Part shown: piece by piece, positions 1 through 64,000 of the stretch | Position numbering within the stretch: the first letter of the stretch is position 1 | How the letters are laid out: every line of letters starts with the position of its first letter | NCBI GenBank assembly: GCA_021787565.1 | Contig: JAJYLT010000003.1 | Location: forward strand, 79,775 to 143,774 | Source of the DNA: Acidobacteriota bacterium | Lineage (GTDB): Bacteria; Acidobacteriota; UBA4820; DSQY01 | Length of the DNA: 64,000 bases | Direction of reading: 5' to 3' | Position numbers and translations under genes: made by a program | The notes under the pieces: generated by a model | Seen by the model: only the letters and a program-made list of their open reading frames with translations | Databases searched by the model: none | What the model was told of the DNA's origin: nothing

Positions 1-5
1 GCGGT

Positions 6-1265
6 TTGAACTGGGGAGGCTCGGCCTTGGACACTCGGGACTGCTTCGAAAGGGCCGCCGATCTTGTGGGCTTGCCTCCCGGCGTCAGGCGCCTCCTCGC
101 CCTGCCCTGCGACGAGCTGACCCTCAACTTTCCCGTCAAGATGGACGACGAGTCGGTGGAGACCTTCCGCGGGTTTCGCGTGCATCACAACGACGCCCTG
201 GGACCCTACCTGGGAGGGCTCCGCTATCACCCCTCGGTGACCCTCAAGGCTATGCGGACCCAGGCGGCGCAGCGGACCTGGCAGGCCGCCCTGGCGGGCC
301 TTCCCTTCGGGGGCTCCATGGGGGGCATCCAGCTGGATCCCTCCCGTCACACGCTTTCGGAGCTGGAGCGGATCACGCGCCGCTTCGTGTTCGCCCTGGG
401 GAACAACATCGGGCCGGACTACGACGTCCTCACGACGGAGGTCAACACGAACAGCCAGATCATGAGCTGGGTCCTGGACACCTACTTTTCCACGGTACCA
501 CCCCAGGAGAGAAACCGCGCCTTCCCGGTGGTCACCGGCAAGCCGCTGGAGGCGGGCGGACTCCCGGGGCGGAACCGGGCGGTGGGTCTGGGCATGGCCA
601 TGCTCATCGAACGCTGGGCGAGCGATCACGCCGTCGACCTCGCCGCCTCGACCTACACGCTGCAGGGATTCGGAACGGTGGGGTCCTCGGTGGCGCGGGT
701 CCTCCAGTCCAAAGGCGCCAGGCTACTGGCCGTAGAGGATGTGACCGGAGGTGTATTCCATCCGGGCGGCATCGATGCGGAAAACCTGTTCGCTTACTCC
801 AGACGGCGTTTCGGTCTGCGGGGCTACCCGAGGGCGACCGCGCTCAGTCACGAGGCCTTCCTGCGCACTCCGGCCACGATCTTCATTCCGGCCGCCCTGG
901 CCACGGGCTTCACGAGCGAGCTGTTGGAGCTCCTGGACGTGCGCCTCGTGGCCGAGGGGGCTTGCATCCTGACGGAACCGGGAACGGACGACGTGCTGAG
1001 GCGAAAGGGGACGGACCTCCTGCCCGACGTGCTCTGCACCGCAGGAGGAGCCACCGCCAGCTATTTCGAGTGGCTCCAGAACAAGCGCGGCGAAAGGTGG
1101 GAGCTCGAGGAGGTGGAGAAGCGTCTCCAGGACACGCTATACCGCGCCTATGACCGGGTGGCAAGGGCCTCCCAAGAGTTCGGCGTCGATTGGAGGACCA
1201 CTAGCGTGGCCCTCGCCCTGGAGGATCTGGAGGGGGTCTACAGGGACCGGGGATTCTTCCCCTGA
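6..1265 (+). CDS. Glu/Leu/Phe/Val dehydrogenase family protein (GDH-like paralog 1); probably 5'-truncated by the window edge or TTG-initiated
   Basis: 419 aa ORF with GDH-family hallmarks (GGLRYHP, GLPFGG, QGFGTVG Rossmann, SYFEWLQN). The canonical catalytic Lys of GG-x-K-GG is Met (GGSMGG), the catalytic Asp position is Glu (TTEVNT), and the Lys89/Lys113 equivalents appear to be L/Q. The frame is open to position 1. Confidence 0.85.
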   Translation: MNWGGSALDTRDCFERAADLVGLPPGVRRLLALPCDELTLNFPVKMDDESVETFRGFRVHHNDALGPYLGGLRYHPSVTLKAMRTQAAQRTWQAALAGLPFGGSMGGIQLDPSRHTLSELERITRRFVFALGNNIGPDYDVLTTEVNTNSQIMSWVLDTYFSTVPPQERNRAFPVVTGKPLEAGGLPGRNRAVGLGMAMLIERWASDHAVDLAASTYTLQGFGTVGSSVARVLQSKGARLLAVEDVTGGVFHPGGIDAENLFAYSRRRFGLRGYPRATALSHEAFLRTPATIFIPAALATGFTSELLELLDVRLVAEGACILTEPGTDDVLRRKGTDLLPDVLCTAGGATASYFEWLQNKRGERWELEEVEKRLQDTLYRAYDRVARASQEFGVDWRTTSVALALEDLEGVYRDRGFFP

Positions 1266-1278
1266 CGGGAGCCGTGCC

Positions 1279-2529
1279 ATGACGAGCTACGACGAAGCGC
1301 TCCGCCAGCTCAACCAAGCCGCCGAACGCATGGGCCTGGACCCGGACGTGCGCAAGATCCTTTCGCAGACCGCGAGTGAAATCACCGTGAATTTTCCCGT
1401 CAAGATGGACGACGGAGAGGTCCGCATGCTCACCGGCCACCTGGCACAGCACAACAACGTCCTCGGGCCGTTCGCCGGGGGGCTGCGCTATCAGGAGGCG
1501 GTGGACACGGACGACGTCAGGGCCCTGGCGATCCGGATGACCTGGAAACACGCGGTTCTCGGGCTGCCCTTCGGCGGCGCCATGGGCGGGGTGGACGTGG
1601 ACCCGTTACGCTGCTCTCCGGCCGAATTGGAGCGCACCACCCGTCGCTTCACCTTCGGCCTGGGCGGCAATATCGGTCCCGAGTACGGCGTGCTCTGCCC
1701 CGAATTGGGCACCAACGGACAGATCATGGCCTGGATTCTGGATACCTACGCCTCGACCATGTCGCCCCACGAGCGAAATCTCTGCGGCCACGTGGTCATG
1801 GGCAAGCCCGCGACCCTGGGAGGAAGCGCGGGGCGGGAGCAGGCGGCCGGCCAGGCCATCGTGATCATGCTCAATGAGTGGGCGCGGCACGAGCAGATGG
1901 ACCTGAGACAGGTGACCTTCCTCCTCCAGGGCTTTGGAGCCACAGGCTCGTGGGCGGCCCGTCTCCTGGCGGAGCGGGGAGCGCGCCTTCTGGCCGTGGA
2001 GGATGCCAGCGGCGCCATCGCCCATCCGGACGGCATCGATCCCGGCGACCTGGACTCCTATGCTCGCCAGCGCGGGGGCATCGAGGGCTACCCCAAGGCC
2101 TCCCCTACCGACCATGCCGGCTTCCTCTCCACCAGGGCGGACATCTTCATTCCCGCTTCACCGCAGAAGCCGGTCTCACGGGACCACGCCTCCACGCTGA
2201 GGGTCCGGGTCGTGGCCGAGGGGGCCGATTCCCTCACCGACCGCGAGACGGAGGCCCTTCTCCGGGAGAGAGGCATAGAGATTCTTCCGGACCTGCTCTG
2301 CCATTCGGGCGCCACCATCGTCTACTACTACGAATGGCTCCAAAACCGTAGAAGTGAGAGATGGGAGGCGGAGGAGGTCAACTCAAAGATGCGCCGCCTC
2401 CTCCTCTCGGTCTACGAAGAGGCCCGCGGCATCGCTTCGGAACTCCACACCGACCTGCGCTCGGCCGCGCTCATAGTGGGGCTCCGCAGGATCGAGACGG
2501 CCTATCTGAAGCGGGGTATCTTCCCCTGA
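1279..2529 (+). CDS. Glu/Leu/Phe/Val dehydrogenase family protein (GDH-like paralog 2)
   Basis: ATG at 1279 (MTSYDEALRQ), 14 nt after paralog 1. GDH-family fold motifs present. GGAMGG replaces GGxKGG, Glu replaces the catalytic Asp (CPELGT), and the Lys89 equivalent is Ala (GPFAGG); the Lys113 equivalent is retained (MTWK). Confidence 0.85.
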   Translation: MTSYDEALRQLNQAAERMGLDPDVRKILSQTASEITVNFPVKMDDGEVRMLTGHLAQHNNVLGPFAGGLRYQEAVDTDDVRALAIRMTWKHAVLGLPFGGAMGGVDVDPLRCSPAELERTTRRFTFGLGGNIGPEYGVLCPELGTNGQIMAWILDTYASTMSPHERNLCGHVVMGKPATLGGSAGREQAAGQAIVIMLNEWARHEQMDLRQVTFLLQGFGATGSWAARLLAERGARLLAVEDASGAIAHPDGIDPGDLDSYARQRGGIEGYPKASPTDHAGFLSTRADIFIPASPQKPVSRDHASTLRVRVVAEGADSLTDRETEALLRERGIEILPDLLCHSGATIVYYYEWLQNRRSERWEAEEVNSKMRRLLLSVYEEARGIASELHTDLRSAALIVGLRRIETAYLKRGIFP

Positions 2530-2701
2530 GGCGGGCCCGCGGGCAAAGTGAGTTCGTCAGGGAGCTTGGGGTGTCTGGCTCCCGTCCTCCCGGACTTTCC
2601 AAAGAAAGAACCCGCCGAGGAAAAAGAGCGGGGCCTCCTGCGGGGAACATTGGTTGGTTTCGCGGGGTCTCCAGACCTTTCTGCGTGGCCCTCCAGGGCC
2701 C

Positions 2702-2757
2702 TTGACACCCACTATATGTTGCGCTATATTACCCCTGCTTAGCTAAATATAGGGGTG
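2702..2757 (+). promoter_or_regulatory. sigma70-like promoter (TTGACA-N17-TATATT) overlapped by AT-rich NrdR-box-like palindromic half-sites upstream of nrdJ
   Basis: TTGACA at 2702-2707, 17 nt spacer, TATATT at 2725-2730. The inverted half-sites CACCCACTATAT (2707-2718) and ATATAGGGGTG (2746-2757) resemble NrdR boxes (CACtATAT/ATATaGtG). The AT-rich island is conspicuous in a ~67% GC context. Confidence 0.45.
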
Positions 2758-2831
2758 CTCGGGGGCATAAGCCCTTTGGGCACATGAACTTGGGATTCAG
2801 TGTCTCCACGAGAACATGGGAGGTCAGTCGG

Positions 2832-5800
2832 ATGGACACGCACAAGGGTGGCGGCCAGGCTGGCAGCACCGGCAACCGCAAGGTCACAGCCACGCCCCAG
2901 ATCAGCAATTCGAAGGATCCTTCGCCGCCGGACAATTCGCAGCCGCCAGAAGTCGGCCTGTCCACGGAGGCGCTCGTTCCGTTTCACCTGGATCGGCGGT
3001 TCACTTCTCCAGAGTGCGATCCGCTGGATGGTGCCGCCTACCAACGCCGGGCCTCCAAGATCATGAACACGGATGGGTCCACGGTGTTCGCCATGGAGAA
3101 CGCCGAGGTCCCCGCGGACTGGAGCCAGCTGGCCACGGACATCCTGATCAGCAAATACTTCCGCAAGGCCGGTGTGCCGGGCACGGGCCACGAGACCTCC
3201 ATCCGCCAGGTGATCCGCCGCATCGCCCATACTCTCAGGATCGAGGGTGAGAAGTTCGGGGGCTACTTCACGGACAAGGAGGAGGCCGATGTCTTCGAGG
3301 CCGAGCTCTCCCACCTGCTCCTGACCCAGAGGGGGGCATTCAATTCGCCCGTCTGGTTCAATCTGGGGCTCTGGCACGAATACGGGATCGAGGGGTCGGG
3401 CGGCGCCTACTACTGGAGCGCCGAGACCGGGCAGATCGAGGAGACGTCCAACGCCTATCAGCACCCCCAGTGCTCCGCGTGCTTCATCCAGAGCGTGGAC
3501 GACGACCTGATGAGCATCTTCCAGCTGGCCAAGAACGAGGCCCGGCTGTTCAAGTACGGATCGGGCACCGGCAGCAACTTCTCGCGGATCCGCTCCCGGG
3601 AAGAGAGGCTCTCCGGCGGGGGCACCTCATCGGGTCTGATGAGCTTTCTCGAGGTCCTGGATCGCGCCGCCGGCGCCACCAAGTCCGGCGGAACCACCCG
3701 GCGCGCCGCCAAGATGGTCTGCCTGGACATGGACCATCCCGAGGTAGAGGACTTCATCAACTGGAAGCGCCGGGAGGAGAACAAGGCGCGGGTGCTGGCC
3801 GAGGCGGGGATCGACCTGGACGATGCGGTGCACACCGTCTCGGGCCAGAACGCCAACAACTCGCTGCGCATCACCGACGCCTTCATGGAGGCCTACGAAA
3901 AGGACGGAGAGTGGACCACCACCTACCGGACCAGCGGAGAGCCCGCGCACACCCACCGGGCCCGTGATCTCATGCGCCAGATCGCCGTGGCCGCGTGGGA
4001 GTGCGGCGACCCGGGGCTGCAATTCGACAGCACCATCAACCGCTGGCACGCGTGCAAGGCCACCGACCGCATCCACGCCTCCAACCCTTGCTCCGAGTAC
4101 ATGTTCCTGGACGATTCGGCCTGCAACCTCGCCAGCCTGAACCTCATGAAGTTCCTGAATGAAGAGGGCGACTTCGACGTGGAGGGCTACAAGCACGCCG
4201 TGGGCATCTTCATCACCGCCCAGGAGATCCTGGTGGACCTCTCCTCCTACCCCACCGAGACCATCGCCAAGAACAGCCACGACTTCCGGCCCCTCGGCCT
4301 CGGCTACGCCAATCTCGGGACCCTCCTGATGGTCCTGGGCATCCCCTACGACAGTCCCAAGGCCTTCGCGTGGTGCGGCGCGCTCACCAGCCTCATGACC
4401 GGGCAGGCCTACCTGGTCTCCTCCCTGCTGGCCAAGCGCAAGGGCCCCTTCCCCGGCTATGCCAAGAACCGGGAATCCATGCTGGACGTCATCAAGATGC
4501 ACCGGGACGCCGGCCACAAGGTGGAGCTGGATTACCTCCCGGAGAGCCTCGGCCTCGCCAGCCGGCAGGTTTGGGACGACGCGCTGGTCTTCGGTCGTCA
4601 GTTCGGCTTCCGCAACGCCCAGACCACGGTGCTGGCTCCCACGGGAACCATCGGCCTGCTCATGGATTGCGATACCACCGGCATCGAGCCTGACTTCTCC
4701 CAGGTCAAGTTCAAGAAGCTGGCTGGCGGCGGCTACTTCAAGATCGTGAACCAGTCGGTGGAGCGCGCCCTGCACGCTCTCGGCTATCCCCCCGCCCAGA
4801 TCCAGGAGATGCTGCGGTATCTCGTGGGCACGGGGCAGCTGGCCGGCACTCCCCACATCCATCCAGCCAGCCTGATGACCAAGGGATTCACGGAGGAAGA
4901 GGTGGCTCGCGTGGAGAGCCAGCTCGGGCGGGTGGTGGACCTTCCTCAGGCCTTTTCCGCCTTCGTCCTGGGCGACGACTGCGTCCGGAGGCTGGGATTC
5001 ACCCCGGAGGAGGCCGGCAAGCCGGGCTTCAACGTGCTCGCCGCCCTCGGTTTCAGCGATGCCCAGATCGAGGAGGCTTCCGCCGTGGCCTGCGGCCACA
5101 TGACGCTGGAAGGCGCCCCCTACCTGAAGGAGGAGCACCTGCCCGTGTTCGACTGCGCCAACCGTTGCGGAAGGCACGGCAAGCGGTTCATCGCCCCCCT
5201 CGGCCACGTCAAGATGATGGCGGCGGCCCAGCCCTTCCTGTCCGGCGCCATCAGCAAGACGGTCAACCTGCCCGTCTCCATCATGCCGGAGGAAATCGAG
5301 CGGATCTACGTGGAGGGCTGGAAGCGCGGTCTGAAGGCCCTCGCCGTCTATAGGGACGGCTCCAAGGTCACCCAGCCCCTCTCGGACGCCTCCACCCAGA
5401 AGGCCGCCAAGACGGAGACGGCCTCGGCGCCGGCCCCCGTCGAACAGCTCTGGCGCACGCCGCTTCAGCGCCGCAGGCTGCCGAAAAAGCGCGACGGATT
5501 CACCCAGGAGGCGCGCGTAGGCGGACAGAAGGTCTACCTGCGGACGGGCGAGTACGCCGACGGCCGCCTGGGCGAGGTCTTCATCGACATGCACAAGGAG
5601 GGGGCCGCCTTCCGCTCCCTCATGAACTGCTTCGCCATCGCCATTTCGCTCGGCCTCCAGTACGGCGTTCCGCTGGAGGAGTACGTGGACTGCTTCACCT
5701 TCACGCGCTTCGAGCCCCAGGGGCCCGTCACGGACCACCCCAACATCAAATACGCCACCTCGGTCATCGACTACATCTTCCGAGTCCTGGGCATGGAGTA

Positions 5801-6089
5801 CCTGGGAAGGACCGACTTCGTGCAGGTGAAGCCGGACGAGCTCGAGAAGGCCCAGGCCGAGAAGACGCTGACCTCGCCCACGGCGAGCGCCACCGAGGTC
5901 GCCGCCGCGGAGAAGACCCTCTCCTCGCAGGTTCCAGTCTACAAGGCCGTCGGCGGGAACCCGCTCTCCAGCCACCTTTCGACCATGATGGGCGATGCCC
6001 CGTTCTGCAACATCTGCGGCCACATCACGGTGCGGAACGGTTCCTGCTACAAATGCCTGAACTGCGGCAACAGCCTAGGGTGCAGCTAG
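2832..6089 (+). CDS. nrdJ: adenosylcobalamin-dependent ribonucleoside-diphosphate/triphosphate reductase, class II
   Basis: About 1085 aa. Contains the class II RNR motifs [22 protein letters not shown] and [10 protein letters not shown], with a C-terminal Cys-rich zinc ribbon (CNICGH...CYKCLNCGN). Start chosen at ATG 2832, which follows a GGGAGG RBS; the ORF track starts at 2784. Confidence 0.9.
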
Positions 6090-6115
6090 ACATCCCGGTG
6101 GAAGGTCAATCGAAG

Positions 6116-6150
6116 GAAAGGGGGCGCGGTTCACGCGCCCCCTTTCCTTT
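6116..6150. terminator. bidirectional rho-independent terminator between convergent nrdJ and EamA genes
   Basis: GGGGGCGCG-gttca-CGCGCCCCC hairpin (6120-6142), flanked by an A-rich tract upstream and TTTCCTTT downstream. Confidence 0.7.
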
Positions 6151-6205
6151 CGGGCGGTGGTCTCTCCGCACCGGTGCGACCAGGTGCCGCATCCCGCGGG
6201 AGCCG

Positions 6206-7111
6206 TCAGCCCGAGAGCGGCTCCTCGACCTCCGGGCGGCGCATGGTCAACAAGGTCACGCTGATCACGACCACGGCCGCGCCCAGGGCCTGAACGGGAT
6301 AGAGCCTCTCCCCGAGCAGCAGCACCGCGAGCCCCGTGGCCACCACCGGAATCACGTTGGTGAAGGCGGCCACGATGGAGGCCTTCAGGTGGGCCAGCGA
6401 AACGTTCAGGAGCAGATAGGCAAGAAAGGAGCAGCCGATCCCGAGGTAAAGGACGGCCAGCCAGGCCCTGGGGCCGGCCTGCGGCATCCCCCGCGTTGAA
6501 AGATCCCAGAGGGCGAACGGCAGGTACATGGCGGCCGCGTAAAGGGCCTGCAGCCGCGTGATGGCGACGGCGTTGTAGCGCGAGAGCAGGCGGCGGGCCA
6601 GAACCGTGTAGACCGAGGCGGCGAAGGCCGCGGCCAGGATGAAACCGTTGCCCGCCAGGCTCCCGCCGAAGGCGCTTCTGAGCCCTCCCGCGGTGACCAG
6701 GAGGAATATGCCCCCAAGGGAGAGCAAGATGAGCAGCACCTCCGCCGCGACGATCCTGACCTTCAGCCAGAAGACTTCGAGAAGCAGGACGTAGATGGGA
6801 ATCGTGCAGATGAGGATGGCCGCCGTCGATGCGAGCGTTCGCTGGATGCCCATGGCCTCGAGGTAGAAATAAACTCCCGGCTCGAACAGGGCGAGGACCA
6901 GGATCTTCCAGTAGCCCGTCCGATCCACGGGACTGGCCTTCAGCCAGGGAGAGAAGACGAAAAAGACCGCCGCTCCGAGCAGGAAGCGCAGGAATATGAG
7001 CTCCGAAGGGGTGAAGGCGGAAAGCGCGATCTTGGTGCCCACGAAGGAGGCGCCGAAGAGAAGGGACATACCCACGAGGGCGGCCAGCGCCCCGGCCTTG
7101 GCGCCTCTCAT
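6206..7111 (-). CDS. EamA/DMT-family permease (10-TM drug/metabolite transporter)
   Basis: Hydrophobic ~300 aa protein with a duplicated EamA-like 5-TM architecture. ATG at 7111 overlaps the queC stop (ATGA); the ORF track extends to 7255, but that upstream part is Arg/Pro-rich junk. Confidence 0.75.
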   Translation of the reverse strand: MRGAKAGALAALVGMSLLFGASFVGTKIALSAFTPSELIFLRFLLGAAVFFVFSPWLKASPVDRTGYWKILVLALFEPGVYFYLEAMGIQRTLASTAAILICTIPIYVLLLEVFWLKVRIVAAEVLLILLSLGGIFLLVTAGGLRSAFGGSLAGNGFILAAAFAASVYTVLARRLLSRYNAVAITRLQALYAAAMYLPFALWDLSTRGMPQAGPRAWLAVLYLGIGCSFLAYLLLNVSLAHLKASIVAAFTNVIPVVATGLAVLLLGERLYPVQALGAAVVVISVTLLTMRRPEVEEPLSG

Positions 7112-7917
7112 GAGGCCTGCGTCAGCGCCCGAAGCAGCACGGACAGCCGCCTCACCCGCTCTCGGGCGGCTTCCCTGCCGAAGGAGACGGGCCTTCCGTA
7201 GGCAATGGGGTCCTGGATGCCGGCCTGCTCGAAACCTCGGAGCCTCAAGGCGCACGAATCACAAGCCCCGCAGGCGAAGTCGTTTCGGACGTAGCACGAC
7301 CACGTGGCCTCCAGCGGCAGACCCATCTGGGTCGCCGCCTGGACGATCTGCGCCTTCGTCATGTCCACCAGGGGGGCCCGGACCTGGATCCCGCTTTCCG
7401 GCTTGGTCCCCTCGGTCACGAGCCGGTTGAAGGCTTCGATGAACGGCGGCCGGCAGTCCGGATAACCGGAGGAGTCCTGGGAGACGGCGCCGTAGTAGAC
7501 CCGCCTCGCGCCCAAGACCTCGGCCCATCCGACGGCCATGGAGAGCAGGACCGCGTTCCGGAAGGGCACGTAAGTCACGGGGATCCCCTTCGAATCCAGA
7601 TCGGCGGCGGGCACGGCGACCTTGGAACTGGTGAGCGCGGAACCGCCCGCGAGGGCGAAGAAGTTCGTGTGAACGACCAGACGGCGCTGCTCCGGCACTG
7701 CAAGGAAGTCCGCAATCCTCAGGAAGGCCCGGTATTCGGCCTCTTCGGTGCGCTGTCCATAATTGAAGTGGATCAGGGCCAACGCGAGGCCATCCCGAAG
7801 CGCCACGCCGGCCGCCGTGAGGGAGTCCATGCCCCCGCTCAGGAGGACCACGGCCATAGGCGCTTCGGGGTCGGCAGTCGGAACCTTCGGGGAGCCCGTG
7901 AGCTGATCGACATCCAT
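7108..7917 (-). CDS. queC: 7-cyano-7-deazaguanine synthase
   Basis: SGGMDS PP-loop and C-terminal CGACDSC zinc motif. An alternative internal start at 7857 (MAVVLLSGG) is possible. Confidence 0.85.
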   Translation of the reverse strand: MDVDQLTGSPKVPTADPEAPMAVVLLSGGMDSLTAAGVALRDGLALALIHFNYGQRTEEAEYRAFLRIADFLAVPEQRRLVVHTNFFALAGGSALTSSKVAVPAADLDSKGIPVTYVPFRNAVLLSMAVGWAEVLGARRVYYGAVSQDSSGYPDCRPPFIEAFNRLVTEGTKPESGIQVRAPLVDMTKAQIVQAATQMGLPLEATWSCYVRNDFACGACDSCALRLRGFEQAGIQDPIAYGRPVSFGREAARERVRRLSVLLRALTQAS

Positions 7918-8027
7918 TGCGCGGCCTCAAAAGGTGCGTGACGGATTCTTCCGGAGGCGCCCACGAATGGCGCCTGGCGCTGCCCGTCATTGTAGTTCCG
8001 ATTCCACCGACCAGGAATCCCCCGTCC

Positions 8028-8732
8028 TCAGACTCCCCGCTTGTTGCCCCAGAGGACCTTGTGGAGCTGGACCTGAAGGCGCACCTCGAGGCGGTCCCCG
8101 ACGATCCACTCCGCCAGCGCCGCCGGATCGAGAAGCCCCCAGACCGGTGAGAAGAGCACACCGGCGGGGCCGGGGAGATGGTGGCGGGCCAGGAAATCGA
8201 CCGCCCAGAGGTAATCCTCGCGGGATGAGAGAACGAACTTGAGCACATCCTTCCGATCCAGCTCGCCCAAGACGGGGAGCTGAAAGGAGCCGCCCTCGCC
8301 GCTGGCCGGAGCCTTTACATCCACCACCTTGAGCACCTCGCCGGGCAGGCAGCCCAGATCATAGGCGCCGTTGGTCTCGATGGAGACGGCGCGGCCGGCG
8401 TCGAGAAGGGCCCGACAGAGCGCCGGAGTGGCCGCCTGGGCCATGGGCTCCCCTCCCGTGACCAGAACCCGCCGGATCTCGTGAGAGGCTACCCGGCGGA
8501 CCACCTCTCCCAGTGCCACCCGCTGGCCCTTGAAGAAGGCGAAGGCGCTGTCGCAGTAGCTGCACCGCAGATTGCAGCCGGTCAGGCGCACGAGGACGGT
8601 CGGGTACCCCTGCTCGGGCCCCTCGCCCTGGACGGAGGCATACAGCTCGTTGAGCAGCAGGGTGGGCTCCGTCTGCGGACGGTTGAGGTAGCGCTCACCG
8701 CCCACGGCCTGAGGGGCTTCTCGATGGCTCAT
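8028..8732 (-). CDS. queE: 7-carboxy-7-deazaguanine synthase (radical SAM)
   Basis: Radical SAM motif CNLRCSYCDS and QueE-like N-terminus (ELYASVQGEG). Its start overlaps the queD stop. Confidence 0.85.
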   Translation of the reverse strand: MSHREAPQAVGGERYLNRPQTEPTLLLNELYASVQGEGPEQGYPTVLVRLTGCNLRCSYCDSAFAFFKGQRVALGEVVRRVASHEIRRVLVTGGEPMAQAATPALCRALLDAGRAVSIETNGAYDLGCLPGEVLKVVDVKAPASGEGGSFQLPVLGELDRKDVLKFVLSSREDYLWAVDFLARHHLPGPAGVLFSPVWGLLDPAALAEWIVGDRLEVRLQVQLHKVLWGNKRGV

Positions 8733-9094
8733 GCGTCCTCGTCCTCGAAGTACGAGGCCTCGGACGTGTCGGTCTCGTAGACATCGACCCGCGTCACGGG
8801 GGCCGCCGCCGAGAGGACCTCGTAGAGGTGGCGGGCGATGTTCTCCGCCGTGGGGTTCAGACGGTCGAAGGGGGGGGTCTCGTTCAGGTAATTATGATCG
8901 AAGGGCTCCAGCGCGCGCTGGGTGAGCTCCTTCAGCTTGCGGAAATCCATGACCATGCCCAGGCCGTCCAGCTCCTTGCGCCTGGCCACCACCTCGACGC
9001 GCCAGTTGTGCCCGTGGAGCCTCTCGCAATTCCCCGGGTAATCCTCGACCCTGTGGGCCGCGGCGAAATGCCTCACGATCTTGACCTCGTACAT
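8729..9094 (-). CDS. queD: 6-carboxy-5,6,7,8-tetrahydropterin synthase
   Basis: 121 aa PTPS-family protein with the CxxxHGH motif (CERLHGHNW). Confidence 0.85.
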   Translation of the reverse strand: MYEVKIVRHFAAAHRVEDYPGNCERLHGHNWRVEVVARRKELDGLGMVMDFRKLKELTQRALEPFDHNYLNETPPFDRLNPTAENIARHLYEVLSAAAPVTRVDVYETDTSEASYFEDEDA

Positions 9095-9192
9095 CCGTAC
9101 CTCCGCCAGGGCTCCTGGACTGCGGCCAGATGCGCAGCGGGGATGGCCGCCCCACCCCGGAGCAGCATACTAAACGACAGGGGGGGTCCGTG

Positions 9193-10413
9193 TCATCCTT
9201 CGCGCCGGCCCGAAGGTTCGAGGGTCCGGATCTCCACCTCCTGGATCTGGCGCGAGGTGGCCTTCACGACGCGATACTCGTAGCCGGGATCCCTCAGCAC
9301 GGCTCCCGGAGCTGGAACGCGGGCCGCCAGATTCAGTACGTGGCCGGCCAGCGTCCGGCAATTGGGATCGTGCGGAGCGCGCGGAAACCTCTCCCGAAAT
9401 TCGGCGTAGGGCGTGGCACCCGGCAACGTCACCCCGGATCCGCCTTCGTCCTCGGGGGGTCGGGTGCAGAACAGGCTCGCGGCCAGAGACGCCCGGGTGA
9501 TGATGCCGGCGATGCCCCCGTACTCATCCGCCAGCACCACCGCCGGCCATCCCTCCTTGTAAAGGTCCTCGAGCACCAGCCTGATGGGCCGGTTCTCCGG
9601 GTAGATGGGTACCTGCCTGCACCATTGCGCGGCAGTGGAAGGCCGGTCATCCAACGACCACTCGAGCAGTTCCTCGGGTCCCATCAGACCCAGGAGGTCA
9701 TCCGTTTCGTACCCGTACACGCAGGCCCAGGCCTCCCTCTCGCCGGCAACGGAGGCGAGCGCCTCCGCCTTGTCGGCGGCGGCTCGAACGAAGTGCATAG
9801 CGGTGCGCGGCACCATGCGGCAGGAAGCGGGCTCGCTGGCCATTCGGATGAGGTTGCCCAGGAGGCTCTCTTCCGTCTCATGAAAGGCGCCCTCCACCCG
9901 CGCCGCCGTGAAAAGGTCGTGGAGTTCGTCCAGCGGCTCCACACCCGAGGCCCCGGAAGGCGAAGGCATGCGGTCCAGCATGCGGAGCAGGAACCGGCCC
10001 GCCGGCGCCACGGTCTTCACGTACGCTTCCAGCACGGGGGCGTAGCTCCGGCTGATTCGCCGAGCCTCGTTGGCCGCGACAGCCTTCGGGATCGCCTCGC
10101 CGAGGAGCACCAGAAGCGCCGTCGTGGCCAGGATTCCCACGCTCACGCCCCAGGGCTGCGGAAGGAGACGGCTCCTGAGGCTGGAGGAGAGGAAGGAGAG
10201 GAGGACGTTGACCGTCTCGTTGCCCAGCATCAGGCAGATCAGCAGAAGCGGGGGATCCCGCAGCACCCTCGCCACGGCGCTGCTCCCCTCCTCCCGGTGC
10301 TCAACCTGCCACGGCTTCAGGCTGAAGAAGGCCGCCTCTGAACTGGAGAAGAAGGCGGACATCGCCAGCATGAGCAGAACCGCCAGCGCTTCGGCGGCGA
10401 GGAGGGCGCTCAT
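9193..10413 (-). CDS. CNNM/CorB-family transporter (DUF21 transmembrane domain + CBS pair + CorC_HlyC)
   Basis: N-terminal DUF21 TM segments, a CBS region and a C-terminal transporter-associated domain. Start chosen at ATG 10413, which overlaps the thiE stop (ATGA); other in-frame ATGs are at 10440 and 10503. Confidence 0.75.
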   Translation of the reverse strand: MSALLAAEALAVLLMLAMSAFFSSSEAAFFSLKPWQVEHREEGSSAVARVLRDPPLLLICLMLGNETVNVLLSFLSSSLRSRLLPQPWGVSVGILATTALLVLLGEAIPKAVAANEARRISRSYAPVLEAYVKTVAPAGRFLLRMLDRMPSPSGASGVEPLDELHDLFTAARVEGAFHETEESLLGNLIRMASEPASCRMVPRTAMHFVRAAADKAEALASVAGEREAWACVYGYETDDLLGLMGPEELLEWSLDDRPSTAAQWCRQVPIYPENRPIRLVLEDLYKEGWPAVVLADEYGGIAGIITRASLAASLFCTRPPEDEGGSGVTLPGATPYAEFRERFPRAPHDPNCRTLAGHVLNLAARVPAPGAVLRDPGYEYRVVKATSRQIQEVEIRTLEPSGRREG

Positions 10414-11041
10414 GGTCGCTCGGAGAGGAGGGCCCGCCATCCCGCCGCGGGATCGGAGGAAAGGAACGAGATGACCGCCAGGCTGGCGAAGCCCCGCTTC
10501 CATAACGGCCCCGCGTTCTCGGGAAGGATCCCACCGATGCCGACCACCGGCAGGGGCGACTCCTTCAGGACCGCCTCCTGCACCTCTATGGGCACGACGG
10601 GATCGGGATGATCCTTGGTGGCCGTGGGCTGGACGGGCCCGAGAGCCAGATAATCCAAGGGGAGCGGGAGGGCCTGGCGGAACTGGTCCAGGTTGTGGGT
10701 GGAGAGCCCGATGATGGCACCGGGGCCCAACAGGGTCCGCGCCTCGGCGGCGGGGAGGTCCTCCTGGCCCAGATGGACCCCGTCCGCGCCCGCCACGAGG
10801 CAGAGGTCCACCCGGTCGTCCAGGATCAGCTTCGCGCCGCGGCTCCGGCAGAGTCCGAGAAGAGCGGTTACATCTGCGAACCGCTCGCGGTCCGAGCCGG
10901 TCTTGCGTCGGTATTGTAGCAGGCGGCAGCCTTCACCGACGAGAGCCCGGGCCCAGGCCAACAGGGCTTCGCGTTCCAAGCCTTCGGGGGAGATGGGGTA
11001 GATCGCCGAAAAGGGCGCCTCACCGCGGATGACCATGGGCC
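10410..11041 (-). CDS. thiE: thiamine-phosphate synthase
   Basis: About 210 aa with ThiE/TMP-TENI TIM-barrel motifs (GADGVHLGQEDL, GIGGI). Start MVIRGE at 11041; the longer ORF-track extension is non-coding-like. Confidence 0.85.
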
Positions 11042-11077
11042 TCTTCTCCTGGACCGGTCGAACCCGCGGCCGCCCGC

Positions 11078-12412
11078 TCAGTTCGTAAACCGGTCCATGA
11101 ATCGAGTGGAGAGCCTCCCGGCCTGGAAATCTTCGTCCTCCATGATCTTGAGGTGCATGGAAATGTTGGTCTTGATGCCCTCGACCACGAAGGACTCCAG
11201 AGACCTCTTCATGCGGAGGATGCTGTCCTTCCGGGTGTTCCCCCGCACGATCAGCTTGGCCAGCAGGGAATCGTAGTGGGGCGACACGAAGTAGCCAGCG
11301 TAGGCCGCCGTGTCCACCCGGACCCCGGGCCCTCCCGGTGAGTGGAAGGTGGTGATGCGCCCGGGGCTCGGCGTGAATCGATGAGGATCTTCGGCGTTGA
11401 TCCTGCACTCCATGGAGTGGCCGGTGAGCTTGATGTCCTTCTGCTTCCACTGCATCTTTTCGCCGGCCGCGGCCATGATCTGGGCCTTGACCAGATCCAC
11501 TCCGGTGACGTTTTCGGTCACGGGATGCTCCACCTGGATCCGGGTGTTCATCTCCATGAAGTAGAACCTGTCCTTGTCGTAGAGGAACTCCATCGTTCCC
11601 ACGGTGGCGTAACCGACGGCCTGGGCCCCTTTCACGGCGGTGTCCCCCATCTCGGCCCTCAGCATCGGCGTGAGGGCCGGCGAGGGAGACTCCTCGATGA
11701 GCTTCTGGTGCCGCCTCTGGATGGAGCACTCCCGCTCGAAGAGGTGGATCACGTTTCCGAACTGGTCACCGAGGATCTGAATCTCGATGTGGCGGGGGGC
11801 CTCCAGGTATTTCTCCAGGTAGAGGTCGCCGTTGCCGAAGGCGGAGGCCGCCTCGCTCCCGGCCATCTGGAAGGCCAGCTCCATCTCGCCCTCCGAGTTG
11901 ACCACCCGCATCCCCTTGCCGCCGCCGCCCGCCGAGGCCTTGAGAATTATCGGGTAACCGACCTCCGCGGCGATGGCCTTGGCCTCATCCACCGTGGCCA
12001 CGGGGCCATCGGAGCCAGGCAGGATAGGCACTCCGGCCGCCTTCATCGTCTTCTTCGCTTCCGCCTTGTTTCCCATGAGGGCTATGGTCTGAGGACTGGG
12101 ACCGATGAAGGTGATGTTGCAGGCCTGGCACACCTGGGCGAATTCGGCTGACTCCGAGAGGAAACCGTAGCCGGGATGAATGCCGTCCACGTTGCTGATC
12201 TCCGCCGCGGCAATGAGGTTGGTGATGTTGAGATAGGAGTCGCGGCTCGGGGCGGGGCCGATGCAGATGTTCTCATCGGCGAAGCGCACGTGCAGGGAGT
12301 CGATGTCCACGTCCGAATGGACGGCCACCGTCTTGATGCCCAGCTCCTTGCACGCCCAGATGATCCGCAGGGCGATCTCGCCCCGGTTGGCGATGAGGAC
12401 TTTACGGAACAT
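11078..12412 (-). CDS. accC: acetyl-CoA carboxylase biotin carboxylase subunit
   Basis: ATP-grasp biotin carboxylase ([18 protein letters not shown]...) of about 445 aa. Confidence 0.95.
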
Positions 12413-12419
12413 GCGCGCC

Positions 12420-13001
12420 TCAGCTCGCCGGATCGACGAGGAACAGCGCCTCGCCGTATTCCACGGGCTGGGCATTCTCCGTGAGAATGTCCACGACGAC
12501 CCCGTCCACTTCGCTCTCGATCTCGTTCATGAGCTTCATCGCTTCGATGATGCAGAGCGTCTTCCCCTTCTTCACCCGGTCCCCTATCTTCACGAAAGGC
12601 TCCGCCCCGGGGGCCGGAGACCGGTAGAAGGTGCCCACCATGGGGCTCTTCACCTGGAGGTACTGGTCGCTCTTGGGGGGGTGAGCGGGCGGGGCCGCCT
12701 CCCCGGAAGGTGGACCGGCCTGAGCGGGGACCGGGGGGGACGGCGATGCGGACGGTGCCGGGTTTCCAGCCGGGAATACGACCTCCTGGCGGGCGGTGCC
12801 AGGGACCATCGGAGAAGGCACCATGATGAATTGCGGAGAGCGCGCCGGCTCCGCCGCGGGGGCCGCCTTGCACAGGCGAAGCTTCATGCCTTCGCTCTCG
12901 ATCTCCAGCTCGTTGACCCCGCTCTTGTCCAGCATATCGACGAGCTTCTGAATGTCGGACAGCTTCATGGATACCCCTTCACGCTTGGAGTCTTCTGCCA
13001 T
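12420..13001 (-). CDS. accB: acetyl-CoA carboxylase biotin carboxyl carrier protein
   Basis: C-terminal biotinyl domain with the EAMKLMNEI motif, a Pro/Ala-rich linker, and start MAEDSK. Confidence 0.9.
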
Positions 13002-13073
13002 GTTCTCCCTTTTTCCCATTGAATCAGTATACACCATCGCGCCACGCATGGGCCCCGGCCGCTCCGGAAGTCC

Positions 13074-16423
<3,350 letters not shown>

Positions 16424-16424
16424 G

Positions 16425-17573
16425 TCAGAACCTTTCGACCTGCAGCCTGTACTGCTCCAGGTTGCGGAGGACCTCCCCGAGGCTGTCCCCCCCGACCTTC
16501 TCCAGGAGGGCTTCGGCCAGGCAGAGGGCCAGGACGGCCTCACCGATCACGGCGGCAGCGGGAACGGCGCACACGTCGGACCGCTCCTTCTGGGCCTTGG
16601 CCGCCCGCTTCGTTCCGATGTCCACCGAGTCCAGCGGCTTCATCAGGGTGGACAGGGGCTTGAGGTAAGCCGTCACGACGATGACCTCGCCGTTGCTGAT
16701 GCCCCCCTCCACGCCGCCGGCCCAATTGGATTCCCGGTAGAAACCTCGCCGAACCTCGTAATGAACCGGGTCTTGGGCCTCCGCCCCGCGGAGCCCGCTC
16801 ACTCGAACCCCGGCCCCCAGCTCCACGGCCTTCACCGAGGGGATGGAGAAGAAGTGGGCGCCCAGCTTCGCGTCGAGCCTGCGGTCCCAGTGAACGTGCG
16901 ATCCCAGCCCCGGAGGGATTCCCTCCGCCAGGACGCAAACGGAGCCGCCCAGCGTATCCCCGTCGGCAGCGGCGGCCCGGATGGCCTCCTGCACGCGCCT
17001 GGCCGCTTCGGGATCCGTCATGGGCATCTCCGGGTCCAGGCCCCGGCAGGCGCTCACCGTCTCTCCCGGCGGCGACTGAATGCCACCCACGCCCGTCACG
17101 CTGGAGCCGATGTGGATGCCGGCCTCCTCCAGGAGCCGTCTGCTCACGCTGCCGGCGGCCACGCGCGCGGCGGTTTCTCTGGCGCTGGCCCGTTCGAGGA
17201 TGTCGCGGCAGTCCCGGCGGTCGTACTTGAGGGCCCCGGCCAGATCGGCGTGTCCTGGTCTCGGGATCGTGAAGAGCCGATCGGCGGCGCCCTGCGTCTC
17301 GCCCGTGGCCATGGTTTCCTGCCAGTTCGCGTGGTCGCGGTTGGTCACGAGCATGGCGATGGGGCTTCCCAGGGTCTCGCCTCGGCGGACGCCGGAGAGG
17401 ATCTGCGCACGGTCCTGCTCGATGCGCTGCCTGGCCCCCCTTCCCGCGCCAAGCTGCCGTCGGGCCAGCTGCTCGTTGATGAACCCCTCGGTGAGGGACA
17501 ACCCGGCCGGGCAGCCTTCCACGATGACGCTGAGGGAAGGTCCGTGGGATTCGCCGGCAGTGAGAAATCGCAT
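16425..17573 (-). CDS. aroC: chorismate synthase
   Basis: MRFLTAGESHGPSL N-terminus and a conserved chorismate synthase body. Confidence 0.95.
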   Translation of the reverse strand: MRFLTAGESHGPSLSVIVEGCPAGLSLTEGFINEQLARRQLGAGRGARQRIEQDRAQILSGVRRGETLGSPIAMLVTNRDHANWQETMATGETQGAADRLFTIPRPGHADLAGALKYDRRDCRDILERASARETAARVAAGSVSRRLLEEAGIHIGSSVTGVGGIQSPPGETVSACRGLDPEMPMTDPEAARRVQEAIRAAAADGDTLGGSVCVLAEGIPPGLGSHVHWDRRLDAKLGAHFFSIPSVKAVELGAGVRVSGLRGAEAQDPVHYEVRRGFYRESNWAGGVEGGISNGEVIVVTAYLKPLSTLMKPLDSVDIGTKRAAKAQKERSDVCAVPAAAVIGEAVLALCLAEALLEKVGGDSLGEVLRNLEQYRLQVERF

Positions 17574-17676
17574 GTCACCCCTCCGGGAGGGCAAATCCGG
17601 GCCAGATGCGAGGTGCGCCCACACCGATGAGCATACACGGTGGGTGCCCAGGATGAAAAGTGGACCGTACCCTCCT

Positions 17677-18582
17677 TCAGCTCCAGACGAAGGGGATCGG
17701 TAGAAAGCAGAGGACGAACATCACGATGGCGGCGAGCCCGAGAAGGACCTGAGCCGGCGAAAGTGGCTGGCTGTCGTCGATGCAGGGGGGATGGCGCAGC
17801 CCGAGGACGAAGAAGATGAGGCCCACCCAGATGATCCACTGGGGATGGAACAGGGCGAAAGCCAAACACACCAAGCCCAGGGCCAAGCTGACGACCCGAT
17901 GGCGGCTCCGCAGGAAGCCGTAGAGGACGTGCCCGCCGTCCAGCTGGCCGATGGGGATGAGATTCAGTCCCTGCACGAAAAAGCCGATCCAAGCCGACAA
18001 CAGCACCGGGTTCTCAAAGAAGGTGAGCTGGTGGGACCAGTGGTGGGTCATCAGTCCGCGCAGGGCCCAGAAGGCGAGGGGAAGGTTCACGTTCATGCCC
18101 AAGTCCGCGGGCGAGTGGTACCCGACCAGGCCCAGCCAGAAGCCCAGCAGGGCGACCAGGACGCTGGCGCCAAACCCCCACAAGGGGCCCATGGCGCCCA
18201 CCTCCATGAGGATGCCGCGCGTGGCGATGGGGCTCTTCAGGCGGATGAAGGCACCGAAGGTGCCCAAGGACAGGTAGGGCGGGCCGGGAATGAAGTAGGG
18301 CCACGTGACCTGGATCCCGTAACGCCGGGCCGTCAGGAAGTGGCCCATTTCGTGAACGCCCAGAATGAACAGGAGGGGCACCGCGAAGGGCGCTCCCAGG
18401 AAGATGGCCAGGGGATGATGGAACATGTAACGCAGGTGCTCCAGGATTCCCATGTCGTAGAATTCCGGCAGGAGGAGCACGCCGGCGTAGAGGGTGGTCC
18501 AAAGAGTCACCGCCAGCAAGACACCATGGCGAAACCTGAAGGGTTCGGGATGGGGTAGCTGGACTACGTAGACCTCGTCCAA
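17677..18582 (-). CDS. site-2 protease family (M50) membrane metalloprotease
   Basis: Polytopic membrane protein with the HEMGHF zinc motif. Confidence 0.8.
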   Translation of the reverse strand: MDEVYVVQLPHPEPFRFRHGVLLAVTLWTTLYAGVLLLPEFYDMGILEHLRYMFHHPLAIFLGAPFAVPLLFILGVHEMGHFLTARRYGIQVTWPYFIPGPPYLSLGTFGAFIRLKSPIATRGILMEVGAMGPLWGFGASVLVALLGFWLGLVGYHSPADLGMNVNLPLAFWALRGLMTHHWSHQLTFFENPVLLSAWIGFFVQGLNLIPIGQLDGGHVLYGFLRSRHRVVSLALGLVCLAFALFHPQWIIWVGLIFFVLGLRHPPCIDDSQPLSPAQVLLGLAAIVMFVLCFLPIPFVWS

Positions 18583-18585
18583 GTC

Positions 18586-18849
18586 TCAGTCAAAAAAATG
18601 GCTGGAGGGCTTGAACTTGATTGTTTTGCCCGGGGGGATTTGGACGGCCTCGCCCGTCTTCAGGTTCCTGCCGACCCCACGCTTGCGTTCCTTGACCCGG
18701 AAAACCCCGAAGCCACGGAATTCCACGCGCTGTCCCTCGGACAAGGCGTCCCTGATGGCATCGAAAACCGTATCCACTGCATCTTGAGCCTTGAGCTTGG
18801 GGAGATTGGCGGTCTTCGCTACTTCTACAACGATGTCGGCCTTGATCAT
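18586..18849 (-). CDS. HU/IHF-family DNA-binding protein
   Basis: 87 aa (MIKADIVVEVAK...GFGVFRVKERKRGVGRNLKTGE) with the typical beta-arm signature. Confidence 0.85.
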   Translation of the reverse strand: MIKADIVVEVAKTANLPKLKAQDAVDTVFDAIRDALSEGQRVEFRGFGVFRVKERKRGVGRNLKTGEAVQIPPGKTIKFKPSSHFFD

Positions 18850-19033
18850 TACCGTTCCTCCAGACCAAGTGAAATCGGCACTATAGAGAGCTTTGGCACG
18901 GCTGTCAAGGTTGCCCGGGCCCGCTCGGCGAGCCAGCGTCTTCGCGGTTCCGGACTCACGCGGTGATGAGACCAGGCCGGCCTGGATGGCGCCGGGCAGG
19001 GCGGACCCTCTCGAAGCCGTTCCCTGCCGCTGC

Positions 19034-19372
19034 TCACCGGAAGGACCCGATGGCCTCTCCCAATGAATCATAGGATTCGAACACGGCGGCAAGCTGCGTG
19101 ATCGACAGGAGGTCCTTGGTCTTCTTCGTCAAATTGGCGAGCTTCAGGGTCGCTCCCTGGTGGCGCGCGGTGGTGTAAGCCGCCACCAGTTCGCCAAGCC
19201 CCGTGGAATCCATGAAGGACACCTCGCCCAGATCCACCACGATGCTCTTCTTTTCCTTGCCCAGGAGGTCCTTGATCACGTCGCGCATGGTCACGTCACC
19301 CGCGCCCAGCGTGATGGTCCCTTTCAGTTCGAGCACGCTAACCCCGTCTTTCTCATACGTGCGATGATTCAT
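19034..19372 (-). CDS. STAS-domain anti-sigma-factor antagonist (RsbV/SpoIIAA-like)
   Basis: 112 aa STAS protein with a conserved phosphorylatable Ser in the DSTGLG motif. Confidence 0.85.
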   Translation of the reverse strand: MNHRTYEKDGVSVLELKGTITLGAGDVTMRDVIKDLLGKEKKSIVVDLGEVSFMDSTGLGELVAAYTTARHQGATLKLANLTKKTKDLLSITQLAAVFESYDSLGEAIGSFR

Positions 19373-19872
19373 TCAGGCTCCTCCTTAGAGACGCGTTGTG
19401 CCAAATTGACCGTCATCACGAGGCCGAACCTCCCGTCGGCATCTCGAACGAATTGCACTTTATCGGTGAACTGCCGAATGAGAAAGATTCCCCGGCCGTT
19501 GGGCTTAAGAAGGTTCTCCGGATCCCTTGGATCACAAAGCTTGCTCGTGTTGAATCCCGTGCCCTCGTCCCATACCGTCATCGTGAAGGCGTCGGGAGTA
19601 CCGACCATCTCCACCTCGATCCACTTGCCGGGCTCCTTCTTGTTCCCGTGGAGAACGGCGTTGTTGACCGCCTCCCTGAGGGCCAGCGCCACCCAGTCCA
19701 TCCGGTCGGCGGGAATGGGGATCTCAAGGGCCACCTGGGCCAGAACCGCGTGGAAGAGGTCGGTGTACTTCAGGTGGGAGTGAACGCGGATGGAAATCCG
19801 AAGCGTTTCCGGGCGGGATTGCGTCAGGCTCGTTCCCTTGCCGGCATTCAGCGTTGGATCGGCCAGCGTCAT
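19369..19872 (-). CDS. anti-sigma regulatory factor / Ser-protein kinase (RsbW/SpoIIAB-like, GHKL ATPase)
   Basis: 167 aa HATPase_c protein (HGNKKEPGKWIEV, DEGTGF). Its stop overlaps the RsbV-like start (ATGA). Confidence 0.8.
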   Translation of the reverse strand: MTLADPTLNAGKGTSLTQSRPETLRISIRVHSHLKYTDLFHAVLAQVALEIPIPADRMDWVALALREAVNNAVLHGNKKEPGKWIEVEMVGTPDAFTMTVWDEGTGFNTSKLCDPRDPENLLKPNGRGIFLIRQFTDKVQFVRDADGRFGLVMTVNLAQRVSKEEPE

Positions 19873-19981
19873 GAGCGCTCTCCCTTCCCTCTGAAGTGGA
19901 AATTATAGAGATCGGCGCTTCGGGGGTCAACCAGCCGACGGGGCATGCCCGCCGCCTGGCGCCGGATGCCTTGGGGGGGCT

Positions 19982-21736
19982 TCACTGGACCACGATGACC
20001 CTGTTCTTGCCCGACTGTTTGGCCCCGTATAGCGCCTCATCCAGCTTTCGGAGGAGGGTCGGCAGATCCTGCTCCCCCTTGAGGTGGTCCGAGTGGAGCA
20101 GGCTGATGGAGCATCCCATGGCCAGCCCTCCGGCCTCCTCCCTTGGTAGCGCCTGGGTGGCGAAGCTCGACCGGATCCGCTCGGCCTTCTCGTGCGCCGC
20201 CTTCTCCTTGCAGCCCAGGAGGAGCACGATGAACTCGTCCCCGCCGTATCGCGCCGGCACGTCCTCCCGCCGCAGGGTTCGCCGCAGGAGGTCTCCGATC
20301 CTGTGGAGGACCTTGTCCCCCATCGCGTGCCCCAGGTGATCGTTTACCGCCTTGAAGTCGTCCAGGTCGATCATCAGGAGGGCAAAGGGCGCCCTGTGGC
20401 GGCTGGAAAAGGAGAGCTCCTCCTCCAAGCGGTAGAGGAAGTAGGACCGGTTGTACAGACCCGTCAGCGGGTCCTGGATGGCCTGGAGGTGGAGGAAGCA
20501 GTTCTCGAGGGCTACCTCCAAGGACTGCGCGCAGAGTTCGAGCAACTCCTGCTTCTTCTCCAGGGGAACCTCGGATTGGTAGGAGTAGACGACGATGCCG
20601 CCAAACGGCTCCCCCCCGTGGAGCAGGGGGAGACCGAAGACGGAGGGCGGGATCATGAAGGGAGCCGTCTCGAGCGGCTGAAGGAACTCGAAGAGCCTTT
20701 CGCCGAGGCGCCTGCTGGGCTCGCTCAACGGGAGCTGGTCGTACTGGAATCGGCGCTCCTCGGGAAGGTAGGTGGATCGGCTCTTCTCGCCCTCGACTTG
20801 CACCAGGTAGATGGTCGTCGCGTATCGCTGGTAGAAGACTACCCCAATCCCGTCGGCCGGAAGCCACTGGGCGAGCGAACGCGTGAAGGACTCCACCATG
20901 GGCATGACGTCCAGGTCTGAACTGGCCGCCGACGAAACGCGGCTCAGAATGGTCAGGTCCTCGACCCGGTTCTTGAGTTCATGTTGCGTCTTGGTCAGCG
21001 TGCTCAGCAGCCAGAAGCCCGCCAGAACGAAGACTCCCAGGACGAGAAAGGAGAGGATTCCGATCTTGATGGCCACGATGCTCAGAAGGTAGCCCAGCGT
21101 GCAGATGGTGAAGCTGTAGGCCAAGTCCACGGTCACCGCTTCGCGCCAGAACTGCTTCAGGTCCGAGCGGCGGAGATATTCGCTGGGCACAAAGAAGACG
21201 TTGTTGACCCCCACGTAGACGACAAAAGCCAGCAGCGCCGCCCAGAGTTCTGTCGAGTGGCCCTGGGGGGGAATACTGCCGCCGGCCGCGCTGTAGGCGA
21301 TCCAGGCGAACCCTATCCTGAGCAGGCGGTTCCCTGACGTCCCAAGGGAGAGATACCGGATGACCCTTCTGGGGGCCTCTTCCCGTCTGAGGCGATCGAA
21401 ATAATTGAAGCCCGCCGAGAGGAGGGCTAGGCCGGCGCCCGCCGCCGGCGAGACCAGGAAGAGGGCCACCAGGGCGAAGGAGATGTCGAAGGAGACGTAG
21501 TAGTTGTTTGATCCCATCCCGAACTTGAAGCGCATGGCCAGGAATGACGCGGCCAGGAGAAGCCCCAGCAGGGCCCAGGGACTCCCTGCCCCCAACCCCC
21601 AGATCTGGATTTTGGGATCGTGAATGACGGCGAGGCTTCCGGACGGGCTACAAAAACCGATGGCGATCCAGAGCGCCAGGCCCATTGCGAACTGCGCGCA
21701 TTCGTAAAGGCCCTGAGCTCGCTCTTTTCCCGCCAT
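19982..21736 (-). CDS. membrane-anchored diguanylate cyclase (multi-TM N-terminal sensor + GGDEF)
   Basis: About 8 predicted TM helices followed by a GGDEF domain with intact RYGGDEF and an inhibitory-site-like RxxD. Confidence 0.85.
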   Translation of the reverse strand: MAGKERAQGLYECAQFAMGLALWIAIGFCSPSGSLAVIHDPKIQIWGLGAGSPWALLGLLLAASFLAMRFKFGMGSNNYYVSFDISFALVALFLVSPAAGAGLALLSAGFNYFDRLRREEAPRRVIRYLSLGTSGNRLLRIGFAWIAYSAAGGSIPPQGHSTELWAALLAFVVYVGVNNVFFVPSEYLRRSDLKQFWREAVTVDLAYSFTICTLGYLLSIVAIKIGILSFLVLGVFVLAGFWLLSTLTKTQHELKNRVEDLTILSRVSSAASSDLDVMPMVESFTRSLAQWLPADGIGVVFYQRYATTIYLVQVEGEKSRSTYLPEERRFQYDQLPLSEPSRRLGERLFEFLQPLETAPFMIPPSVFGLPLLHGGEPFGGIVVYSYQSEVPLEKKQELLELCAQSLEVALENCFLHLQAIQDPLTGLYNRSYFLYRLEEELSFSSRHRAPFALLMIDLDDFKAVNDHLGHAMGDKVLHRIGDLLRRTLRREDVPARYGGDEFIVLLLGCKEKAAHEKAERIRSSFATQALPREEAGGLAMGCSISLLHSDHLKGEQDLPTLLRKLDEALYGAKQSGKNRVIVVQ

Positions 21737-21799
21737 TGGTCGAGCCTACGCCAAAACGGCTCGGATGAGAAGGGCCCTTTCGGCGGTCGCCCCGCCCGA

Positions 21800-23017
21800 T
21801 CACTCCAGGCGGCGGATGTACACGGCCGTGCGATCATCCGTGTACTTGCTGCCTACGCTGTAGGTGGCCACCAGATCCAGGAGGCCGCAGACCATCTGCC
21901 GGGCGTCAAACCGGTCGTAGTTGTCCCGCACGAAGGCCTGCACGCCGTCCTCTCCGAATTCTTTTCCGCTTGCATCGGAGGCCTCGCTGACGCCATCCGT
22001 GAACATGATGATGCTGTCCCCCGGATCCAGTTTGAAGAAGCCCCGCCGATAGGTGCTGTCGGAGGTTGGGCCAAGGACCCGGCCGCCCTCCGTCATGGGG
22101 TAGAAGCGGTCCTTCTTGACCCTGTAATAGAAGGGCGGATTGTGGCCCGCGTTGCAGTAGATGAAGTGCCCCCCTCCCTGCTCCAACTCGCCGTAAAACA
22201 AGGAGATGTACCGGGAGGTGAGGCGGGACGCATTGATGACGCGGTTCAGCTTCTCGAAGACCTTGACCGTCTTCTGGTCCTCCGAAAGCCCCATCCTCAG
22301 GCCCATCACCACGTCCCTCGCCTGGAGGGCGGCCGGGAGACCGTGACCCGTGGCGTCACCTATGGCCACGCCCAGGATGTTGGGATTGATGCGGATGAAG
22401 TCGTAGACGTCCCCCCCCACCAATTCGGCGGGCACGGAACGCCCGAAGATATCGAACCCTGGGAACTTCGGAGCCTCGTCCGGCAGGAGGGATAGCTGGA
22501 TCTCCCGGCTCTGCAGGATGAGGCCTTCGAGCTGCTCCTTGGCCAGCTTCAGGTTGATCGCGTGCCGGACCGTCGAAAGGGCGAAGAGTACGTCGTCCCG
22601 ATTCTCCAGCCATTCGCGCTGGACGCTGAAGGCGATGAGATAGGCATGGTTCGGGCCCACCGTGAGGGCCGCGAAGTGTTGCACCCCGAGCCTCTCCTCG
22701 AGTACGGGGTCCACCCCTTCGGAATCCAGCCCCATATAGATGAATCCTTTGCGGCGAACCACCTGGATGGGCGGATAGGTCTGGGGAATGAGGTATCCGA
22801 TGGGGACCGACGTGCCCGAGCCAAACTTGGCTTCGAGACGGTAGCCCTGCTCGTCGAGATCGTACCCGTACAGCCGGGCCCCGGAAAAGCCGAAATCCTC
22901 CGAAAAGTCCTTCAGGATTCTCTCGATGATAAGGCCCAGGGTCTCGCGCAGGCTCTCCTGGTTTTCTATTTCGCTCAGCTGGTTTTCGACCTTGCGGAAC
23001 AGCTCGTGGTAGTTCAT
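21800..23017 (-). CDS. GAF-domain PP2C-type Ser/Thr phosphatase (RsbU/SpoIIE family)
   Basis: N-terminal GAF plus SpoIIE/PP2C motifs (GDATGHGLPAAL, FTDGVSEA). Confidence 0.85.
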   Translation of the reverse strand: MNYHELFRKVENQLSEIENQESLRETLGLIIERILKDFSEDFGFSGARLYGYDLDEQGYRLEAKFGSGTSVPIGYLIPQTYPPIQVVRRKGFIYMGLDSEGVDPVLEERLGVQHFAALTVGPNHAYLIAFSVQREWLENRDDVLFALSTVRHAINLKLAKEQLEGLILQSREIQLSLLPDEAPKFPGFDIFGRSVPAELVGGDVYDFIRINPNILGVAIGDATGHGLPAALQARDVVMGLRMGLSEDQKTVKVFEKLNRVINASRLTSRYISLFYGELEQGGGHFIYCNAGHNPPFYYRVKKDRFYPMTEGGRVLGPTSDSTYRRGFFKLDPGDSIIMFTDGVSEASDASGKEFGEDGVQAFVRDNYDRFDARQMVCGLLDLVATYSVGSKYTDDRTAVYIRRLE

Positions 23018-23104
23018 AAGCCCCGGCCCTCCACCGGCGCGGGATCATCCAGAGATGGAAAAAACCAGGCCCGCGCCTGGTTTGATCCGCTGGTCTTGAA
23101 GAAT

Positions 23105-23181
23105 TGGTCGGGACGACTGGATTTGAACCAGCGACCCCTTGCACCCCAAGCAAGTGCGCTACCAGGCTGCGCCACGTCCCG
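23105..23181 (-). tRNA. tRNA-Pro (anticodon GGG), CCA encoded
   Basis: 77 nt cloverleaf: acceptor CGGGACG/CGTCCCG, D-arm GCGC-AGCCTGGTA-GCGC, anticodon stem CTTGC/GCAAG with loop TTGGGGT (G37), T-arm GCTGG-TTCAAAT-CCAGT. Close to E. coli tRNA-Pro. Confidence 0.9.
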
Positions 23182-23240
23182 ACCGGCCGATCCGGGGCCG
23201 AAGCTCCAAACCGGCACCGGATTTATACCACGGGGGCGCA

Positions 23241-23648
23241 TTACCTGTCAAAAGGGGAAGGACGGCTCAACAAGGAGTTCAGCCGGGACAGCCCCTCTCG
23301 GAGCCGGCCCAGCACCTCTCCCGGCTCGCGCTGCTGAAGGGCCTCTCCCCTTACCTTGCGGGCCAACGAAAGGAAGTCCCGCGCTCCGCGGATCGTGAAC
23401 TTCCTCTCGTAGAGAAGCTCCTTGATCTGCAGAACGGCCTCGATGTCCCGCCTCCTGTAGAGCCGATGTCCCGATTGGGTCTTGTTGGGGCTCAACTGGG
23501 GGAACTGCTTCTCCCAGAACCGCAGGACGTGCGAGGGAACGCCGGTAATGTCGCAGACCTCGCCGATCTTGTAGTAGAGCTTCTGCGGGACCTGCTCCAA
23601 GGAGGAACGGGGGCCGGCCTCGCCTCTCTTTCTGACCGCATTTTTCAT
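23241..23648 (-). CDS. MerR-family transcriptional regulator
   Basis: HTH_MerR N-terminus (YKIGEVCDITGVPSHVLRFWE). ATG at 23648 overlaps the ihfA stop (ATGA). Confidence 0.8.
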   Translation of the reverse strand: MKNAVRKRGEAGPRSSLEQVPQKLYYKIGEVCDITGVPSHVLRFWEKQFPQLSPNKTQSGHRLYRRRDIEAVLQIKELLYERKFTIRGARDFLSLARKVRGEALQQREPGEVLGRLREGLSRLNSLLSRPSPFDR

Positions 23649-23923
23649 GGGTTCTTTCCGCCTGACCACTTGCGCGAGGGCACGAAGACGACGGTCTTGC
23701 GCGAGGGTATTCGCACCGGGGTCCCCTTTCCCATGTCCCGCCCCATCCGCGCCTTCCTCTCGACCACCTTGAAGGTGCCGAAACCCGAAATGACCAGCCT
23801 CCCCGTTTCCGAGAGCCCCGCGGTCATTCCCTGGATGACCTCCTCGACCAGCACTTGGGCTGCCTGGTAGGTGATGCCGCCATGAGCCATGTAGACCCGC
23901 CTGGCCAGTTCCGCGCGCGTCAT
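23645..23923 (-). CDS. ihfA: integration host factor alpha / HU-family DNA-binding protein
   Basis: MTRAELARRV...GFGTFKVVERKARMGRD. Strong GGGAGG RBS and an extended -10 (TGgTATATAAT) immediately upstream. Confidence 0.85.
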   Translation of the reverse strand: MTRAELARRVYMAHGGITYQAAQVLVEEVIQGMTAGLSETGRLVISGFGTFKVVERKARMGRDMGKGTPVRIPSRKTVVFVPSRKWSGGKNP

Positions 23924-24070
23924 AACGCCTCCCTTGAGCAGATTATATACCACAACCCCCTCACTTTCAATGAAAAAGGCTCCCCTCTCGCCAGGCTCAA
24001 GGGAAGTGGCCGCAGTAGCCGTGAACAGAGAATCCGGCCGCTGGTAACGGGAGGCTCCACCAAGGAGGAA

Positions 24071-24859
24071 TCACATTGGAACGGTGTGGTTGAGCGGTCC
24101 TTTCCCTTTCCCAATTTGGAAGGGATGCTGCATGGCCTTGGCGAGGTACTTCTTCGCGCGATCGATCGCCTCGCCCATCACGACGCCGCGCGTGAGCAGA
24201 GCGCATATTACCGCGGAGAAGGTCGTGCCCAGGCCGAGGGTGTTTCGGGATGGCAGGCGGACCGCATCGAAGATGTGATCGTTGGTGCCGTCGTACCAAA
24301 GATCCATGGCCCTGGGTCCGTCGAAGCCACCTCCCGTGATGATCACGTGCCTCGCTCCCTTACCGTGCAGAAGGCGGGCCGCCTCCTTGGCGGAAGGTAC
24401 GTCCCTCACGGGAATTCCGGAGAGGATTTCGGCCTCCCGGCGGTTCGGGGTCAAAACGTGCGCGAGGGGTAGGACCTTCTCGATCAGGAGCGGCACCCCG
24501 GACGGTTCCAGGAGGGGCTCTCCGGTGGCCGCGTACAAGACGGGATCCACCACGATCAGGCCCTTGAGCCCGAATGCCTCCAGCAGGCTCGCTACGATCT
24601 GCACGTTGGCCGCCGTGGCCAGCACGCCCACCTTCACCGCCTGCACGGGGATATCGCTCACCACCGCCTCGATCTGCTGGCCGACGATCTCCATCGGCAC
24701 CGGGTGCAGAGCCTGGATGCCCAGCGTGTTCTGCGCGGCTATGGCGGTGACGACGGCCGCCCCATAGACTCGGAAGGTCTGAAACGTCTTGAGGTCCGCC
24801 GGGATACCCGTAGCCCCCGACGCGTCGAAAGCCGAGATGCTGAGCACGGTCTTGTTCAT
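24071..24859 (-). CDS. thiD: hydroxymethylpyrimidine/phosphomethylpyrimidine kinase
   Basis: 262 aa PfkB-like ThiD (MNKTVLSISAFDASGATGIPADLKTF...). Confidence 0.9.
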   Translation of the reverse strand: MNKTVLSISAFDASGATGIPADLKTFQTFRVYGAAVVTAIAAQNTLGIQALHPVPMEIVGQQIEAVVSDIPVQAVKVGVLATAANVQIVASLLEAFGLKGLIVVDPVLYAATGEPLLEPSGVPLLIEKVLPLAHVLTPNRREAEILSGIPVRDVPSAKEAARLLHGKGARHVIITGGGFDGPRAMDLWYDGTNDHIFDAVRLPSRNTLGLGTTFSAVICALLTRGVVMGEAIDRAKKYLAKAMQHPFQIGKGKGPLNHTVPM

Positions 24860-25202
24860 GGCCCCTCTTCCTCCTGCCAGGCGGGGAGATTATACACCCT
24901 GCACCGGGAGTGGGTAAGACGCCCTCCATCATCGGGAAGGCACGTCTAGTCTCCGTCTCACCAAGACCCCCGCCGCAAACCGGGGCGAGGGGTCTTGACA
25001 GGGATGAACGACGGGTGTAGAGTTCATGGCCGTGAGAATCCCCCGCACATGCAGGGGGGCAGGGTGTGAGAACTTATGTTCTTGTGCGCTCCCGAGGTCG
25101 ATCCAGAGAATCCCGCCCCCCGGCACAAAGTGAACCTACAAGTTTCGGCATAAGATGGCTTATGCCGGTAGTCCGGTTTTTGCTTGGAAAGGAGAGAAGG
25201 AA

Positions 25203-25844
25203 ATGAGAAAGCTCACCGCTAGCCTCCTGGTTCTGGCCCTTGCTGCGCTGGTCGCCTGCGCCAAGCCGCCGCAGCAGCAGATCGACGCCGCCAAGGCCGC
25301 CCTCCAGGCCGCCAAGGCCGCCCAGGCCGACGTGTACGCCCCCGATGCCCTCAAGGCTGCCGAGGACAAGGCTGCCGCCCTGGACACCGAACTCGCCGCC
25401 CAGCAGAGCAAATTCTTCAAGAGCTACAAGGTGGCCACCCAGATGACCACCGAACTGCAGCAGCTGGCCGAGACGGCCAAGCAGGATGCCATCGCCGGCA
25501 AGGCGAAGGCCAAGGCCGACGCTGAAGCTTCCATCACCGCCGCCGACGCTTCCGTCACCGCCGCCCGCGAAGCCCTGAAGGCCGCCCCCAAGGGTAAGGG
25601 TTCCAAGGCCGACATTGAAGCCATGACCAAGGACGTCGATGACGCCGCCACGGCCATCGAGAGCGCCAAGGCCGACGCGACCGCCGAGAAGTACATGGAG
25701 GCCAAGACCACGGCCGACAGCGCCAAGGCTAAGGCCGACAACGTCGTCCAGCAGGTCGAGCAGGCCAAGGCCCTGAAAAAGAGCAGCATCCCCGCCCACA
25801 AGGCCCCCGCCCACAAGGCCCCCGCCCACAAGGGGAAGAAGTAA
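25203..25844 (+). CDS. alanine-rich predicted coiled-coil lipoprotein with C-terminal PAHKA x3 repeats and terminal Lys (KGKK)
   Basis: Signal peptide with lipobox LVAC, about 38% Ala with heptad-like periodicity, tandem 15-nt repeats at 25791-25835, and GGAGAGAAGG RBS. Confidence 0.8.
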   Translation: MRKLTASLLVLALAALVACAKPPQQQIDAAKAALQAAKAAQADVYAPDALKAAEDKAAALDTELAAQQSKFFKSYKVATQMTTELQQLAETAKQDAIAGKAKAKADAEASITAADASVTAAREALKAAPKGKGSKADIEAMTKDVDDAATAIESAKADATAEKYMEAKTTADSAKAKADNVVQQVEQAKALKKSSIPAHKAPAHKAPAHKGKK

Positions 25845-25862
25845 CCGTTTTTCCGCGATGCG

Positions 25863-25893
25863 AAAGGGGGCGGCGATGCCGCCCCCTTTTTTT
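25863..25893 (+). terminator. rho-independent terminator after lipoprotein gene
   Basis: GGGGGCGGC-gatg-CCGCCCCC hairpin followed by T7. Confidence 0.8.
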
Positions 25894-25904
25894 GGGGACC
25901 TGGC

Positions 25905-27056
25905 GTGAAGAAGCGGAAAACGACCCGAAAAATCATCCTGTTGATCATCCTCTGCGCGATCACCTGGTCCGCTTCGGTTTGGCTGGTCCCCCTCCTGGAC
26001 GGGAGCCAGTCCCCGCCCCTGGACCCCACGGGGAAGGGAGCGGAGAACCTCCTGTTCGCCGCCCGACGGGAGGGCGCCGAGCAGCTCTATCCCCAACGAT
26101 TGACGGCGTGCCAGGACGCCCTTAAGGAAGCCCGCTTCGAAACCAACCTTCAGCTGGCTTCCCAGTGGGGGACCAGGGATTTCGTCCGGCCCCAGCGCCT
26201 GCTGGACGGGGCCCAGGCCCAGGCCTTCCGACTTTGGAAGGACGTCGTTGACCACCGGCGCGAGGTGAAACCGGCGGCGGAGGCCATGATCGCGAGGGCG
26301 GACGATTCGCTCCAAAGAAGTGACGAGGTGGCAGACCTCAGCCGCCAAGACTATTACACGCGAGGGCACCTGGCCACCGCATTCATGCAGCTTCACCAGG
26401 CCCAGTCCTACTATCGCGCCGGCCAGTACGACAGGGCCCTCTCCGCCGCAACCCATTCTCTGGAGAGCAGCGACAAGGCCCTCAGCCGGTCCCGTCAGTA
26501 CCTGGAGCGCTTCGACGACCCCCACCATCTTCGGCTGTGGGAGGTATGGATCCGCGAGGCGGTCGCGTCATCGAGGAGCACCGGGATCGCCTTCGTCGTG
26601 ATCAAGGAGAAGCACAGGCTGGATGTGTACAAGAACGGCCGTCTGGCCCAGTCATTCCCCGTCGATCTTGGAGCCAATTCCGTCAGTCAGAAGGAGAGGG
26701 CCGGCGACAGGGCCACTCCCGAGGGCCTCTACCGCATCATCCGGAAAAAGGGCCGGGGGGCCACCAAGTACGGGTTCGCGCTTCTCCTCAACTACCCGAA
26801 CGAAGAGGACCGCCGGCGGTTCGCCGAGATGAAGGCCCACAGACAACTGACACGCCGGACCGGCATCGGCGGGCTCATCGAGATACACGGTACGGGAGGC
26901 AGGGGCTATGATTGGACCGACGGATGCATAGCCCCGGATGACGAGAACATGGAAAGGCTGTATCATGAGGCGATGATCGGGACGGTGGTGGCCATCGTGG
27001 GCAGCGACGGCAGCGGAGGCCCGATCCGGTCGGCTCTGATGGAAAAGAGACGATGA
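25905..27056 (+). CDS. L,D-transpeptidase (YkuD domain) with N-terminal TM anchor and large periplasmic domain
   Basis: GTG start. C-terminal YkuD catalytic region has His (IEIHGTGG) and Cys (TDGCIAP). Confidence 0.8.
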   Translation: MKKRKTTRKIILLIILCAITWSASVWLVPLLDGSQSPPLDPTGKGAENLLFAARREGAEQLYPQRLTACQDALKEARFETNLQLASQWGTRDFVRPQRLLDGAQAQAFRLWKDVVDHRREVKPAAEAMIARADDSLQRSDEVADLSRQDYYTRGHLATAFMQLHQAQSYYRAGQYDRALSAATHSLESSDKALSRSRQYLERFDDPHHLRLWEVWIREAVASSRSTGIAFVVIKEKHRLDVYKNGRLAQSFPVDLGANSVSQKERAGDRATPEGLYRIIRKKGRGATKYGFALLLNYPNEEDRRRFAEMKAHRQLTRRTGIGGLIEIHGTGGRGYDWTDGCIAPDDENMERLYHEAMIGTVVAIVGSDGSGGPIRSALMEKRR

Positions 27057-27787
27057 GCGACAACGGCACCGATCAGTCTTCCCCCCTATTGCGCAGCATC
27101 GAATCGAGCAAGAGAGAGCAGGCGAGGCGCGTCCGTCGCACCATCCTGGCCCTCCTCATCGGTACTGGCCTGCTTTGCGCGGCCGTCGCCCTCTTCTTCA
27201 TCTCGACGGGATACGGCTACGCGGACCTGAACGCGGCCTACATCTCCCGACACAGCATGGAGGTGCCGCAGGGGGGGGCCGTACCTCCCGAGAAGATCCT
27301 GGATCTCGCCGAAAAGAAGCTGGACAAGGTCAGGCCCAAGGGTATTTTCGTGGTGGTGGACCACGTTCGGAACCACCTCTACCTGCGCGACGGAGACAAG
27401 GTCATTCTGGATGCCCTCTGCTCGGCCGGAGCGGGGACTTTGCTGACCGATCCCAAATCGGACCGCCGCTGGGTGTTCGACACTCCCGTGGGCCGCTTCT
27501 TCGTCCGGGGCAAGCGCAAGGACCCCACCTGGACGGCTCCCGATTGGGATTACATCGAATCGGGCGAACCCTTCCCCAAGAACTATGCGGACCGAGTGCA
27601 GGAGGGGATGCTGGGTGAGTACGCCCTGGATTTGGGTGGAGGACCGTCGGGCTACATGATCCACGGCACGCTCTACACCCGCCTCCTGGGACGCAATGTG
27701 AGCCATGGCTGCGTGAGGGTCGGGCGAGACGACCTCCGCATCATCTGGCAGAAGGTGCCCATCGGGGCCACGGTGTTCATGTACTGA
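27053..27787 (+). CDS. L,D-transpeptidase (YkuD domain), membrane-anchored
   Basis: Canonical HG...SHGCVRV catalytic motif. Start overlaps the upstream stop (ATGA). Confidence 0.85.
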   Translation: MSDNGTDQSSPLLRSIESSKREQARRVRRTILALLIGTGLLCAAVALFFISTGYGYADLNAAYISRHSMEVPQGGAVPPEKILDLAEKKLDKVRPKGIFVVVDHVRNHLYLRDGDKVILDALCSAGAGTLLTDPKSDRRWVFDTPVGRFFVRGKRKDPTWTAPDWDYIESGEPFPKNYADRVQEGMLGEYALDLGGGPSGYMIHGTLYTRLLGRNVSHGCVRVGRDDLRIIWQKVPIGATVFMY

Positions 27788-28470
27788 TGAGAAGACGATT
27801 GCTTTTTCTGGCACTCCTGGCCTTCTCCGCGGCTGCCCTCGCATGGGCCGTGCGGGTGCTGGCCCAGACCGAGCCTCCGCAAGAGCCCTTGCCCCTCCGC
27901 GCCGCCCTGGCCGAACAGGAGGCCAGGCTGGCCACCTCGAACACCTTCTACCTCGAGCTGGATCTCTCCCATCCGGCCATCAAGCTCTGCCAGTCGGGGG
28001 TGGCCCTTGCCACCTACCCTATCGACTCCCTCAAGGTGGGGTATCCCCGCGTCCTCTTCTTTCCCCGAGTGCATGAGGGGAGATGGATCGGCGAAATCTG
28101 GACCGGAGGGCACCTCATCCCTCCGAAGATCATCAACCGGATCCGCATCACGCCGGGAAGCGTGCCCTCGGCTGAAATCGCGGTCCCCGCCTTGATCCCG
28201 CCGACCATGTCCGATCTGATCCCCGTGCCCCCCGTCTACACCATCGTCTTCGACGGCGGGAGAGTCATCCGCGTGAATCTGAACGGAAAGATCGTCGGAG
28301 CCGTTGGGCAGCCCGCCAAAGAGCGCGGGTGGTGGGCGGATTTCTTGGCGGGCCTGGGCCTTCGGAGGGCCGACTCCCTCCGCATCAGCGCCAGCATGCC
28401 GGCCAGTGACGGGGCCTCCCTCTTCCGGTCTTTTCCCGACAAGCCTCCAGAACTCCTGATCCTACCGTAG
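27787..28470 (+). CDS. hypothetical secreted protein (signal peptide), co-operonic with the L,D-transpeptidases
   Basis: Cleavable signal peptide MRRRLLFLALLAFSAAALAWA. Start overlaps the preceding stop by 1 nt. No recognisable domain. Confidence 0.6.
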   Translation: MRRRLLFLALLAFSAAALAWAVRVLAQTEPPQEPLPLRAALAEQEARLATSNTFYLELDLSHPAIKLCQSGVALATYPIDSLKVGYPRVLFFPRVHEGRWIGEIWTGGHLIPPKIINRIRITPGSVPSAEIAVPALIPPTMSDLIPVPPVYTIVFDGGRVIRVNLNGKIVGAVGQPAKERGWWADFLAGLGLRRADSLRISASMPASDGASLFRSFPDKPPELLILP

Positions 28471-29256
28471 CCTCAGGAGATCAAAGAGGCGGACCCAGAC
28501 GGCCGGTTCGACCTGGTTCGGCCTGGCCAGCCGGTCGATCCCCAGATGTTCCAGAATCTCCGCCCAGCTTTCCGCCGGACGACCCAGCGAGCGTCCCACC
28601 GTTCCCATGGCCTTCCGAGGCGAGGCGAAAGCCATACGCAGAAAGGACCAGAAGCTGGCCTGCTCGTCCGCTGGAAGAGTCGCCCGCACCCGCGCATCGA
28701 ACCGGCAGACGGCGGAGATCACCTTGGGGCAAGGCCTGAAGGCGCCCGGGGGCACCGAGAACAGCAGCCGCCGCTCCCACCAGCCGTCGGTCCAGACGGC
28801 GAGGGGGCCGTATCCCTCCCCTCCCGCGTCGGCGCAGAACTTCCAGGCCACCTCCCGCTGGAGCATGACCACGGCGGAAACCACTTCGCCGGGGCTCGCG
28901 AGGATCCTCCGCAGGATCTGGGTCCCCGCGTTGTAGGGAAGGTTGCCCACCACCAGCCACCTTGCGCTGCTCCCCGCCAGCTTCGGAAGGTCGTGCTCGC
29001 GTGCGTCCCCGAGCACTACGCGGAGGTTGGGCTGCTCTTTCGCGAGGGTGCCCGCCAGCTCCCGGTCCGCCTCCACGGCCCACGTGGGAAGGCCCAGGTC
29101 GAGGAGTCCCGGCGTGAGCGCGCCGCCTCCCGGCCCGATCTCGAGGAGGGCGGTGGCCGAGGCGGAGGCCTCCCCGGCGGCCTCAAGGATTCGCCGAATC
29201 CAGGTGGAATCCACGAGGAAATGCTGGCCCAGCGACTTCTTCGCCCGCGCGTGCAT
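28462..29256 (-). CDS. rsmA: 16S rRNA (adenine1518-N6/adenine1519-N6)-dimethyltransferase
   Basis: SLGQHFL, the LEIGPGxGxLT SAM motif, and the KsgA fold. Confidence 0.9.
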   Translation of the reverse strand: MHARAKKSLGQHFLVDSTWIRRILEAAGEASASATALLEIGPGGGALTPGLLDLGLPTWAVEADRELAGTLAKEQPNLRVVLGDAREHDLPKLAGSSARWLVVGNLPYNAGTQILRRILASPGEVVSAVVMLQREVAWKFCADAGGEGYGPLAVWTDGWWERRLLFSVPPGAFRPCPKVISAVCRFDARVRATLPADEQASFWSFLRMAFASPRKAMGTVGRSLGRPAESWAEILEHLGIDRLARPNQVEPAVWVRLFDLLRLR

Positions 29257-29265
29257 GGGGCCGGA

Positions 29266-29868
29266 TCACGCGCCGTGGCGCAGGCGCTCCAGCGCCATGT
29301 AGATCTCGCGGCCCACCCAGGCGTCCGTGGCGGCATAGGAGATCTGGGCGGGGGCGAGTTCCGGTCTGCTCCAGTCCGACATCTTGGCCCGCTTGGAAAC
29401 GCGGAATCCCAGCAGGCTCGCCGCGAGTCCCTTCAGGCCGTTGGCGGGGACGCCGGCTTCCGATGAGAGGGCCGCGAGATCCACGAATCCCCTCGGCTCG
29501 AAGGTGTAGACCTCCTGGAGCTTCCGGACATCGTAGCCGGGCGCCACGCCCACCTTCAGGACGGCTGGATCGGACAGCAGGGCCAGCACCGGTCCCAGCC
29601 TGCGGAGTCTCAGGAGCTGGAAGAGATAGGCCTCGGTGCCGCTGGAGAGCTGGAGGATGGCGGGAGGGTTGACCTGCCCCTTCGCGAAGGAGGGCTTGGT
29701 CTCCGTGTCGAAGCCCAGCACGCGTTCGTGGCCGAGGCGCTCGGCGGCGGAGCCCACCTGGGCGTCCGAATGGACCAGGTAGACGCTCCCCTCGAAGCGC
29801 CGGATGGGGAGCGCGTTGATCGTCTCGGCCGTCCATTCCTGCCTGGGATCCGGCGCGGCGCCGTCCAA
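29266..29868 (-). CDS. 3'-5' exonuclease domain protein (RNase D / DnaQ-like DEDDy)
   Basis: LGFDTETKP and YAATDAW motifs of DEDDy exonucleases. Confidence 0.75.
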   Translation of the reverse strand: MDGAAPDPRQEWTAETINALPIRRFEGSVYLVHSDAQVGSAAERLGHERVLGFDTETKPSFAKGQVNPPAILQLSSGTEAYLFQLLRLRRLGPVLALLSDPAVLKVGVAPGYDVRKLQEVYTFEPRGFVDLAALSSEAGVPANGLKGLAASLLGFRVSKRAKMSDWSRPELAPAQISYAATDAWVGREIYMALERLRHGA

Positions 29869-29992
29869 CTCCGCCTCCTGCCTGCTCTCCCGGAATCACT
29901 GCGGGACCGATAGTGTAGCACGCCCGCTCTCCTTCTGGGCCACGGCTCGGACGGCTCCAGTGGTATAGTGATCGCAACCAAGGAGGCACGCC

Positions 29993-30199
29993 ATGAACGA
30001 GAAGGTGTTCAAGAAGATCCGCGTCGTGGGCTGCAGCCCGGAGAGCTACCAGAAGGCCGTGGAATCGGCTGTGGTGAAGGCCGGAGCGTCGGTGCACGGC
30101 ATGGCCTGGTTCGAGGTGGTGGAGCTGCGCGGGGCCATTCAGGACGGCAAGGCCTCCGAATGGCAGGCCACCGTGGAGATCGCATTCAAGGTGGAGTAG
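29993..30199 (+). CDS. dodecin family flavin-binding protein
   Basis: 68 aa (KKIRVVGCSPESYQKAVESAV...ATVEIAFKVE). AAGGAGG RBS and an extended -10 (TGgTATAGT) upstream. Confidence 0.85.
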   Translation: MNEKVFKKIRVVGCSPESYQKAVESAVVKAGASVHGMAWFEVVELRGAIQDGKASEWQATVEIAFKVE

Positions 30200-30544
30200 G
30201 GCCGGGCTGGACCGAGAACAGATCCCCGATTCGAGGGACCAACAAGGATGCACCGCATCGCCAACCCGGTGCCTGAATACACCGAGCCAATCGCCCCGTT
30301 CCCCTGACGGCGATATCGCCTGCCCGTTGGCTGCGGGACAAGGGGCCACCGCCTCCTGGCCATCCACGGCCCGCACGGTCCGGGCGGGGCGCCGGGCCGA
30401 ATTTCCGCGTCCTTCCCCCATGACAGAGCCCCCGGCCATTGACGGCGGGGCGTTGTCCACGGCCGAGAGGAGGCGTACCATACTGCCAGGGTTCGTATTC
30501 ACACCTGAGCAGCCTCTTCCGACCCGCATCGAGGGGACGCAGTA

Positions 30545-32245
30545 GTGACGGAAGATGCCCCGATCTCTAATTCTTCGGCTCTGGGCCTACACGTGGTGCC
30601 CGCCGAAGGGCCACCCTTCGACCGGCTGATAGGCCAAGAGGCCGTGGTGATCGGACGCTCCTCCAAAGCCGACGTGATGATCGGGGACCGGGCCATGTCG
30701 CGGGAGCACGCTCGCCTCTTCCGCACGCAGGAGGGGTGGTTCTTGGAGGATATGGGCTCTCGGAACGGGACCCTGGTCAACGGCCAGCGGGTCCGGCAAC
30801 TGGCTCCCATCAAGGCGGGCGACCTGGTCTGCATGGGAGGCAGCACACTCAGAATCCTCGATCCGGCACGGATGGCGCCGGAGGGGGGCCGGGCGGAGTC
30901 GGCATCCGGTGGCGCCCTCCTCCGGCGAGCATCGGAGCTGGTGGAGGAGAGCGGAAGCACCAGCCCCGGCGAGGAACCGCGCGACGAGGAGACGCTGAGG
31001 CAATACCTCGGCCACCTGAGGATCCTGAACGAGGTCCACAAGAGCCTCAGCCGGCCCATGGCCCTCCAGGAACTGCTCGACCTGATCCTGGATGCCGCCT
31101 TCGGCCATCTCGCCGCGGATGAGGGCCTGATCCTCCTGCAAGACGCCGGCGGCGGTTACAGGCGCGCCGCGGCGCGGCTGAACTCGGATCTCGATGAGCC
31201 CTTCGTCTCGCGAAGCCTGATCCACGAAGTCGCACAGCGGGGGATGGCCGCGCTGGTGAAGGATGTCCAGACGGACGCCCGCTTCGCCGACTCGGACAGT
31301 ATCCTGCGCTCGGGCATCCGGAGCCTCATCGCGGCGCCGCTCCAGGATGCGGAAGGCTGCCTCGGCATGATCGCGCTCACCTCCAGAACGGCGGTCCGCT
31401 CCTTCGGGGAGGAGGAGCTGGCCCTCCTGGCCTCCCTCGCTTCCGTCGCCGCCCTTCGCATCCGCAACCTCTCCCTCGTTGAGGAGGCGGCGGAGAGGCG
31501 GCGGCTGCAAGCGGAGGTGGAGCTCGCGCGCCGCATCCAGGTGGAACTGCTCCCCGACAGGATGCCCGAGATCCAGGGCTACGGGCTCTTCGGCGGCAAC
31601 GTCCCCTCCCGGTGGGTCTCCGGCGACTACTACGAGGTCTCTCCCCGGAAGGAGGGGAAGGAGGTCGCTCTGCTCCTCGCTGACGTCTCGGGCAAAGGGC
31701 TCGGGGCCTCCCTCCTGGCAGCCTCCCTGGAGGCCTTGTGCGCCGCCCCCATCGAGGCGGGCCGGGAGCCCCACCAGATATTTGAGCGCGTCTCCCTCCT
31801 CCTGTACCGGCGGACGCCTCCGGAACGCTACGCCACGGCCTTCGTGGCCGTATTGGAGCCGGAAACCGGGGTCATCCGGTTCGCCAACGCGGGCCATCCC
31901 CCCGCCCTCCTGCTGCGCCGGGGCGGCGAGGCGGAATGGCTCGGTGCGACGGGCCCACCCCTTGGCCTCTTTCCGGAATCCGCCTACGAGACGCGCTCGA
32001 CGGGACTCGACCCGGGAGACTTCCTGATTCTCTACAGCGACGGGATTTCAGAGGCCTCGGATCGGGAGGGCGAGCCCTTCGGCAGGGAGGGCCTCCTCGC
32101 CACCTGCTCCCTCCCCGAACACCATCATCCGCATGATGTGGCAAGGGCCCTCGAAGAGACGCTTGAAGCTTACTGCGGCGGAGAGCCCCACGCCGACGAC
32201 AGGACCCTCCTGATCCTCCAGAGATTTCCTGCGCAGGCCCCCTAG
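30545..32245 (+). CDS. FHA-GAF-PP2C (SpoIIE-type) Ser/Thr phosphatase
   Basis: N-terminal FHA (GRSSKADVMIGDRAMSREHARL...NGTLVNG), central GAF, C-terminal PP2C (DVSGKGLGASL...HADDRTLLILQRF). GTG start after a GAGGGG RBS. Confidence 0.8.
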   Translation: MTEDAPISNSSALGLHVVPAEGPPFDRLIGQEAVVIGRSSKADVMIGDRAMSREHARLFRTQEGWFLEDMGSRNGTLVNGQRVRQLAPIKAGDLVCMGGSTLRILDPARMAPEGGRAESASGGALLRRASELVEESGSTSPGEEPRDEETLRQYLGHLRILNEVHKSLSRPMALQELLDLILDAAFGHLAADEGLILLQDAGGGYRRAAARLNSDLDEPFVSRSLIHEVAQRGMAALVKDVQTDARFADSDSILRSGIRSLIAAPLQDAEGCLGMIALTSRTAVRSFGEEELALLASLASVAALRIRNLSLVEEAAERRRLQAEVELARRIQVELLPDRMPEIQGYGLFGGNVPSRWVSGDYYEVSPRKEGKEVALLLADVSGKGLGASLLAASLEALCAAPIEAGREPHQIFERVSLLLYRRTPPERYATAFVAVLEPETGVIRFANAGHPPALLLRRGGEAEWLGATGPPLGLFPESAYETRSTGLDPGDFLILYSDGISEASDREGEPFGREGLLATCSLPEHHHPHDVARALEETLEAYCGGEPHADDRTLLILQRFPAQAP

Positions 32246-32257
32246 CGCTCCCCCGCG

Positions 32258-32356
32258 CCCTTCCACCAGACCGAAGACTTCGTGGCCCGCGCGAGCGAGC
32301 GCGCCCGCCATCGCCTGCCCGATGTACCCGCTGGCTCCCGTCACAAAGATCTTCAT
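32258..32356 (-). pseudogene. N-terminal remnant (~33 codons) of an NAD(P)-binding SDR/NmrA-like gene
   Basis: MKIFVTGASGYIGQAMAGALARAGHEVFGLV matches the Rossmann GxxGxxG N-terminus. The downstream frame loses similarity and runs antisense through the bona fide PP2C C-terminus. Confidence 0.5.
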
Positions 32357-32480
32357 GGCGCGTGCCTCCATCGAATGGACGGCCCCTTCCCCGGGATCAG
32401 ACAGGAAGAACGCCGCGGGCGCCCGTTTACATCCTCGCGGGAGGACGCGGTTCCCGCTCCGGCCCTCTCGGGCAGATTTC

Positions 32481-32837
32481 TCACTTTTTCTTATTCTTAC
32501 CGCCGGCCTTGGGCTTCTTGTGGTCGGCGTCACGCAGCACGTCCTCCACCCACGTCAGGGAGGCCATCATGGTGGGGAAGCCCACGGTGGTGCACGCCAT
32601 GAGCACGGCGTGACGGATCTCCGAGGGCTTGACCCCCGCGGCCAGAGACTTTCGCGCCTGGGCGTGGACGGCGCCCTCCAGCCTCGCTCCCATGGCGATG
32701 CCGAGCTTGACGAGGGCCCGCTCCTTCGCCGAGAGGGGGCCCGCCGAATGGCACGCATCCCCGAGCTTTTCATACGCCTCCGCCACGTCGGGGTAGTTCT
32801 CCGTGAATTCGAGGAACGGCTTGGGCAGCTTGGACAT
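32481..32837 (-). CDS. carboxymuconolactone decarboxylase (AhpD-like) family protein
   Basis: 118 aa CMD fold (ALVKLGIAMGARLEGAVHAQ); AAGGAG RBS. Confidence 0.75.
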   Translation of the reverse strand: MSKLPKPFLEFTENYPDVAEAYEKLGDACHSAGPLSAKERALVKLGIAMGARLEGAVHAQARKSLAAGVKPSEIRHAVLMACTTVGFPTMMASLTWVEDVLRDADHKKPKAGGKNKKK

Positions 32838-33089
32838 CGTCATCTCCTTGGAATGGCGAAGGGCCGGGACCATCGGGACGGCGGCCAGCGCGGGCCCCGG
32901 GGGCCATCGGGCGGATTTCCTTTGCTCCCCGACAGTCTCGCTCCGGGCCGCGGCGCCCGTCAAGCCCGCTCTCGGCGTGCTTCCACGCATGCGTCCCATC
33001 GGCGCCGGGACGCGCCTTCCTCCGCTTGGCTCAGGAAGACAGGCTCCTCGAGAGAGGGCTGAAGCTGCCCTGGACAGCCACGAGAACCG

Positions 33090-33317
33090 CTAGGGCTTCT
33101 CGCCAGAGGCTCCGCCGTCCCCCTCCCGGGAGCCGGCTCTCGGGCCCGGGATCTGGAAGCTGCCGTCGAGCCTCGCGACCATCTCCTCGTAGCGCCTCTC
33201 GAGGACCGCCCTCTCCCGCTCGAAATCGGCCTCCGCCAGCTCTCCCGATGCCCTTCGCGATTCCAGCAGGCGCACCTGGTTTTCCAGCCACTGTTCGGGG
33301 TCGAAATTGTAGGTCAC
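33090..33317 (-). CDS. small hypothetical protein (75 aa, charged/coiled-coil-like), GTG start overlapping the upstream stop
   Basis: VTYNFDPEQWLENQVRLLESRRASGELAEADFERERAVLERRYEEMVARLDG...; GTGA overlap with the homocysteine methyltransferase stop. Coding potential judged from composition only. Confidence 0.4.
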   Translation of the reverse strand: MTYNFDPEQWLENQVRLLESRRASGELAEADFERERAVLERRYEEMVARLDGSFQIPGPRAGSREGDGGASGEKP

Positions 33318-34288
33318 GGCGGATCCTCCTCTGCGGAACCACGGGCCAGGGCGCGGATGAGGCGGCCGTCCGTCCCGCAGCAGCCGCCCAGGAGCTTGAG
33401 CCCCCACCGTCGCCGGAGGCCCAGCATCTGCGCGGCGAGAGATTGGGGCGACCCGGAGGCCTCCAGAACGGGGCTTCCGTCCAGCTCTTCGGGGGCCTTG
33501 TCCGAGCTGTTGGCCTGGAGGCCAAGCCACCGCTGGGCGAGCCATTCCGGCCAGAGGCCCTCGGCCCGCGCCACCGCGGAGGGGTGGACGCAGTTCAGGA
33601 GGTAGCCGGCGGGCGGAGGGTCGGCGCTGCCGTCCACGGTTTTCACCGCTTCCGGAAAGGGCGTGCCGTCCAGCAGGCGTCCGTCGGACCGGGTGATGAA
33701 GCTGATCAGGTAGGGCAGACCCGTCTTCGCCATGGCCGATGCCAATCCGGCCGCCTCGGAGAGCGCGGGCAGGGTGGAGGCCAGCAGGCAGTCCGCACCC
33801 GCCTGGGCCAGCTCCGAGGCCTGGGCGCGGTGGAAGCGCGCCGCCTCCTCCGCCGAGAGGGCCTCCTGCGGGCGATAGGCATCCCCCCGGCATCCGATCA
33901 GGCCGCCGACGAAGATCCCGCTTTCCCCCTCTCCGAAAGCTGACCGGAGTCCGTCCAGGAAGCGGAACGCCTCGGCGTTCACGTCGCATCCGGATAAACC
34001 GGAGGCGAGGATGCGCTCCGGGCTGGCCCGCCAGGTGGGCGTGAGGGCCAGCACGGGGAGCCGCGACTCCACTCCGATCTGCATGTATTCGCGGTAGATG
34101 GCGCCCATGGCGGCGCGCCCCTCCTCCGAGTAAAGCAGAGCCGCATTGGCGGCCGGAGAATCCACCGGCAACCGGGTGTCACGGCGAAGCCTCTCCAGGA
34201 CGGCCCCCTCCATCAGGACGAGGCGGCAATCCCGGAGGCACTCGCGAAACGGCCGGCCGGCGCGAGAGGCTTGCGACGCTGGGTTCAT
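33314..34288 (-). CDS. homocysteine S-methyltransferase family protein
   Basis: Pfam S-methyl_trans-like TIM barrel with the zinc-binding GGCCGT motif near the C-terminus. ATG overlaps the upstream stop (ATGA). The 694-aa ORF-track frame is a fused read-through artefact. Confidence 0.8.
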   Translation of the reverse strand: MNPASQASRAGRPFRECLRDCRLVLMEGAVLERLRRDTRLPVDSPAANAALLYSEEGRAAMGAIYREYMQIGVESRLPVLALTPTWRASPERILASGLSGCDVNAEAFRFLDGLRSAFGEGESGIFVGGLIGCRGDAYRPQEALSAEEAARFHRAQASELAQAGADCLLASTLPALSEAAGLASAMAKTGLPYLISFITRSDGRLLDGTPFPEAVKTVDGSADPPPAGYLLNCVHPSAVARAEGLWPEWLAQRWLGLQANSSDKAPEELDGSPVLEASGSPQSLAAQMLGLRRRWGLKLLGGCCGTDGRLIRALARGSAEEDPP

Positions 34289-35628
34289 GACGCACTTCTC
34301 CCGGAGTTTACGAGGCGCCCGGGTGCCGTGGCACGCCGGAACGGAGGCATGAGAAAGAGAACGGCGGCGATGCGGCCGAAGAGGAGGGCTCCCGCGGCGG
34401 CCGTGGCTCCCACCAGCCCCGCCATCCGGATGCCCACGAAGAGAGCGAGCGCGATGCTGGCCACCTCCAGGGCGGTGGCGGAACTGACGGGACGCGTGTT
34501 GCGGGCCGAGACCAGCATGCCGTGCTGGAAGGAGAGGAGCACCGAGAAGGCGGGCATGATGGCCATGATGCGGGTGGGCATGACCGCCACCCGCGCCAGA
34601 TCCCGCGAGAGCCCCGAGAGGTCCTTCAGCCAGAAGCCCAGGAGGGGCGTGAAGGCGATGGCGGCCAGCCCTCCCGCGGCCGCCGCCGCCAGGGTGCTGG
34701 CGAAGCGGCGGAGCGGCCGGTACCCCTCCCGCTGGGGCCCGGCGAGCGCGATGCCCACGTCCTGGAAGGCCAGCCCCAGGCTCCGGAAGATGAACACGAG
34801 CGCGTTCACCACCGGGAGCACGGCCAGGGACTCGATGCCCAGCCGGCTGGAGGGCATGAAGAAGGTGACGAGCGGGTTGACCCCCATGCTCAGGATGGAG
34901 GTGAGGGCCAGGGGCGTATAGAAGTGCCAGATGTAGCGGTAGCTGAGCGGCTCCTGGCCCGCACCGACGGAAGCCGTCCCCTTCATCGCCCGGAGGGGCC
35001 GCCGCGCCATCAACCTGCTGGAGACCGCCTCCACCACGACCCCGGCCGACAAGGAGGCGGCGCCCACCACCGCGCCGGGCGCGTGCCACCCGAGTGAGAG
35101 CAGGAGGGCGACGCCCCCCATGGAGCCCACGCGAAGAGTGGTGCCGTAGGCCACCCGTCGGGCGAGGCCGTTCCGGACGAGGATGCCCTGGTAGAAGCGG
35201 CGGTATCCGATGGATGCGGGCCAGGGCAGGAGGAGCAGGCACGCCAGGTGGGTCAACCCCACGAGGTTCCCAGGAAGTCCCATCAGCCCGCCGGCCAGCC
35301 GCTCGAAGAGCGGAGGCCAAAGGCTGAGGGCCATGACGGCCGTCAGGGCCGCGTTCAGGGAGAAAACGAAATTCCTCAGCTTCAGGTAGGAGGCCCAATC
35401 CTCGGCGAGCGCCGTGGAGGTGCTCATGACCAGGAGGATGGGCGATTCCACGAGGAGGGCCACGGCATAGGCCACGCCGTACGCGGCCAGGTTAAGGGTG
35501 GGGGCCGGCAGCCGGGCGATGACCGCGGCGAGGAAGGGTCCCTCCACCGACATCATCAGCCACGTCCCCGCCAGGGGCGCCCAGAAGGCCAGAATGCGCC
35601 GCTGCGTCAGACTGGAGTCGCCGGCCAC
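34285..35628 (-). CDS. MOP-superfamily (MATE/Wzx-like) polytopic membrane transporter
   Basis: About 12 TM helices and an N-terminal pattern typical of MATE/polysaccharide-flippase proteins. Confidence 0.65.
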   Translation of the reverse strand: MAGDSSLTQRRILAFWAPLAGTWLMMSVEGPFLAAVIARLPAPTLNLAAYGVAYAVALLVESPILLVMSTSTALAEDWASYLKLRNFVFSLNAALTAVMALSLWPPLFERLAGGLMGLPGNLVGLTHLACLLLLPWPASIGYRRFYQGILVRNGLARRVAYGTTLRVGSMGGVALLLSLGWHAPGAVVGAASLSAGVVVEAVSSRLMARRPLRAMKGTASVGAGQEPLSYRYIWHFYTPLALTSILSMGVNPLVTFFMPSSRLGIESLAVLPVVNALVFIFRSLGLAFQDVGIALAGPQREGYRPLRRFASTLAAAAAGGLAAIAFTPLLGFWLKDLSGLSRDLARVAVMPTRIMAIMPAFSVLLSFQHGMLVSARNTRPVSSATALEVASIALALFVGIRMAGLVGATAAAGALLFGRIAAVLFLMPPFRRATAPGRLVNSGRSAS

Positions 35629-35798
35629 GGTCCCCTCCCCGGCGCGCCGTCCCCGACCGGGGATGTCGCGGACCTCACGTTAGCCCGTCCGCGACTCCCG
35701 GGGCAAGACTGATCGGGCCCGTCCTCCATCGGAGAGGGGTCCGCCAGACGGCCAGCACCTCGCCGGGCACCTTTGGGGGATGATCGGACCGGTTCGGG

Positions 35799-36071
35799 TC
35801 AGCTCTCTACGGCCTCGTCCTTCTTGAGCTTTCTCTGGTACGCGCTCTTGCCTTCGGCGTAGGCCTCCTTGATGGCCTGCCTCTGAAGGTCGGCGATCTC
35901 CTTGGCGTGGTCCAGCTCCTCCGCCGCCTTCTCCTTGGCCCGCCTGAGGCCCTCGGCCAGCTTCTTTCTCGTCTCGGTTCCCGAGGCGGGGGCGAGGAGG
36001 AGGGCGGCGACTCCGCCCGCCACCGCGCCCACCAGAAACGCCACCAGAACGTTAGATGTCTCTTTCTTCAT
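35799..36071 (-). CDS. YtxH-like (DUF883/ElaB-like) small membrane-anchored protein
   Basis: 90 aa with an N-terminal TM helix and a charged helical tail; AGGAGG RBS. Confidence 0.7.
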   Translation of the reverse strand: MKKETSNVLVAFLVGAVAGGVAALLLAPASGTETRKKLAEGLRRAKEKAAEELDHAKEIADLQRQAIKEAYAEGKSAYQRKLKKDEAVES

Positions 36072-36498
36072 CGGAATCCTCCTTGTCATCGCGCCGATCA
36101 TGACTTGAGCCCAGGAGAAGGCTCTCCAGGGTCTTGCGCAATCCCGTAACGAGGGCCGCGAGATACCGCACGGGAGCCAGGACCGTGGCCACCTGGGCCA
36201 CCGTATCCAGGGCCACGTCACGCACGGAGCCCGACACCGCGGCCAGGTCCTTCACCACCCCCTCGCTGCCCTCCACCACGCGGCGGGCCGCCGCCAACGT
36301 GACGTCGGCGCTCTCCAGGACCCGCTCGATCCTGGGCGCGATCCCTTCGGCCCGCGAGGCCAGCCTGCGCCAGTCGTCGAGGAGGAGGGAGAGCTTCCGA
36401 AGCACGGCCAGAAAATAGACGAGCGCCCCGAGGCACACGAGCCCGAGTACGAAGAGAAACACGTCCCGCAACGAGAAAGTGATGGTCATGGCGCTCAC
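36052..36498 (-). CDS. DUF948-like membrane protein
   Basis: N-terminal TM helix followed by a helical region. Typical partner of YtxH proteins. Putative promoter TTGCAC-N17-TATCAT at 36578-36606 (minus strand). Confidence 0.65.
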   Translation of the reverse strand: MSAMTITFSLRDVFLFVLGLVCLGALVYFLAVLRKLSLLLDDWRRLASRAEGIAPRIERVLESADVTLAAARRVVEGSEGVVKDLAAVSGSVRDVALDTVAQVATVLAPVRYLAALVTGLRKTLESLLLGSSHDRRDDKEDSDEERDI

Positions 36499-36925
36499 CG
36501 TGCTTTCCCCCGTTCAGAAAGGGCCAGCGCCCCGTGCGGGCCCGGCCGAAAGCCATACTCTAGCGACGCATATGATTATGATAGCCCCCCGCGAGGGTTC
36601 GTGCAATCGGGCCGCCTTGAACTTGCTCGGGCTTCCGATGGTGGGGAGCCGAAAGCGGAGGGGCCGGGGAGCAGCCGTTTTTCCCAAATCCCAAGTCCCA
36701 ATCACCTTCGCGGCGGGCGCTGCGTAGACCCATCCCGGGAGGCGACCGCTGGACCGCCTTCTACAACAAGGCGCTCGGCATTGGTCCGAAGACGCCCGAG
36801 AAGCCGGCCCCAGGCGGGACGGAGACGCCCCCGCTATACAGAGCGGCATAAGTGAAGGCGCATAAGGTGGGCATCGCCGGGGCGATGCCCACCTTACGAG
36901 GCTCTCACCGGGGCCTGGCGCGCTC

Positions 36926-38314
36926 TCACAAGCAGCGCAGGAAGGCGGTCAGGTCGCTTTTCTCCTGGGGCGTAAGGTCGAGCTGTTGGACCAGGTTGAA
37001 GTATTCCACCGTGTCCTCCAGCGTCAGGCACCGTCCGTCGTGAAGGTAGGGCGGCGAATCCCTGACGCCGCGAAGGGGGAAGGTCTTGATGGGACCGTCG
37101 TGGGCCATCATCATGCCGTCCACAAGCTCCTGCTTGTAGAAACGCTCGGCCCGAAGGTTGTGCATGGAGTTGTCCGTGTAGTAGGGTGCCGGGTGGCAGG
37201 AGATGCACCGGGCCTTGCCGTTGAAGAGCGCCTCGCCCCTGATTTCGGAAGGGGTGGCCTTGGCCGTATCCAGCTCGCCGTAGATGTTCAGCTTGGGCGC
37301 GGGAGGGAAGTCCAAGATTTCCATGAACTCCGCCATGAAGTGCACCTGCGAACCCCGTTCCAGCACGTTGACACCCTTCTTAGCGGCCATGCAGATGTCG
37401 CCGTCGAAGTAGGCAGCGCGCTGCTCGAATTCTGTAAAATCCTCCACGGTCTTGAGCGCCCGTTGGGACCCGAAAAGTCTCTGGATGTTCACGCCCCTCA
37501 GCGAGGGTGTGTTGATGCGGTGGCGGAACTCCTGGGGCCGGATGTCTCCCACCAGGTGGGTGGCGCGGTTCGTGTGTCCGTTCACGTGGCAGTCGAAGCA
37601 CGTCACCCCGAGCATTCCGTCGGCTCGGTCCGTTCGGCGGTCCTCCGTGGCGTTGAACTGCTGCTGGGGGAACTGCGTGAGCAGGAGCCGGAGGCCCTCG
37701 ATCTGCTTGGGGTTGAGAATGCCGTTGAAGATTTCGTAGAAGTTGTTGATCGTGATAACCCGCCCCTTGGCCACGTCGCCCAGGTCGGGACGAGTCGTGA
37801 GGTAGATGGCCGGCGCGACGTCGGGCAGGACCGCCTCGGGCAGGTCGAAATCCACGTCGAACCGCACGAGTCTCGGAAGAAGTTTGATCGTCATTGGGGG
37901 GAATAGCATCCCCCCCTCGGCGTGGTCGGGAAAGGGCAGGGGCGGGTAGGGGAAAATTCCCTTCTCTCGAATCTGCGCGGGCGTCATCTTGCCGAGTTGC
38001 TCCCACGTTACCCCGACCAGCTTCGCCGTGGGTCCGACGGGCAGCGCCTTGCCGCCCGACATCTTGGCCGATGGGTCCGTCTTGATGTCGAGGTTGTACC
38101 TGGCCGCGAGGAGATCGGCGTGGGCCTTGGCGCGCTCCGCCTTAACGGCCATGCGCCCTGCCTTGATCTGCTCGAAGGTCTGGGTCTGATCGGTGGGCCC
38201 GTAGCTGGAGACCACCGATCCCTGCTGGGCGACGAGCGCGAGCGAAATCAGCCCGCCGGCGGCAAGGACACCTGCCACCAGCCCGCGCCAACGAGTGAAA
38301 CGCGTCATGTTCAT
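36926..38314 (-). CDS. di-heme cytochrome c peroxidase family protein (CCP/MauG-like)
   Basis: Signal peptide and two CxxCH motifs (CFDCH, CISCH). Confidence 0.85.
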   Translation of the reverse strand: MNMTRFTRWRGLVAGVLAAGGLISLALVAQQGSVVSSYGPTDQTQTFEQIKAGRMAVKAERAKAHADLLAARYNLDIKTDPSAKMSGGKALPVGPTAKLVGVTWEQLGKMTPAQIREKGIFPYPPLPFPDHAEGGMLFPPMTIKLLPRLVRFDVDFDLPEAVLPDVAPAIYLTTRPDLGDVAKGRVITINNFYEIFNGILNPKQIEGLRLLLTQFPQQQFNATEDRRTDRADGMLGVTCFDCHVNGHTNRATHLVGDIRPQEFRHRINTPSLRGVNIQRLFGSQRALKTVEDFTEFEQRAAYFDGDICMAAKKGVNVLERGSQVHFMAEFMEILDFPPAPKLNIYGELDTAKATPSEIRGEALFNGKARCISCHPAPYYTDNSMHNLRAERFYKQELVDGMMMAHDGPIKTFPLRGVRDSPPYLHDGRCLTLEDTVEYFNLVQQLDLTPQEKSDLTAFLRCL

Positions 38315-38772
38315 GAAGAATCCCTCCCTGGGATACGGTCTACCGCCTGCTTGTAGAAATACCCAAGCGCACTGCGAGCGCCCTACCTCCCTTCGGCGCT
38401 GGACTCAGGCCTGCGCCGCCGGGTGCGCCGCAGCGGCGCCGCGTCTCTCCTCGATCTCCCCCGGCGGACCTCCTACCGGAGGAAGCGTGCGAGGCTCTCA
38501 GTAGCCTGCTAACAACAGCAAGTTGTGTGGCCTCCGTGCAGAGCCAATATAGCCCCCCGTGCCGGCGTGGGCAAGAACCGCAGTCGCGTCCTCCGGCAGG
38601 ACCGAGGGGACGCATTCCCACCTCCCCGGGTGCTTTGCTCACCCCCCCGGCGGGGAGGGCATCAAGGGGTGACATTTCTCGCCGGACGCGGTAAGGTTCC
38701 AACGTTGGGGTGCGGGGTCCCGGGGGTCCGGTGCCGTTGGTGCGCAAGCCCCGAGAAGGAGCGCGTTGCGCC

Positions 38773-39264
38773 ATGGCCGAACCCATGAAGATCGCCCAGG
38801 ATTGCGTGGTCACCATCGACTACACCCTCACCGACGACGCCGGCGCCGTCATCGACAGCAGCTCGGACGGCGAGCCCCTCACCTACCTCCACGGCCACTC
38901 CCAGATCATCCCCGGCCTCGAAAAGGCGCTCGAGGGGAAGGTCAAGGGCGAGAAGCACCAGATGCACGTCCCGGCCTCCGAAGGTTACGGCGACCACGAC
39001 CCCGAGAAGGTCTTCACCGAGCCGCGCGACCGCTTCGACTTCGAGGTGGAGGCCGGCCAGATCCTTCAGGCCCACGGCGAGGACGGCGAGACCCTCACCT
39101 TCCAGGTCGTCGAGGTCAGCGACCAGGGGGTGAAGCTCGACGGAAACCATCCCCTGGCCGGCAAGAACCTCAACTTCGACGTGACCGTCATCGAGGTCCG
39201 CGGCGCCGCCGCCGAGGAGCTGGAGCACGGCCACGCCCACTCGGGCGACGGCCACCACCACTGA
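38773..39264 (+). CDS. slyD: FKBP-type peptidyl-prolyl cis-trans isomerase SlyD with His-rich metal-binding tail
   Basis: FKBP domain plus IF insertion and the C-terminal HGHAHSGDGHHH tail. Confidence 0.9.
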   Translation: MAEPMKIAQDCVVTIDYTLTDDAGAVIDSSSDGEPLTYLHGHSQIIPGLEKALEGKVKGEKHQMHVPASEGYGDHDPEKVFTEPRDRFDFEVEAGQILQAHGEDGETLTFQVVEVSDQGVKLDGNHPLAGKNLNFDVTVIEVRGAAAEELEHGHAHSGDGHHH

Positions 39265-39275
39265 GGGAGCCTGCG

Positions 39276-40070
39276 ATGAGCGCCCCGCCCTTGCGCATCC
39301 CCTTCTACCAGGTGGACGCCTTCACGAGCCGCCTCTTCGGGGGCAACCCGGCGGGCGTCTGCCTGCTCGATAGCTGGCTCCCCGCGGAGGTCATGCGGGC
39401 CGTCGCCGCCGAGAACAACCTCTCGGAGACGGCCTTCCTCGTGAAGGAGGGCGACGGCTGGGGCCTGCGCTGGTTCACCCCCGAGGTGGAGGTGGACCTG
39501 TGCGGCCACGCCACCCTGGCGAGCGGCTTCGTGTTGCTGAAGGTCCTGCGCGAGGCGGCGGGCACGGTGCGCTTCTCCACCCAGAGCGGCCCCCTCGCCG
39601 TGAGCGAGGAGGGGGATCTCCTCTCCATGGACTTCCCCTCCCGGCCGGGCGGGCCCTGCGAGGCTCCCCGCCAGCTCCTCGACGGGCTGGGCCTCGCCTC
39701 GGCCGAGGTGAGGCGTTCCCGGGATTATCTCGTCGTGATCGAGACCGAGGAGCAGGTCCGCGCGCTGAGGCCCGACATGGGCAAGCTCGCCGGCCTGGGG
39801 GCCTTGGGGATCATCGTCACGGCCCCGGGACGCGCCTGCGACTTCGTCTCGCGCTTCTTCGCCCCCGACGCCGGCGTCCCGGAGGACCCGGTCACCGGCT
39901 CGGCCCACTGCACCCTCGTCCCCTACTGGTCGCACCGCCTGGGGAAGAAGCGGCTGCACGCCCTCCAGGTCTCCGCCCGAGGCGGTGAGCTCTTCTGCGA
40001 AGACCGCGGCGAGAGGGTCTGTATCGCGGGAACCGCGGCCCTCTATCTCCAGGGCCACATCCTGCTCTAA
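39276..40070 (+). CDS. PhzF-family phenazine biosynthesis-like isomerase
   Basis: FTSRLFGGNPAGVCLLDSWLP...ETAFL and the PhzF/DAP-epimerase-like fold. Confidence 0.85.
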   Translation: MSAPPLRIPFYQVDAFTSRLFGGNPAGVCLLDSWLPAEVMRAVAAENNLSETAFLVKEGDGWGLRWFTPEVEVDLCGHATLASGFVLLKVLREAAGTVRFSTQSGPLAVSEEGDLLSMDFPSRPGGPCEAPRQLLDGLGLASAEVRRSRDYLVVIETEEQVRALRPDMGKLAGLGALGIIVTAPGRACDFVSRFFAPDAGVPEDPVTGSAHCTLVPYWSHRLGKKRLHALQVSARGGELFCEDRGERVCIAGTAALYLQGHILL

Positions 40071-40098
40071 CGCCCATTCACGACCGAAGGCTCGCTCC

Positions 40099-40336
40099 GG
40101 CCTTCCGGCGAAGCGAGGAAGGCCCGTCGCTTTGCACGGGGCACCCCCATGTGACGGGCGACCCGGTGCCGCTGGCCCTCCGGCGAAGCGAGGAGGGCCC
40201 CTCCCCGTTCCCTCGCTCCCCTTCCCCTGGCGCCGTGCCATTCGCTTTCCGCCAAAGGCGGAAAGCGGCGCCGCGCGGATTGGGCCTTGGGCAAGGAAGC
40301 CGAGGCGGCCGCGACGCAGGCGTACTGGACGTACGC
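40099..40336. repeat. cluster of GC-rich hairpins including two copies of a REP-like hairpin with a compensatory stem change
   Basis: GGCCTTCC-ggcgaagcga-GGAAGGCC (40099-40124) and GGCCCTCC-ggcgaagcga-GGAGGGCC (40174-40199). Also CTTTCCGCC-aaa-GGCGGAAAG (40245-40265) and GCGTAC-tggac-GTACGC (40320-40336). Confidence 0.6.
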
Positions 40337-40728
40337 CGAGGAGCGAGGCGCCGAAGGCTGACGCAGATCCAAGGTCCGAGACTCGCGGCGCACCCATGGA
40401 GGGGGGGTGGGGCCTCCCATCCCAGACACGAGAGCCGGCCGCCCGAAGGGCGTGCCAGGACGCGCGCGGCGGCGGGGAGAAAGGCGCGGGAATCCAAGTC
40501 GCCGGGACCCCGTGTCGGGAGACCGCTGGAGGAGGCCACGGGGTGACGCTTCATGACAGAGCGCCTTTCGCTCCCGGCGACGCCGCGTCCTGGCCAGGGC
40601 GCCGAAGGCGCCCGGCCGGCTCGCCCCGGTGAGAGGGAGCGCCCTTGACGAATCGCGCTCTGGAGAGCGCTCCTACGGGAACGGGATCTCGCGCCGGAAG
40701 TGCACAGGTGCGTGAGTGCCGCCCCTCC

Positions 40729-42354
40729 CTACAAGATGAAGTCCGTCGAAATGAAGTTGGAGCGGTGGTCCCGCACGATATCCTCCACGATGGCCTTGTT
40801 CGGCTCCGTGGTCTTGGCCGCCACGATGGTCCGTATCGAGAAGACCCTCAGCGCGTCCGACACGGAGAGCGTCCCCTCCGCCGAATCCTTCCGGCCGCAG
40901 AACGGGAAGGTGTCCGGCCCGCGCTGGCACTGGCTGTTGATGTTCACCCGGCAGACCTGGTTCACCAGCGGGTCCACCAGCCTCCCGATGACCTCCGGGT
41001 CGCTGCCGAACAGGCTGACCTGCTGGCCATAGTTCGAGTCGATGACGTAACGGATGGGCCTCTCGATGTCGTCGAAGGAGGCCACCGGGATGATCGGCCC
41101 GAACTGCTCCTCGTGATAGACGCGCATGGTCTCGTTCACCGGATAGAGCACGGCCGGATGGAAGAAGGTGCCCGCCACGGCGCCGCCCCCCGGGTTCATC
41201 ACCTTGGCCCCCTTGGCCACCGCGTCCTCCACCAGCTCCGTAAGGTAGCGCGTCTTGTCCAGCTCGGGCATGGGCGTCACCCTGACCCCCTCCTCCCAGG
41301 GCATGCCCATCCTGAGGTCCGTGACGGCGCGGGAGAGCTTGTCCAGGAAAACGCCCGTGATCTCCGAGTGCACCCAGAGCATCTTGAGGGCCGTGCAGCG
41401 CTGGCCGTTGTAGGAGAGGGCGCCGAGCACGCACTCGGGGACGGTCAGGTCCAGGTCGGCGTCCCTGAGGATGATGGCCGCGTTCTTGGCCTCCAACCCC
41501 AGGACGCTCCGGAGCCGGTGGGGCTTCGGGTGCTGCTTCTTCAGCAGGTCCGCCGCCCGGCTGGAGCCGATGAAGGCCAGCACGTCCACCTTCCCCGTGC
41601 CCATCAGGGGATGGACCACCTGCTGTCCGCGCCCGAAGACCGTGTTCACGACGCCCCGGGGGAAGGAGTCGCGGAAGGCCTCCAGCAACGGGAAGTGCAG
41701 CAGGACTCCCAGGCGCGGCGGCTTGAAGATCACCGCATTCCCCATGATGAGGGCCGGGATGAGCGTGGTGAAGGTCTCGTTGAGGGGATAGTTGTGGGGC
41801 CCCATGCACAGCACGACGCCCAGGGGACCGCGGCGGATCTGTCCGATGATCCCCTTCTGGATCACGAAGCGGGAGGAGACCCGGTCCAGCTCCTTCATGG
41901 CATCCACCGTGTCGCGGATGTACTCGACTGTGCGGTCGAACTCGTTGGCGGCGTCCGCGTGGGTCTTGCCGATCTCCCACATGAGGAGCTTCACCACCTC
42001 ATCCCGCTTCTCGCGCATCCGGAAGGTGAAATCCTCCACGTACTTGATGCGCTGGCGCACGGACAGGGTGGGCCAGAGGCCCCGCCCGTGGTCGTAGGCG
42101 CGCACGGCCGCCTCCAGCGCCTCCAGCGAGGTCGCTTCGTCCATGAGCGGGTAGCGCCCCAGCAGCTTCTGGTCCAGCGCCTCGCCGTCCCGGATGCAGA
42201 CCGGCGAGAGGACGTCACGCAGCGGGCCCTCCCAGCGGCGCAGCTCGCCGTCCACCAGGTACCGGTCGCACACCACGGGGCCATCCAGGCTGAACTCCGC
42301 GGGCACCTCACCAGCGGCCGGAAACATCCGCCGGATCTTCTCTTCGAATTCCAT
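40729..42354 (-). CDS. aldehyde dehydrogenase family protein (GapN-like non-phosphorylating)
   Basis: ALDH superfamily Cys (NGQRCTA) and Glu (LEAKNAA) regions. Start MEFEEK after a GGAGGA RBS. Confidence 0.8.
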   Translation of the reverse strand: MEFEEKIRRMFPAAGEVPAEFSLDGPVVCDRYLVDGELRRWEGPLRDVLSPVCIRDGEALDQKLLGRYPLMDEATSLEALEAAVRAYDHGRGLWPTLSVRQRIKYVEDFTFRMREKRDEVVKLLMWEIGKTHADAANEFDRTVEYIRDTVDAMKELDRVSSRFVIQKGIIGQIRRGPLGVVLCMGPHNYPLNETFTTLIPALIMGNAVIFKPPRLGVLLHFPLLEAFRDSFPRGVVNTVFGRGQQVVHPLMGTGKVDVLAFIGSSRAADLLKKQHPKPHRLRSVLGLEAKNAAIILRDADLDLTVPECVLGALSYNGQRCTALKMLWVHSEITGVFLDKLSRAVTDLRMGMPWEEGVRVTPMPELDKTRYLTELVEDAVAKGAKVMNPGGGAVAGTFFHPAVLYPVNETMRVYHEEQFGPIIPVASFDDIERPIRYVIDSNYGQQVSLFGSDPEVIGRLVDPLVNQVCRVNINSQCQRGPDTFPFCGRKDSAEGTLSVSDALRVFSIRTIVAAKTTEPNKAIVEDIVRDHRSNFISTDFIL

Positions 42355-42806
42355 GACCATGGTCCTCCTTTCGGGTTGTCCGTTCCCATTCCTATCGTCC
42401 TCTACCATAGGGCATCCCCGCACCCGCTTCCACACCCTGCCCCGCGCACGGCCCTCCCTCTTCATTCAAGGCCCTTCCCGCACGGCCCGCCGCGCCGCGG
42501 GTTCGGGTTCCGCGGGGACGGACCAGGGGGCCATCGCCCCGTTACCGGATCGTTACAGACTGTATCTCGCACGGTCCAACCCATGGGGCGTCCGCTTCCG
42601 AGGAAAGAGGGGCTCGATGGAATCAGAGATCATGTTCTTGCTATACAACTATGATCATTCCTTCCCCACGTTCCGGACGCGCGCCAAATTGGCAGCCGTC
42701 TTGCTGGTTAATGTCCATTTAGTGTCTGTAGAGGTGTGAAGTGGTACCTTCGCGGAAGGCACAGGACTCGAAAGCCCGCGGTGAAGGCGGCTTCGCCCGC
42801 TTGGCC

Positions 42807-45212
42807 ATGGAGCGCTCGCCGTTCTCCGCCGCGGTGCTGGACGAGGAGGGCCTCATTCTCTACGCCTCCCCCGGCGCGGCACGCCTATTCGGGCGCTCGG
42901 TGGCTGAGCTGCTGGACCGGCGCTTTACCGATTTCCTGCCGCCGGAGGACATCCTGGAGTGGATCCGCGCGAGCGCGGAGGGCATCCCCGACAGGTGCAT
43001 CCGCCACCGGATCGTGACGGCGGGCCGCAAACTGCTGGAGCTGGAGTCCACCCTCACGGAAGCCGGCCCAGGCCTGGCACCCGCGCATGTCCTGGTCTTT
43101 TCGAGGGAGGCCCGGACCTCGGCCGCGGCGCCCGGCGAGGGTCCGCAGTGGCTGCTGAGCGCCATCGAGCAGCTCGAGGAGTCGGTCTTGATCACCGACC
43201 TGGAGGGCACCATCGAATACGTCAACGCCGCCTTCGAGCGGGTGACGGGCTACTCGCGGCAGGAGGTCATCGGCAAGACCCCGAGGATCCTGAAGTCGGG
43301 CCACCACGACGAGGCCCTGTACGACCAGCTCTGGAAGGCTCTGCTGACCGGCGATTCCTTCCGCGGGGTGATCATCAACCGGCGGAAGGACGGCACGCTC
43401 TACCACGAGGAGAAGACCATCTCCCCGGTACGGGACCGCTCGGGGGCCGTCCACCATTTCTTGGCCACCGGAGTGGACGTCACCCAGAAGCGGATGGCCG
43501 AGGAGCGGCTCCTCCAGGGGACGGAGAGCTTCGCCCTCTCCATCCGGGGCGCCAATGACGGGCTCTGGGACTGGGATTTCCGCACCAACAAGCTCTCCCT
43601 CTCGCGCCGGTGGAAGGCCATGCTCGGGTACGACGACGGCGACCTGGGCGACCGGCCCGACCATTGGTTCCGCTTGGTTCATCCCGACGACCTGGCCGAG
43701 CTGAAGAAGCGGATGCGCGCCCACGTGGAGGGCAGAGAGGCCCATTTCGAGTGCGAACACCGGATGCTCTGCAAGAGCGGGGAATACCGCTGGGTGCTCA
43801 CCCGGGGCATGGCGGTCAGGGACGGCCAGGGCAAGACCTTCCGCATGGCCGGCTCGCAGACCGAGATCACGACCCGCAAGCTGGCGGAGGAGCAGCTCCA
43901 GCACGACGCCCTCCACGATCCTCTCACCGGACTTCCCAACCGAAGCCTCTTCCTGGACCGGCTGGGGCTGGCCATGGCGAGAGCCCAGCGCTACGCGGAG
44001 TACCGGTTCGGCATCCTCTTCGTGGATCTGGACCGGTTCAAGCTCATCAACGACAGCATGGGCCACCTCTCGGGCGACGAACTCCTGATGGAGGTCTCCA
44101 ACCGCCTGGTCCGGTGCCTGCGATCCTCGGACACGGTGGCGCGGCTGGGAGGCGACGAGTTCGCCGTGCTGCTGGACAACATCCCCAACGTGGAGACGGC
44201 GGTGCGCTTCGCCGAGCGGATTCAGGAGCAGATCGCCGAGCCCTGCCGCCTGAGCGGGCGCGAGGTTTACAGCAGCGGCAGCATCGGCGTCGCCTTCTGG
44301 GCGCCCCACTACGAGAGGCCCGACGAGATGATCCGGGACGCGGACACGGCCATGTACGAGGCCAAGCGCCAGGGGCGGGGCTGCCACGCGGTCTTCGATC
44401 ACGCCATGCGTACGAAGGTCCTGAGGCTGCTTGAGATGGAGACGGATCTCCGCCAGGCGGTGGTGGACAAGCGCCTGGCCATGTTCTACCAGCCCCTCAT
44501 AGACCTGGGCTCGGAGCGCGTTGTCGGCTTTGAGGCGCTTCTACGGTGGCGTCACCCCGACCAGGGGCTCGTGACGCCCGGAGACTTCATGGAAGTCGCC
44601 GAGGAGAACGGCCTGATCCTGCCTATCGGGCAGTTCACCATCCGGGAGGCGGCGAGGCACCTGCGGCTGTTGCAGGACCTGCGCCGCGGAGAGCCCCCCC
44701 TCATCATGTGCATCAACCTCTCCACCTCGCAGTTCGCCCAGCGGGATCTGGCGGAGCAGCTACGCCAGGCCGCCTCCGAGTTCCGGGTCGACCCGAACTG
44801 GCTGCGCCTGGAGATCACCGAGAGCACGCTCCTTCGCCACAGCGACGTGGCGGACGCCACCCTCTCCCAGCTCAAGGCGTACAACCTGCGCCTCTGCGTC
44901 GATGACTTCGGGACGGGCTACGCCTCGCTGAGCAACCTCCGCCGGTACCCCATCGAGGCGGTAAAGATCGACCACTCCTTCGTGGGCACCATCTGCGAGG
45001 ACGAGGGCAACCGCGATTTCGTCCGGACCACGATCGCCTTGGCCCAGACGCTCAAGATGCAGGCGGTGGCCGTAGGCATCGAGAGGCCGGGCCAGATCGA
45101 GATGCTGCGCTCCATGGGATGCCCGTACGGACAGGGCTACTACTTCGCCCGGCCCATGGAGGAGGAGGACTCCCTGGCGTTCCTCCAGTCCTTCCCCGGC
45201 GCCCGGCAGTAG
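42807..45212 (+). CDS. PAS/PAC-sensor diguanylate cyclase/phosphodiesterase (PAS x3-GGDEF-EAL)
   Basis: Three PAS/PAC repeats, GGDEF (RLGGDEF) and EAL (EALLRW...DDFGTGYAS). An alternative GTG start is at 42741. Confidence 0.85.
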   Translation: MERSPFSAAVLDEEGLILYASPGAARLFGRSVAELLDRRFTDFLPPEDILEWIRASAEGIPDRCIRHRIVTAGRKLLELESTLTEAGPGLAPAHVLVFSREARTSAAAPGEGPQWLLSAIEQLEESVLITDLEGTIEYVNAAFERVTGYSRQEVIGKTPRILKSGHHDEALYDQLWKALLTGDSFRGVIINRRKDGTLYHEEKTISPVRDRSGAVHHFLATGVDVTQKRMAEERLLQGTESFALSIRGANDGLWDWDFRTNKLSLSRRWKAMLGYDDGDLGDRPDHWFRLVHPDDLAELKKRMRAHVEGREAHFECEHRMLCKSGEYRWVLTRGMAVRDGQGKTFRMAGSQTEITTRKLAEEQLQHDALHDPLTGLPNRSLFLDRLGLAMARAQRYAEYRFGILFVDLDRFKLINDSMGHLSGDELLMEVSNRLVRCLRSSDTVARLGGDEFAVLLDNIPNVETAVRFAERIQEQIAEPCRLSGREVYSSGSIGVAFWAPHYERPDEMIRDADTAMYEAKRQGRGCHAVFDHAMRTKVLRLLEMETDLRQAVVDKRLAMFYQPLIDLGSERVVGFEALLRWRHPDQGLVTPGDFMEVAEENGLILPIGQFTIREAARHLRLLQDLRRGEPPLIMCINLSTSQFAQRDLAEQLRQAASEFRVDPNWLRLEITESTLLRHSDVADATLSQLKAYNLRLCVDDFGTGYASLSNLRRYPIEAVKIDHSFVGTICEDEGNRDFVRTTIALAQTLKMQAVAVGIERPGQIEMLRSMGCPYGQGYYFARPMEEEDSLAFLQSFPGARQ

Positions 45213-45339
45213 AGCGCCCTCTCTGTGAGAAGGTGCCGAGACGCTGAGCAAGCGGTGCTCCCGCACCCTTTGGCTCTTGTTCCTTGTCCCCCCACCCGTA
45301 CGCCGGCGGCCAGGCGCACCCCGCCCCCGCCCGCCGCTC

Positions 45340-48054
45340 TCACATCGGCGCCCCCTCGGGATTCACGAGCGCTGGCTCCGGAAATCCGGCCGCCTTGAGC
45401 TGCGGCAAGACCGCCGCCTTGTCGCCCACCAGCACCACCAGAAGCTTGCTCCAGTCGAAGAGCCCCGAGGCCGCGGTCGCGTTGACTCCGGAGAGATCCA
45501 GGCGGTCCAGCGCCGCGATCTCCCGTCCCACCGAATCGAGGGGACGACCGCTGGCGATGATCTCCCCGAGGGTGTCCGAAAGGCTCGAGGCGGTGGCCGC
45601 CGAGCTCACGAGGTCGAAGCGGACCGTCCGATTGGCCTTCGTGAGCTCGTCGGCGGTGACGTTGCCCGAGGCGATCGCGCCGAATTCGCGCCTGAACTCC
45701 GCCAGCGCCGCCCCCGTCACGGCGGTCTGGACCGACGAGGAGGCTCCCAGCATGAACTGGTCGGCCTCCCGCCACAGGCTGCTGCCCGCGCCGTAGGAGT
45801 AGCCGTGCTTCTCGCGGATGTTCTGCATGAGGCGGCTCGTGAAGGCGCCTCCGAAGAGCGTGTTGAGGCTGTCCCTCAGCGCCTCCCCATCGGGCCCGCC
45901 GGCGGCCGCCACCGGGCGCATCATGTAGAGAACCGTCTGGGGTGCCCCGGGGCGGTCCACCAGCACGAGCCTTCCGGGTGCCGGCTGGACCAGCGGTTCC
46001 AGCGGGGGCGGGAGACTCTCGGCCGGGGGCCGCCAGCCGCCGAGGCGCCGGTCGAGGGCCGCCTTCAGCGCCTGGGGATCGAAGTCTCCGACGAAGACGA
46101 GGCTCGCGCCGGCGGGACGAAGCAGGCGCGGCAGGCACTCCCTTACGTCTTTCAGCTCTATGGCCTGCACCGTCGCCGCGTAGCCCGCCCTCGGGCGCCC
46201 GCGGGGGTCGTCCCGGCCGAAGATCATTGCCCGCGACGCCATGACGGCCACGGTCTCGGGCCGTTCCACCCTGGATCGGATGCCGGCCAGGGCGAGCTCC
46301 TTCTCCCGCGAGAAGTCCTTCTCGGAGAGCGTGGGCCGGACGACCGCGTCGGTGAAGAGATCGAGCGTGGGAGCGAGCTTGGAGGAGAGCCCGTCAACCC
46401 TCACGGTGAAGGCATGCCAGCTGCTCCCAGCCTCGATGGACGCGCCGAGCGAGGCGGCGGCCTCGGCGAATCCCTCGGCGTCCAGGGACCCCGCGCCGTC
46501 GGTCAGGAGCGAGGCGGAGAGGGCGGCGAGGCCGGCTTTCTCCTTGGGGACGAGCCTCTCCCCACCGTCCACGACGAGCACTCCCGAGAAGAGGCCGGTA
46601 CCGGGGCGGCTCACCACGTAGAGCTTCATCCCATTGGCGAGGGTCGTGGCCTCCGGCACCGGGGGGTGCACCGGAGCGGGCGGAAAATCGGCCGGTCGCC
46701 GGGAGAGGTCCGCGCCGGGGCTCACCGCTCCCACCGGGAGGATGCGCAGGTCCAGCCTGCCCTCACCGAGCACTTTGCGGGCCCAGCTCTTCAGCGAATC
46801 GGCGCTGGCGGAGGTGGTGGCGGCGAGATCGCGCCGGAAGCCGTCGGGATCGCCGAAGGCGTGGTAGTAGGCGTTGAGCATGTCCGCCCGCTCCTGCAGG
46901 TCCTCCACCCTCCGCAGAAAGTGCGACTCCGCCGAGGCCTTCACCCTCTTCAGCTCGGCCTCCGTCGGTCCTTCCCGCTTGTAGCGATCCATCTCCTCCA
47001 GGACGGTTCTCTTGATCCGCTCCAGGTCGGCCCCTTCGGCGGCCCTCACCTGCACCGTGAACTCGGAGCCCAGATCCCTCGCGTGCTGGTAGACCACCAC
47101 GCTCTGCGCGGACCGGTCCTGAAGGACCAGCCTCTGGTACAGACGACCGGCGTTGTCGGCCGAGAGGACGGCGGCCGTCAGGCTCATCTCGGCGTCGCCC
47201 GGATCGAAAGCCCTGGGCGAGGGCCAGACCAGCCAGAGCATGGGGTAGCGGACCTTGTCCGTGGCCATGCGGCGGATCTCCCGGTCCAAGACCACGGGGG
47301 CCGCCGAGCGGTGCTCGGGAAGCGGCTGGGCCGGCACGGCCCCGAAGGTGTCTGCGATGACCTTCTTCACGGCCGCCCGCTCGAAGTCTCCGGCCACGAC
47401 CAGGCTGGCGTTTCCCGGGACGTAGTAGGTGGCGAAGAAGTCCTGGACGTCTTTCAAAGTGGCCGCCTCCAGGTCCTCGTGGCTCCCGATGACCGGGTGG
47501 TGGTAGGGGTGGCCTTCGGGATAGAGAGCCTCAGGGATCATGAGCCACGCCTTGCCGTACGGTTGGTTCTCGTAGCTCTGCCTGCGTTCGTTGCGGACCA
47601 CGCTTCGCTGGAGGTCCAGCTTCTCCTGGGTCATGGCCTTGCCCAGGCCCTCCATGCGGTCCGCGTCCAGCCAGAGAAGAGTCGGAAGCAGGGTGCTCGG
47701 GCCCCAGCTGTAGTAATTGGTGCGGTCCTCCGCGGTGGAGGCGTTGTTGGCTCCGCCGCCGCTCTCCATGATCCGGTCGAACTGGCCCTGCGGCACGCGA
47801 TCGGTCCCCATGAACATGAGGTGCTCGAAGAGGTGGGCGAAGCCCGTCCGGCCCTTCGCCTCGTCTTTGGCCCCCACGGCGTACCAGAGGTTGACGGCCA
47901 CCTGAGGGAGCCGGTGATCCTCGTGGAGGATGACCGTGAGGCCGTTGGGCAGCGTGTAGGTTTCCGCTGGAACGTCCTGGGGCCAGACCGGCAGGGCGAT
48001 TCCCAGGGCCACCATCACCAAGCCCGCGCAGAACAAGCCAAGGCGCTTCAGCAT
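45340..48054 (-). CDS. M16-family zinc peptidase (two tandem insulinase-like units), secreted
   Basis: Signal peptide. First unit has the inverted zinc motif HLFEHLMF...E. About 900 aa, pitrilysin-like architecture. Confidence 0.85.
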   Translation of the reverse strand: MLKRLGLFCAGLVMVALGIALPVWPQDVPAETYTLPNGLTVILHEDHRLPQVAVNLWYAVGAKDEAKGRTGFAHLFEHLMFMGTDRVPQGQFDRIMESGGGANNASTAEDRTNYYSWGPSTLLPTLLWLDADRMEGLGKAMTQEKLDLQRSVVRNERRQSYENQPYGKAWLMIPEALYPEGHPYHHPVIGSHEDLEAATLKDVQDFFATYYVPGNASLVVAGDFERAAVKKVIADTFGAVPAQPLPEHRSAAPVVLDREIRRMATDKVRYPMLWLVWPSPRAFDPGDAEMSLTAAVLSADNAGRLYQRLVLQDRSAQSVVVYQHARDLGSEFTVQVRAAEGADLERIKRTVLEEMDRYKREGPTEAELKRVKASAESHFLRRVEDLQERADMLNAYYHAFGDPDGFRRDLAATTSASADSLKSWARKVLGEGRLDLRILPVGAVSPGADLSRRPADFPPAPVHPPVPEATTLANGMKLYVVSRPGTGLFSGVLVVDGGERLVPKEKAGLAALSASLLTDGAGSLDAEGFAEAAASLGASIEAGSSWHAFTVRVDGLSSKLAPTLDLFTDAVVRPTLSEKDFSREKELALAGIRSRVERPETVAVMASRAMIFGRDDPRGRPRAGYAATVQAIELKDVRECLPRLLRPAGASLVFVGDFDPQALKAALDRRLGGWRPPAESLPPPLEPLVQPAPGRLVLVDRPGAPQTVLYMMRPVAAAGGPDGEALRDSLNTLFGGAFTSRLMQNIREKHGYSYGAGSSLWREADQFMLGASSSVQTAVTGAALAEFRREFGAIASGNVTADELTKANRTVRFDLVSSAATASSLSDTLGEIIASGRPLDSVGREIAALDRLDLSGVNATAASGLFDWSKLLVVLVGDKAAVLPQLKAAGFPEPALVNPEGAPM

Positions 48055-48361
48055 TTCCCCCTCCTCCCCTATCGGAATGATGGGCTTTCCCCCGTTTCCC
48101 AGGCCCCGCACCGGGACCGACCGCCCCAGAGGGCACGGCAGCCCGACGCGGGGCTGACCGCTTGCTTGAAGGCTTCATACGGGACCGCGGCCCATCGGGT
48201 TCACGCCCCCGATTCCCGCGGGCCCGATTTCTCATTCGGCCGGAGGCCCCTCCGGCGCCCGGGGAGCGATGCCCAGGGCATCCCGCTTGCGCGCCATCCC
48301 CTCCGGAGTGCGGTGGCGGGGCCGCCGTCCGCCGAAAGCGCCGCTCCATGGCGGAGGGCCG

Positions 48362-48798
48362 TCAGCCCCCCCGGGTTGCACCGATGGGTTGGTCGCGTGT
48401 GACGGGGACGAAGGTGAAGGATAGGACCTTGCGCTCCTCAGCCAACGTGCTGAAGGTCAGGATGGCATCCAGGTATCCCTTCTCGAAGGTGCAGAGGACG
48501 TGGATGCGCCAATGCTCACCCTCCAGGTCAGCGGCCGTATAGCGGCGGCCCTGAAACTGGCCGTACTTCCGCGTGAGATCGCTCCACTCGTGCTTGAGGT
48601 TCTCCGCGGTTGCATCGGTGCGCCGACTCGCGGGAAGGCACTGGGCCGCCCTGAAGAAATCGCCCGCGGCCAGAAGGTCCACAAAGTTGAGGGCCTCGTC
48701 GTAGGGCGCGTCCCCGAAGACGCCCGGAACGGGGGGGAGCTGGCTCGCCACCGGAAGGGCAAGCAACAACGGAACACCTAGACACAGCCACCACTTCA
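48362..48798 (-). CDS. hypothetical small secreted protein
   Basis: GTG start after a GGGAAGGAG RBS; signal peptide VKWWLCLGVPLLLALPVASQ. No confident domain. Confidence 0.5.
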
Positions 48799-48918
48799 CG
48801 TTCGGACTCCTTCCCTCGTTCCAACAACGTAATTCCCGGCGGGGCGCGCGGCAAGGGCCAGCAAATGAAAAGGCCGCCCGCGTGGCACGGCGGGCGGCCA
48901 AGGCATTCGAGGGCGGTA

Positions 48919-50016
48919 TCAGCCGTTCCGGCGAATGAACTCTTCCATGAAGGAAACGAGGGTCTCGATCTGGGGAACCGTGACGGCGTTGTACATGGAG
49001 ACCCGGATGCCGCCGAGGTCGCGGTAGCCCTTGAGGCCCACCATGCCGTTCTGCTTGGCCTCGGCGATGAACTTCGCCGTGAGCTCCTCGGTGGGCAGGA
49101 AGAAGTCCACGTTCATCGTGGAGCGGTCCTCCTTGACCGTGACCCACGGTTTGTAGAAGCCCGCGTGCTTGTCGATGCAGCCGTAGAGGAGTTCGGCCTT
49201 CTTGAGGTTGTTCTCGTGGATGACGCCGAGTCCGCCGAGTTGCTTGTTGTAGGCCAGGACGTTGCGCAGGATGTAGATGGAGAAGCAGGGGGGCGTGTTG
49301 AAGAGGCTGTTCTTCTCGGCGTGGATCTTGTAGCGCAGCATGGTGGGCAGCTTGTCGCTGCACATCTCCAGAAAATCGTCCCGGATGAGCGCCAGCACCA
49401 GGCCGGAGGGACCGAGGTTCTTCTGGGCACCGGCGTAGATGAAACCGAAGGGCTTCACGTCGAAGGGGCGCCACATCATGTCCGAGGACATGTCGGCCAC
49501 CAGAGGAATCCCGCCGGTCTCGGGGAAGGTCTTCCACTGGGTGCCGTAGATGGTGTTGTTCGTGCAGAAGTGCACATAGGCCGCGTCGGGGTTGAGTTTG
49601 ATCTCCTCGGGGCGCGGCAGGCGGCAGAACTTCTCGCTCTCCGTGGAGGCGATGCAGCGGGCGTTATCGCCGGCCACGATGACGGCCTCCTTGTAGGCCT
49701 TCTTGGCCCATGAGCCCGTGACGATGTAGTCCGCCTTGCGTCCCGAGTGGAGGATGTTCATGGGCAGCATGGCGAACTGCATGTTGCCTCCGCCCTGGAG
49801 GAAGAGAACCTTGTAATTGTCGGGGACGTTGAGAAGCTCCTTGACGAGGGCGATGGCCTCGTTGTGCACCGCGTCGTACTCCTTGGCGCGGTGGGAGATC
49901 TCCATCACCGACATGCCGGTGTTCTCGAAGTCCAGCATCTCCGCCCGCGCCCGCTCGAGGGCCGGAAGCGGCAGCCCGGCAGGACCGGCATAGAAGTTGA
50001 TTACCCGTTTGGCCAT
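48919..50016 (-). CDS. serC: phosphoserine aminotransferase
   Basis: MAKRVINFYAGPAGLP...FLQGGG, class V aminotransferase SerC. Confidence 0.95.
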   Translation of the reverse strand: MAKRVINFYAGPAGLPLPALERARAEMLDFENTGMSVMEISHRAKEYDAVHNEAIALVKELLNVPDNYKVLFLQGGGNMQFAMLPMNILHSGRKADYIVTGSWAKKAYKEAVIVAGDNARCIASTESEKFCRLPRPEEIKLNPDAAYVHFCTNNTIYGTQWKTFPETGGIPLVADMSSDMMWRPFDVKPFGFIYAGAQKNLGPSGLVLALIRDDFLEMCSDKLPTMLRYKIHAEKNSLFNTPPCFSIYILRNVLAYNKQLGGLGVIHENNLKKAELLYGCIDKHAGFYKPWVTVKEDRSTMNVDFFLPTEELTAKFIAEAKQNGMVGLKGYRDLGGIRVSMYNAVTVPQIETLVSFMEEFIRRNG

Positions 50017-50128
50017 GCTCTTCTCCTCTTGATAATTGAACGGGGAGGCAGTGAGGCGGTGAGAAGACCTCGTGCAGTCATGCAAGAAGAGAAGCCTCTC
50101 CTCATTGCCCCACCGTCTCCCTGTGGGT
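50017..50128 (-). promoter_or_regulatory. conserved ~105-nt leader element copy 1 (serA-serC intergenic)
   Basis: mRNA-sense core CUUCUCACCGCCUCACUGCCUCCCCGUU plus upstream CACAGGGAGACGGUGGGG; paralogous to the element at 51002-51108. Confidence 0.6.
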
Positions 50129-51001
50129 TCATTTCCTCTTTTCAAGGATCTCCACGACGATGTCACCGATTCTCAACAGGTTCTCCTTGGAGGAAGCACC
50201 GATGTGCGGAGTCATGAGCACGTTGGGCGCCGAGAGCAAGGGGCTGGAGGGATCGGGCGGGTCCGAGGCCCAGACGTCCGTGCCGTAGGCCCGCACCTTG
50301 CCCGACCGGAGCGCCTCGGCCAGGTCCTCCTCCACCATAACCTTGCCGCGGCTCGTGTTGATGATGATCACCCCCTCCCTCATCTTGGCGAAGGCCGCCT
50401 TGTTCAGCATGCCCCGGGTCTGGTCCGTCAGGGGGGTGTGGATGCTGAGATAGTCGGCCTCTTTCAGCACGTCGTCCATGGAGGGTTTGAGCTGGGCGAA
50501 GTCGTGGTTCAGGACGAAGGGGTCGTAGGCGATCACCTTCATGCCGAAAGCCCTTGCCCGTTTAGCCACCTCCGTGCCGATGAGGCCGATGCCCAGAAGG
50601 CCGAGGGTCTTCTCGAAGAGTTCGGTGCGCTTGAGCTCCTTCTTGAGCCACTTACCCTCCTTCATGGAGTTGTGGGACTCCACGAGGCGGTTGGGGATGG
50701 CGAGCATGAGGGCCATGGCGAGCTCGGCCACCGCCACGGAGGAGGCCTGGGGCGTGTTCCTGACCTCGATCCCCTTCGCCTTGCAGGCCTCCTTATCGAT
50801 GTTGTCCGTGCCCACTCCGCCCCGGATCACGAGCTTCAGTTTGGGGGCGCCATCGACGACCTCTCGTGTGACCTTGGTCTTGCTGCGGACCAAAAGGACG
50901 TCGGCCTCGCCGAGCCTCCCCATGTCCTCGAAAACCTCACCGAAGGCGGCGAGCCGCTTGGGCAACGAGGCGTCAAACGCATCCGCGATCAGGATTTTCA
51001 T
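50129..51001 (-). CDS. serA: D-3-phosphoglycerate dehydrogenase (short form, no ACT domain)
   Basis: 290 aa D-isomer 2-hydroxyacid dehydrogenase (GIGLIGTEVAKRA NAD motif), adjacent to serC. The ORF-track upstream extension is non-coding leader. Confidence 0.8.
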   Translation of the reverse strand: MKILIADAFDASLPKRLAAFGEVFEDMGRLGEADVLLVRSKTKVTREVVDGAPKLKLVIRGGVGTDNIDKEACKAKGIEVRNTPQASSVAVAELAMALMLAIPNRLVESHNSMKEGKWLKKELKRTELFEKTLGLLGIGLIGTEVAKRARAFGMKVIAYDPFVLNHDFAQLKPSMDDVLKEADYLSIHTPLTDQTRGMLNKAAFAKMREGVIIINTSRGKVMVEEDLAEALRSGKVRAYGTDVWASDPPDPSSPLLSAPNVLMTPHIGASSKENLLRIGDIVVEILEKRK

Positions 51002-51108
51002 CTTCAACCCCTTTCCTCTAAACAGGGAGGCGGTGAGCCGGTGAGAAGGCTTCTTCCGATCATCCAGAAAAAAGGCTTCCCTCACTCCCTCAACGTCTCC
51101 CTGTGAAA
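51002..51108 (-). promoter_or_regulatory. conserved ~105-nt leader element copy 2 (DUF1015-serA intergenic)
   Basis: mRNA-sense core CUUCUCACCGGCUCACCGCCUCCCUGUU plus upstream CACAGGGAGACGUUGAGGG. Confidence 0.6.
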
Positions 51109-52347
51109 TCAATCCTCGATAAGCCGCACGAGGAGTCCACTGCGCAGCTTCGGCTCGAACCAGGTGGACTTGGGCGGCATGACCTGACCGGCGTCCGCGA
51201 CGGCCATGAGCTGGGTCAAGGAGGTCGGATAGAGGGAGAAGGCCACGGCCCAACCCTGCTTCACCCTCTTCTCCAGCTCGGCCGTCCCGCGGATGCCGCC
51301 CACGAAATCGATGCGCGTGTCGGTCCGGGGATCGTCGATACCCAGGATTGGCCCGAGCAGGTTGCCCTGAAGGATGGAGACGTCCAGCCCCTTCACGGGA
51401 TCGTCGGCGGGGAAAGTACCCGGTTTGGCCGTGAGACGGTGCCATTTCCCGCCGAGAAACATGCCGAACTGCCGGGGCGCCGACGGCTTGGAGGCAGGCG
51501 CCGGTGTTACGTCGAAGGCCGCCCCGATCCTGTCCATGAAGGCCTGGGGGGCGAGACCGTTCAGATCCTTCACCACCCGGTTGTAGTCCATGATCTGGAG
51601 CTGGTCGTCGGGAAAGACGACCGCCATGAAATACTCGAAGGGCTCCTCGCCGGTATGCGTGGCGCTCTTGCCTCGGAGGGCCTGCCCCATCCGGACGGCG
51701 GCCGCGGTCCGGTGGTGGCCGTCCGCCACGTAGAGGGCGGGGAGCTCGCCGAAGAGCCGCGTGAGCTCGGCCATATCGCTTTCGTCGGCCACCACCCAGA
51801 CCGTGTGGCCGATGCCGTCCTCCGTCACGATGTCGTAGACCGGATCGCAGGAGCGGGCTCGGTCCACGATCTCGTCGATCTCCTTGCGGGACCGGTACGC
51901 CAGGAAGACGGGTTCCGCGTTGGCGTTCTGTTCGGAGACGTGGCGGGTGCGGTCATCCTCCTTGTCCTTGCGCGTGAACTCGTGACGCTTGATGAGGCCC
52001 TCCTCGTACTCCCTCACCGAGCAGAGGCATACCAACCCCGCCTGAACGTGCGAGCCCATCCGCTGCTGGTAGACGTAATAGCAGGGCAGCGCCTCCTTGA
52101 GGAGGACGCCGTTCGCGATGTAGCGCCGCAGGTTCTCTCTGCCCTTCGCGTAGACCCTGTCGTCGTAAAGCGGCACGGTGGGATCCAAGTCGATTTCGGG
52201 TTTTCCCACGTGCAGGAAGGTGTAAGGGTTGCCCTTCGCCAGCTCCCTGGCCTCCTCGGAACTGATGACGTCGTAAGGAAAGCTCGCCACCCGGGCGGCG
52301 AGGTTCGGCTCGGGACGATAGGCGCGAAACGGCTTGATCTTCGACAT
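51109..52347 (-). CDS. DUF1015 family protein
   Basis: MSKIKPFRAYRPEPNLAARVASFPYDVIS, the characteristic DUF1015 N-terminus. A TTGAAT-N17-TATGCT promoter lies at 52425-52453 (minus strand). Confidence 0.8.
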   Translation of the reverse strand: MSKIKPFRAYRPEPNLAARVASFPYDVISSEEARELAKGNPYTFLHVGKPEIDLDPTVPLYDDRVYAKGRENLRRYIANGVLLKEALPCYYVYQQRMGSHVQAGLVCLCSVREYEEGLIKRHEFTRKDKEDDRTRHVSEQNANAEPVFLAYRSRKEIDEIVDRARSCDPVYDIVTEDGIGHTVWVVADESDMAELTRLFGELPALYVADGHHRTAAAVRMGQALRGKSATHTGEEPFEYFMAVVFPDDQLQIMDYNRVVKDLNGLAPQAFMDRIGAAFDVTPAPASKPSAPRQFGMFLGGKWHRLTAKPGTFPADDPVKGLDVSILQGNLLGPILGIDDPRTDTRIDFVGGIRGTAELEKRVKQGWAVAFSLYPTSLTQLMAVADAGQVMPPKSTWFEPKLRSGLLVRLIED

Positions 52348-52690
52348 GTTGCCCCCTTCTCGAGATGAGACTTTTGCCGGATGCTCTCGCCGCCTCCCCG
52401 CCCCCGTGAGGTGGCCTAAAGCTCAGCATAGTGCAAGGCGGGGACGCATTCAACACGGCTGGGGCGCATCGGCCTCCCCTCTTGTTGCGGACGCCCCGAC
52501 AGAACCCGGGGCGGCTGGCCGATCCCCAGGGCGCACGGTATCGCCCGGTCGGCGCAGGCCAGGGGGCCGCTGGGCCATTTGGCTCACCCGGGAGGCACCG
52601 CGGCGGCTGGTTCTGTTCCACCGTCCTTCCCAGCCGGTGCTATAATGCCGCCTCGCGGGCATCCGTCCGCGGTTCCTGGAGGAGCAGCTC

Positions 52691-53599
52691 ATGTCCATGC
52701 TTGCCGTGAGAAGGTCCGTGGCCAACGCCATCCCTGGCCGGCTGGTTCGGGTATTCGCCTCCCCCTACGTCTCGGGGGATTCGATGGACAAGGGACTGCG
52801 CGCGGCCGACGACCTCAACAAGATGAAGGGGATCGAATCCACGATGGACGTGCTGGGCGAGGCCGAAAAGACCGAGGCCAAGGTCCGGCATGCCGTCGAT
52901 CTCTACCTGAAGACCCTGGATGCCTTGAAGGACAGGCCCTATTGCTCCATTTCGGTCAAGCCGGGCCATTTCGGATACTACGTGGACCCCGATCTCTGCC
53001 GGCGCAACATCGGGGAGATGGCCGCCGCATGCCAGAAGGCGGGCCGCGGCCTGACCATCGACATGGAGGACACGGACCTCACCGACTTCACCCTCCAGCT
53101 TTACAGGGAGCTCAAGCCCAAGTACCCCGTTCTGGGGACGGTCCTTCAGACCCGCCTCCACCGCACCCTCGACGACATCGACAGCCTCGATGGCCTGCAG
53201 GCCCATATCCGCGCCTGCATCGGCATCTACAATGTCCCCGAACCGCTGGCGACCCAGAACAGGCGCGACATGAAGGAGAGCCTCCTCCGGGTGATCCGCA
53301 AGCTGTTCGAGCGGGGCCACTATGTCTGCATCGCCACCCACGACGTGGAGTACATCGGCAAGGCCAGGGCCATCATCGCCGAGATGAAGATCCCCAGGGA
53401 GCGTTACGAATTTCAGATGCTCCTGGGCGTTCCGCGGGAAAAGATCCAGCGAGAGCTCGTGGCTGCCGGAGAGAAGGTGCGCCTCTACCTTCCCTTCGCC
53501 GTGGACTGGGACGACGCCATCGCCTACCTCAGGCGGCGCATGGTGGAAAGCCCCTCCATGACCGCCCTGGTCCTGAAGAATATCGTCAAGCGGGGCTGA
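52691..53599 (+). CDS. proline dehydrogenase (monofunctional PRODH/PutA catalytic domain family)
   Basis: 302 aa PRODH TIM-barrel family. Perfect TATAAT -10 at about 52638 and a GGAGGAG RBS. Confidence 0.8.
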   Translation: MSMLAVRRSVANAIPGRLVRVFASPYVSGDSMDKGLRAADDLNKMKGIESTMDVLGEAEKTEAKVRHAVDLYLKTLDALKDRPYCSISVKPGHFGYYVDPDLCRRNIGEMAAACQKAGRGLTIDMEDTDLTDFTLQLYRELKPKYPVLGTVLQTRLHRTLDDIDSLDGLQAHIRACIGIYNVPEPLATQNRRDMKESLLRVIRKLFERGHYVCIATHDVEYIGKARAIIAEMKIPRERYEFQMLLGVPREKIQRELVAAGEKVRLYLPFAVDWDDAIAYLRRRMVESPSMTALVLKNIVKRG

Positions 53600-53844
53600 G
53601 GCCCCAAATACCGCGATGGAATTTGGCGCGTAGGAGCGCCGCCCCCGGCGCGATGGGCCGTTCACGGGAACCGCATCGTCTCAGCGGGTTCCCCCGGATC
53701 GCGGCGAGGCGCCGCTCCTACAGAGGGGTTGCGCCTCCATCGCGAAATTTCGGGAGGCGACCTCCTCCGGCGAGGCACCGGCGGGCTCTGCCGCCGTCGT
53801 GTGGAGGCCGCTTGTCCTCCCGGTGGAGGGCCTTGGGCCAGTAC

Positions 53845-54059
53845 TTGACCTTTTAGCAACAAGGACTTATCTTATCGAAAGACGAATTGATGTGACGAAC
53901 CTCGGGGAAGATGGGCTTTGCCCGGTAGGCCCCGTGGAGAGTGTATAGACGAGCGGGACGGGTGAGTACCAGTGCGGAAAGGCCCGTATCGTTCGTTGAC
54001 CCTCCCTTACATCCATTTCCCCTCTTCACTCTAAGGGCCCGATCGGGCCCGCTTCTTTT
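53845..54059 (+). ncRNA. candidate small RNA / attenuated leader: promoter (TTGACC-N17-TATCTT) followed ~160 nt downstream by an intrinsic terminator hairpin
   Basis: -35 at 53845-53850, -10 at 53868-53873. GGGCCC-gatc-GGGCCC hairpin at 54035-54050 followed by GCTTCTTTT. No plausible ORF lies between them. Confidence 0.4.
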
Positions 54060-54165
54060 AGCGGTGGGCGGTTCGGGCGTGATAGACTTCAGTCGTGCGG
54101 GGCCGGCATCCGCACCCCCTATGGGCACGGGCGCACGAAGCGCCCCCCACGAAAGGAGTCAAGCC

Positions 54166-55368
54166 ATGGCGCACGACCTCGCTCCCAAAGAGATCATCGC
54201 CGAGAAACTCGACCAGGCGGCGCGGAAGATCAACGAGCAAGCCATCGACCTGTGGGTGACCTTCGTCCAGGAGACGAGCGCCGGGGCGGAGCGCGTCTTC
54301 TCCTACGTTTCTCCCGGCCACCTGACCTGGGAGAGCGTGATCGCCGTAACCCCCACGGGGGAACGCTTCGTCATCTGCGGCAAGTTCGACCAGCAGGACT
54401 TCGAGGAGTCGGGCCTCTTCACCGAGGTTTACACCTACGTGGAGGATTTCAAGGAGCCCTTCGGGCGCCTCCTCCAGCGGGTGAAGCCCGGCAAGGTCGC
54501 CCTCAACTTCTCGTTCAACGACCCCACGGCGGACGGCATCACTCACGGCAAGTTCGTCTTTCTTCAGGGGCTCCTCAAGGAAATGGCTCCGTCCGCGGAG
54601 GTGGTCTCGGCCGAGGCGGTGGTCCTCTCGCTCATCTCCAGCAAGAGCCCCATCGAGCGCTCCGCCATCCAGGAGGGGGTGGATCTCACCGTCAAGATCT
54701 TCGGAGAGATCAGCGCGTTCCTCAGGCCTGGCCTCACGGAGAAAGAGATCTACGGGTTCATCCAGGAGCGCATCCTATCCTACGGCGTCACCCCGAGCTT
54801 CCAGACCCTCGTCTTCGCGGGCGACCGCGGGGCCGGATCGGGCCACGGAAGCGCGACGGAGAACCCGGTTCAACCGGGCGATCTGGTGCACGTGGACATG
54901 GGCGTCTTCGTCCGCGGCTACGCCTCCGACATGCAGCGCACCTGGTACGTCCTGAAGCCCGGCGAGGAGCGCGCGCCCGAGCCGGCCCAGAAGGGCTTCG
55001 ACACCATCGTCCGCTCCATCGAGGCTTCGGGCCGGGCCCTCAAGCCGGGAGCCAAGGGCATCGAACTGGACACCATCGCCCGCAAGGTGGTGACCGACGC
55101 CGGCTATCCCGAGTATCCCCACGCCCTCGGTCATCAGATCGGCCGCCACGTCCACGATGGCGGAGCGCTCCTGGGCCCCGCCTGGGCCCGTTACCGGAAC
55201 ACCCCCTTCCTCGTGTTGGAGGAAGGGCAGATCTTCACCCTGGAACCCTCGCTGACCGTTCCGGGCTTTGGAGCCGTGGGTATCGAGGAGGACGTGATCA
55301 TCACTCCCGAGGGAGCGCGCTACATGGCGCCGCCCCAGCGCCATCTCTGGACCGTGAGAGGGAAGTGA
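54166..55368 (+). CDS. M24-family Xaa-Pro aminopeptidase / prolidase-like peptidase
   Basis: Creatinase N-terminal domain plus pita-bread C-terminus with metal ligands (HVDMG, HALGHQIGRHVHD, E..E); AAAGGAG RBS. Confidence 0.8.
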   Translation: MAHDLAPKEIIAEKLDQAARKINEQAIDLWVTFVQETSAGAERVFSYVSPGHLTWESVIAVTPTGERFVICGKFDQQDFEESGLFTEVYTYVEDFKEPFGRLLQRVKPGKVALNFSFNDPTADGITHGKFVFLQGLLKEMAPSAEVVSAEAVVLSLISSKSPIERSAIQEGVDLTVKIFGEISAFLRPGLTEKEIYGFIQERILSYGVTPSFQTLVFAGDRGAGSGHGSATENPVQPGDLVHVDMGVFVRGYASDMQRTWYVLKPGEERAPEPAQKGFDTIVRSIEASGRALKPGAKGIELDTIARKVVTDAGYPEYPHALGHQIGRHVHDGGALLGPAWARYRNTPFLVLEEGQIFTLEPSLTVPGFGAVGIEEDVIITPEGARYMAPPQRHLWTVRGK

Positions 55369-55441
55369 CGATTCGCCGGGGGGTGTGTTGAACCGAGGCG
55401 ACCGACTAGTCCGGGCGGGATGCCTTCTCTGGGAGGGTCTC

Positions 55442-55882
55442 ATGGATACCGTCAAGCGGATCTTGGAAGAAAAGGGCGCGGAGGTCTTCTCCGTCTCTCC
55501 GGAGACCACGGTCATGGACGCCGCCCACCTGATGTCGGAGCACCGCATCGGGGCCGTGTTGGTCATGGCAGCAGGCCACGTCCGCGGGATCTTCAGCGAG
55601 AGGGACCTCCTGCAGAGGGTCCTGCTGAGGGGAAGCGATTCCGAATCCCTGCCCGTGAGCGAGGTGATGTCCACGGACATGGTGTACGTGACGCCCGATA
55701 CACCGGTGCGCGAGGCCATGGCCGTCATGACCGAGCGCCGCTGCCGTCATCTTCCCGTGATGGAGGAGGGGCGCCTCTGCGGCATGGTCTCCATCGGGGA
55801 CTGCACCCGCTGGGTCTCGCGCGACCAGGATTTCACCATCCGCCATCTGACCGACTACATCGCCAATAAGTACCCGGGGTAG
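55442..55882 (+). CDS. CBS-domain pair protein
   Basis: 146 aa with two CBS motifs. Confidence 0.75.
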   Translation: MDTVKRILEEKGAEVFSVSPETTVMDAAHLMSEHRIGAVLVMAAGHVRGIFSERDLLQRVLLRGSDSESLPVSEVMSTDMVYVTPDTPVREAMAVMTERRCRHLPVMEEGRLCGMVSIGDCTRWVSRDQDFTIRHLTDYIANKYPG

Positions 55883-55932
55883 GTGAGTTGAGAAGTTGAG
55901 GAGGGGAAAGGAAAAGAAAATCTCTCTCCTCC

Positions 55933-57357
55933 CTACCCTTTGAGGACGGCCAGCGGTCGCATCTTGGCCACCACCTTCGCAAGGCCGGAGGACGTAACCG
56001 CCTCGATGACGGCCTCGATGTCCTTGTAGGCCTGGGGGGCCTCCTCCTTGATCGTGCGGCGGTTCTCGCAGATGAGAGTGATGCCCTCCATGGCCGTCCG
56101 GAACTCGTCGTCGGAGATCAGGCCCGGCCTGACGATCCTGCCGCCGCGGCGGTTCACCTTGCCCGCCGCTGCCGTTCGGCTCATCCGCCTCCCCGCGCCG
56201 TGGTTGGCGGAGCAGAGTGCCCGCTCGTTCTCGGGAACACCGGTGAGGACGTAGGAGAAGGACCCCATGGAGCCTGGGATGAGTACGGGCTGGCCCGTGT
56301 CCTCGAAGGGGCCCCCGGCCATGCGGTCCGAGGTGAAAGCCCTGGTGGCGCCCTTTCTGTGGACCCAGAGCAGCCGCCCGTCGTGACGCTCCAGCTTGGC
56401 CATGTTGTGAGGCACGTCGTAGAGGAGCTTCAGGGCCGTGCAGGGGTAGTGATGGAGCACGTTCTTGGCCACCAACGCCGCCATGAGGTGCCGATTGGCG
56501 AAGGCCAGGTTGGCTCCCGCGTGCATGGCGCCGATGTAGGCGCGCCCCTCCCTGGAATCCACGGGCATGTAGCAGAGCTCGCGCGAGGGGTGGGGCTCTC
56601 CGTAGGTGCGGGAGCGGGCCAGCGCCATGAATTCCTCACCCACCTGGTGACCGAACCCCCTGCTGCCCGAGTGGATCATGATCACCAGCTGACCATCAAA
56701 GAGCCCCCATGACGCGGCGCGCAGAGGGTCTTCTATACCGACCACCTCCTGGAGCTCGATGAAGTGGTTGCCGCCTCCCAGCGTGCCGAGCTGGTATTGC
56801 CCGCGCTCGATGGCTCGCGCCGAGAGAACGGCGGGATCGCCCGGCATGGAGCCCCCCTCCTCGATGTGGCTCCAGGCCTCCGGTTCCCGCACGGGGTCCA
56901 GGTGGTCCCATACGGGATGGTCCCGCCGATGGATGTCACAAAGGGCCGGGACGCCGCGGGCGAGCACCGCCATGAACTCTTCCCGGTCCAGGGGTACGTT
57001 GCGCTTCCCTTCGCCCAGCGGGATGTCACGGCGTATGGATCCCGCGAGGAGGGCCGCGTCCGCGTCGAGCGCCCGGCGGCCCGTGGTCAGCAGCCGCATG
57101 CCGCAGTTGATGTCGTACCCGACGGCGGCGGGGATGACGACCTCCGAGGTCGCCACCACGCTTCCGATGGGGACGCCGTAACCCACGTGAATGTCCGGTG
57201 TCGCGATGACCCGCTCGACGCTGGGGATGCGACAGGCGTCCCTGAGCTGCCTGAGGGCGTCGGCCTCCACCGGAAGGCCGGGGTGGGCGAAGAGGGTCGC
57301 GCCGACCTTCATGTCCCCTTCACGGGGCAGATTCCTTTCGAAGCCGGCCATGATCAT
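55933..57357 (-). CDS. rtcB: RNA-splicing ligase RtcB (3'-phosphate/5'-hydroxyl RNA ligase)
   Basis: RtcB motifs PDIHVGYGVPIGSV, NHGAGR and HSGSRG. Confidence 0.9.
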   Translation of the reverse strand: MIMAGFERNLPREGDMKVGATLFAHPGLPVEADALRQLRDACRIPSVERVIATPDIHVGYGVPIGSVVATSEVVIPAAVGYDINCGMRLLTTGRRALDADAALLAGSIRRDIPLGEGKRNVPLDREEFMAVLARGVPALCDIHRRDHPVWDHLDPVREPEAWSHIEEGGSMPGDPAVLSARAIERGQYQLGTLGGGNHFIELQEVVGIEDPLRAASWGLFDGQLVIMIHSGSRGFGHQVGEEFMALARSRTYGEPHPSRELCYMPVDSREGRAYIGAMHAGANLAFANRHLMAALVAKNVLHHYPCTALKLLYDVPHNMAKLERHDGRLLWVHRKGATRAFTSDRMAGGPFEDTGQPVLIPGSMGSFSYVLTGVPENERALCSANHGAGRRMSRTAAAGKVNRRGGRIVRPGLISDDEFRTAMEGITLICENRRTIKEEAPQAYKDIEAVIEAVTSSGLAKVVAKMRPLAVLKG

Positions 57358-57408
57358 GCTCGCGAACCCCTTTGTTTCCTCCGCTCGCCGGTCGGTCCGC
57401 CCTTCCCC

Positions 57409-58431
57409 TCAGTAGCTGTGGGCGTCCAGCTTCACCTTGCCCCTGAAGACCCAGTAGATGCTGGCGGTGTAAGCGAGCACCAGCGGCACTCCGATGCACG
57501 CGATGATCAGCATGATGCGGAGCGTCTTTTGTGAGGAGGCCGCGTTGTACAGCGTGAGGCTGTTGGCAGGGTTGGGGCTGGAGAAGACGATGTTCGGGAA
57601 GAGCCCCACGCCGAAGAGCGCCATGAGGGCCGCCATGGAGGCGCAGGAGGAGAGGAAGGCCCGCAGGTCACGGCCGTGGTAGATCTCGCGGGGGATGTTG
57701 GCGATGGCCAGCATGTTGAGGACGGGCAGCAAAAAGAAGATGGGATGGGCCTTGATGGTCTCGGTCATGTGGGGCACGTAGAGCAGCGTCGTGAAGGTCG
57801 TGAGGGCGTAGCAGACGATGAAGAAGATGATGGCATTGTTCACCCACCCGCGCACCTTGTTGTGCATGGCCCCCTCCGTCTTCAGGACCATGTAGATCGA
57901 GCCGTGCATCACGAAGAGGGCGAGCGTCGTCACGCCCACGAGCAGAGGGTAGGGGCGGAGCAGCCCCAGAAAGGTGCCCGCGAACTCATAGTGGGCGTCC
58001 AGCGGCACGCCCCAGGCGATGTTGCCCAGGGCGGCGCCGAGCAGGAGGCTCGAGAGGATGCTCGAGACGGAAAAACTGACGTCCCACATCTGGCGCCACC
58101 ACGCGTGCTCCTGCTTGCTCCGGAACTCGATGGCCGCGGCCCTGAAGATCAGCCCCACCAGGAGGAGCACCAGCGCCAGGTAGAAGCCCGAGAAGACGGT
58201 GGCATAGACCATGGGGAAGGCCGCGAAGAGGGCGCCGCCGCCCGTGACCAGCCAGACCTCGTTGCCATCCCAGACGGGACCGATGGCGTTGATCATGGTG
58301 CGGCGCTCCTCGTCCGTGCGGGTCAGGAGGTGGAGCGCGCCCACGCCGAGGTCAAAGCCGTCCAGCATGGCGTAGCCCGTGAAGAGGACCCCCACCAGCA
58401 GAAACCAGATCACGTTCAGGTCGATGTTCAT
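57409..58431 (-). CDS. cydB: cytochrome bd ubiquinol oxidase subunit II
   Basis: 340 aa, 8-9 TM ([31 protein letters not shown]...). ATG overlaps the cydA stop. Confidence 0.9.
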   Translation of the reverse strand: MNIDLNVIWFLLVGVLFTGYAMLDGFDLGVGALHLLTRTDEERRTMINAIGPVWDGNEVWLVTGGGALFAAFPMVYATVFSGFYLALVLLLVGLIFRAAAIEFRSKQEHAWWRQMWDVSFSVSSILSSLLLGAALGNIAWGVPLDAHYEFAGTFLGLLRPYPLLVGVTTLALFVMHGSIYMVLKTEGAMHNKVRGWVNNAIIFFIVCYALTTFTTLLYVPHMTETIKAHPIFFLLPVLNMLAIANIPREIYHGRDLRAFLSSCASMAALMALFGVGLFPNIVFSSPNPANSLTLYNAASSQKTLRIMLIIACIGVPLVLAYTASIYWVFRGKVKLDAHSY

Positions 58432-59780
58432 GCCCTGTGTCCCTCCCCGATCACGTCCGCGTCCACCGGACCTTCCTTGATCTTGTGGTCCAGGAGATAG
58501 ATGAACAGCGCGAAGAGCAGAATGTAGAGCAAGGTGAAGAGGATGAGGGAGGTCAGCGTCTCCCCCGCCGTCACTACGGGCGAAAGGGCGTCCTTGGTCC
58601 GGAGCAGGCCGTAGACGATCCACGGCTGGCGCCCCACCTCCGCCGACGCCCAGCCGAGCTGGTTCGCCAGTTCCGGCAGCACCACGGCCACGACCAGAAT
58701 CTTGAGGAACCAGCCCTTCTCGAAGAGGCTCCTTCGCCACCAGAAAAAGACCCCGAGCACGCTGATGAGAATGAGCGCCATGCCGATGCCCACCATGGCG
58801 TGGTAGGTCTGAAAGACGATGTTGACGGGAGGGCGGTCCTCCGGTTTGAAGGCGTCGAGTCCCGTCACCGGCTTGCTGGCATCGCCATAGACCAGCCAGC
58901 TCAACATGCCGGGCAGGGCCACCGAGAAATCCACCTTCTGGCCCGATTCGTCGACCCAGCCGAAGAGGCTGAGGGGCGCGCGGGGTTGGGCCGCCGGAAA
59001 GATCCCCTCGTAGGCCGCCAGCTTGGCCGGCTGGTAGCGGGCCACCAGCCTCGCGCTCGTGTCGCCCGTGACGAGCTGGAGGAGCGAGGCGATCAACGCG
59101 ATCACCAGCGCGATCTTCATGGAGGCCTTGGCGAAGTCCGTATGGCGCTTCTTCAGAAGGTAGAAGGCGCTCACGCTGATGACGAGGAAGGCTCCCGTCT
59201 GAAAGGCCGCCACGAGCACGTGGCTCAAGCGGTCCACGGTGGAGGGGTTGAAGACGACCTGCCAGAAGTTGGTCACCTCCGCCCTCGCACCGGCCGCCGT
59301 CTGGACGATGTGGAATCCCGCCGGCGTCTGCTGCCAGGAGTTGGCCACGATGATCCAGAGGGCGCTGAAGATGGAACCGAGCGACACCATGACGGTGGAG
59401 AAGAAGTGCATCTTCGGACTCACCCGGTCCCATCCGAAGAGGAGGATCGCGAGGAACCCCGATTCCAGGAAGAAGGCGAAGATCCCCTCGGCCGCCAGGG
59501 CGCTCCCGAAGACGTCGCCCACGTACCGGGAGTAGGCGGCCCAGTTCGTGCCGAACTGGAACTCCATCACGATGCCCGAGGCCACGCCGATGGCGAAGAT
59601 CAGGCCGAAGACGCGGACCCAGAAGCGGGTCATCGCGTGGTAGACCGGAGTGCGCGTCTTCAGATACATCCCCTCCATGACCACCAGGATCAGCCCCAGG
59701 CCGATGGTGAGCGGAGGGAAGATGTAATGAAACGCGATCGTCCAGGCGAATTGGAGACGTCCCAGGGTCAAGACATCCAT
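58428..59780 (-). CDS. cydA: cytochrome bd ubiquinol oxidase subunit I (short Q-loop type)
   Basis: 450 aa ([27 protein letters not shown]...GRQPW). Confidence 0.9.
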
Positions 59781-59789
59781 CCAGACCTC

Positions 59790-60299
59790 CTATGTGATCT
59801 TCTGCTCTTTCCCCGATCGGGCTGACCCGCTCTTCTCCGCGAGTTTCCGCCCGCTCCTCGTCGGGCCGTGCTTTCCGCCACCTCGCTGATTTCGGATGCT
59901 GGCGGCCAGGGCATCGAATCGGACGCCGTCCAGGTACTGGGATAGGTGCTGGGTCGCGCCGGCCCAGGACGACTGCACGGGGCACAGCTCCGCCAGCGGG
60001 CATGCGCCAGCCTGCGTCAGGCAGCTGTTGATGGCGATGGGACCTTCCATCGCCTCGATCACCTCCCTGAGCGACACCCGGAACGGCGGCCTGGCCAGCG
60101 TGACCCCGCCCTTGTTGCCCCGTACGGTGATGAGGATGCCCGCCGCCGAAAGCCGGCTCACGATGCGGCGGATGAAGGCGGGCGGAATGAGGCGCGTGGC
60201 GGCGATCTCCCGTGCCGTCACCCGGGCCCCCTCCTCCAGTGAGGCCAAGTGCAGCACAATGCGGGCCGCGTAGTCCGTCTGCCGACCGATGACGATCAT
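59790..60299 (-). CDS. Rrf2-family transcriptional regulator with three-Cys cluster (Fe-S type)
   Basis: Rrf2 HTH N-terminus and Cys ligands (CLTQAGACPLAELC). Confidence 0.8.
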   Translation of the reverse strand: MIVIGRQTDYAARIVLHLASLEEGARVTAREIAATRLIPPAFIRRIVSRLSAAGILITVRGNKGGVTLARPPFRVSLREVIEAMEGPIAINSCLTQAGACPLAELCPVQSSWAGATQHLSQYLDGVRFDALAASIRNQRGGGKHGPTRSGRKLAEKSGSARSGKEQKIT

Positions 60300-60516
60300 G
60301 AATCCCCCTGGTGCGAGATAGTAATGTTACACCTGGAGTCTCATTCGTCAAGTCCCCGGCGGGTGGAGCGCGGAGGGTGGAGCAGGCGGTCCAGGATGGT
60401 CTCACTCCCGCGTTGTGATCTCTGCCCTCAGGAGGGCTCCTTCAAGAGGATCTGGCTCGGCATCTGACCGAACTTGGCGGGTTTCCGCCTGGATGGTGCC
60501 GGCGAAGTCCCCCCTC

Positions 60517-62769
60517 CTACTTCCCGGCCTCTTTTTCCCGCGGCACGATTTCCGAGAAGTCCGCCACCCGGTCGAAGAGCGCGACGAGGCGCTGGAGAAG
60601 CGCCAGGCGGTTCTGCTGGAGGGCGGTCTTCTTCGGGTCCTTGCCCTCGGGATCGCACATCACGAGCACGTCGTCGAAGAAGCGGTCTACGGCGGGACGA
60701 AGCTTGGCCAGTTCCAGAAGACCGGCATCGTAGAGGGAGATTGCGAATCTCTCTTCGGCCTCATCCTTGACGGCCTCGTAGGCCGCGAAAAGCGCCCGCT
60801 CGGCGGCCCCCTCTTTGTCCGATTCGGGCAGGAACAGCGACGGATCCAACGAATATCCGGGCATCCCCTTGAGGATATTCTTGGCCCGCTTGAAGGCCAC
60901 GGCCAGGTGGTCGAAGTCTTCCGGAGCCCAGTTGCGTACTCCGTGGAAGTGCATCAGCTTGAGATCGAGCACCCAGGGGTCGAAGCGATCGCGAGTGCCA
61001 GCGGCCAGCACGGCGTTGATTTCGTCGTAGGGGAACCCGGAGGAGCGGCCTCCCGTCGACGCACGCAGTGCCACCTCGTGCGAAGGGTGGTCCAGGGCCG
61101 ATGACGGCTCTTCGAGTACGGCTGCCCTCCTCCCCTGTTCCCACAAGAAGCGCAGGCGTCCTTCGAGAAACTCCATGAGCCCACCTGGAATGGGACCGAG
61201 AGAGACGAGGAGCGCCCGGAGATCGAAGGAAACGGAAGCACGGTGCTCCACCAGAATGCGCATTACGCCCATCCCCGCCCGCCGCAGGGCAAAGGGATCC
61301 TTGGAGCCGGTGGGCGCCTGACCGATCCTGAACATCTCGACCAGCGTGTCCAGCTTGTCCGCTAGCGCCACGCTGATTCCGATCGCCCCTCGCGGAAGAT
61401 CGTCCTCCGTGAAGACCGGCCGGTAGTGGTCGTAGATCGCTTCGGCCACATCGGCGGGCTGCCCCTGGGCTGCGGCGTAGAGGCCTCCGGCGATTCCCTG
61501 GAGCGTCGTGAACTCCTTCTCCTGCACAAGCAGCGAGGCGAGGTCGCACTTGCAGTGCCGGGCGGCCCAGGCCGCCTCCTCGGCGTTCGCGCCGAAAAGG
61601 GCCGCAAGCTTTAGGGCCAGGGCTTCCATCCTCAGCGCTTTGTCGTAATAGCTGCCAAGCTTGCGATGAAAAACCACTCCCTTCAGCGCTTCCAGCCGCG
61701 CTTCGAGCGGCACCTTCACGTCCTGCTCGTAGAAGAAGCGGGCATCGGAGAGGCGGGAGCGGGAGACGTTTTCGAGGCCCCTCCGGATGAAGCCCCTGGG
61801 ATCGTCGGGGCCGTCCATGACGGACAAGAAATGCGGCAGCACCGACTCCCCGGCCCCGCGCACCACGAAGAAATTCTGGTGCTCCCGGAGGCACGTCACC
61901 AGAATCTCCGAGGGAAGAGCCAGATACTCGGCGGGTATGCCGCCCACGAGAACGGTGGGGAACTCGCACAGGTAGACCAGCTTCTCCAGGAGCTCGGGGT
62001 CGCCGGGCACGTGGCCGCCGAGGGCTGCCGCGTGGTGGTTGAGCTCCTCCGTGATCTTCTGCTTTCGATCGGCCGGATCGGCCAGCACGCGCTCCCGCCG
62101 AAGCGCCTCGGAAAAGAGCGCCGCGGAGGGCACCTCCACGGCCGCCGCGCCGTGAATGCGGTGGCCGCGGCTCGTCCGCCCGGCCGCCACGCCCTTGACG
62201 GAGAGCGCCGCGACCTGGTCATCCAGGAGCGCCACGACCCAGCGGACGGGCCGCACGAAGGTCTGGCTCCCGTCCCCCCAGTGCATGGCCTTGGTGAGGT
62301 GGAGGGCGTCCACGGCGGCAGGCACGATCTCCGCGAGGATCTCCTCGGTGGGCCTGCCCTTGACCATGCGCTCGAAGCCCACGCAGGGTCCCTTGGGGCC
62401 TTGGACCTCCCGGCAGTCGGTCAGCGCCACGCCCTGCTTGCGGGCGAATCCCTCGGCGGCCTTGGTCCACTGCCCGCCCGCATCCCGCGCCACGGCCATG
62501 GCGGGACCCACCACCGTCTCGCTGCGGTCGGGCTGACGGACGGGCAGGTCCGGCAGAAGGAAGCCAATGCGGCGCGGCGCGGCGATCATCCGTCCGCCTG
62601 GTATGCGCTCGAAGGGATCGCGCCCTGGGTCCGCGACGAGCTCGCCGCCCGTCCAGAGGCCCGCAGCCCTAAGTTCTTCTAAGACGCGGTCGGCGAGGCT
62701 CCAGGCCAGCTCGCGGATCATCCCCGCGGGGATCTCCTCGGTGCCGATCTCGAGCAGGAAATCAGCCAC
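60517..62769 (-). CDS. glyS: glycine--tRNA ligase beta subunit
   Basis: [15 protein letters not shown]-terminus; 750 aa. Confidence 0.95.
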
Positions 62770-63631
62770 GGGCCACCTCCTTGGCGGGCTCGAACTGCTT
62801 CATGTAGGCCGCGGCGCAGGCGCAGGCCAGGCGGCGCACGCGCTTGATGTAGTCGGCGCGGGCCGCCACCGAGATGGCGCCGCGCGCGTCCAGGATGTTG
62901 AAGGCGTGGCTGGCCTTCAGGCAGAAGTCATAGGCTGGGAGGTAGAGCTCTTTCTCCACCAGGCGCCGGCTCTCGGCCTCGTACTGGTCGAACCAGGCGG
63001 CCGTCAGATCGGTCCTGGCCTCCTCGAAGTCGTAGACGGAGAACTGCCGCTCCGCCTCCCTCCTCATGTCCCCGTAGCTGAAATGGTCGTTCCAAGGGAT
63101 CTCGTAGACGTTCCCGATGCCGTTGAGAAACATGCAGAGCCGCTCGATGCCGTAGGTGATCTCCACCGTGACGGGCTTGAGCTCGAAGCCTCCCGCCTGC
63201 TGGAAGTAGGTGAACTGCGTGATCTCGGTGCCGTCCAGCATGACCTGCCAGCCCACGCCCCAGGCGCCGAGCGTAGGGGCCTCCCAGTTGTCCTCCTCGA
63301 ACTTCAGGTCGTGCTCCCGGAGCACGATGCCGAAGGACTCCAAGCTCCGCAGGTAGCGCTCCTGGATGTCGTCGGGGCTGGGCTTCATGATCACCTGGAA
63401 CTGGTGGTGCTTCTCAACGCGCTGGGGATTCTCTCCGTAGCGCCCGTCCCGAGGCCGCCGGCACGGCTCCACGTAGGCGCTGGCGTAGGGTTGCGGCCCC
63501 AGCACGCGGAGGAAGGTCTCGGGGTTCATGGTCCCGGCCCCCTTCTCCAGGTCGTACGGCTCGGCGATGAGGCATCCCTCGCCGGCCCAGAAGTGCTTCA
63601 TCCTCTCGATGAGTTCCTGCATGCTGACCAT
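62762..63631 (-). CDS. glyQ: glycine--tRNA ligase alpha subunit
   Basis: FWAGEGC...[23 protein letters not shown] conserved core. Start MVSMQEL; the ORF-track upstream extension is Arg/Pro-rich junk. Confidence 0.9.
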
Positions 63632-63686
63632 GGTCGTCTCCGCTTCCTTCCTGCGGGCCTGTCGCGTGGATCCCGCCGGCCAGGGC

Positions 63687-64000
63687 TCAAGGCCCGGCCG
63701 CGCCCCCGAGGCTTTCGAGCGCCGGCCAGGTGGCCAACGGCCGTCCCAGATAGGCGGCGAGCGCCCAATATACCATACCCGACAGGGCTGAGAGTGCCTC
63801 CTGCGGGAACTCCCGCCGGGCCAGCGAAGCCAGGGGCGACCGGAAGACCGCCTCCAGAAGGGACGCCATGGGGCCCGTGAGAGCACGCCCCTCGGCCGGC
63901 CGCTGTCGTTGGCAGCGGGGGCAGCGCCACTCCCCAGCCCCGAGGTCCAGCAGGAGCGGGTAGCCCTGAGCGCCGCAGGTCACGCACCCCTCCGGCCTGG
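63687..64000 (-). CDS. recO: DNA repair protein RecO, C-terminal part (gene continues beyond window end)
   Basis: C-terminal zinc-finger region (..[27 protein letters not shown]) and the conserved recO-glyQS synteny. The frame is open to the window edge. Confidence 0.6.

Follow-up and report, generated by a model that had tools for sequence, protein, structure and literature searches.

The locus discussed here raises the question of what two adjacent genes of the glutamate dehydrogenase (GDH) family might do when neither of the encoded proteins carries the catalytic lysine. GDH stands at the branch point between the metabolism of carbon and that of nitrogen, and its regulation is poorly understood in most bacteria beyond the model organisms. 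The two genes open a stretch of 64,000 nucleotides from an Acidobacteriota bacterium (the window), to which all coordinates refer, and all features given below lie on its + strand.

Organization and family membership of the gene pair

ORF1, a putatively dead GDH paralog of 412 aa termed type 1, extends from 27 to 1265 and begins with a TTG codon. A TTG at position 6 is an alternative, purely mechanical start, but the homologous TTG is the start in the gene call of a 95%-identical relative (L001), which matches the start at 27. ORF2, the likewise putatively dead type 2 paralog of 416 aa, begins with ATG and extends from 1279 to 2529. Shine-Dalgarno-like sequences can be read directly ahead of both genes: GGGGAGG (13–19) is located 7 nt before the TTG of ORF1, and GGGAG (1267–1271) lies in the spacer ahead of ORF2, which measures 13 nt and not the 14 nt claimed initially. 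No promoter-like site was found between ORF1 and ORF2, and the two genes look like a bicistronic operon. The end of this GDH-like operon is marked by a sigma-70-type promoter, TTGACA-17-TATATT (2702–2730; 11/12 matches, 0.2 expected in shuffles), which belongs to the downstream gene of a class II ribonucleotide reductase. Since several lineages have adjacent NtrC-type activators, a sigma-54 promoter (-24/-12) was searched for upstream of the type 1 genes; none was found, and extended -10 sigma-70-like elements were present instead. The long GC-rich leader of the relatives and the window were also searched for riboswitches and known RNAs, with only tRNAs being found.

Both ORFs are members of the Glu/Leu/Phe/Val dehydrogenase (ELFV) superfamily. 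They form the tandem that the first-pass annotation had proposed; they lie on one strand and both proteins are complete, PF02812 and PF00208 covering them end to end (E 1e-43 to 1e-47), with 145.7 and 154.7 bits for ORF1 and 146.1 and 160.5 bits for ORF2 at gathering cut-offs of 25.3 and 23.4. The best solved relative of both is the T. maritima GDH (PDB 1b26; E 9e-89 for ORF1 and 2e-90 for ORF2), and the two proteins are 46–47% identical to each other (47% by BLASTP). The AF2 model, which covers ORF1 only, has a pLDDT of 86 and a pTM of 0.88, and the best 50 matches listed by Foldseek for this model in the PDB are all GDH-family chains with TM-scores of 0.76–0.93, the top ones reaching 0.85–0.93. 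Scores against the NCBIfam GDH equivalogs (316 bits for ORF1, 348 bits for ORF2) stay below the cut-offs of 750 and 620, but so does the canonical GDH neighboring the pair in L001 (484 vs 750), so that this is a weak criterion by itself; the best non-GDH match in NCBIfam, ScyB, reaches 33 bits at a cut-off of 600. The motif SYFEWLQN, described at first for both paralogs, holds for ORF1, while ORF2 reads YYYEWLQN.

Losses at the catalytic and substrate-binding positions

To place the residues, the ORFs were aligned with 1b26 and 219 canonical homologues and numbered according to the C. symbiosum enzyme. The position of the catalytic lysine K125, which is Lys in 219/219 canonical homologues, is occupied by Met98 of ORF1 (ATG, 318–320) within GGSMGG and by Met102 of ORF2 (ATG, 1582–1584) within GGAMGG. 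Among type 1 proteins the position is Met in 14/15 and Val in 1/15, and among type 2 proteins Met in 18/20 and Val in 2/20, the L001 orthologue being one of the latter. At the position of the catalytic aspartate D165 (Asp in 219/219 canonical homologues) ORF1 has Glu138 (GAG, 438–440) and ORF2 has Glu142 (GAA, 1702–1704); type 1 is split here (Asp 8/15, Glu 7/15), and all 20 type 2 proteins carry Glu. K89, K113 and S380 are established as ligands of the substrate carboxylates in GDH structures, K89 binding the side-chain carboxyl and K113 the alpha-carboxyl group. In ORF1 the former is Leu62 (CTG, 210–212; Leu in 12/15 type 1 proteins) and the latter Gln86 (CAG, 282–284; Gln in 15/15), as opposed to Lys in 219/219 canonical homologues at each position, while the Ser equivalent to S380 is kept. 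In ORF2, K89 is replaced by A66 and S380 by Tyr, and the K113 equivalent is retained as K90. Across type 2 the K89 position varies between A, V, M, T, N, R and S, and the S380 position between Y, N, H and F. The exchanges at K125, D165, K89 and K113 agree with those of the first-pass annotation. Its description of the catalytic Lys as universally conserved is true of the canonical enzymes, but of the 150 nearest representatives of 50%-identity clusters, 17 are without it. Its argument that the ATG codon in both genes speaks against a sequencing error is void, because no other codon encodes Met.

Both ORFs keep the GxGxxG motif and the acidic residue that follows beta-2 (E237-D238), but three Asn residues are replaced in both, namely that of GFGN (Thr in ORF1, Ala in ORF2), of EGAN (Cys and Asp) and of NAGG (Thr and His). 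K89, K113, K125, D165 and the Asn of EGAN and NAGG are invariant in 194–219 canonical homologues. A conserved compensating Lys or Asp, which had been named beforehand as evidence against the loss of catalysis, was not gained, the only basic residues acquired being R82 (17/20 type 2) and, close to the C-terminal tail, K407. Since the catalytic and substrate positions are lost and no replacement Lys was gained, canonical deamination is, as anticipated, not to be expected, and judged by these residues ORF1 and ORF2 are most likely full-length pseudoenzymes that would be unable to perform oxidative deamination. A switch toward LeuDH/PheDH-type specificity was considered and rejected: the Leu at K89 resembles LeuDH, yet the catalytic Lys is missing, the position of the LeuDH catalytic Lys (K80) being Met in both ORFs. 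The position of the LeuDH alpha-carboxylate Lys (K68) is Gln in ORF1.

Conservation, pairing and genomic context

In every locus found (L001–L011, L028, L031 and L050) a type 1 gene is directly followed by a type 2 gene, which is its sole constant partner. The type 1 and type 2 clades show roughly congruent branching in a neighbor-joining tree, which was built without bootstrap or maximum-likelihood check, so that their exact branching relative to the canonical enzymes is provisional. Several lineages have inherited both paralog types jointly, as one bicistronic pair. Seven independent assemblies of close relatives (L001–L004, L028, L031 and L050) carry the same substitutions, which provides the real argument against sequencing error, and the substitutions recur in 35 non-redundant members of the family, which come from several phyla. 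The dN/dS values, calculated with our own Nei-Gojobori script, are 0.069–0.082 for ORF1, 0.147–0.159 for ORF2 and 0.031–0.055 for the canonical GDH neighbor in relatives, and show that purifying selection acts on both genes of the pair.

The pair keeps ~70 scaffold positions at which canonical GDHs do not vary. In an alignment of 26 family members, 62 columns are invariant; among them are glycines one and two of GxGxxG (the third being nearly invariant), R118/R119, D151, K172 and the C-terminal R-G-x-F-P. Strict replacements comprise the Gln86 of all type 1 proteins, the Glu at the Asp position of all type 2 proteins and the Met at the Lys position (>90%). ORF2 orthologues that are 90–95% identical differ at the Lys position (M/V), within GGxMGG (G/A), at the third Gly of GxGxxG (G/S), after EGA (A/S) and in the NAGG...S segment (A/D and H/Y). 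A faster decay of the NAD domain compared with the oligomerization domain was rejected, because the divergence ratio between the NAD domain (II) and domain I is 1.24–1.25 in all groups, canonical GDHs included; nothing here thus indicates that the proteins have given up cofactor binding altogether.

All four Acidobacteriota-like relatives (L001, L028, L031 and L050) carry a canonical GDH ~3 kb upstream on the same strand, a region that lies outside the window and was read in the relatives only. This GDH, the nearest canonical one, is 31–32% identical to ORF1 and ORF2 and stands two genes upstream, with a 918-aa PPDK_N gene in between. In L009 the pair adjoins an E. coli-type GDH, a GAF histidine kinase and a sigma-54 activator, and in L006 and L008 it is directly downstream of a NuoE/NuoF-GltD/Glu_synthase cluster; no neighboring GDH was found at the loci L006–L008. 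In the relatives an extended -10 promoter serves the pair alone, and hairpins separate it from the upstream genes. Because it is transcribed separately, its linkage to these neighbors is one of adjacency and not of a common operon.

Lys-less paralogs occur in three layouts: as a tandem of a live and a dead gene (~26 Planctomycetota genomes), as a dead gene alone (Chloroflexota) and as two dead genes (the present pair, Acidobacteriota-like). In the Planctomycetota tandems a canonical GDH gene is immediately followed, often with overlap, by a paralog with Met at the Lys position. Like the present pair, they combine this Met with Leu at K89 and tight tandem linkage, and they share with it the loss of the equivalents of S380 (in ORF2) and T186 and of the Asn of GFGN. 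They differ in that the upstream gene is intact and forms the sister clade of the dead one and in that D165 and K113 are kept, and their Lys-to-Met change has an origin independent of that in the ORF pair. Literature searches returned no description of these tandems and nothing specific on Lys-to-Met or pseudo-GDHs. Furthermore, scattered GDHs (L048, L053, L054, L057 and L062) have a KKMD signature, differing from canonical enzymes only at the Lys; errors or recent inactivation could account for some of them. The unusual trait of the present locus is, as far as the residues tell, that neither subunit is live. Lys-less GDH paralogs, for which at least four independent origins and three layouts can be counted, are a recurrent bacterial design and not a curiosity of Thermus. 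Annotations everywhere call them “glutamate dehydrogenase,” and the metabolic reconstructions made for MAGs of Acidobacteriota, Planctomycetota and Chloroflexota are inflated as a result.

Precedents and possible functions

In T. thermophilus, GDH is a GdhA4GdhB2 hexamer in which GdhA serves as the inactive regulatory subunit that responds to leucine (PMC9570180; bioRxiv 10.1101/2025.10.31.685773). The locus (L065) was identified by an exact match to GdhB rebuilt from the PDB alignment and contains gdhA (2732–3991) and gdhB (4001–5275) in tandem on the same strand. With GdhB as PDB query, GdhA appeared only at rank 20. The precedent, already invoked in the first-pass annotation, is stronger than was known there, since GdhA itself lacks the catalytic Lys, which is Ala in its GGAAGG motif, while GdhB is canonical and 45% identical to GdhA. 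Thermus GDH (PDB 3AOE) and the ORF pair have in common the tandem arrangement, a full-length Lys-less member, a similar paralog divergence (45% vs 46%) and the leucine-site residues TRR[YF], [ML]DTY and C-terminal R-G-x-[YF]-P, which are found in GdhA, GdhB, ORF1 and ORF2 alike. Of these, R135 of TRRY, the Asp of MDTY and the C-terminal R-G-x-Y-P are invariant in 26 members, but they are kept by canonical GDHs too and are thus non-discriminating, so that their retention could be purely structural. By contrast, GdhA keeps K89, K113 and D165 and has Ala in place of Lys, whereas the ORF pair has lost K89 as well as K113 (in ORF1), carries Glu for D165 and uses Met. GdhA has also lost the acidic residue after beta-2 (AVAT), which is kept as E-D in ORF1 and ORF2, and the Thermus operon adjoins genes of proline catabolism (Pro_dh, Aldedh). 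With 34–36% identity to GdhA, the ORF pair belongs to a separate, distantly related lineage.

Contacts beyond the family are also documented. In B. subtilis the GDH hexamer GudB docks on the glutamate synthase GltAB in a “counter-enzyme” complex (PDB 7mfm; bioRxiv 10.1101/2021.04.12.439528), which recalls the position of the dead pair downstream of the glutamate-synthase-like cluster in L006 and L008. However, GudB is an active homo-hexameric enzyme and itself the regulated party, and the glutamate-synthase genes of L006 and L008 differ in architecture, encoding a NuoE/NuoF-GltD fusion and a 527-aa protein with a Glu_synthase domain. The Thermus alanine-dehydrogenase-like protein (ADLP) and a trypanosomatid deoxyhypusine synthase paralog (bioRxiv 10.1101/2025.10.31.685773; PMC3663545) belong to other protein families, but like the ORFs they are homologues of amino-acid or NAD enzymes that have lost the catalytic Lys, and they are kept as regulatory partners. 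ADLP senses NAD+ and regulates an unrelated enzyme, a CoA transferase (bioRxiv 10.1101/2025.10.31.685773), which shows that the target of a dead dehydrogenase can lie outside its own family.

We favor, with moderate confidence, the explanation that ORF1 and ORF2 are a pseudoenzyme pair forming a non-catalytic hetero-oligomer that would regulate glutamate metabolism; a regulatory role is inferred because the catalytic residues are lost yet the pair is kept by selection. The comparative evidence thereby favors the regulatory pair suggested by the first-pass annotation on the Thermus model, but with neither gene intact it is not simply another GdhA/GdhB. Co-inheritance and precedent suggest that the two proteins assemble into a GDH-like hetero-hexamer, which would keep the oligomer scaffold and the inter-subunit site for hydrophobic amino acids (leucine) as in Thermus GDH. 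Such a hexamer may act as a ligand-sensing regulatory particle for glutamate and nitrogen metabolism that binds a catalytic partner, which in each lineage is probably the glutamate enzyme whose gene adjoins the pair. Candidates are the canonical GDH two genes upstream in the Acidobacteriota-like lineage, the E. coli-type GDH in another lineage and the glutamate-synthase-like cluster in a third. The dead+dead pair would then be an extreme case, with strong conservation of an oligomer that may be non-catalytic throughout, and would offer a clean system in which to ask what is sensed by a hexamer of pseudo-dehydrogenases and which partner it controls.

A more tentative possibility is that the pair forms a free-standing, all-dead hexamer, which would have been repurposed to sense amino acids or nucleotides and dock on non-homologous partners such as glutamate synthase, the conserved PPDK_N-domain protein or a transcription factor. 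If true, this hexamer would no longer act inside a mixed hexamer to regulate a homologous GDH and would represent a previously unrecognised class of nitrogen-status regulators in Acidobacteriota and in MAGs labelled Planctomycetota.

It is rather doubtful that the Thermus model applies strictly, i.e., that ORF1 and/or ORF2 mix in one hexamer with an intact GDH, either the upstream canonical one or one of the same subfamily elsewhere in the genome, tuning its activity and conferring allosteric activation by hydrophobic amino acids such as leucine. The GdhA4GdhB2 complex with its Lys-less GdhA (PMC9570180) is a direct model, the sister clades of the Planctomycetota tandems make live+dead mixing a recurrent design, a canonical GDH is found upstream on the same strand in 4/4 Acidobacteriota-like relatives, and the leucine-site residues are conserved. 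However, the identity of the pair to that upstream GDH is only 31–32%, compared with 45% for GdhA/GdhB and 44% for the Planctomycetota pairs, the neighboring GDH of L009 is of the E. coli-type class, and L006–L008 have none beside the pair. Moreover, type 1 has no constant partner other than type 2, and no intact paralog stands in tandem within the pair, both genes of which are dead.

Neofunctionalization is unlikely. Here, the remodelled pocket (Met, Glu, Leu/Ala, Gln) would catalyze another NAD(P)-dependent reaction without a general-base Lys, maybe as a heteromer, for example one that reduces a pre-formed cyclic imine or turns a 2-oxo acid into a 2-hydroxy acid. The retained GxGxxG motif and E237-D238, the alpha-carboxylate Lys kept by ORF2 and an NAD domain that is not relatively faster than in canonical GDHs are in line with such an activity, and the strict conservation of Q86, E138/E142 and M98/M102 would fit a new, specific ligand or substrate site. 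On the other hand, positions that once formed the active site and the cofactor site drift among close ORF2 orthologues, that of the Lys (M/V) included, which disfavors a different chemistry; the variable K89 and S380 positions of type 2 leave no defined side-chain pocket, and the Asn of EGAN and NAGG are gone in both window proteins. We know of no ELFV-family enzyme lacking the catalytic Lys, and literature searches for one found none.

Finally, although AAG to ATG is a single-base change and KKMD-signature GDHs are scattered in other genomes, decaying pseudogenes or a sequencing or assembly error are so improbable that both were rejected, given the recurrence of the substitutions in independent assemblies and in other family members, two intact, full-length frames with dN/dS of 0.07–0.16, and more than ten co-ordinated substitutions instead of one.

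Gene pair and residue comparison

Two open reading frames lie on the same (+) strand with a spacer of thirteen bases: ORF1 (27–1265, 412 aa), whose likeliest start is TTG 27, preceded by GGGGAGG at 13–19 and used as the same codon in the gene call of a 95%-identical relative, and ORF2 (1279–2529, 416 aa), which starts at an ATG after a GGGAG. No promoter-like site was found between the two genes, and the near-consensus, strong sigma-70 promoter downstream (TTGACA-17-TATATT, 2702–2730, + strand) serves a class II ribonucleotide reductase gene, so that ORF1 and ORF2 look like a bicistronic unit. Both proteins match the two Glu/Leu/Phe/Val dehydrogenase Pfam domains across their full length, align end to end with Thermotoga maritima glutamate dehydrogenase (GDH; E 1e-88 for ORF1, 1e-90 for ORF2) and share 47% identity. 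The AlphaFold model, which covers ORF1 only, has a pLDDT of 86 and superposes on GDH structures with TM 0.85–0.93.

A residue comparison with solved enzymes and 194–219 canonical homologues (C. symbiosum numbering) demonstrates that the predicted catalytic machinery has been lost from both proteins. As the first-pass annotation had proposed, the catalytic Lys (K125) is replaced by Met (Met98 in ORF1, Met102 in ORF2) and the catalytic Asp (D165) by Glu (Glu138 and Glu142), and its assignments at K89 and K113 hold equally, with Leu62 and Gln86 in ORF1, and Ala66 and a kept lysine, Lys90, in ORF2. The asparagines of GFGN, EGAN and NAGG are Thr, Cys and Thr in ORF1, and Ala, Asp and His in ORF2, while S380 is kept as Ser in ORF1 and is Tyr in ORF2. 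The canonical set is invariant at all eight of these positions. ORF1 and ORF2 keep some 70 further residues that do not vary among canonical GDHs, including glycines and prolines, R66, R118/R119, D151, K172, R182, the GxGxxG glycines, D238, E310, E348-W349, R390 and R408-G409.

Seven independent assemblies from close relatives (L001–L004, L028, L031, L050) carry the pair with these signatures; three of them are labelled Acidobacteriota and have ORF1 orthologues 96–98% identical to ORF1, which makes an acidobacterial origin of the window very probable. Compared with close-relative orthologues by the Nei-Gojobori method, dN/dS is 0.069–0.082 for ORF1 and 0.147–0.159 for ORF2, against 0.031–0.055 for the canonical GDH next to the pair in those genomes; both genes are clearly under purifying selection, though two- to four-fold more relaxed than on this neighbour. 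Artefact or decay is ruled out by the seven independent assemblies and the low dN/dS, and the recurrence of the substitutions confirms the earlier view that sequencing error was unlikely.

Co-inheritance and genomic neighbourhood

Among 220 protein-search matches, 26 clusters lack the catalytic Lys and split into two families. Type 1 (ORF1-like) has Leu or Met at K89, Gln at K113 (15 of 15), Met at K125 and Asp or Glu at D165, while type 2 (ORF2-like) varies at K89 and S380 and has Lys at K113, Met at K125 and Glu at D165 (20 of 20). At every locus with DNA context type 1 is directly followed by type 2, and in a neighbour-joining tree the two clades are roughly congruent in branching; this demonstrates that the pair is obligately co-inherited. 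Both types originate within the GDH subfamily with the TYLSTVPPQERN insertion and the RGIFP C-terminus, whose canonical members are 53–57% identical to ORF1 and ORF2. The ORF2 orthologue of L001 (11253–12503, 90% identical) has Val at the catalytic-Lys position and His at the S380 position, where ORF2 has Met and Tyr, indicating that constraint on the precise residue there is not strict in this lineage. A more divergent dead+dead pair, with both genes lacking the catalytic Lys, is present in an Acidobacteriota MAG (L051 2485–5095; signatures at K89, K113, K125 and D165 of Y-S-M-D and A-S-M-..-E), with the second gene broken into two ORFs (3542–4252 and 4256–5095) by either an assembly frameshift/stop or real pseudogene formation.

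The window begins at ORF1, and relatives supplied the upstream context. Four of them (L001, L028, L031 and L050) carry, in this order, a canonical GDH with its catalytic residues all intact (5485–6771 in L001), a 918-aa PPDK_N ATP-grasp protein, type 1, type 2 and ribonucleotide reductase. In a different lineage (L009) the pair is preceded by two PPDK_N proteins, an E. coli-type GDH, a GAF histidine kinase and a sigma-54 activator; a sigma-54 activator also lies upstream in L005, and a NuoE / NuoF-GltD / ferredoxin / Glu_synthase cluster precedes the pair in L006 and in L008, which comes from a Planctomycetota-labelled MAG. The pair is the sole constant across loci, and the recurrent theme is glutamate-making or -breaking enzymes with nitrogen-type regulators. 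Since in the relatives an extended -10 promoter belongs to the pair itself, which hairpins set apart from the genes upstream, the link to these genes is one of neighbourhood and not of co-transcription. Neither a sigma-54 promoter nor a riboswitch was found at the pair.

The PPDK_N proteins (918–984 aa; L001 7046–9802, L009 1630–4584 and 6378–8504, L013 1–1752) have a central ATP-grasp domain and no detectable phospho-histidine swivel domain, and are conserved beside GDH genes in two lineages. Their N-terminal ~125 aa are homologous to a domain of which the adjacent GAF histidine kinase has two copies, and this region looks like an unannotated sensor domain tied to these loci. Downstream of the pair, A/T-rich CTATAT/ATATAG half-palindromes (2700–2780), which we take to resemble NrdR boxes, overlap the sigma-70 promoter 5′ of the reductase gene (2784–6089). 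The reductase is followed, as in L001, by an EamA transporter and queC-queE-queD for 7-cyano-7-deazaguanine synthesis (6206–9094, − strand), and a tRNA gene lies at 23108–23181 (− strand).

Regulatory particle or enzyme

A Lys-less regulatory GDH paralog is already known from Thermus, where GdhA is an inactive, leucine-responsive regulatory subunit of the GdhA4GdhB2 hexamer (PMC9570180; bioRxiv 10.1101/2025.10.31.685773). The corresponding locus on a T. thermophilus-type contig (L065) was reached through a GdhB sequence rebuilt from a PDB alignment, which gave an exact match. As in ORF1 and ORF2, gdhA (2732–3991) encodes a full-length GDH paralog without the catalytic Lys, which is Ala (LPFGGAAGG). 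However, K89, K113 and D165 are kept in GdhA, so that the pocket of ORF1/ORF2 is more remodelled, and the fully canonical gdhB lies ten bases 3′ of gdhA (45% identity between the proteins), whereas here neither gene of the tandem is live and any catalytic partner would lie outside the operon. On these three grounds the present tandem is a new form of an already known kind. The gdhA-gdhB genes lie directly 3′ of proline dehydrogenase and aldehyde dehydrogenase, behind a GntR regulator (L065 217–5275), placing the Thermus hetero-GDH in a proline-to-glutamate catabolic cluster, unlike the type 1/type 2 loci.

The pseudo-enzyme or regulatory reading of the first-pass annotation is supported by the catalytic loss, the purifying selection and the co-inheritance. 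ORF1 and ORF2 would assemble as a GDH-like hetero-hexamer, which may be a regulatory particle for glutamate metabolism, this dead-only hexamer docking onto a catalytic partner. Precedents for docking are B. subtilis GudB, which binds glutamate synthase (PDB 7mfm; bioRxiv 10.1101/2021.04.12.439528), and Thermus ADLP, a homologue of alanine dehydrogenase that lacks the Lys and regulates an enzyme to which it is unrelated (bioRxiv 10.1101/2025.10.31.685773). Alternatively, the dead subunits could mix with a live GDH in Thermus-style hexamers. The inter-subunit leucine-site residues (Arg of TRRY, Asp of MDTY and the C-terminal R-G-x-Y-P) are family-invariant and present in ORF1 and ORF2, which fits the Thermus model but does not discriminate, since they are equally invariant in canonical GDHs. 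Mixing seems rather unlikely and docking would rank slightly above it, because the neighbouring canonical GDH is just 31–32% identical to the pair, belongs to a different class in L009 and gives way to glutamate-synthase genes in L006 and L008. A new catalytic site with different chemistry is improbable: no conserved Lys has been gained, the K89 and S380 positions of type 2 are highly variable, and former active-site and cofactor positions drift among ORF2 orthologues 90–95% identical, with M or V where the Lys stood, G or A in the GG turn and G or S as the third Gly of GxGxxG, besides changes around EGA- and NAGG. By contrast, Gln86 (type 1), the Glu at the Asp position and Arg82 (both type 2) are strictly conserved, the alpha-carboxylate Lys is kept in ORF2, and the NAD domain evolves no faster, relatively, than in canonical enzymes, which suggests that some specific binding is retained. 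The pair is thus read as a putative ligand sensor without turnover.

Spread of GDH homologues without the catalytic lysine

Scanning one genome per species with a degenerate DNA pattern for P-F-G-[GA]-x-M-[GA] gave 52 real loci and one chance match. The ~26 Planctomycetota loci have a K→M paralog (L-K-M-D) directly behind a canonical GDH, and the dead clade is sister to the live one; this live+dead design resembles Thermus, and no description of it was found in the literature. Acidobacteriota contributed four loci with dead+dead pairs, Chloroflexota ~10 with a dead copy alone and room on both sides, and scattered phyla several KKMD genes. The Planctomycetota tandems (among L014–L064) often overlap, as in L019 (canonical 3516–4823, K→M 4810–6111), and their K→M paralog has Leu at K89 and Ala at S380. 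The lone Chloroflexota/Limnocylindria homologues (L012, L021, L023, L030, L046) show T/Y-K-M-D, GFGR and Gly at S380, and the several kb flanking them on each side hold no other GDH gene.

In a search unbiased toward Met, the family profile was run against 1.84 billion cluster representatives; among the best 150 (P0341–P0490), 125 were canonical and 17, roughly a tenth, carried A, M, Q, S, C, I or R in place of the Lys. Together with the 52-locus scan, this indicates that Lys-less GDH paralogs are recurrent and have evolved multiple times, and no paper on them outside Thermus was found. A single dead paralog would not surprise a GDH specialist, whereas the conserved dead+dead pair and this undescribed breadth merit experiment; a practical consequence is that 'glutamate dehydrogenase' annotations fall on non-enzymes. 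In five GDHs (L048, L053, L054, L057, L062) the Lys→Met change is the sole active-site change, and these genes may represent regulatory paralogs, recent losses of activity or single-base errors. Several more of the best 150 representatives have lost K89 alone.

Follow-up and report, generated by a model that had tools for sequence, protein, structure and literature searches.

Why should a lipoprotein gene of an Acidobacteriota bacterium stand directly upstream of two genes for YkuD-domain proteins? The preliminary description of this locus had compared the arrangement with Braun's lipoprotein, Lpp, which is restricted to some Gammaproteobacteria. The question is, therefore, whether the locus encodes a counterpart of Lpp and, if so, through which residue and by which enzyme the lipoprotein would be joined to peptidoglycan.

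Gene order and expression signals

The four genes are located on one strand of the window, i.e., the whole 64,000-nucleotide stretch of DNA analyzed (Table 1). The 213–amino acid open reading frame with lipobox LVAC reported earlier was confirmed, and its start was placed at 25203 rather than at the upstream ATG at 25155 because the ribosome-binding sequence AGGAGAG sits 6 nt before the former. The strong terminator described after the lipoprotein stop codon was recovered as a hairpin with U7 (ΔG of −32.9 kcal/mol, z of −3.95); 33/76 loci, among them almost every member of the window's clade, have an equivalent hairpin followed by a T-run. Two YkuD genes and a fourth open reading frame with overlapping junctions were likewise found, with Pfam matches to YkuD (PF03734; cut-off of 23.4 bits) at E = 1.4e-18 (68.3 bits) for ldt1 and E = 1.3e-17 (65.2 bits) for ldt2; the overlaps are 4 nt between ldt1 and ldt2 and 1 nt between ldt2 and orf4. 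Three promoter-like sites, defined by consensus match only, were found in the region versus 0.4 expected. Codon bias is strongest in the lipoprotein gene, whose ENC of 30.6 is the lowest among the window genes compared (39 others and the cassette; median of 38.2). Together with the terminator before the enzyme genes, this suggests that the lipoprotein is made in large stoichiometric excess.

Table 1. Coordinates of the cassette genes and their features in the window.
Feature	Position	Strand	Remarks
Promoter-like site TTGACA-17-TAGAGT	24995..25023	+	~180 nt 5′ of lipoprotein ATG; 10/12 consensus positions
Shine-Dalgarno AGGAGAG	25190..25196	+	6 nt 5′ of ATG 25203; read from sequence
Rod lipoprotein gene (213 aa)	25203..25844	+	ORF; signal peptide with lipobox LVAC, predicted five-helix DUF4398-related rod, disordered basic tail
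Cys19 codon	25257..25259	+	Lipidated N-terminal residue of mature protein; Cys in 99% of 146 aligned sequences
Loop A128-P-K-G-K132-G-S-K-A-D137	25584..25613	+	Between helices 3 and 4; K132 is a candidate attachment or docking residue
Disordered basic C-terminal tail, residues 196–213, KKSSIPAHKAPAHKAPAHKGKK	25788..25841	+	pLDDT 45–73
Intrinsic terminator	25862..25893	+	9-bp G+C stem, GAU loop, U7; between lipoprotein gene and ldt1
ldt1 (383 aa, GTG start)	25905..27056	+	N-terminal hydrophobic segment, paralogous rod (residues ~30–200), hydrolase-type YkuD (residues 231–364)
ldt1 catalytic Cys341 codon	26925..26927	+	Motif GC-I-A; second residue after Cys is Ala instead of Arg
ldt2 (244 aa)	27053..27787	+	Short cytoplasmic tail, one TM helix (residues ~31–52), ~45-aa linker, transpeptidase-type YkuD (residues 99–242)
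ldt2 catalytic Cys220 codon	27710..27712	+	Motif HGC-V-R; second residue after Cys is Arg
orf4 (227 aa)	27787..28470	+	Predicted secreted YkuD-fold protein

The order lipoprotein-ldt1-ldt2 on the same strand was found in 76 of 80 genome loci, that is, in all 76 that could be evaluated (in the remaining four, the contig ends <750 bp downstream). The cassette occurs in at least six phyla: Acidobacteriota, Nitrospirota, Zixibacteria, Ignavibacteriales, Thermodesulfobacteriota, and Eiseniibacteriota; Thermoanaerobaculum aquaticum is one of the carriers. Since the order is kept in every evaluable locus while the flanking genes vary across the 80 genomes, linkage of the lipoprotein with the YkuD genes is far beyond chance. 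When metagenome loci were searched from the ldt2 side, ldt1 was located upstream in 47/47 and the lipoprotein gene in 35/36 cases. One locus (L115) has ldt1-ldt2 without the lipoprotein. The preliminary description had proposed a functional link of the lipoprotein with L,D-transpeptidase genes and had named homologs never linked to such genes elsewhere as evidence to the contrary; decisively, the link was kept in 76/76 genome loci and in 35/36 loci seeded with ldt2. A chance neighborhood, in which an unrelated Ala/Lys-rich lipoprotein gene happens to lie upstream of an ldt operon, would fit the terminator that parts these genes in the window genome. It is ruled out by the synteny data, and the spacing of 4 to 30 nt between cassette genes in Nitrospirota and relatives, as well as the paralog of the lipoprotein held by ldt1 (see below), also speaks against it.

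Fold and lysines of the lipoprotein

As expected of an Lgt/LspA substrate, the lipoprotein has a signal peptide ending in a lipobox (residues 16 to 19) whose Cys is 99% conserved; a lipobox was detected in 139 of 145 representatives sharing ≤50% identity. The +2 residue is Ala, Ser, or Gly and never Asp, the sorting rule for this position being that of E. coli. The length of the mature protein is tightly fixed (median of 181 amino acids, interquartile range of 179 to 183). The alanine content of the window protein was computed as 29.6%, below the ~38% given earlier.

An Lpp-like coiled-coil trimer had also been suggested, and neither profile searches nor modeling supported it. A Pfam scan of the window lipoprotein at E ≤ 1 returned only DUF4245, CPDase, DUF4398, and ColG_sub, without LPP (PF04728), which matched 0/81 lipoprotein homologs. 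DUF4398 (PF14346) scored 11.9 bits against the window protein, below its gathering cut-off of 27.9 (E = 0.34, residues 26 to 106), and matched 27/81 homologs at E ≤ 0.01 (best E of 7e-9). The AlphaFold2 model of a single chain, built from an 81-sequence alignment (pLDDT of 89, pTM of 0.75), is a self-contained monomer in which five antiparallel helices (residues 24 to 39, 47 to 68, 76 to 126, 134 to 160, and 164 to 195) form a closed rod, and the protein shares the three-helix-bundle fold of the solved DUF4398 member PA2901 (4fm3). As modeled, the lipoprotein is thus a DUF4398-related five-helix rod, a predicted monomer, and not Lpp-like. Judging by helix lengths, the rod would be ~8 to 9 nm long with its termini at opposite ends; the chain folds back, and the tether much longer than Lpp that had been envisaged was not borne out.

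The lipoprotein ends in PAHKAPAHKAPAHKGKK. Throughout the family, the tail is short and K/R-rich and its last residue is variable: among the 145 representatives, it is K in 25 (17%), R in 53 (37%), and another residue in 67, G (18), S (17), A, and T among these. The PAHKA repeats noted earlier are present but limited to the window protein and its nearest relatives. These data bear on the original proposal of Lpp-style attachment through the C-terminal lysine by two transpeptidases. The window protein and most of its close relatives do end in -KK (K last in 88/120), as do Dickeya Lpp and OutB, in which many substitutions within the motif are tolerated (PMC12274547). Family-wide, however, a Lys is found within the last five residues in 87/145 representatives and none in 58/145, while the enzyme genes are kept in all; in addition, a terminal Lys is found in ~20% of the periplasmic proteins of E. 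coli (PMC12274547), and the Arg of transpeptidases is present in just one enzyme of the pair. Attachment by the terminal lysine is, accordingly, quite improbable.

The sole near-invariant lysine of the family is K132, in a loop with the consensus AP-x-GKG-S/T. Across 146 diverse sequences, conservation is 97% for A128, 98% for P129, 92% for G131, 99% for K132, 81% for G133, and 86% for D137. The loop was modeled with a pLDDT of 93 to 96 and, by topology, would sit at the distal tip of the rod. It is missing from the paralogous rod of ldt1, where the alignment has a 7-residue gap. A single Gly-flanked lysine conserved to this degree would be expected of a residue that is modified rather than of one at an interface.

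Active sites of the YkuD proteins

The HG...GC catalytic motif is kept in all ldt1 and ldt2 orthologs. An Arg as the second residue past the catalytic Cys marks YkuD transpeptidases and is missing in DpaA and LD-carboxypeptidases (10.1101/2021.02.21.432140; PMC10653827). In ldt2, the motif HGTxYxRLLGxxV[ST]HGC[IV]R, with Cys-x-Arg, was present in 73/73 loci. In ldt1, the motif was HG..GC[VI][AS] in 74/74 loci (Cys-x-Ala/Ser), and none had the Arg. Of the two L,D-transpeptidases originally described, one therefore stands, ldt2, while ldt1 is a hydrolase-type YkuD, as are DpaA and LD-carboxypeptidases. The membrane anchoring ascribed to both holds for ldt2, with its one TM helix; in the window genome, ldt1 has an N-terminal hydrophobic segment without a lipobox, which leaves its anchoring uncertain. 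The ldt1 proteins of many other phyla are lipoproteins too and begin, as does the rod lipoprotein, with C-x-x-P-P.

By sequence, ldt2 is a distant relative only of LdtA, LdtB, and LdtE: NCBIfam models of these types were the best hits, all far below their cut-offs (at most 44 bits, where 583 are required). The nearest Protein Data Bank entry is 4lzh, a Klebsiella LDT. A Pfam scan found no LysM domain in ldt2.

The N-terminal domain of ldt1 is paralogous to the lipoprotein over its full length (hhalign probability of 99.1%, E = 1e-18, 168 columns). Among Protein Data Bank entries, profile searches with ldt1 retrieved hydrolytic YkuDs only (Bd1075, DpaA, Csd6, and Pgp2), the LD-carboxypeptidase Bd1075 being the closest solved relative. 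Identity of the ldt1 catalytic domain to E. coli DpaA is 22 to 32%, and the counterparts of DpaA K83, C143, and A145 are invariant. The L2 segment has the length of that of DpaA (SKYYKALLINYPN versus SRYYKAINIGFPN in DpaA), and KYGF is found in the ldt1 of the window at the DpaA Tyr pair. The active-site features of DpaA/YafK, i.e., Ala/Asn replacing Arg, the Lys83 equivalent, and a short L2 with the Tyr109 equivalent, are thus all present in ldt1, although its score against the NCBIfam equivalog DpaA/YafK (NF040599) is 22.3 bits, with a cut-off of 365. The hallmark of the LD-carboxypeptidases Csd6, Pgp2, and Bd1075 is an aromatic D-Ala pocket, formed by Tyr133 and Trp158 in Csd6 (PMC10653827). 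The pocket Trp, two positions before the catalytic His, was not found in ldt1, which has a near-invariant Glu there (IEIHG), and neither were the one to two extra L2 residues of LD-carboxypeptidases. Even so, the sequence of ldt1 would suit an LD-carboxypeptidase as well as a DpaA-type enzyme. The product of orf4 is a predicted YkuD-fold pseudoenzyme, lacking conserved catalytic Cys/His, and is encoded only in the cassettes of Acidobacteriota and Eiseniibacteriota.

The main competing explanation is that the lipoprotein is never attached and its GKG tip docks on ldt2 and/or ldt1, activating or positioning them. The outer-membrane lipoproteins LpoA and LpoB, which reach through the wall and activate PBP1A and PBP1B, provide a model. 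In this case, ldt2 could simply make 3-3 cross-links and ldt1 would trim tetrapeptides as an LD-carboxypeptidase, to which the profile relationship with Bd1075 is congenial; the two rods might associate laterally, their paralogy suggesting possible heterodimerization. Strict synteny suits a protein complex as well as an enzyme-substrate pair, the terminal Lys is not conserved, and a dead YkuD fold in the operon suggests regulatory protein-protein contacts. In contrast, the large excess suggested by codon bias and the separating terminator would be unusual for a regulator, ldt1 is without the Trp that defines LD-carboxypeptidases, and the K132 signature looks rather like that of a modified residue. 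We therefore consider docking without attachment a serious but rather unlikely explanation.

A proposed tether and its known counterparts

A rod lipoprotein that is kept across phyla beside one joining-type and one cutting-type enzyme looks like an independently evolved counterpart of Braun's lipoprotein. We put at about one in two the probability that it is a peptidoglycan-linked spacer with a dedicated ligase and a releasing amidase, an analog and not a homolog of Lpp. This reading builds on the genes present and their synteny, on the signatures of the active sites, on the paralogy of the rods, and on predicted folds; from these, we infer a covalent link, the residue that accepts it, which way each enzyme works, and the membrane involved, which is probably the outer membrane.

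The locus would then be a self-contained envelope tether cassette. The abundant lipoprotein would form a rigid five-helix rod with a lipid anchor at one end and the exposed GKG loop (K132) and short basic tail at the other. With a tetrapeptide stem of peptidoglycan as its acyl donor, the ldt2 protein, an inner membrane–anchored Arg-type L,D-transpeptidase, would move the meso-DAP carbonyl onto a lysine ε-amine at the rod tip; K132 is the likeliest acceptor, and a tail lysine may also serve in the window's clade. The rod, anchored in a membrane by its lipid, would thereby be bound covalently to the cell wall. Carried on a paralogous rod of equal length, ldt1, a DpaA/LD-carboxypeptidase-type hydrolase, could reach the same periplasmic height and sever the bond, which would render the tether reversible, and orf4 may act as an accessory binding or regulatory subunit. 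This specific form, a length-calibrated reversible tether independent of Lpp in which ldt2 joins K132 to meso-DAP and ldt1 frees it, is put forward tentatively. We know of no published L,D-transpeptidase acting on an internal, loop-borne lysine, except for the incompletely characterized LimB, and our literature search found no experiment on any cassette member.

DpaA-like proteins are known in Acidobacteria without Lpp, their substrates being unidentified (10.1101/2021.02.21.432140). If the tether reading is true, such "orphan" enzymes of Lpp-less phyla gain a substrate, the covalent tethering of lipoproteins is not peculiar to Gammaproteobacteria, and the tether has a wide distribution that takes in Acidobacteriota, Nitrospirota, Zixibacteria, Ignavibacteria, Thermodesulfobacteriota, and relatives.

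LpoA and LpoB resemble the cassette lipoprotein in being elongated and able to span the distance from the membrane to a peptidoglycan enzyme; they differ in having no homology to it, in not being encoded with their targets, and in that these are PBPs and not YkuD proteins. A similar architecture is found in DUF4398-type or helical-rod lipoproteins (Pseudomonas aeruginosa PA2901, Leptospira LipL71/LruA, and Borrelia BB0323), which combine a lipid anchor, a helical rod, and a peptidoglycan-directed element, a LysM domain that binds peptidoglycan in LipL71/LruA and BB0323. The cassette rod has twice the length of DUF4398 and ends in the GKG loop and basic tail instead of LysM; its genetic tie to YkuD enzymes suggests covalent rather than non-covalent contact with the wall. 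L,D-transpeptidases also attach non-Lpp proteins to meso-DAP, namely, Dickeya OutB, Coxiella LimB, and β-barrels of Alpha- and Gammaproteobacteria, and the proteins so attached can belong to either membrane. However, OutB uses an Lpp-like C-terminal box, the β-barrels use an N-terminal amine, and all of them lack both a dedicated enzyme cassette and the fold of the rod lipoprotein.

DpaA shares with ldt1 the catalytic domain and L2 length described above, while ldt1 adds an N-terminal rod of ~170 amino acids and a 13–amino acid insertion and has Glu at DpaA Met133. A further parallel is the E. coli system of Lpp, LdtA/B/C, and DpaA/LdtF. Both comprise an abundant lipoprotein spacer of fixed length with a basic C terminus and a pair of enzymes for attachment and detachment, a Cys-x-Arg YkuD and a Cys-x-Ala YkuD hydrolase, and the Lpp trimer is similar in length to the predicted rod. 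Lpp, in contrast, is a 58–amino acid single helix forming a parallel trimer, without sequence or fold relationship to the ~181–amino acid rod, whose conserved lysine is internal rather than terminal. The E. coli genes are scattered, whereas here they form one cassette, with a TM-anchored transpeptidase without LysM and a hydrolase fused to a rod paralogous to its candidate substrate.

Gene order of the cassette

The linkage of the lipoprotein gene to the two YkuD-domain genes downstream, ldt1 and ldt2, is the strongest result of the analysis. When 185,579 species were scanned, each through one genome, 379 relatives were recovered, and the best 80 of the 379 loci were examined by tblastn of the window proteins. 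Order and strand of the three genes were constant in 76 of these 80; in the remaining four, the contig stops less than 750 bp downstream of the lipoprotein gene. Carriers belong to Acidobacteriota (Thermoanaerobaculia, Aminicenantes, Vicinamibacterales, Holophagales, and Terriglobia), Nitrospirota/Thermodesulfovibrionia, Zixibacteria, Ignavibacteriales, Thermodesulfobacteriota, and Eiseniibacteriota. As neighbors of the cassette, thiD, ihf, merR, and rsmA are common to the window and its near relatives only. To remove ascertainment bias, the search was reversed and run from the ldt2 side in metagenomes: all 47 evaluable loci had ldt1 upstream of ldt2, and 35 of 36 had the lipoprotein upstream of ldt1. 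The co-occurrence with L,D-transpeptidase genes elsewhere, on which the preliminary description depended, is thus borne out, and a chance neighborhood is excluded by the order kept in both sets of loci. In one evaluable locus alone (L115:1559-3725), ldt1-ldt2 lack an upstream rod lipoprotein gene, and a TonB C-terminal-domain-like gene takes its place.

That a lipoprotein can tie the outer membrane covalently to the cell wall is textbook knowledge. The best-supported reading of the cassette, with a probability of about 0.5, is that of a rod lipoprotein linked to peptidoglycan, a dedicated ligase (ldt2) that would make this link, and a rod-mounted amidase (ldt1) that would release the protein again; Lys132 (K132), in the loop between helices 3 and 4 of the lipoprotein, is the favored acceptor. 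Every synteny result also fits the main rival, a non-covalent adaptor or activator of two wall-remodeling enzymes, a role that we regard as possible but rather unlikely; if true, it would make the protein the first lipoprotein regulator of YkuD enzymes, which would also be new.

All four cassette genes are co-oriented, and the overlapping stop and start codons reported for the YkuD genes are confirmed. Near the cassette, Rfam found only a tRNA gene, which lies between a phosphatase gene and a MerR-like/IHF-like gene pair; of the relatives, only the closest (loci L001-L013) share this layout. By eye, the translations of the large genes flanking the cassette on either side look like sensor-domain plus PP2C-type (SpoIIE-like) phosphatases, and the downstream one starts with an FHA-like segment.

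Features of the cassette and its surroundings (window coordinates unless residues are stated)
Feature	Position	Strand	Remarks
PP2C/SpoIIE-like phosphatase gene	21800-23017	-	
tRNA gene	23108-23181	-	Rfam 63 bits
MerR-like/IHF-like gene pair	23241-23953		
Promoter-like TTGACA-17-TAGAGT	24995-25023		~180 nt upstream of lipoprotein gene
Possible mRNA leader	25024-25202		
Small hairpin and T-run	25164-25177		
Lipoprotein gene	25203-25844	+	
Tail with triple PAHKA repeat	25788-25841		
Lipoprotein helices (AlphaFold2)	residues 24-39, 47-68, 76-126, 134-160, 164-195		third helix 51 residues
ldt1	25905-27056	+	overlaps ldt2 by 4 nt; YkuD domain well above Pfam cut-off
ldt1 Glu326 codon	26880-26882	+	
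ldt2	27053-27787	+	overlaps orf4 by 1 nt; YkuD domain well above Pfam cut-off
orf4	27787-28470	+	translationally coupled to ldt2; predicted YkuD fold, no conserved Cys or His
Phosphatase gene with FHA-like segment	30545-32245	+	

The rod lipoprotein and its candidate acceptor lysine

The lipoprotein ORF encodes 213 amino acids, and the lipobox LVAC closes its signal peptide. ATG 25203 is the best start since AGGAGAG lies 6 nt upstream of it; the alternative start at 25155, which would lengthen the ORF, lacks such a motif. If the promoter-like site is real, the mRNA leader would be ~180 nt; it has no Rfam match, and a small hairpin with a T-run lies immediately 5′ of the ribosome-binding site. 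Directly 3′ of the stop codon, RNA folding showed a 9-bp G+C hairpin followed by U7 (dG of −32.9 kcal/mol, z of −3.95 versus shuffles), in agreement with the strong terminator originally proposed, although an automated terminator scan returned no match there. A terminator-like hairpin with a T-run separates the lipoprotein gene from ldt1 in 33/76 loci, among them almost every locus of the window's clade; Nitrospirota and others have a spacing of just 4 to 30 nt. When the cassette was compared with 39 other ORFs of the window, the lipoprotein gene had the lowest ENC (30.6 versus a median of 38.2; ldt1, 41.5; ldt2, 38.1; orf4, 44.5), and it prefers GCC, ACC, and GAA codons, as is typical of highly expressed genes. 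As indirect evidence, codon bias and terminator fit a structural protein that would be made in excess over its enzymes.

The protein has no Pfam or NCBIfam match above cut-off and no LPP match, and a sequence profile search of the PDB gave nothing meaningful. A word-indexed search found 244 relatives of 195 to 215 amino acids. When a profile was run exhaustively against 1.84 billion cluster representatives, the matches numbered 364 at E ≤ 1e-30, 1540 at E ≤ 1e-10, and 2986 at E ≤ 1e-3; nearly all of the best 150 have 195 to 210 amino acids. Pfam DUF4398 was reached by 27 of 81 members (best E of 7e-9).

AlphaFold2 modeled five helices followed by a disordered tail (pLDDT of 89.2, pTM of 0.75). 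Given the up-down-up connectivity and the helix lengths, we infer a stack of two three-helix bundles built on the long central helix, with the lipidated Cys19 at one end and the 127-133 loop and C-terminal tail at the other, probably ~8 to 9 nm away. This five-helix geometry argues against the Lpp-like trimeric coiled coil of the preliminary description. Its tether “much longer” than Lpp does not follow from the model geometry either, and its alanine content of 38% is corrected to 29.6% (lysine, 14.6%). No internal duplication of the rod halves was detectable (probability of 2%), and the protein is therefore not called a tandem repeat. Outer-membrane localization is predicted from one feature, the lack of Asp at +2, read by the E. 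coli rule.

The C-terminal lysine had been taken as the defining attachment residue. Close relatives usually end in -KK, an ending that looked like those of Lpp and OutB of Dickeya (PMC12274547), and Lys was last in 73% of 120 relatives from a word-indexed search, a sample in which close ones are overrepresented, given that shared words drive such a search. The exhaustive search led to the opposite view: the last residues of 145 diverse sequences included R (53), K (25), G (18), S (17), and A (12), and 58 sequences lacked lysine in the final five positions. What stays conserved is a short basic tail, and we consider the exact Lpp-style C-terminal attachment improbable. The mature length is tightly fixed (median of 181 amino acids, interquartile range of 179 to 183). 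Tail repeats and extensions differ among homologs, so tail length varies while rod length is fixed. The triple PAHKA repeat, seen in the window and in homolog P0001, is a recent, clade-specific expansion; P0050 has a similar AHG repeat, and P0012 and P0017 have a proline-rich extension.

Much more conserved than the tail is the loop A128-P-x-G-K132-G-[S/T]-x-x-D137 (K132, 99%; P129, 98%; A128, 97%; G131, 92%). K132, flanked by glycines, is the only near-invariant lysine of the protein, and the modeled topology would place it at the distal tip of the rod. It is the best candidate if the lipoprotein is a transpeptidation acceptor; within the attachment model, we favor it by a good margin over a tail lysine. 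If the lipoprotein is not an acceptor, the loop is the likely docking site.

Two YkuD enzymes of predicted opposite kinds

YkuD domains of the transpeptidase type are marked by Arg at the second position after the catalytic Cys, and hydrolytic ones such as the amidase DpaA and the LD-carboxypeptidases Csd6 and Pgp2 by Ala or Asn (10.1101/2021.02.21.432140; PMC10653827). The motif HGTxYxRLLGxxV[ST]HGC[IV]R was present in 73/73 ldt2 orthologs and HG...GC[VI][AS] in 74/74 ldt1 orthologs. By sequence, the two are thus opposite kinds of YkuD enzymes: of the two L,D-transpeptidases originally proposed, ldt2 retains that assignment with its Cys-x-Arg, whereas ldt1, with hydrolase-type Cys-x-Ala/Ser, does not. 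The nearest solved relative of ldt2 is a Klebsiella LdtA-C-type enzyme; unlike it, ldt2 has an N-terminal transmembrane helix and no LysM domain.

The PDB matches of the ldt1 profile are hydrolytic YkuD proteins only (Bd1075, DpaA [8ikr], Csd6, and Pgp2). At 22 to 32% identity to E. coli DpaA, ldt1 retains counterparts of K83, C143, and A145 and an L2 segment of the same length (SKYYKALLINYPN versus SRYYKAINIGFPN), and it has a near-invariant Glu at the position of the D-Ala-pocket Trp by which LD-carboxypeptidases are defined. Because of these features, its predicted activity is DpaA-like rather than carboxypeptidase-like, although it is not an equivalog (22 bits versus a cut-off of 365 for the NCBIfam DpaA model). 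Glu326 of ldt1, near-invariant in orthologs, lies two residues before the catalytic His (IEIHG), where E. coli DpaA has Met; as speculation, its negative charge might suit a basic substrate.

Profile-profile comparison aligned lipoprotein residues 15-189 with ldt1 residues ~30-200 (probability of 99.1%, E of 1e-18, 168 columns), the sole gap being a 7-residue deletion in ldt1 at the conserved loop. Since the ldt1 rod is a copy of the lipoprotein, the hydrolase domain would sit at the end of a rod like the one bearing the lipoprotein tip. In Nitrospirota, Aminicenantes-like, Zixibacteria, Ignavibacteriales, and Thermodesulfobacteriota versions, ldt1 has its own lipobox and the same x-x-P-P start (lipobox loci: L042, L043, L046, L049, L054, L058, L060, L061, L063, L067, L071, L072, L075, and L078-L080), whereas ldt1 of the window's clade has another residue in place of this Cys (LLDGSQSPP), after a hydrophobic segment. 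The way in which the hydrolase is anchored therefore changed in evolution.

The orf4 product looks like a putative pseudoenzyme and is found only in Acidobacteriota and Eiseniibacteriota versions of the cassette. Its YkuD relationship is suggested by the predicted fold only, as hhalign against YkuD domains was not significant.

Comparison with the Lpp system

The full-text literature searched, which covers few subscription journals so that absence is not proof, held no description of the cassette or of the family beyond the DUF4398 label. The cassette offers a candidate substrate, ligase, releasing enzyme, and acceptor residue in hundreds of species of poorly studied, environmentally dominant phyla. 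An internal lysine as acceptor would, if true, add to the range of acceptors known for L,D-transpeptidases. Current surveys restrict covalent tethering by a lipoprotein to a few orders of Gammaproteobacteria, and Lpp itself has been described from just four. DpaA-like proteins were noted in Acidobacteria by the discoverers of DpaA, who left their substrates open (10.1101/2021.02.21.432140); the tether, if real, would answer this question for phyla without Lpp. The cassette is predicted to do the work of Lpp/LdtA-C/DpaA with unrelated components, as a functional analogue.

Follow-up and report, generated by a model that had tools for sequence, protein, structure and literature searches.

Between a proline dehydrogenase gene (PRODH) and an M24 Xaa-Pro peptidase gene, the 64-kb window (the whole stretch of DNA that was analysed) carries a compact promoter-to-terminator unit, which is probably a lineage-specific small regulatory RNA and not the leader of the M24 gene. 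As judged from comparative sequence data, the unit has about an even chance of being an sRNA of approximately 180 nt that has its own promoter, overlaps the 3' UTR of PRODH, shares a terminator with it and acts via a C/U-rich tract on purine-rich Shine-Dalgarno (SD)-like sites. An earlier note on this DNA had proposed either an independent small RNA or an attenuator. The first proposal agrees with the comparative data: a conserved -10 hexamer is followed by a variable discriminator, an invariant G-free tract abuts a terminator with a conserved stem, and in rearranged strains the homology stops exactly at the U-tract.

Instead of one long leader, the PRODH-M24 gap contains three separate things, namely a mobile palindromic insertion, the orphan promoter-terminator unit, and an extended -10 promoter of M24 with a conserved 5' leader. 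The immediate practical value of the analysis is the annotation of the gap as these three parts. The features of the locus are as follows, with the basis of each assignment in parentheses where it applies.

DUF1015 gene, minus strand, neighbour of the PRODH-M24 locus
52691-53599, plus strand, PRODH, with the stop codon at 53597-53599
53600-53753, no strand assigned, palindromic MITE-like insertion of approximately 154 nt directly after the PRODH stop; upstream context, strain-specific
53845-53873, plus strand, candidate sigma-70-type promoter with -35 TTGACC (53845-53850), a 17-nt spacer and -10 TATCTT (53868-53873) (pattern scan)
53880-54059, plus strand, predicted transcript of approximately 180 nt (inferred from the promoter and terminator positions)
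53903-53934, plus strand, predicted 5' hairpin CGGGG...GGGCUUUGCCC...CCCCG (MFE fold and both RNAalifold consensus structures)
53948-53997, plus strand, predicted long hairpin P2 (GACGAGCGGGACGGGU ... GCCCGUAUCGUUCGUU), apical part variable (fold predictions)
53999-54034, plus strand, G-free pyrimidine-rich tract ACCCUCCCUUACAUCCAUUUCCCCUCUUCACUCUAA, the proposed seed or effector region (conservation)
54007-54034, plus strand, invariant core of the G-free tract, 28 nt (28/28 invariant in 10 variants)
54035-54059, plus strand, intrinsic terminator with stem GGGCCC/GGGCCC, loop GAUC and tail GCUUCUUUU (pattern scan, conservation)
54080-54088, plus strand, M24 extended -10 box TGATAGACT, 21 nt past the U-tract; downstream boundary, outside the unit
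To 54165, plus strand, conserved M24 5' leader, in which hairpins GUGCGG..CCGCAC and GGGCGC..GCGCCC precede the RBS; outside the unit
54166-55368, plus strand, M24 peptidase (Xaa-Pro peptidase), from the ATG at 54166
From 55442, plus strand, CBS-domain gene
RtcB gene, minus strand, near the CBS-domain gene

Gene neighbourhood and coding potential

A genome scan with the M24 protein found that the genomes closest to the window are MAGs labelled Acidobacteriota. The nearest relatives that bear a class or family name, at approximately 66-67% M24 identity, are Thermoanaerobaculaceae or Thermoanaerobaculia. The gap measures 566 nt, in line with the 565 nt given previously, and the AT-rich patch described there is real, with a GC content of 0.49-0.51 over 53800-53949 against approximately 0.65 in the surroundings.

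The unit was said to contain no ORF of credible length, and this held: the sole plus-strand ORF codes for 20 aa (53972-54034). This ORF runs from GTG 53972 to a stop codon at the terminator foot and contains three Pro codons. An SD sequence is lacking, the ORF lies within predicted hairpin P2, and the start codon differs between loci (GTG in the window, ATG in locus L039, GAG in L056). It does not represent the conserved, translatable short ORF with regulatory codons that would be found in a leader-peptide attenuator. Two minus-strand ORFs (49 and 91 aa) over the promoter and terminator had no Pfam match, and they cross regions that are replaced in other strains. A small-protein reading of the unit was rejected on the lack of Pfam matches and on the start of the short ORF, which is not conserved (GAG in L056).

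Close relatives of the window (L004, at 4261-4797, L005, L058, L061, L063 and L066-L068) have an additional gene between M24 and the CBS-domain gene, which encodes a 178-aa FKBP-type peptidyl-prolyl isomerase that is apparently a lipoprotein. The corresponding M24-CBS interval of the window (55369-55441) is without it, and the only FKBP domain elsewhere in the window, at 38794-39051, is 31% identical. In these relatives PRODH, the Xaa-Pro peptidase and FKBP make up a proline-themed cluster.

Candidate promoter, terminator and predicted fold

The TTGACC-N17-TATCTT site is present as had been described and matches the consensus at 9/12 positions. Sites of this kind occur once in 3 kb, against 0.4 expected from shuffled sequences, and three times in 20 kb, against 1.5 expected. 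For terminator-like sites the corresponding numbers are 2 against 1.4 in 3 kb and 14 against 10.1 in 20 kb. As bare patterns, the promoter and the terminator are not beyond chance, and the unit is credible because of its conservation across 10 distinct genome variants, not because of pattern counts. The better-supported promoters of the organism, those of PRODH and M24, are of the extended -10 type, which the site at 53845-53873 is not. The PRODH box, TGCTATAAT, lies at 52638-52646, approximately 45 nt upstream of the ATG, and is also found in L039. Together, the boxes of PRODH, M24 and a gene in L059 (see below) suggest frequent use of extended -10 promoters in this lineage.

The terminator GGGCCC-GATC-GGGCCC was confirmed at 54035-54050, followed by GCTTCTTTT to 54059. 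It does lie upstream of the M24 RBS, as stated before, at a distance of approximately 96 nt to the GGAG at 54155-54158 instead of approximately 110 nt. The hairpin consists of six G-C pairs followed by UUCUUUU, a short U-tract. All 12 stem positions are invariant and two of the four loop positions vary (GAUC, AAUC, GACC). Because the stem is conserved while the loop varies, the constraint appears to act on an RNA hairpin. The terminator would define a short transcript without coding potential. This transcript is predicted to start at A53879 or A53880, 6-7 nt past the -10 hexamer, and to end in the U-tract. From 53879, immediately after the variable discriminator, a conserved AAGA(Y)GA marks the point where conservation resumes at the predicted +1.

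Changes in the predicted 5' hairpin are mostly from G-C to G-U. In P2, the 5' strand is invariant at 13/16 positions, and pairs are broken in L067, L004 and L005. The fold of the predicted 183-nt RNA is no more stable than that of shuffled sequence (z = -1.45). A covariance search across relatives had been proposed as a check, and it did not lend support: covariation was not significant in alignments of either 4 or 10 sequences (136/500 shuffles scored as well), and the 10-sequence consensus has no compensatory pairs. The RNAalifold partner predicted for the C/U tract differs between the 4- and 10-sequence alignments. In the MFE fold, 54015-54034 is open and CCCUCCCUUACAUC is paired with the 5' end.

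Distribution and conservation of the unit

Homologous loci were collected by the M24-protein genome scan, by an exact metagenome scan with a 20-mer of the tract and from the contigs of a 90%-identity PRODH cluster. The unit was found in 16 loci, representing 10 distinct variants, and it follows PRODH in all 16. All of these loci belong to one narrow clade with at least 93% amino acid identity in PRODH. The unit is absent from the next PRODH relatives, L053 and L054 (78%) and L055 (74%), and from M24 relatives at 59-69% identity (L006-L023); among the latter, PRODH and M24 are only 60-100 nt apart in L007-L009. Because the next relatives lack it, the unit appears to be young and lineage-specific at this locus.

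The fourfold-degenerate sites of PRODH, of which 57% of columns are invariant in 10 genomes, served as the neutral yardstick. The invariant positions in and near the unit are listed below.

PRODH stop to -35: 52% (4 genomes), at or below the neutral level
High invariance: -35 hexamer 5/6; -10 hexamer 6/6; tract 34/36; core of the tract 28/28; terminator stem 12/12
At or below the neutral level: spacer 9/17; discriminator (53874-53878) 0/5; 5' hairpin 20/31; P2 apical loop region 7/18

The conservation of the promoter hexamers is statistically marginal (p approximately 0.02-0.04). The values for the tract (p = 8e-7) and for its core (p = 2e-7) were obtained against the 0.57 invariance of the PRODH fourfold sites in the same 10 genomes. 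The 5' domain is at the neutral level of invariance (20/31, 7/17) and the 3' tract is invariant, a pattern by which nucleotide-level purifying selection is seen to act on the 3' module. Retention of the unit after rearrangement says little about selection, since all homologues are close relatives (PRODH at or above the 93% given above).

The tract includes CCCUCCC, UCCCCUC and UCCCCUCUU; the CCCUCCC motif is not itself invariant and has two natural variants. With no G in 36 nt, the tract is strictly strand-asymmetric, and it has neither dyad nor direct-repeat symmetry. Searches with a 25-mer allowing up to three mismatches, with nhmmer and with blastn found no second copy in the 64-kb window and no copy in loci from relatives whose PRODH or M24 is 78% identical or less.

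Linkage to PRODH and rearrangements

The unit was found after PRODH in every close relative recovered, and the interval from the PRODH stop to 54035 has no terminator-like site. Without such a site in between, the PRODH mRNA probably terminates at this hairpin too. The candidate RNA would share its 3' end with the upstream gene, which is the arrangement of a 3'-UTR-associated sRNA. The earlier note had named, as a refuting scenario, that the hairpin is simply the PRODH terminator without promoter activity upstream. That scenario is partly right, in that the hairpin probably serves as the PRODH terminator too.

Three loci (L058, L061 and L063) and four others (L059, L060, L039 and L065) have an identical PRODH protein, and the two groups differ from each other as soon as the U-tract ends. 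The M24 promoter and gene follow in the first group. In L059 the U-tract is followed by a gene for a 1436-aa sensor-like protein with its own TGCTACAAT box (region 4453-6909), and in L060, L039 and L065 by unrelated sequence, in which the available DNA ends before any gene. On these alignments the L059-type rearrangement is very recent, and its breakpoint is exactly at the end of the U-tract. The 1436-aa protein, which stands in place of M24, has repeated LWIGT/GL.R-type propeller motifs and resembles a two-component sensor.

Three independent insertions flank the unit and none interrupts it. The 154-nt insertion after the PRODH stop folds into a hairpin of -84 kcal/mol and is absent in L004, L005, L039, L056, L058 and L066. 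In L067, a 335-nt element with the same ends occupies the same site (about 2961-3295). The ends of this MITE-like family are CCCCAAAT(A/C)CCGC(G/A)ATGGAA ... TTCCATCGCG(A/G)AATTTGGGG, and no second copy was found in the 64-kb window. A similar end, CCCAAATTCCGCGATCGAATGG, opens the foreign DNA right after the U-tract in L039, L059, L060 and L065.

The constant position after PRODH also suits a reading in which the unit has no promoter of its own. The region would then be a long PRODH 3' UTR with an intrinsic terminator, and the tract would serve 3'-end stability or belong to a processed 3'-UTR-derived sRNA. This alternative is the main rival and is possible, but on the whole doubtful. It agrees with the lack of any other terminator-like site before 54035, with the approximately neutral evolution from the stop codon to P2 and with the weak support for the promoter hexamers in an organism whose better promoters are of the extended -10 type. 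It does not account for the invariance of the -10 (6/6) and -35 (5/6) hexamers around a variable spacer (9/17) and next to a fully variable discriminator (0/5), nor for the return of conservation at the predicted +1. The local AT-rich patch is typical of promoters, and a terminator alone would leave the 28 invariant nucleotides upstream of it unexplained.

Proposed action of the RNA and possible targets

For an sRNA with its own promoter, transcription would start at TTGACC-N17-TATCTT, about 250-290 nt downstream of the PRODH stop, and end at the GGGCCC-GAUC-GGGCCC/U-tract. The same terminator most likely ends the PRODH mRNA, and because the terminator is common to both, the sRNA would overlap the PRODH 3' UTR. 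The working part would be the 3' module, i.e. the 36-nt G-free C/U-rich tract (CCCUCCC ... UUUCCCCUCUUCAC) beside the terminator hairpin, and the 5' hairpins would be a loosely constrained scaffold. Base-pairing sRNAs usually have an invariant, single-strand-like tract next to the terminator, while in a riboswitch or attenuator the conserved part is the 5' sensor. The tract is proposed to pair with purine-rich SD-like stretches of target mRNAs and so to block their translation; less likely, it would titrate an RNA-binding protein.

One example of such pairing is GACCCUCCC, the perfect complement of GGGAGGGUC in the SD region of the nearby CBS-domain gene. It is given as an example only, as SD-like complements are common, and the two natural CCCUCCC variants are not compensated in the CBS SD region. 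In a target search of the 64-kb window, the best duplexes were no better than those of shuffled seeds (1/12 shuffles scored better). The top sites lie in the coding sequence of two paralogous genes at approximately 27600 and 28070, the latter giving the best duplex at -42.6 kcal/mol. The translation-initiation regions of M24 and PRODH pair poorly with the tract (-13 kcal/mol).

A related reading keeps the link to PRODH and gives the tract another task. The unit would be a riboregulator with an unusually long, invariant G-free tract of 28-36 nt that goes beyond a short seed. An RNA-binding protein could use this tract as a sponge or platform, or the tract could be the extended antisense partner of a specific purine-rich RNA encoded at another place in the genome. 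This reading is unlikely. If it were true, proline catabolism would be coupled to another process, and the RNA would be among the first functionally tractable sRNAs of Acidobacteriota.

The tract could also be read as DNA. It lies 50-80 bp upstream of the TGATAGACT box, a position that is right for an upstream regulatory site of the M24 promoter, such as an activator, repressor or UP-like site. Its lack of a G and of any dyad or direct repeat speaks against such a site, and so does its contact with a hairpin of conserved stem and variable loop, which is an RNA-level signature. The 20 bp from the terminator to the box are less conserved than the tract (16/20 invariant in 3 genomes), and the tract is missing from distant relatives that have the same M24 box. 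Retention of the tract in the rearranged strains is uninformative on this point, because the rearrangement is very recent and the PRODH proteins are identical. A DNA site is accordingly regarded as improbable.

The M24 promoter and the attenuator reading

The M24 gene has an extended -10 box of its own. The motif TGnTAnAnT occurs once in the 300 nt upstream of M24 in 17/21 relatives, always 44-86 nt from the ATG, and it is conserved also in relatives without the unit. By an estimate from base composition, approximately 0.016 occurrences per locus would be expected by chance. The four loci without the box are L007-L009, in which M24 directly follows PRODH, and L023. Among three genomes, the M24 leader is invariant at 78/86 positions. 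M24 transcription most likely starts downstream of the terminator, so that the unit would not be part of the M24 leader.

In relatives (L003-L022), the M24 leader contains GCCCGCC..GGCGGGC-type hairpins before a conserved CACGAAAGGAG RBS region, and the M24 5' leader may be a regulatory leader in its own right. In the MAG JBAWEQ01, the third of the insertions flanking the unit, an IS with perfect 17-bp inverted ends (CTCATCTTCGACAGTTG / CAACTGTCGAAGATGAG) lies inside the M24 -10 box, as seen from L056 4248-4367 (contig end) and L003 1-195 (contig start). Its 5-bp TGATA target duplication re-creates TGATAGACT next to M24, and the IS splits the assembly.

The second proposal of the earlier note, a transcription-attenuation leader of riboswitch-like or leader-peptide type with read-through from the 53845 promoter into M24, is very improbable in the light of these results. 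The unit is on the same strand as M24 and upstream of it, with the terminator 96 nt before the RBS; the 20-aa ORF with three Pro codons stops at the terminator foot, and the neighbouring genes have a common proline theme. Against this, the conserved extended -10 box of M24 lies downstream of the terminator and persists in relatives without the unit. With the box in this place, M24 would not depend on the promoter of the unit, and the terminator would lie outside the M24 5' UTR. The conservation gradient runs in the opposite direction to that of a riboswitch: no conserved 5' sensor domain precedes a more variable expression platform, and instead the 5' part is neutral and the 3' part invariant. 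The 20-aa ORF lacks an SD, is inside P2 and starts with GAG in L056. The unit gives way to unrelated DNA in L059, L060, L039 and L065, and no riboswitch or leader in Rfam matched at E<=10.

Least probable of all is that the tract is a Rho-utilisation (rut) site aiding PRODH termination: 36 nt without G and with many C are of the composition that Rho prefers, but rut sites are constrained in composition and not nucleotide by nucleotide, 28/28 positions of the core are invariant, and Rho would be redundant since an efficient-looking intrinsic terminator follows immediately.

Comparison with known RNAs

With Rfam 15, the sole alignment in a cmscan of 53000-55000 at E<=10 was to suhB/mmgR, with 16.8 bits (E = 2.4) where the gathering threshold is 41, and the whole window at gathering thresholds yielded only a tRNA. 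No family was found on the homologous loci or on the other metagenome matches, and the threshold was not reached by any family, including 6S, Acido-1, Acido-Lenti-1, RsaE, YrlA/Y RNA-like, riboswitches and leaders. As every test of Rfam membership failed, the unit belongs to no described family. A Y RNA had been considered in view of the nearby RtcB gene, and the idea was rejected: 53000-55000 has no YrlA/Y-RNA match, and there is no Ro/Rsr among the five annotated neighbour genes.

The mmgR/suhB RNA (RF00519) is an alpha-proteobacterial sRNA with a UUUCCUCCCU motif before its terminator. The unit has in common with it a UUUCC-C-CU-type pyrimidine stretch ahead of a terminator with a GGGCC stem. 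Such a match, made on low-complexity sequence and a terminator, is at chance level, and the unit is not a member of the family.

Anti-SD sRNAs with C-rich motifs include RsaE/RoxS in Firmicutes and the CcsR or 'cuckoo' RNAs in Alphaproteobacteria. The unit resembles them in its short predicted transcript, structured 5' part, C/U motifs complementary to purine-rich RBS and intrinsic terminator. It differs in having no sequence or covariance-model similarity, in coming from another phylum and in possessing one 36-nt G-free stretch, whereas RsaE/RoxS and CcsR have short C-runs in hairpin loops.

DapZ and MicL of enterobacteria are type I 3'-UTR-associated sRNAs, which have their own promoter and use the terminator of the mRNA. 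Like them, the unit has a candidate 3' end and terminator that are those of the upstream mRNA, and the seed at the terminator is the most conserved part, with a faster-evolving part upstream. The candidate promoter of the unit lies in the 3' UTR, approximately 250-290 nt after the stop codon, whereas theirs are inside the coding sequence. With riboswitch and attenuator leaders, the unit shares its position ahead of a metabolic gene transcribed in the same direction, along with a predicted promoter, structured RNA and an intrinsic terminator; unlike them, it precedes a gene with its own promoter past the terminator, its conservation gradient is inverted and it is separable from that gene.

On this comparison, the unit is best described as an ordinary kind of element that forms a new, narrowly distributed family. 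To our knowledge, no regulatory RNA has been reported for the lineage of the window, which is uncultured and probably Thermoanaerobaculia-like. Only four annotated sRNA families are given for Acidobacteriota in a 2022 review table (PMC9029176). The unit matters mainly because so few sRNAs are annotated in this phylum. If it is transcribed, the unit would add a new sRNA family with a physical link to proline catabolism, and 54007-54034 would be its candidate effector sequence.

Other loci resembling the unit

The exact metagenome scan with the 20-mer CCATTTCCCCTCTTCACTCT yielded 15 loci, and L039 is the single homologous one among them. Seven low-GC loci that share 31/34 nt with the tract were judged unrelated, as their promoter-to-terminator unit is on the opposite strand. 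In the low-GC contigs L038, L040, L043, L045, L049, L050 (two copies) and L052, a conserved unit of approximately 90 nt includes AGAGUGAAGAGGGGAAAUGGGGUAAGGGAG, the reverse complement of the tract, and is bounded by a TATAAT box on one side and a terminator-like hairpin with a U-run on the other. It has no Rfam match and constitutes a purine-rich candidate RNA of an unrelated organism with approximately 40% GC. The 31/34-nt likeness to the complement of the tract is probably a coincidence.

C/T-rich DNA upstream of M24 in L006 and L011 was considered as a distant homologue and rejected, having no terminator and no alignable similarity. In L053 (approximately 4030-4368) and L054 (approximately 4030-4360), PRODH is followed by a different conserved non-coding stretch of approximately 300 nt, which has no Rfam match. 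A promoter-like site, CTTGACC...TTTA(A/T)GTT, marks its beginning, it runs on into the next ORF downstream, and it may be a distinct structured leader.
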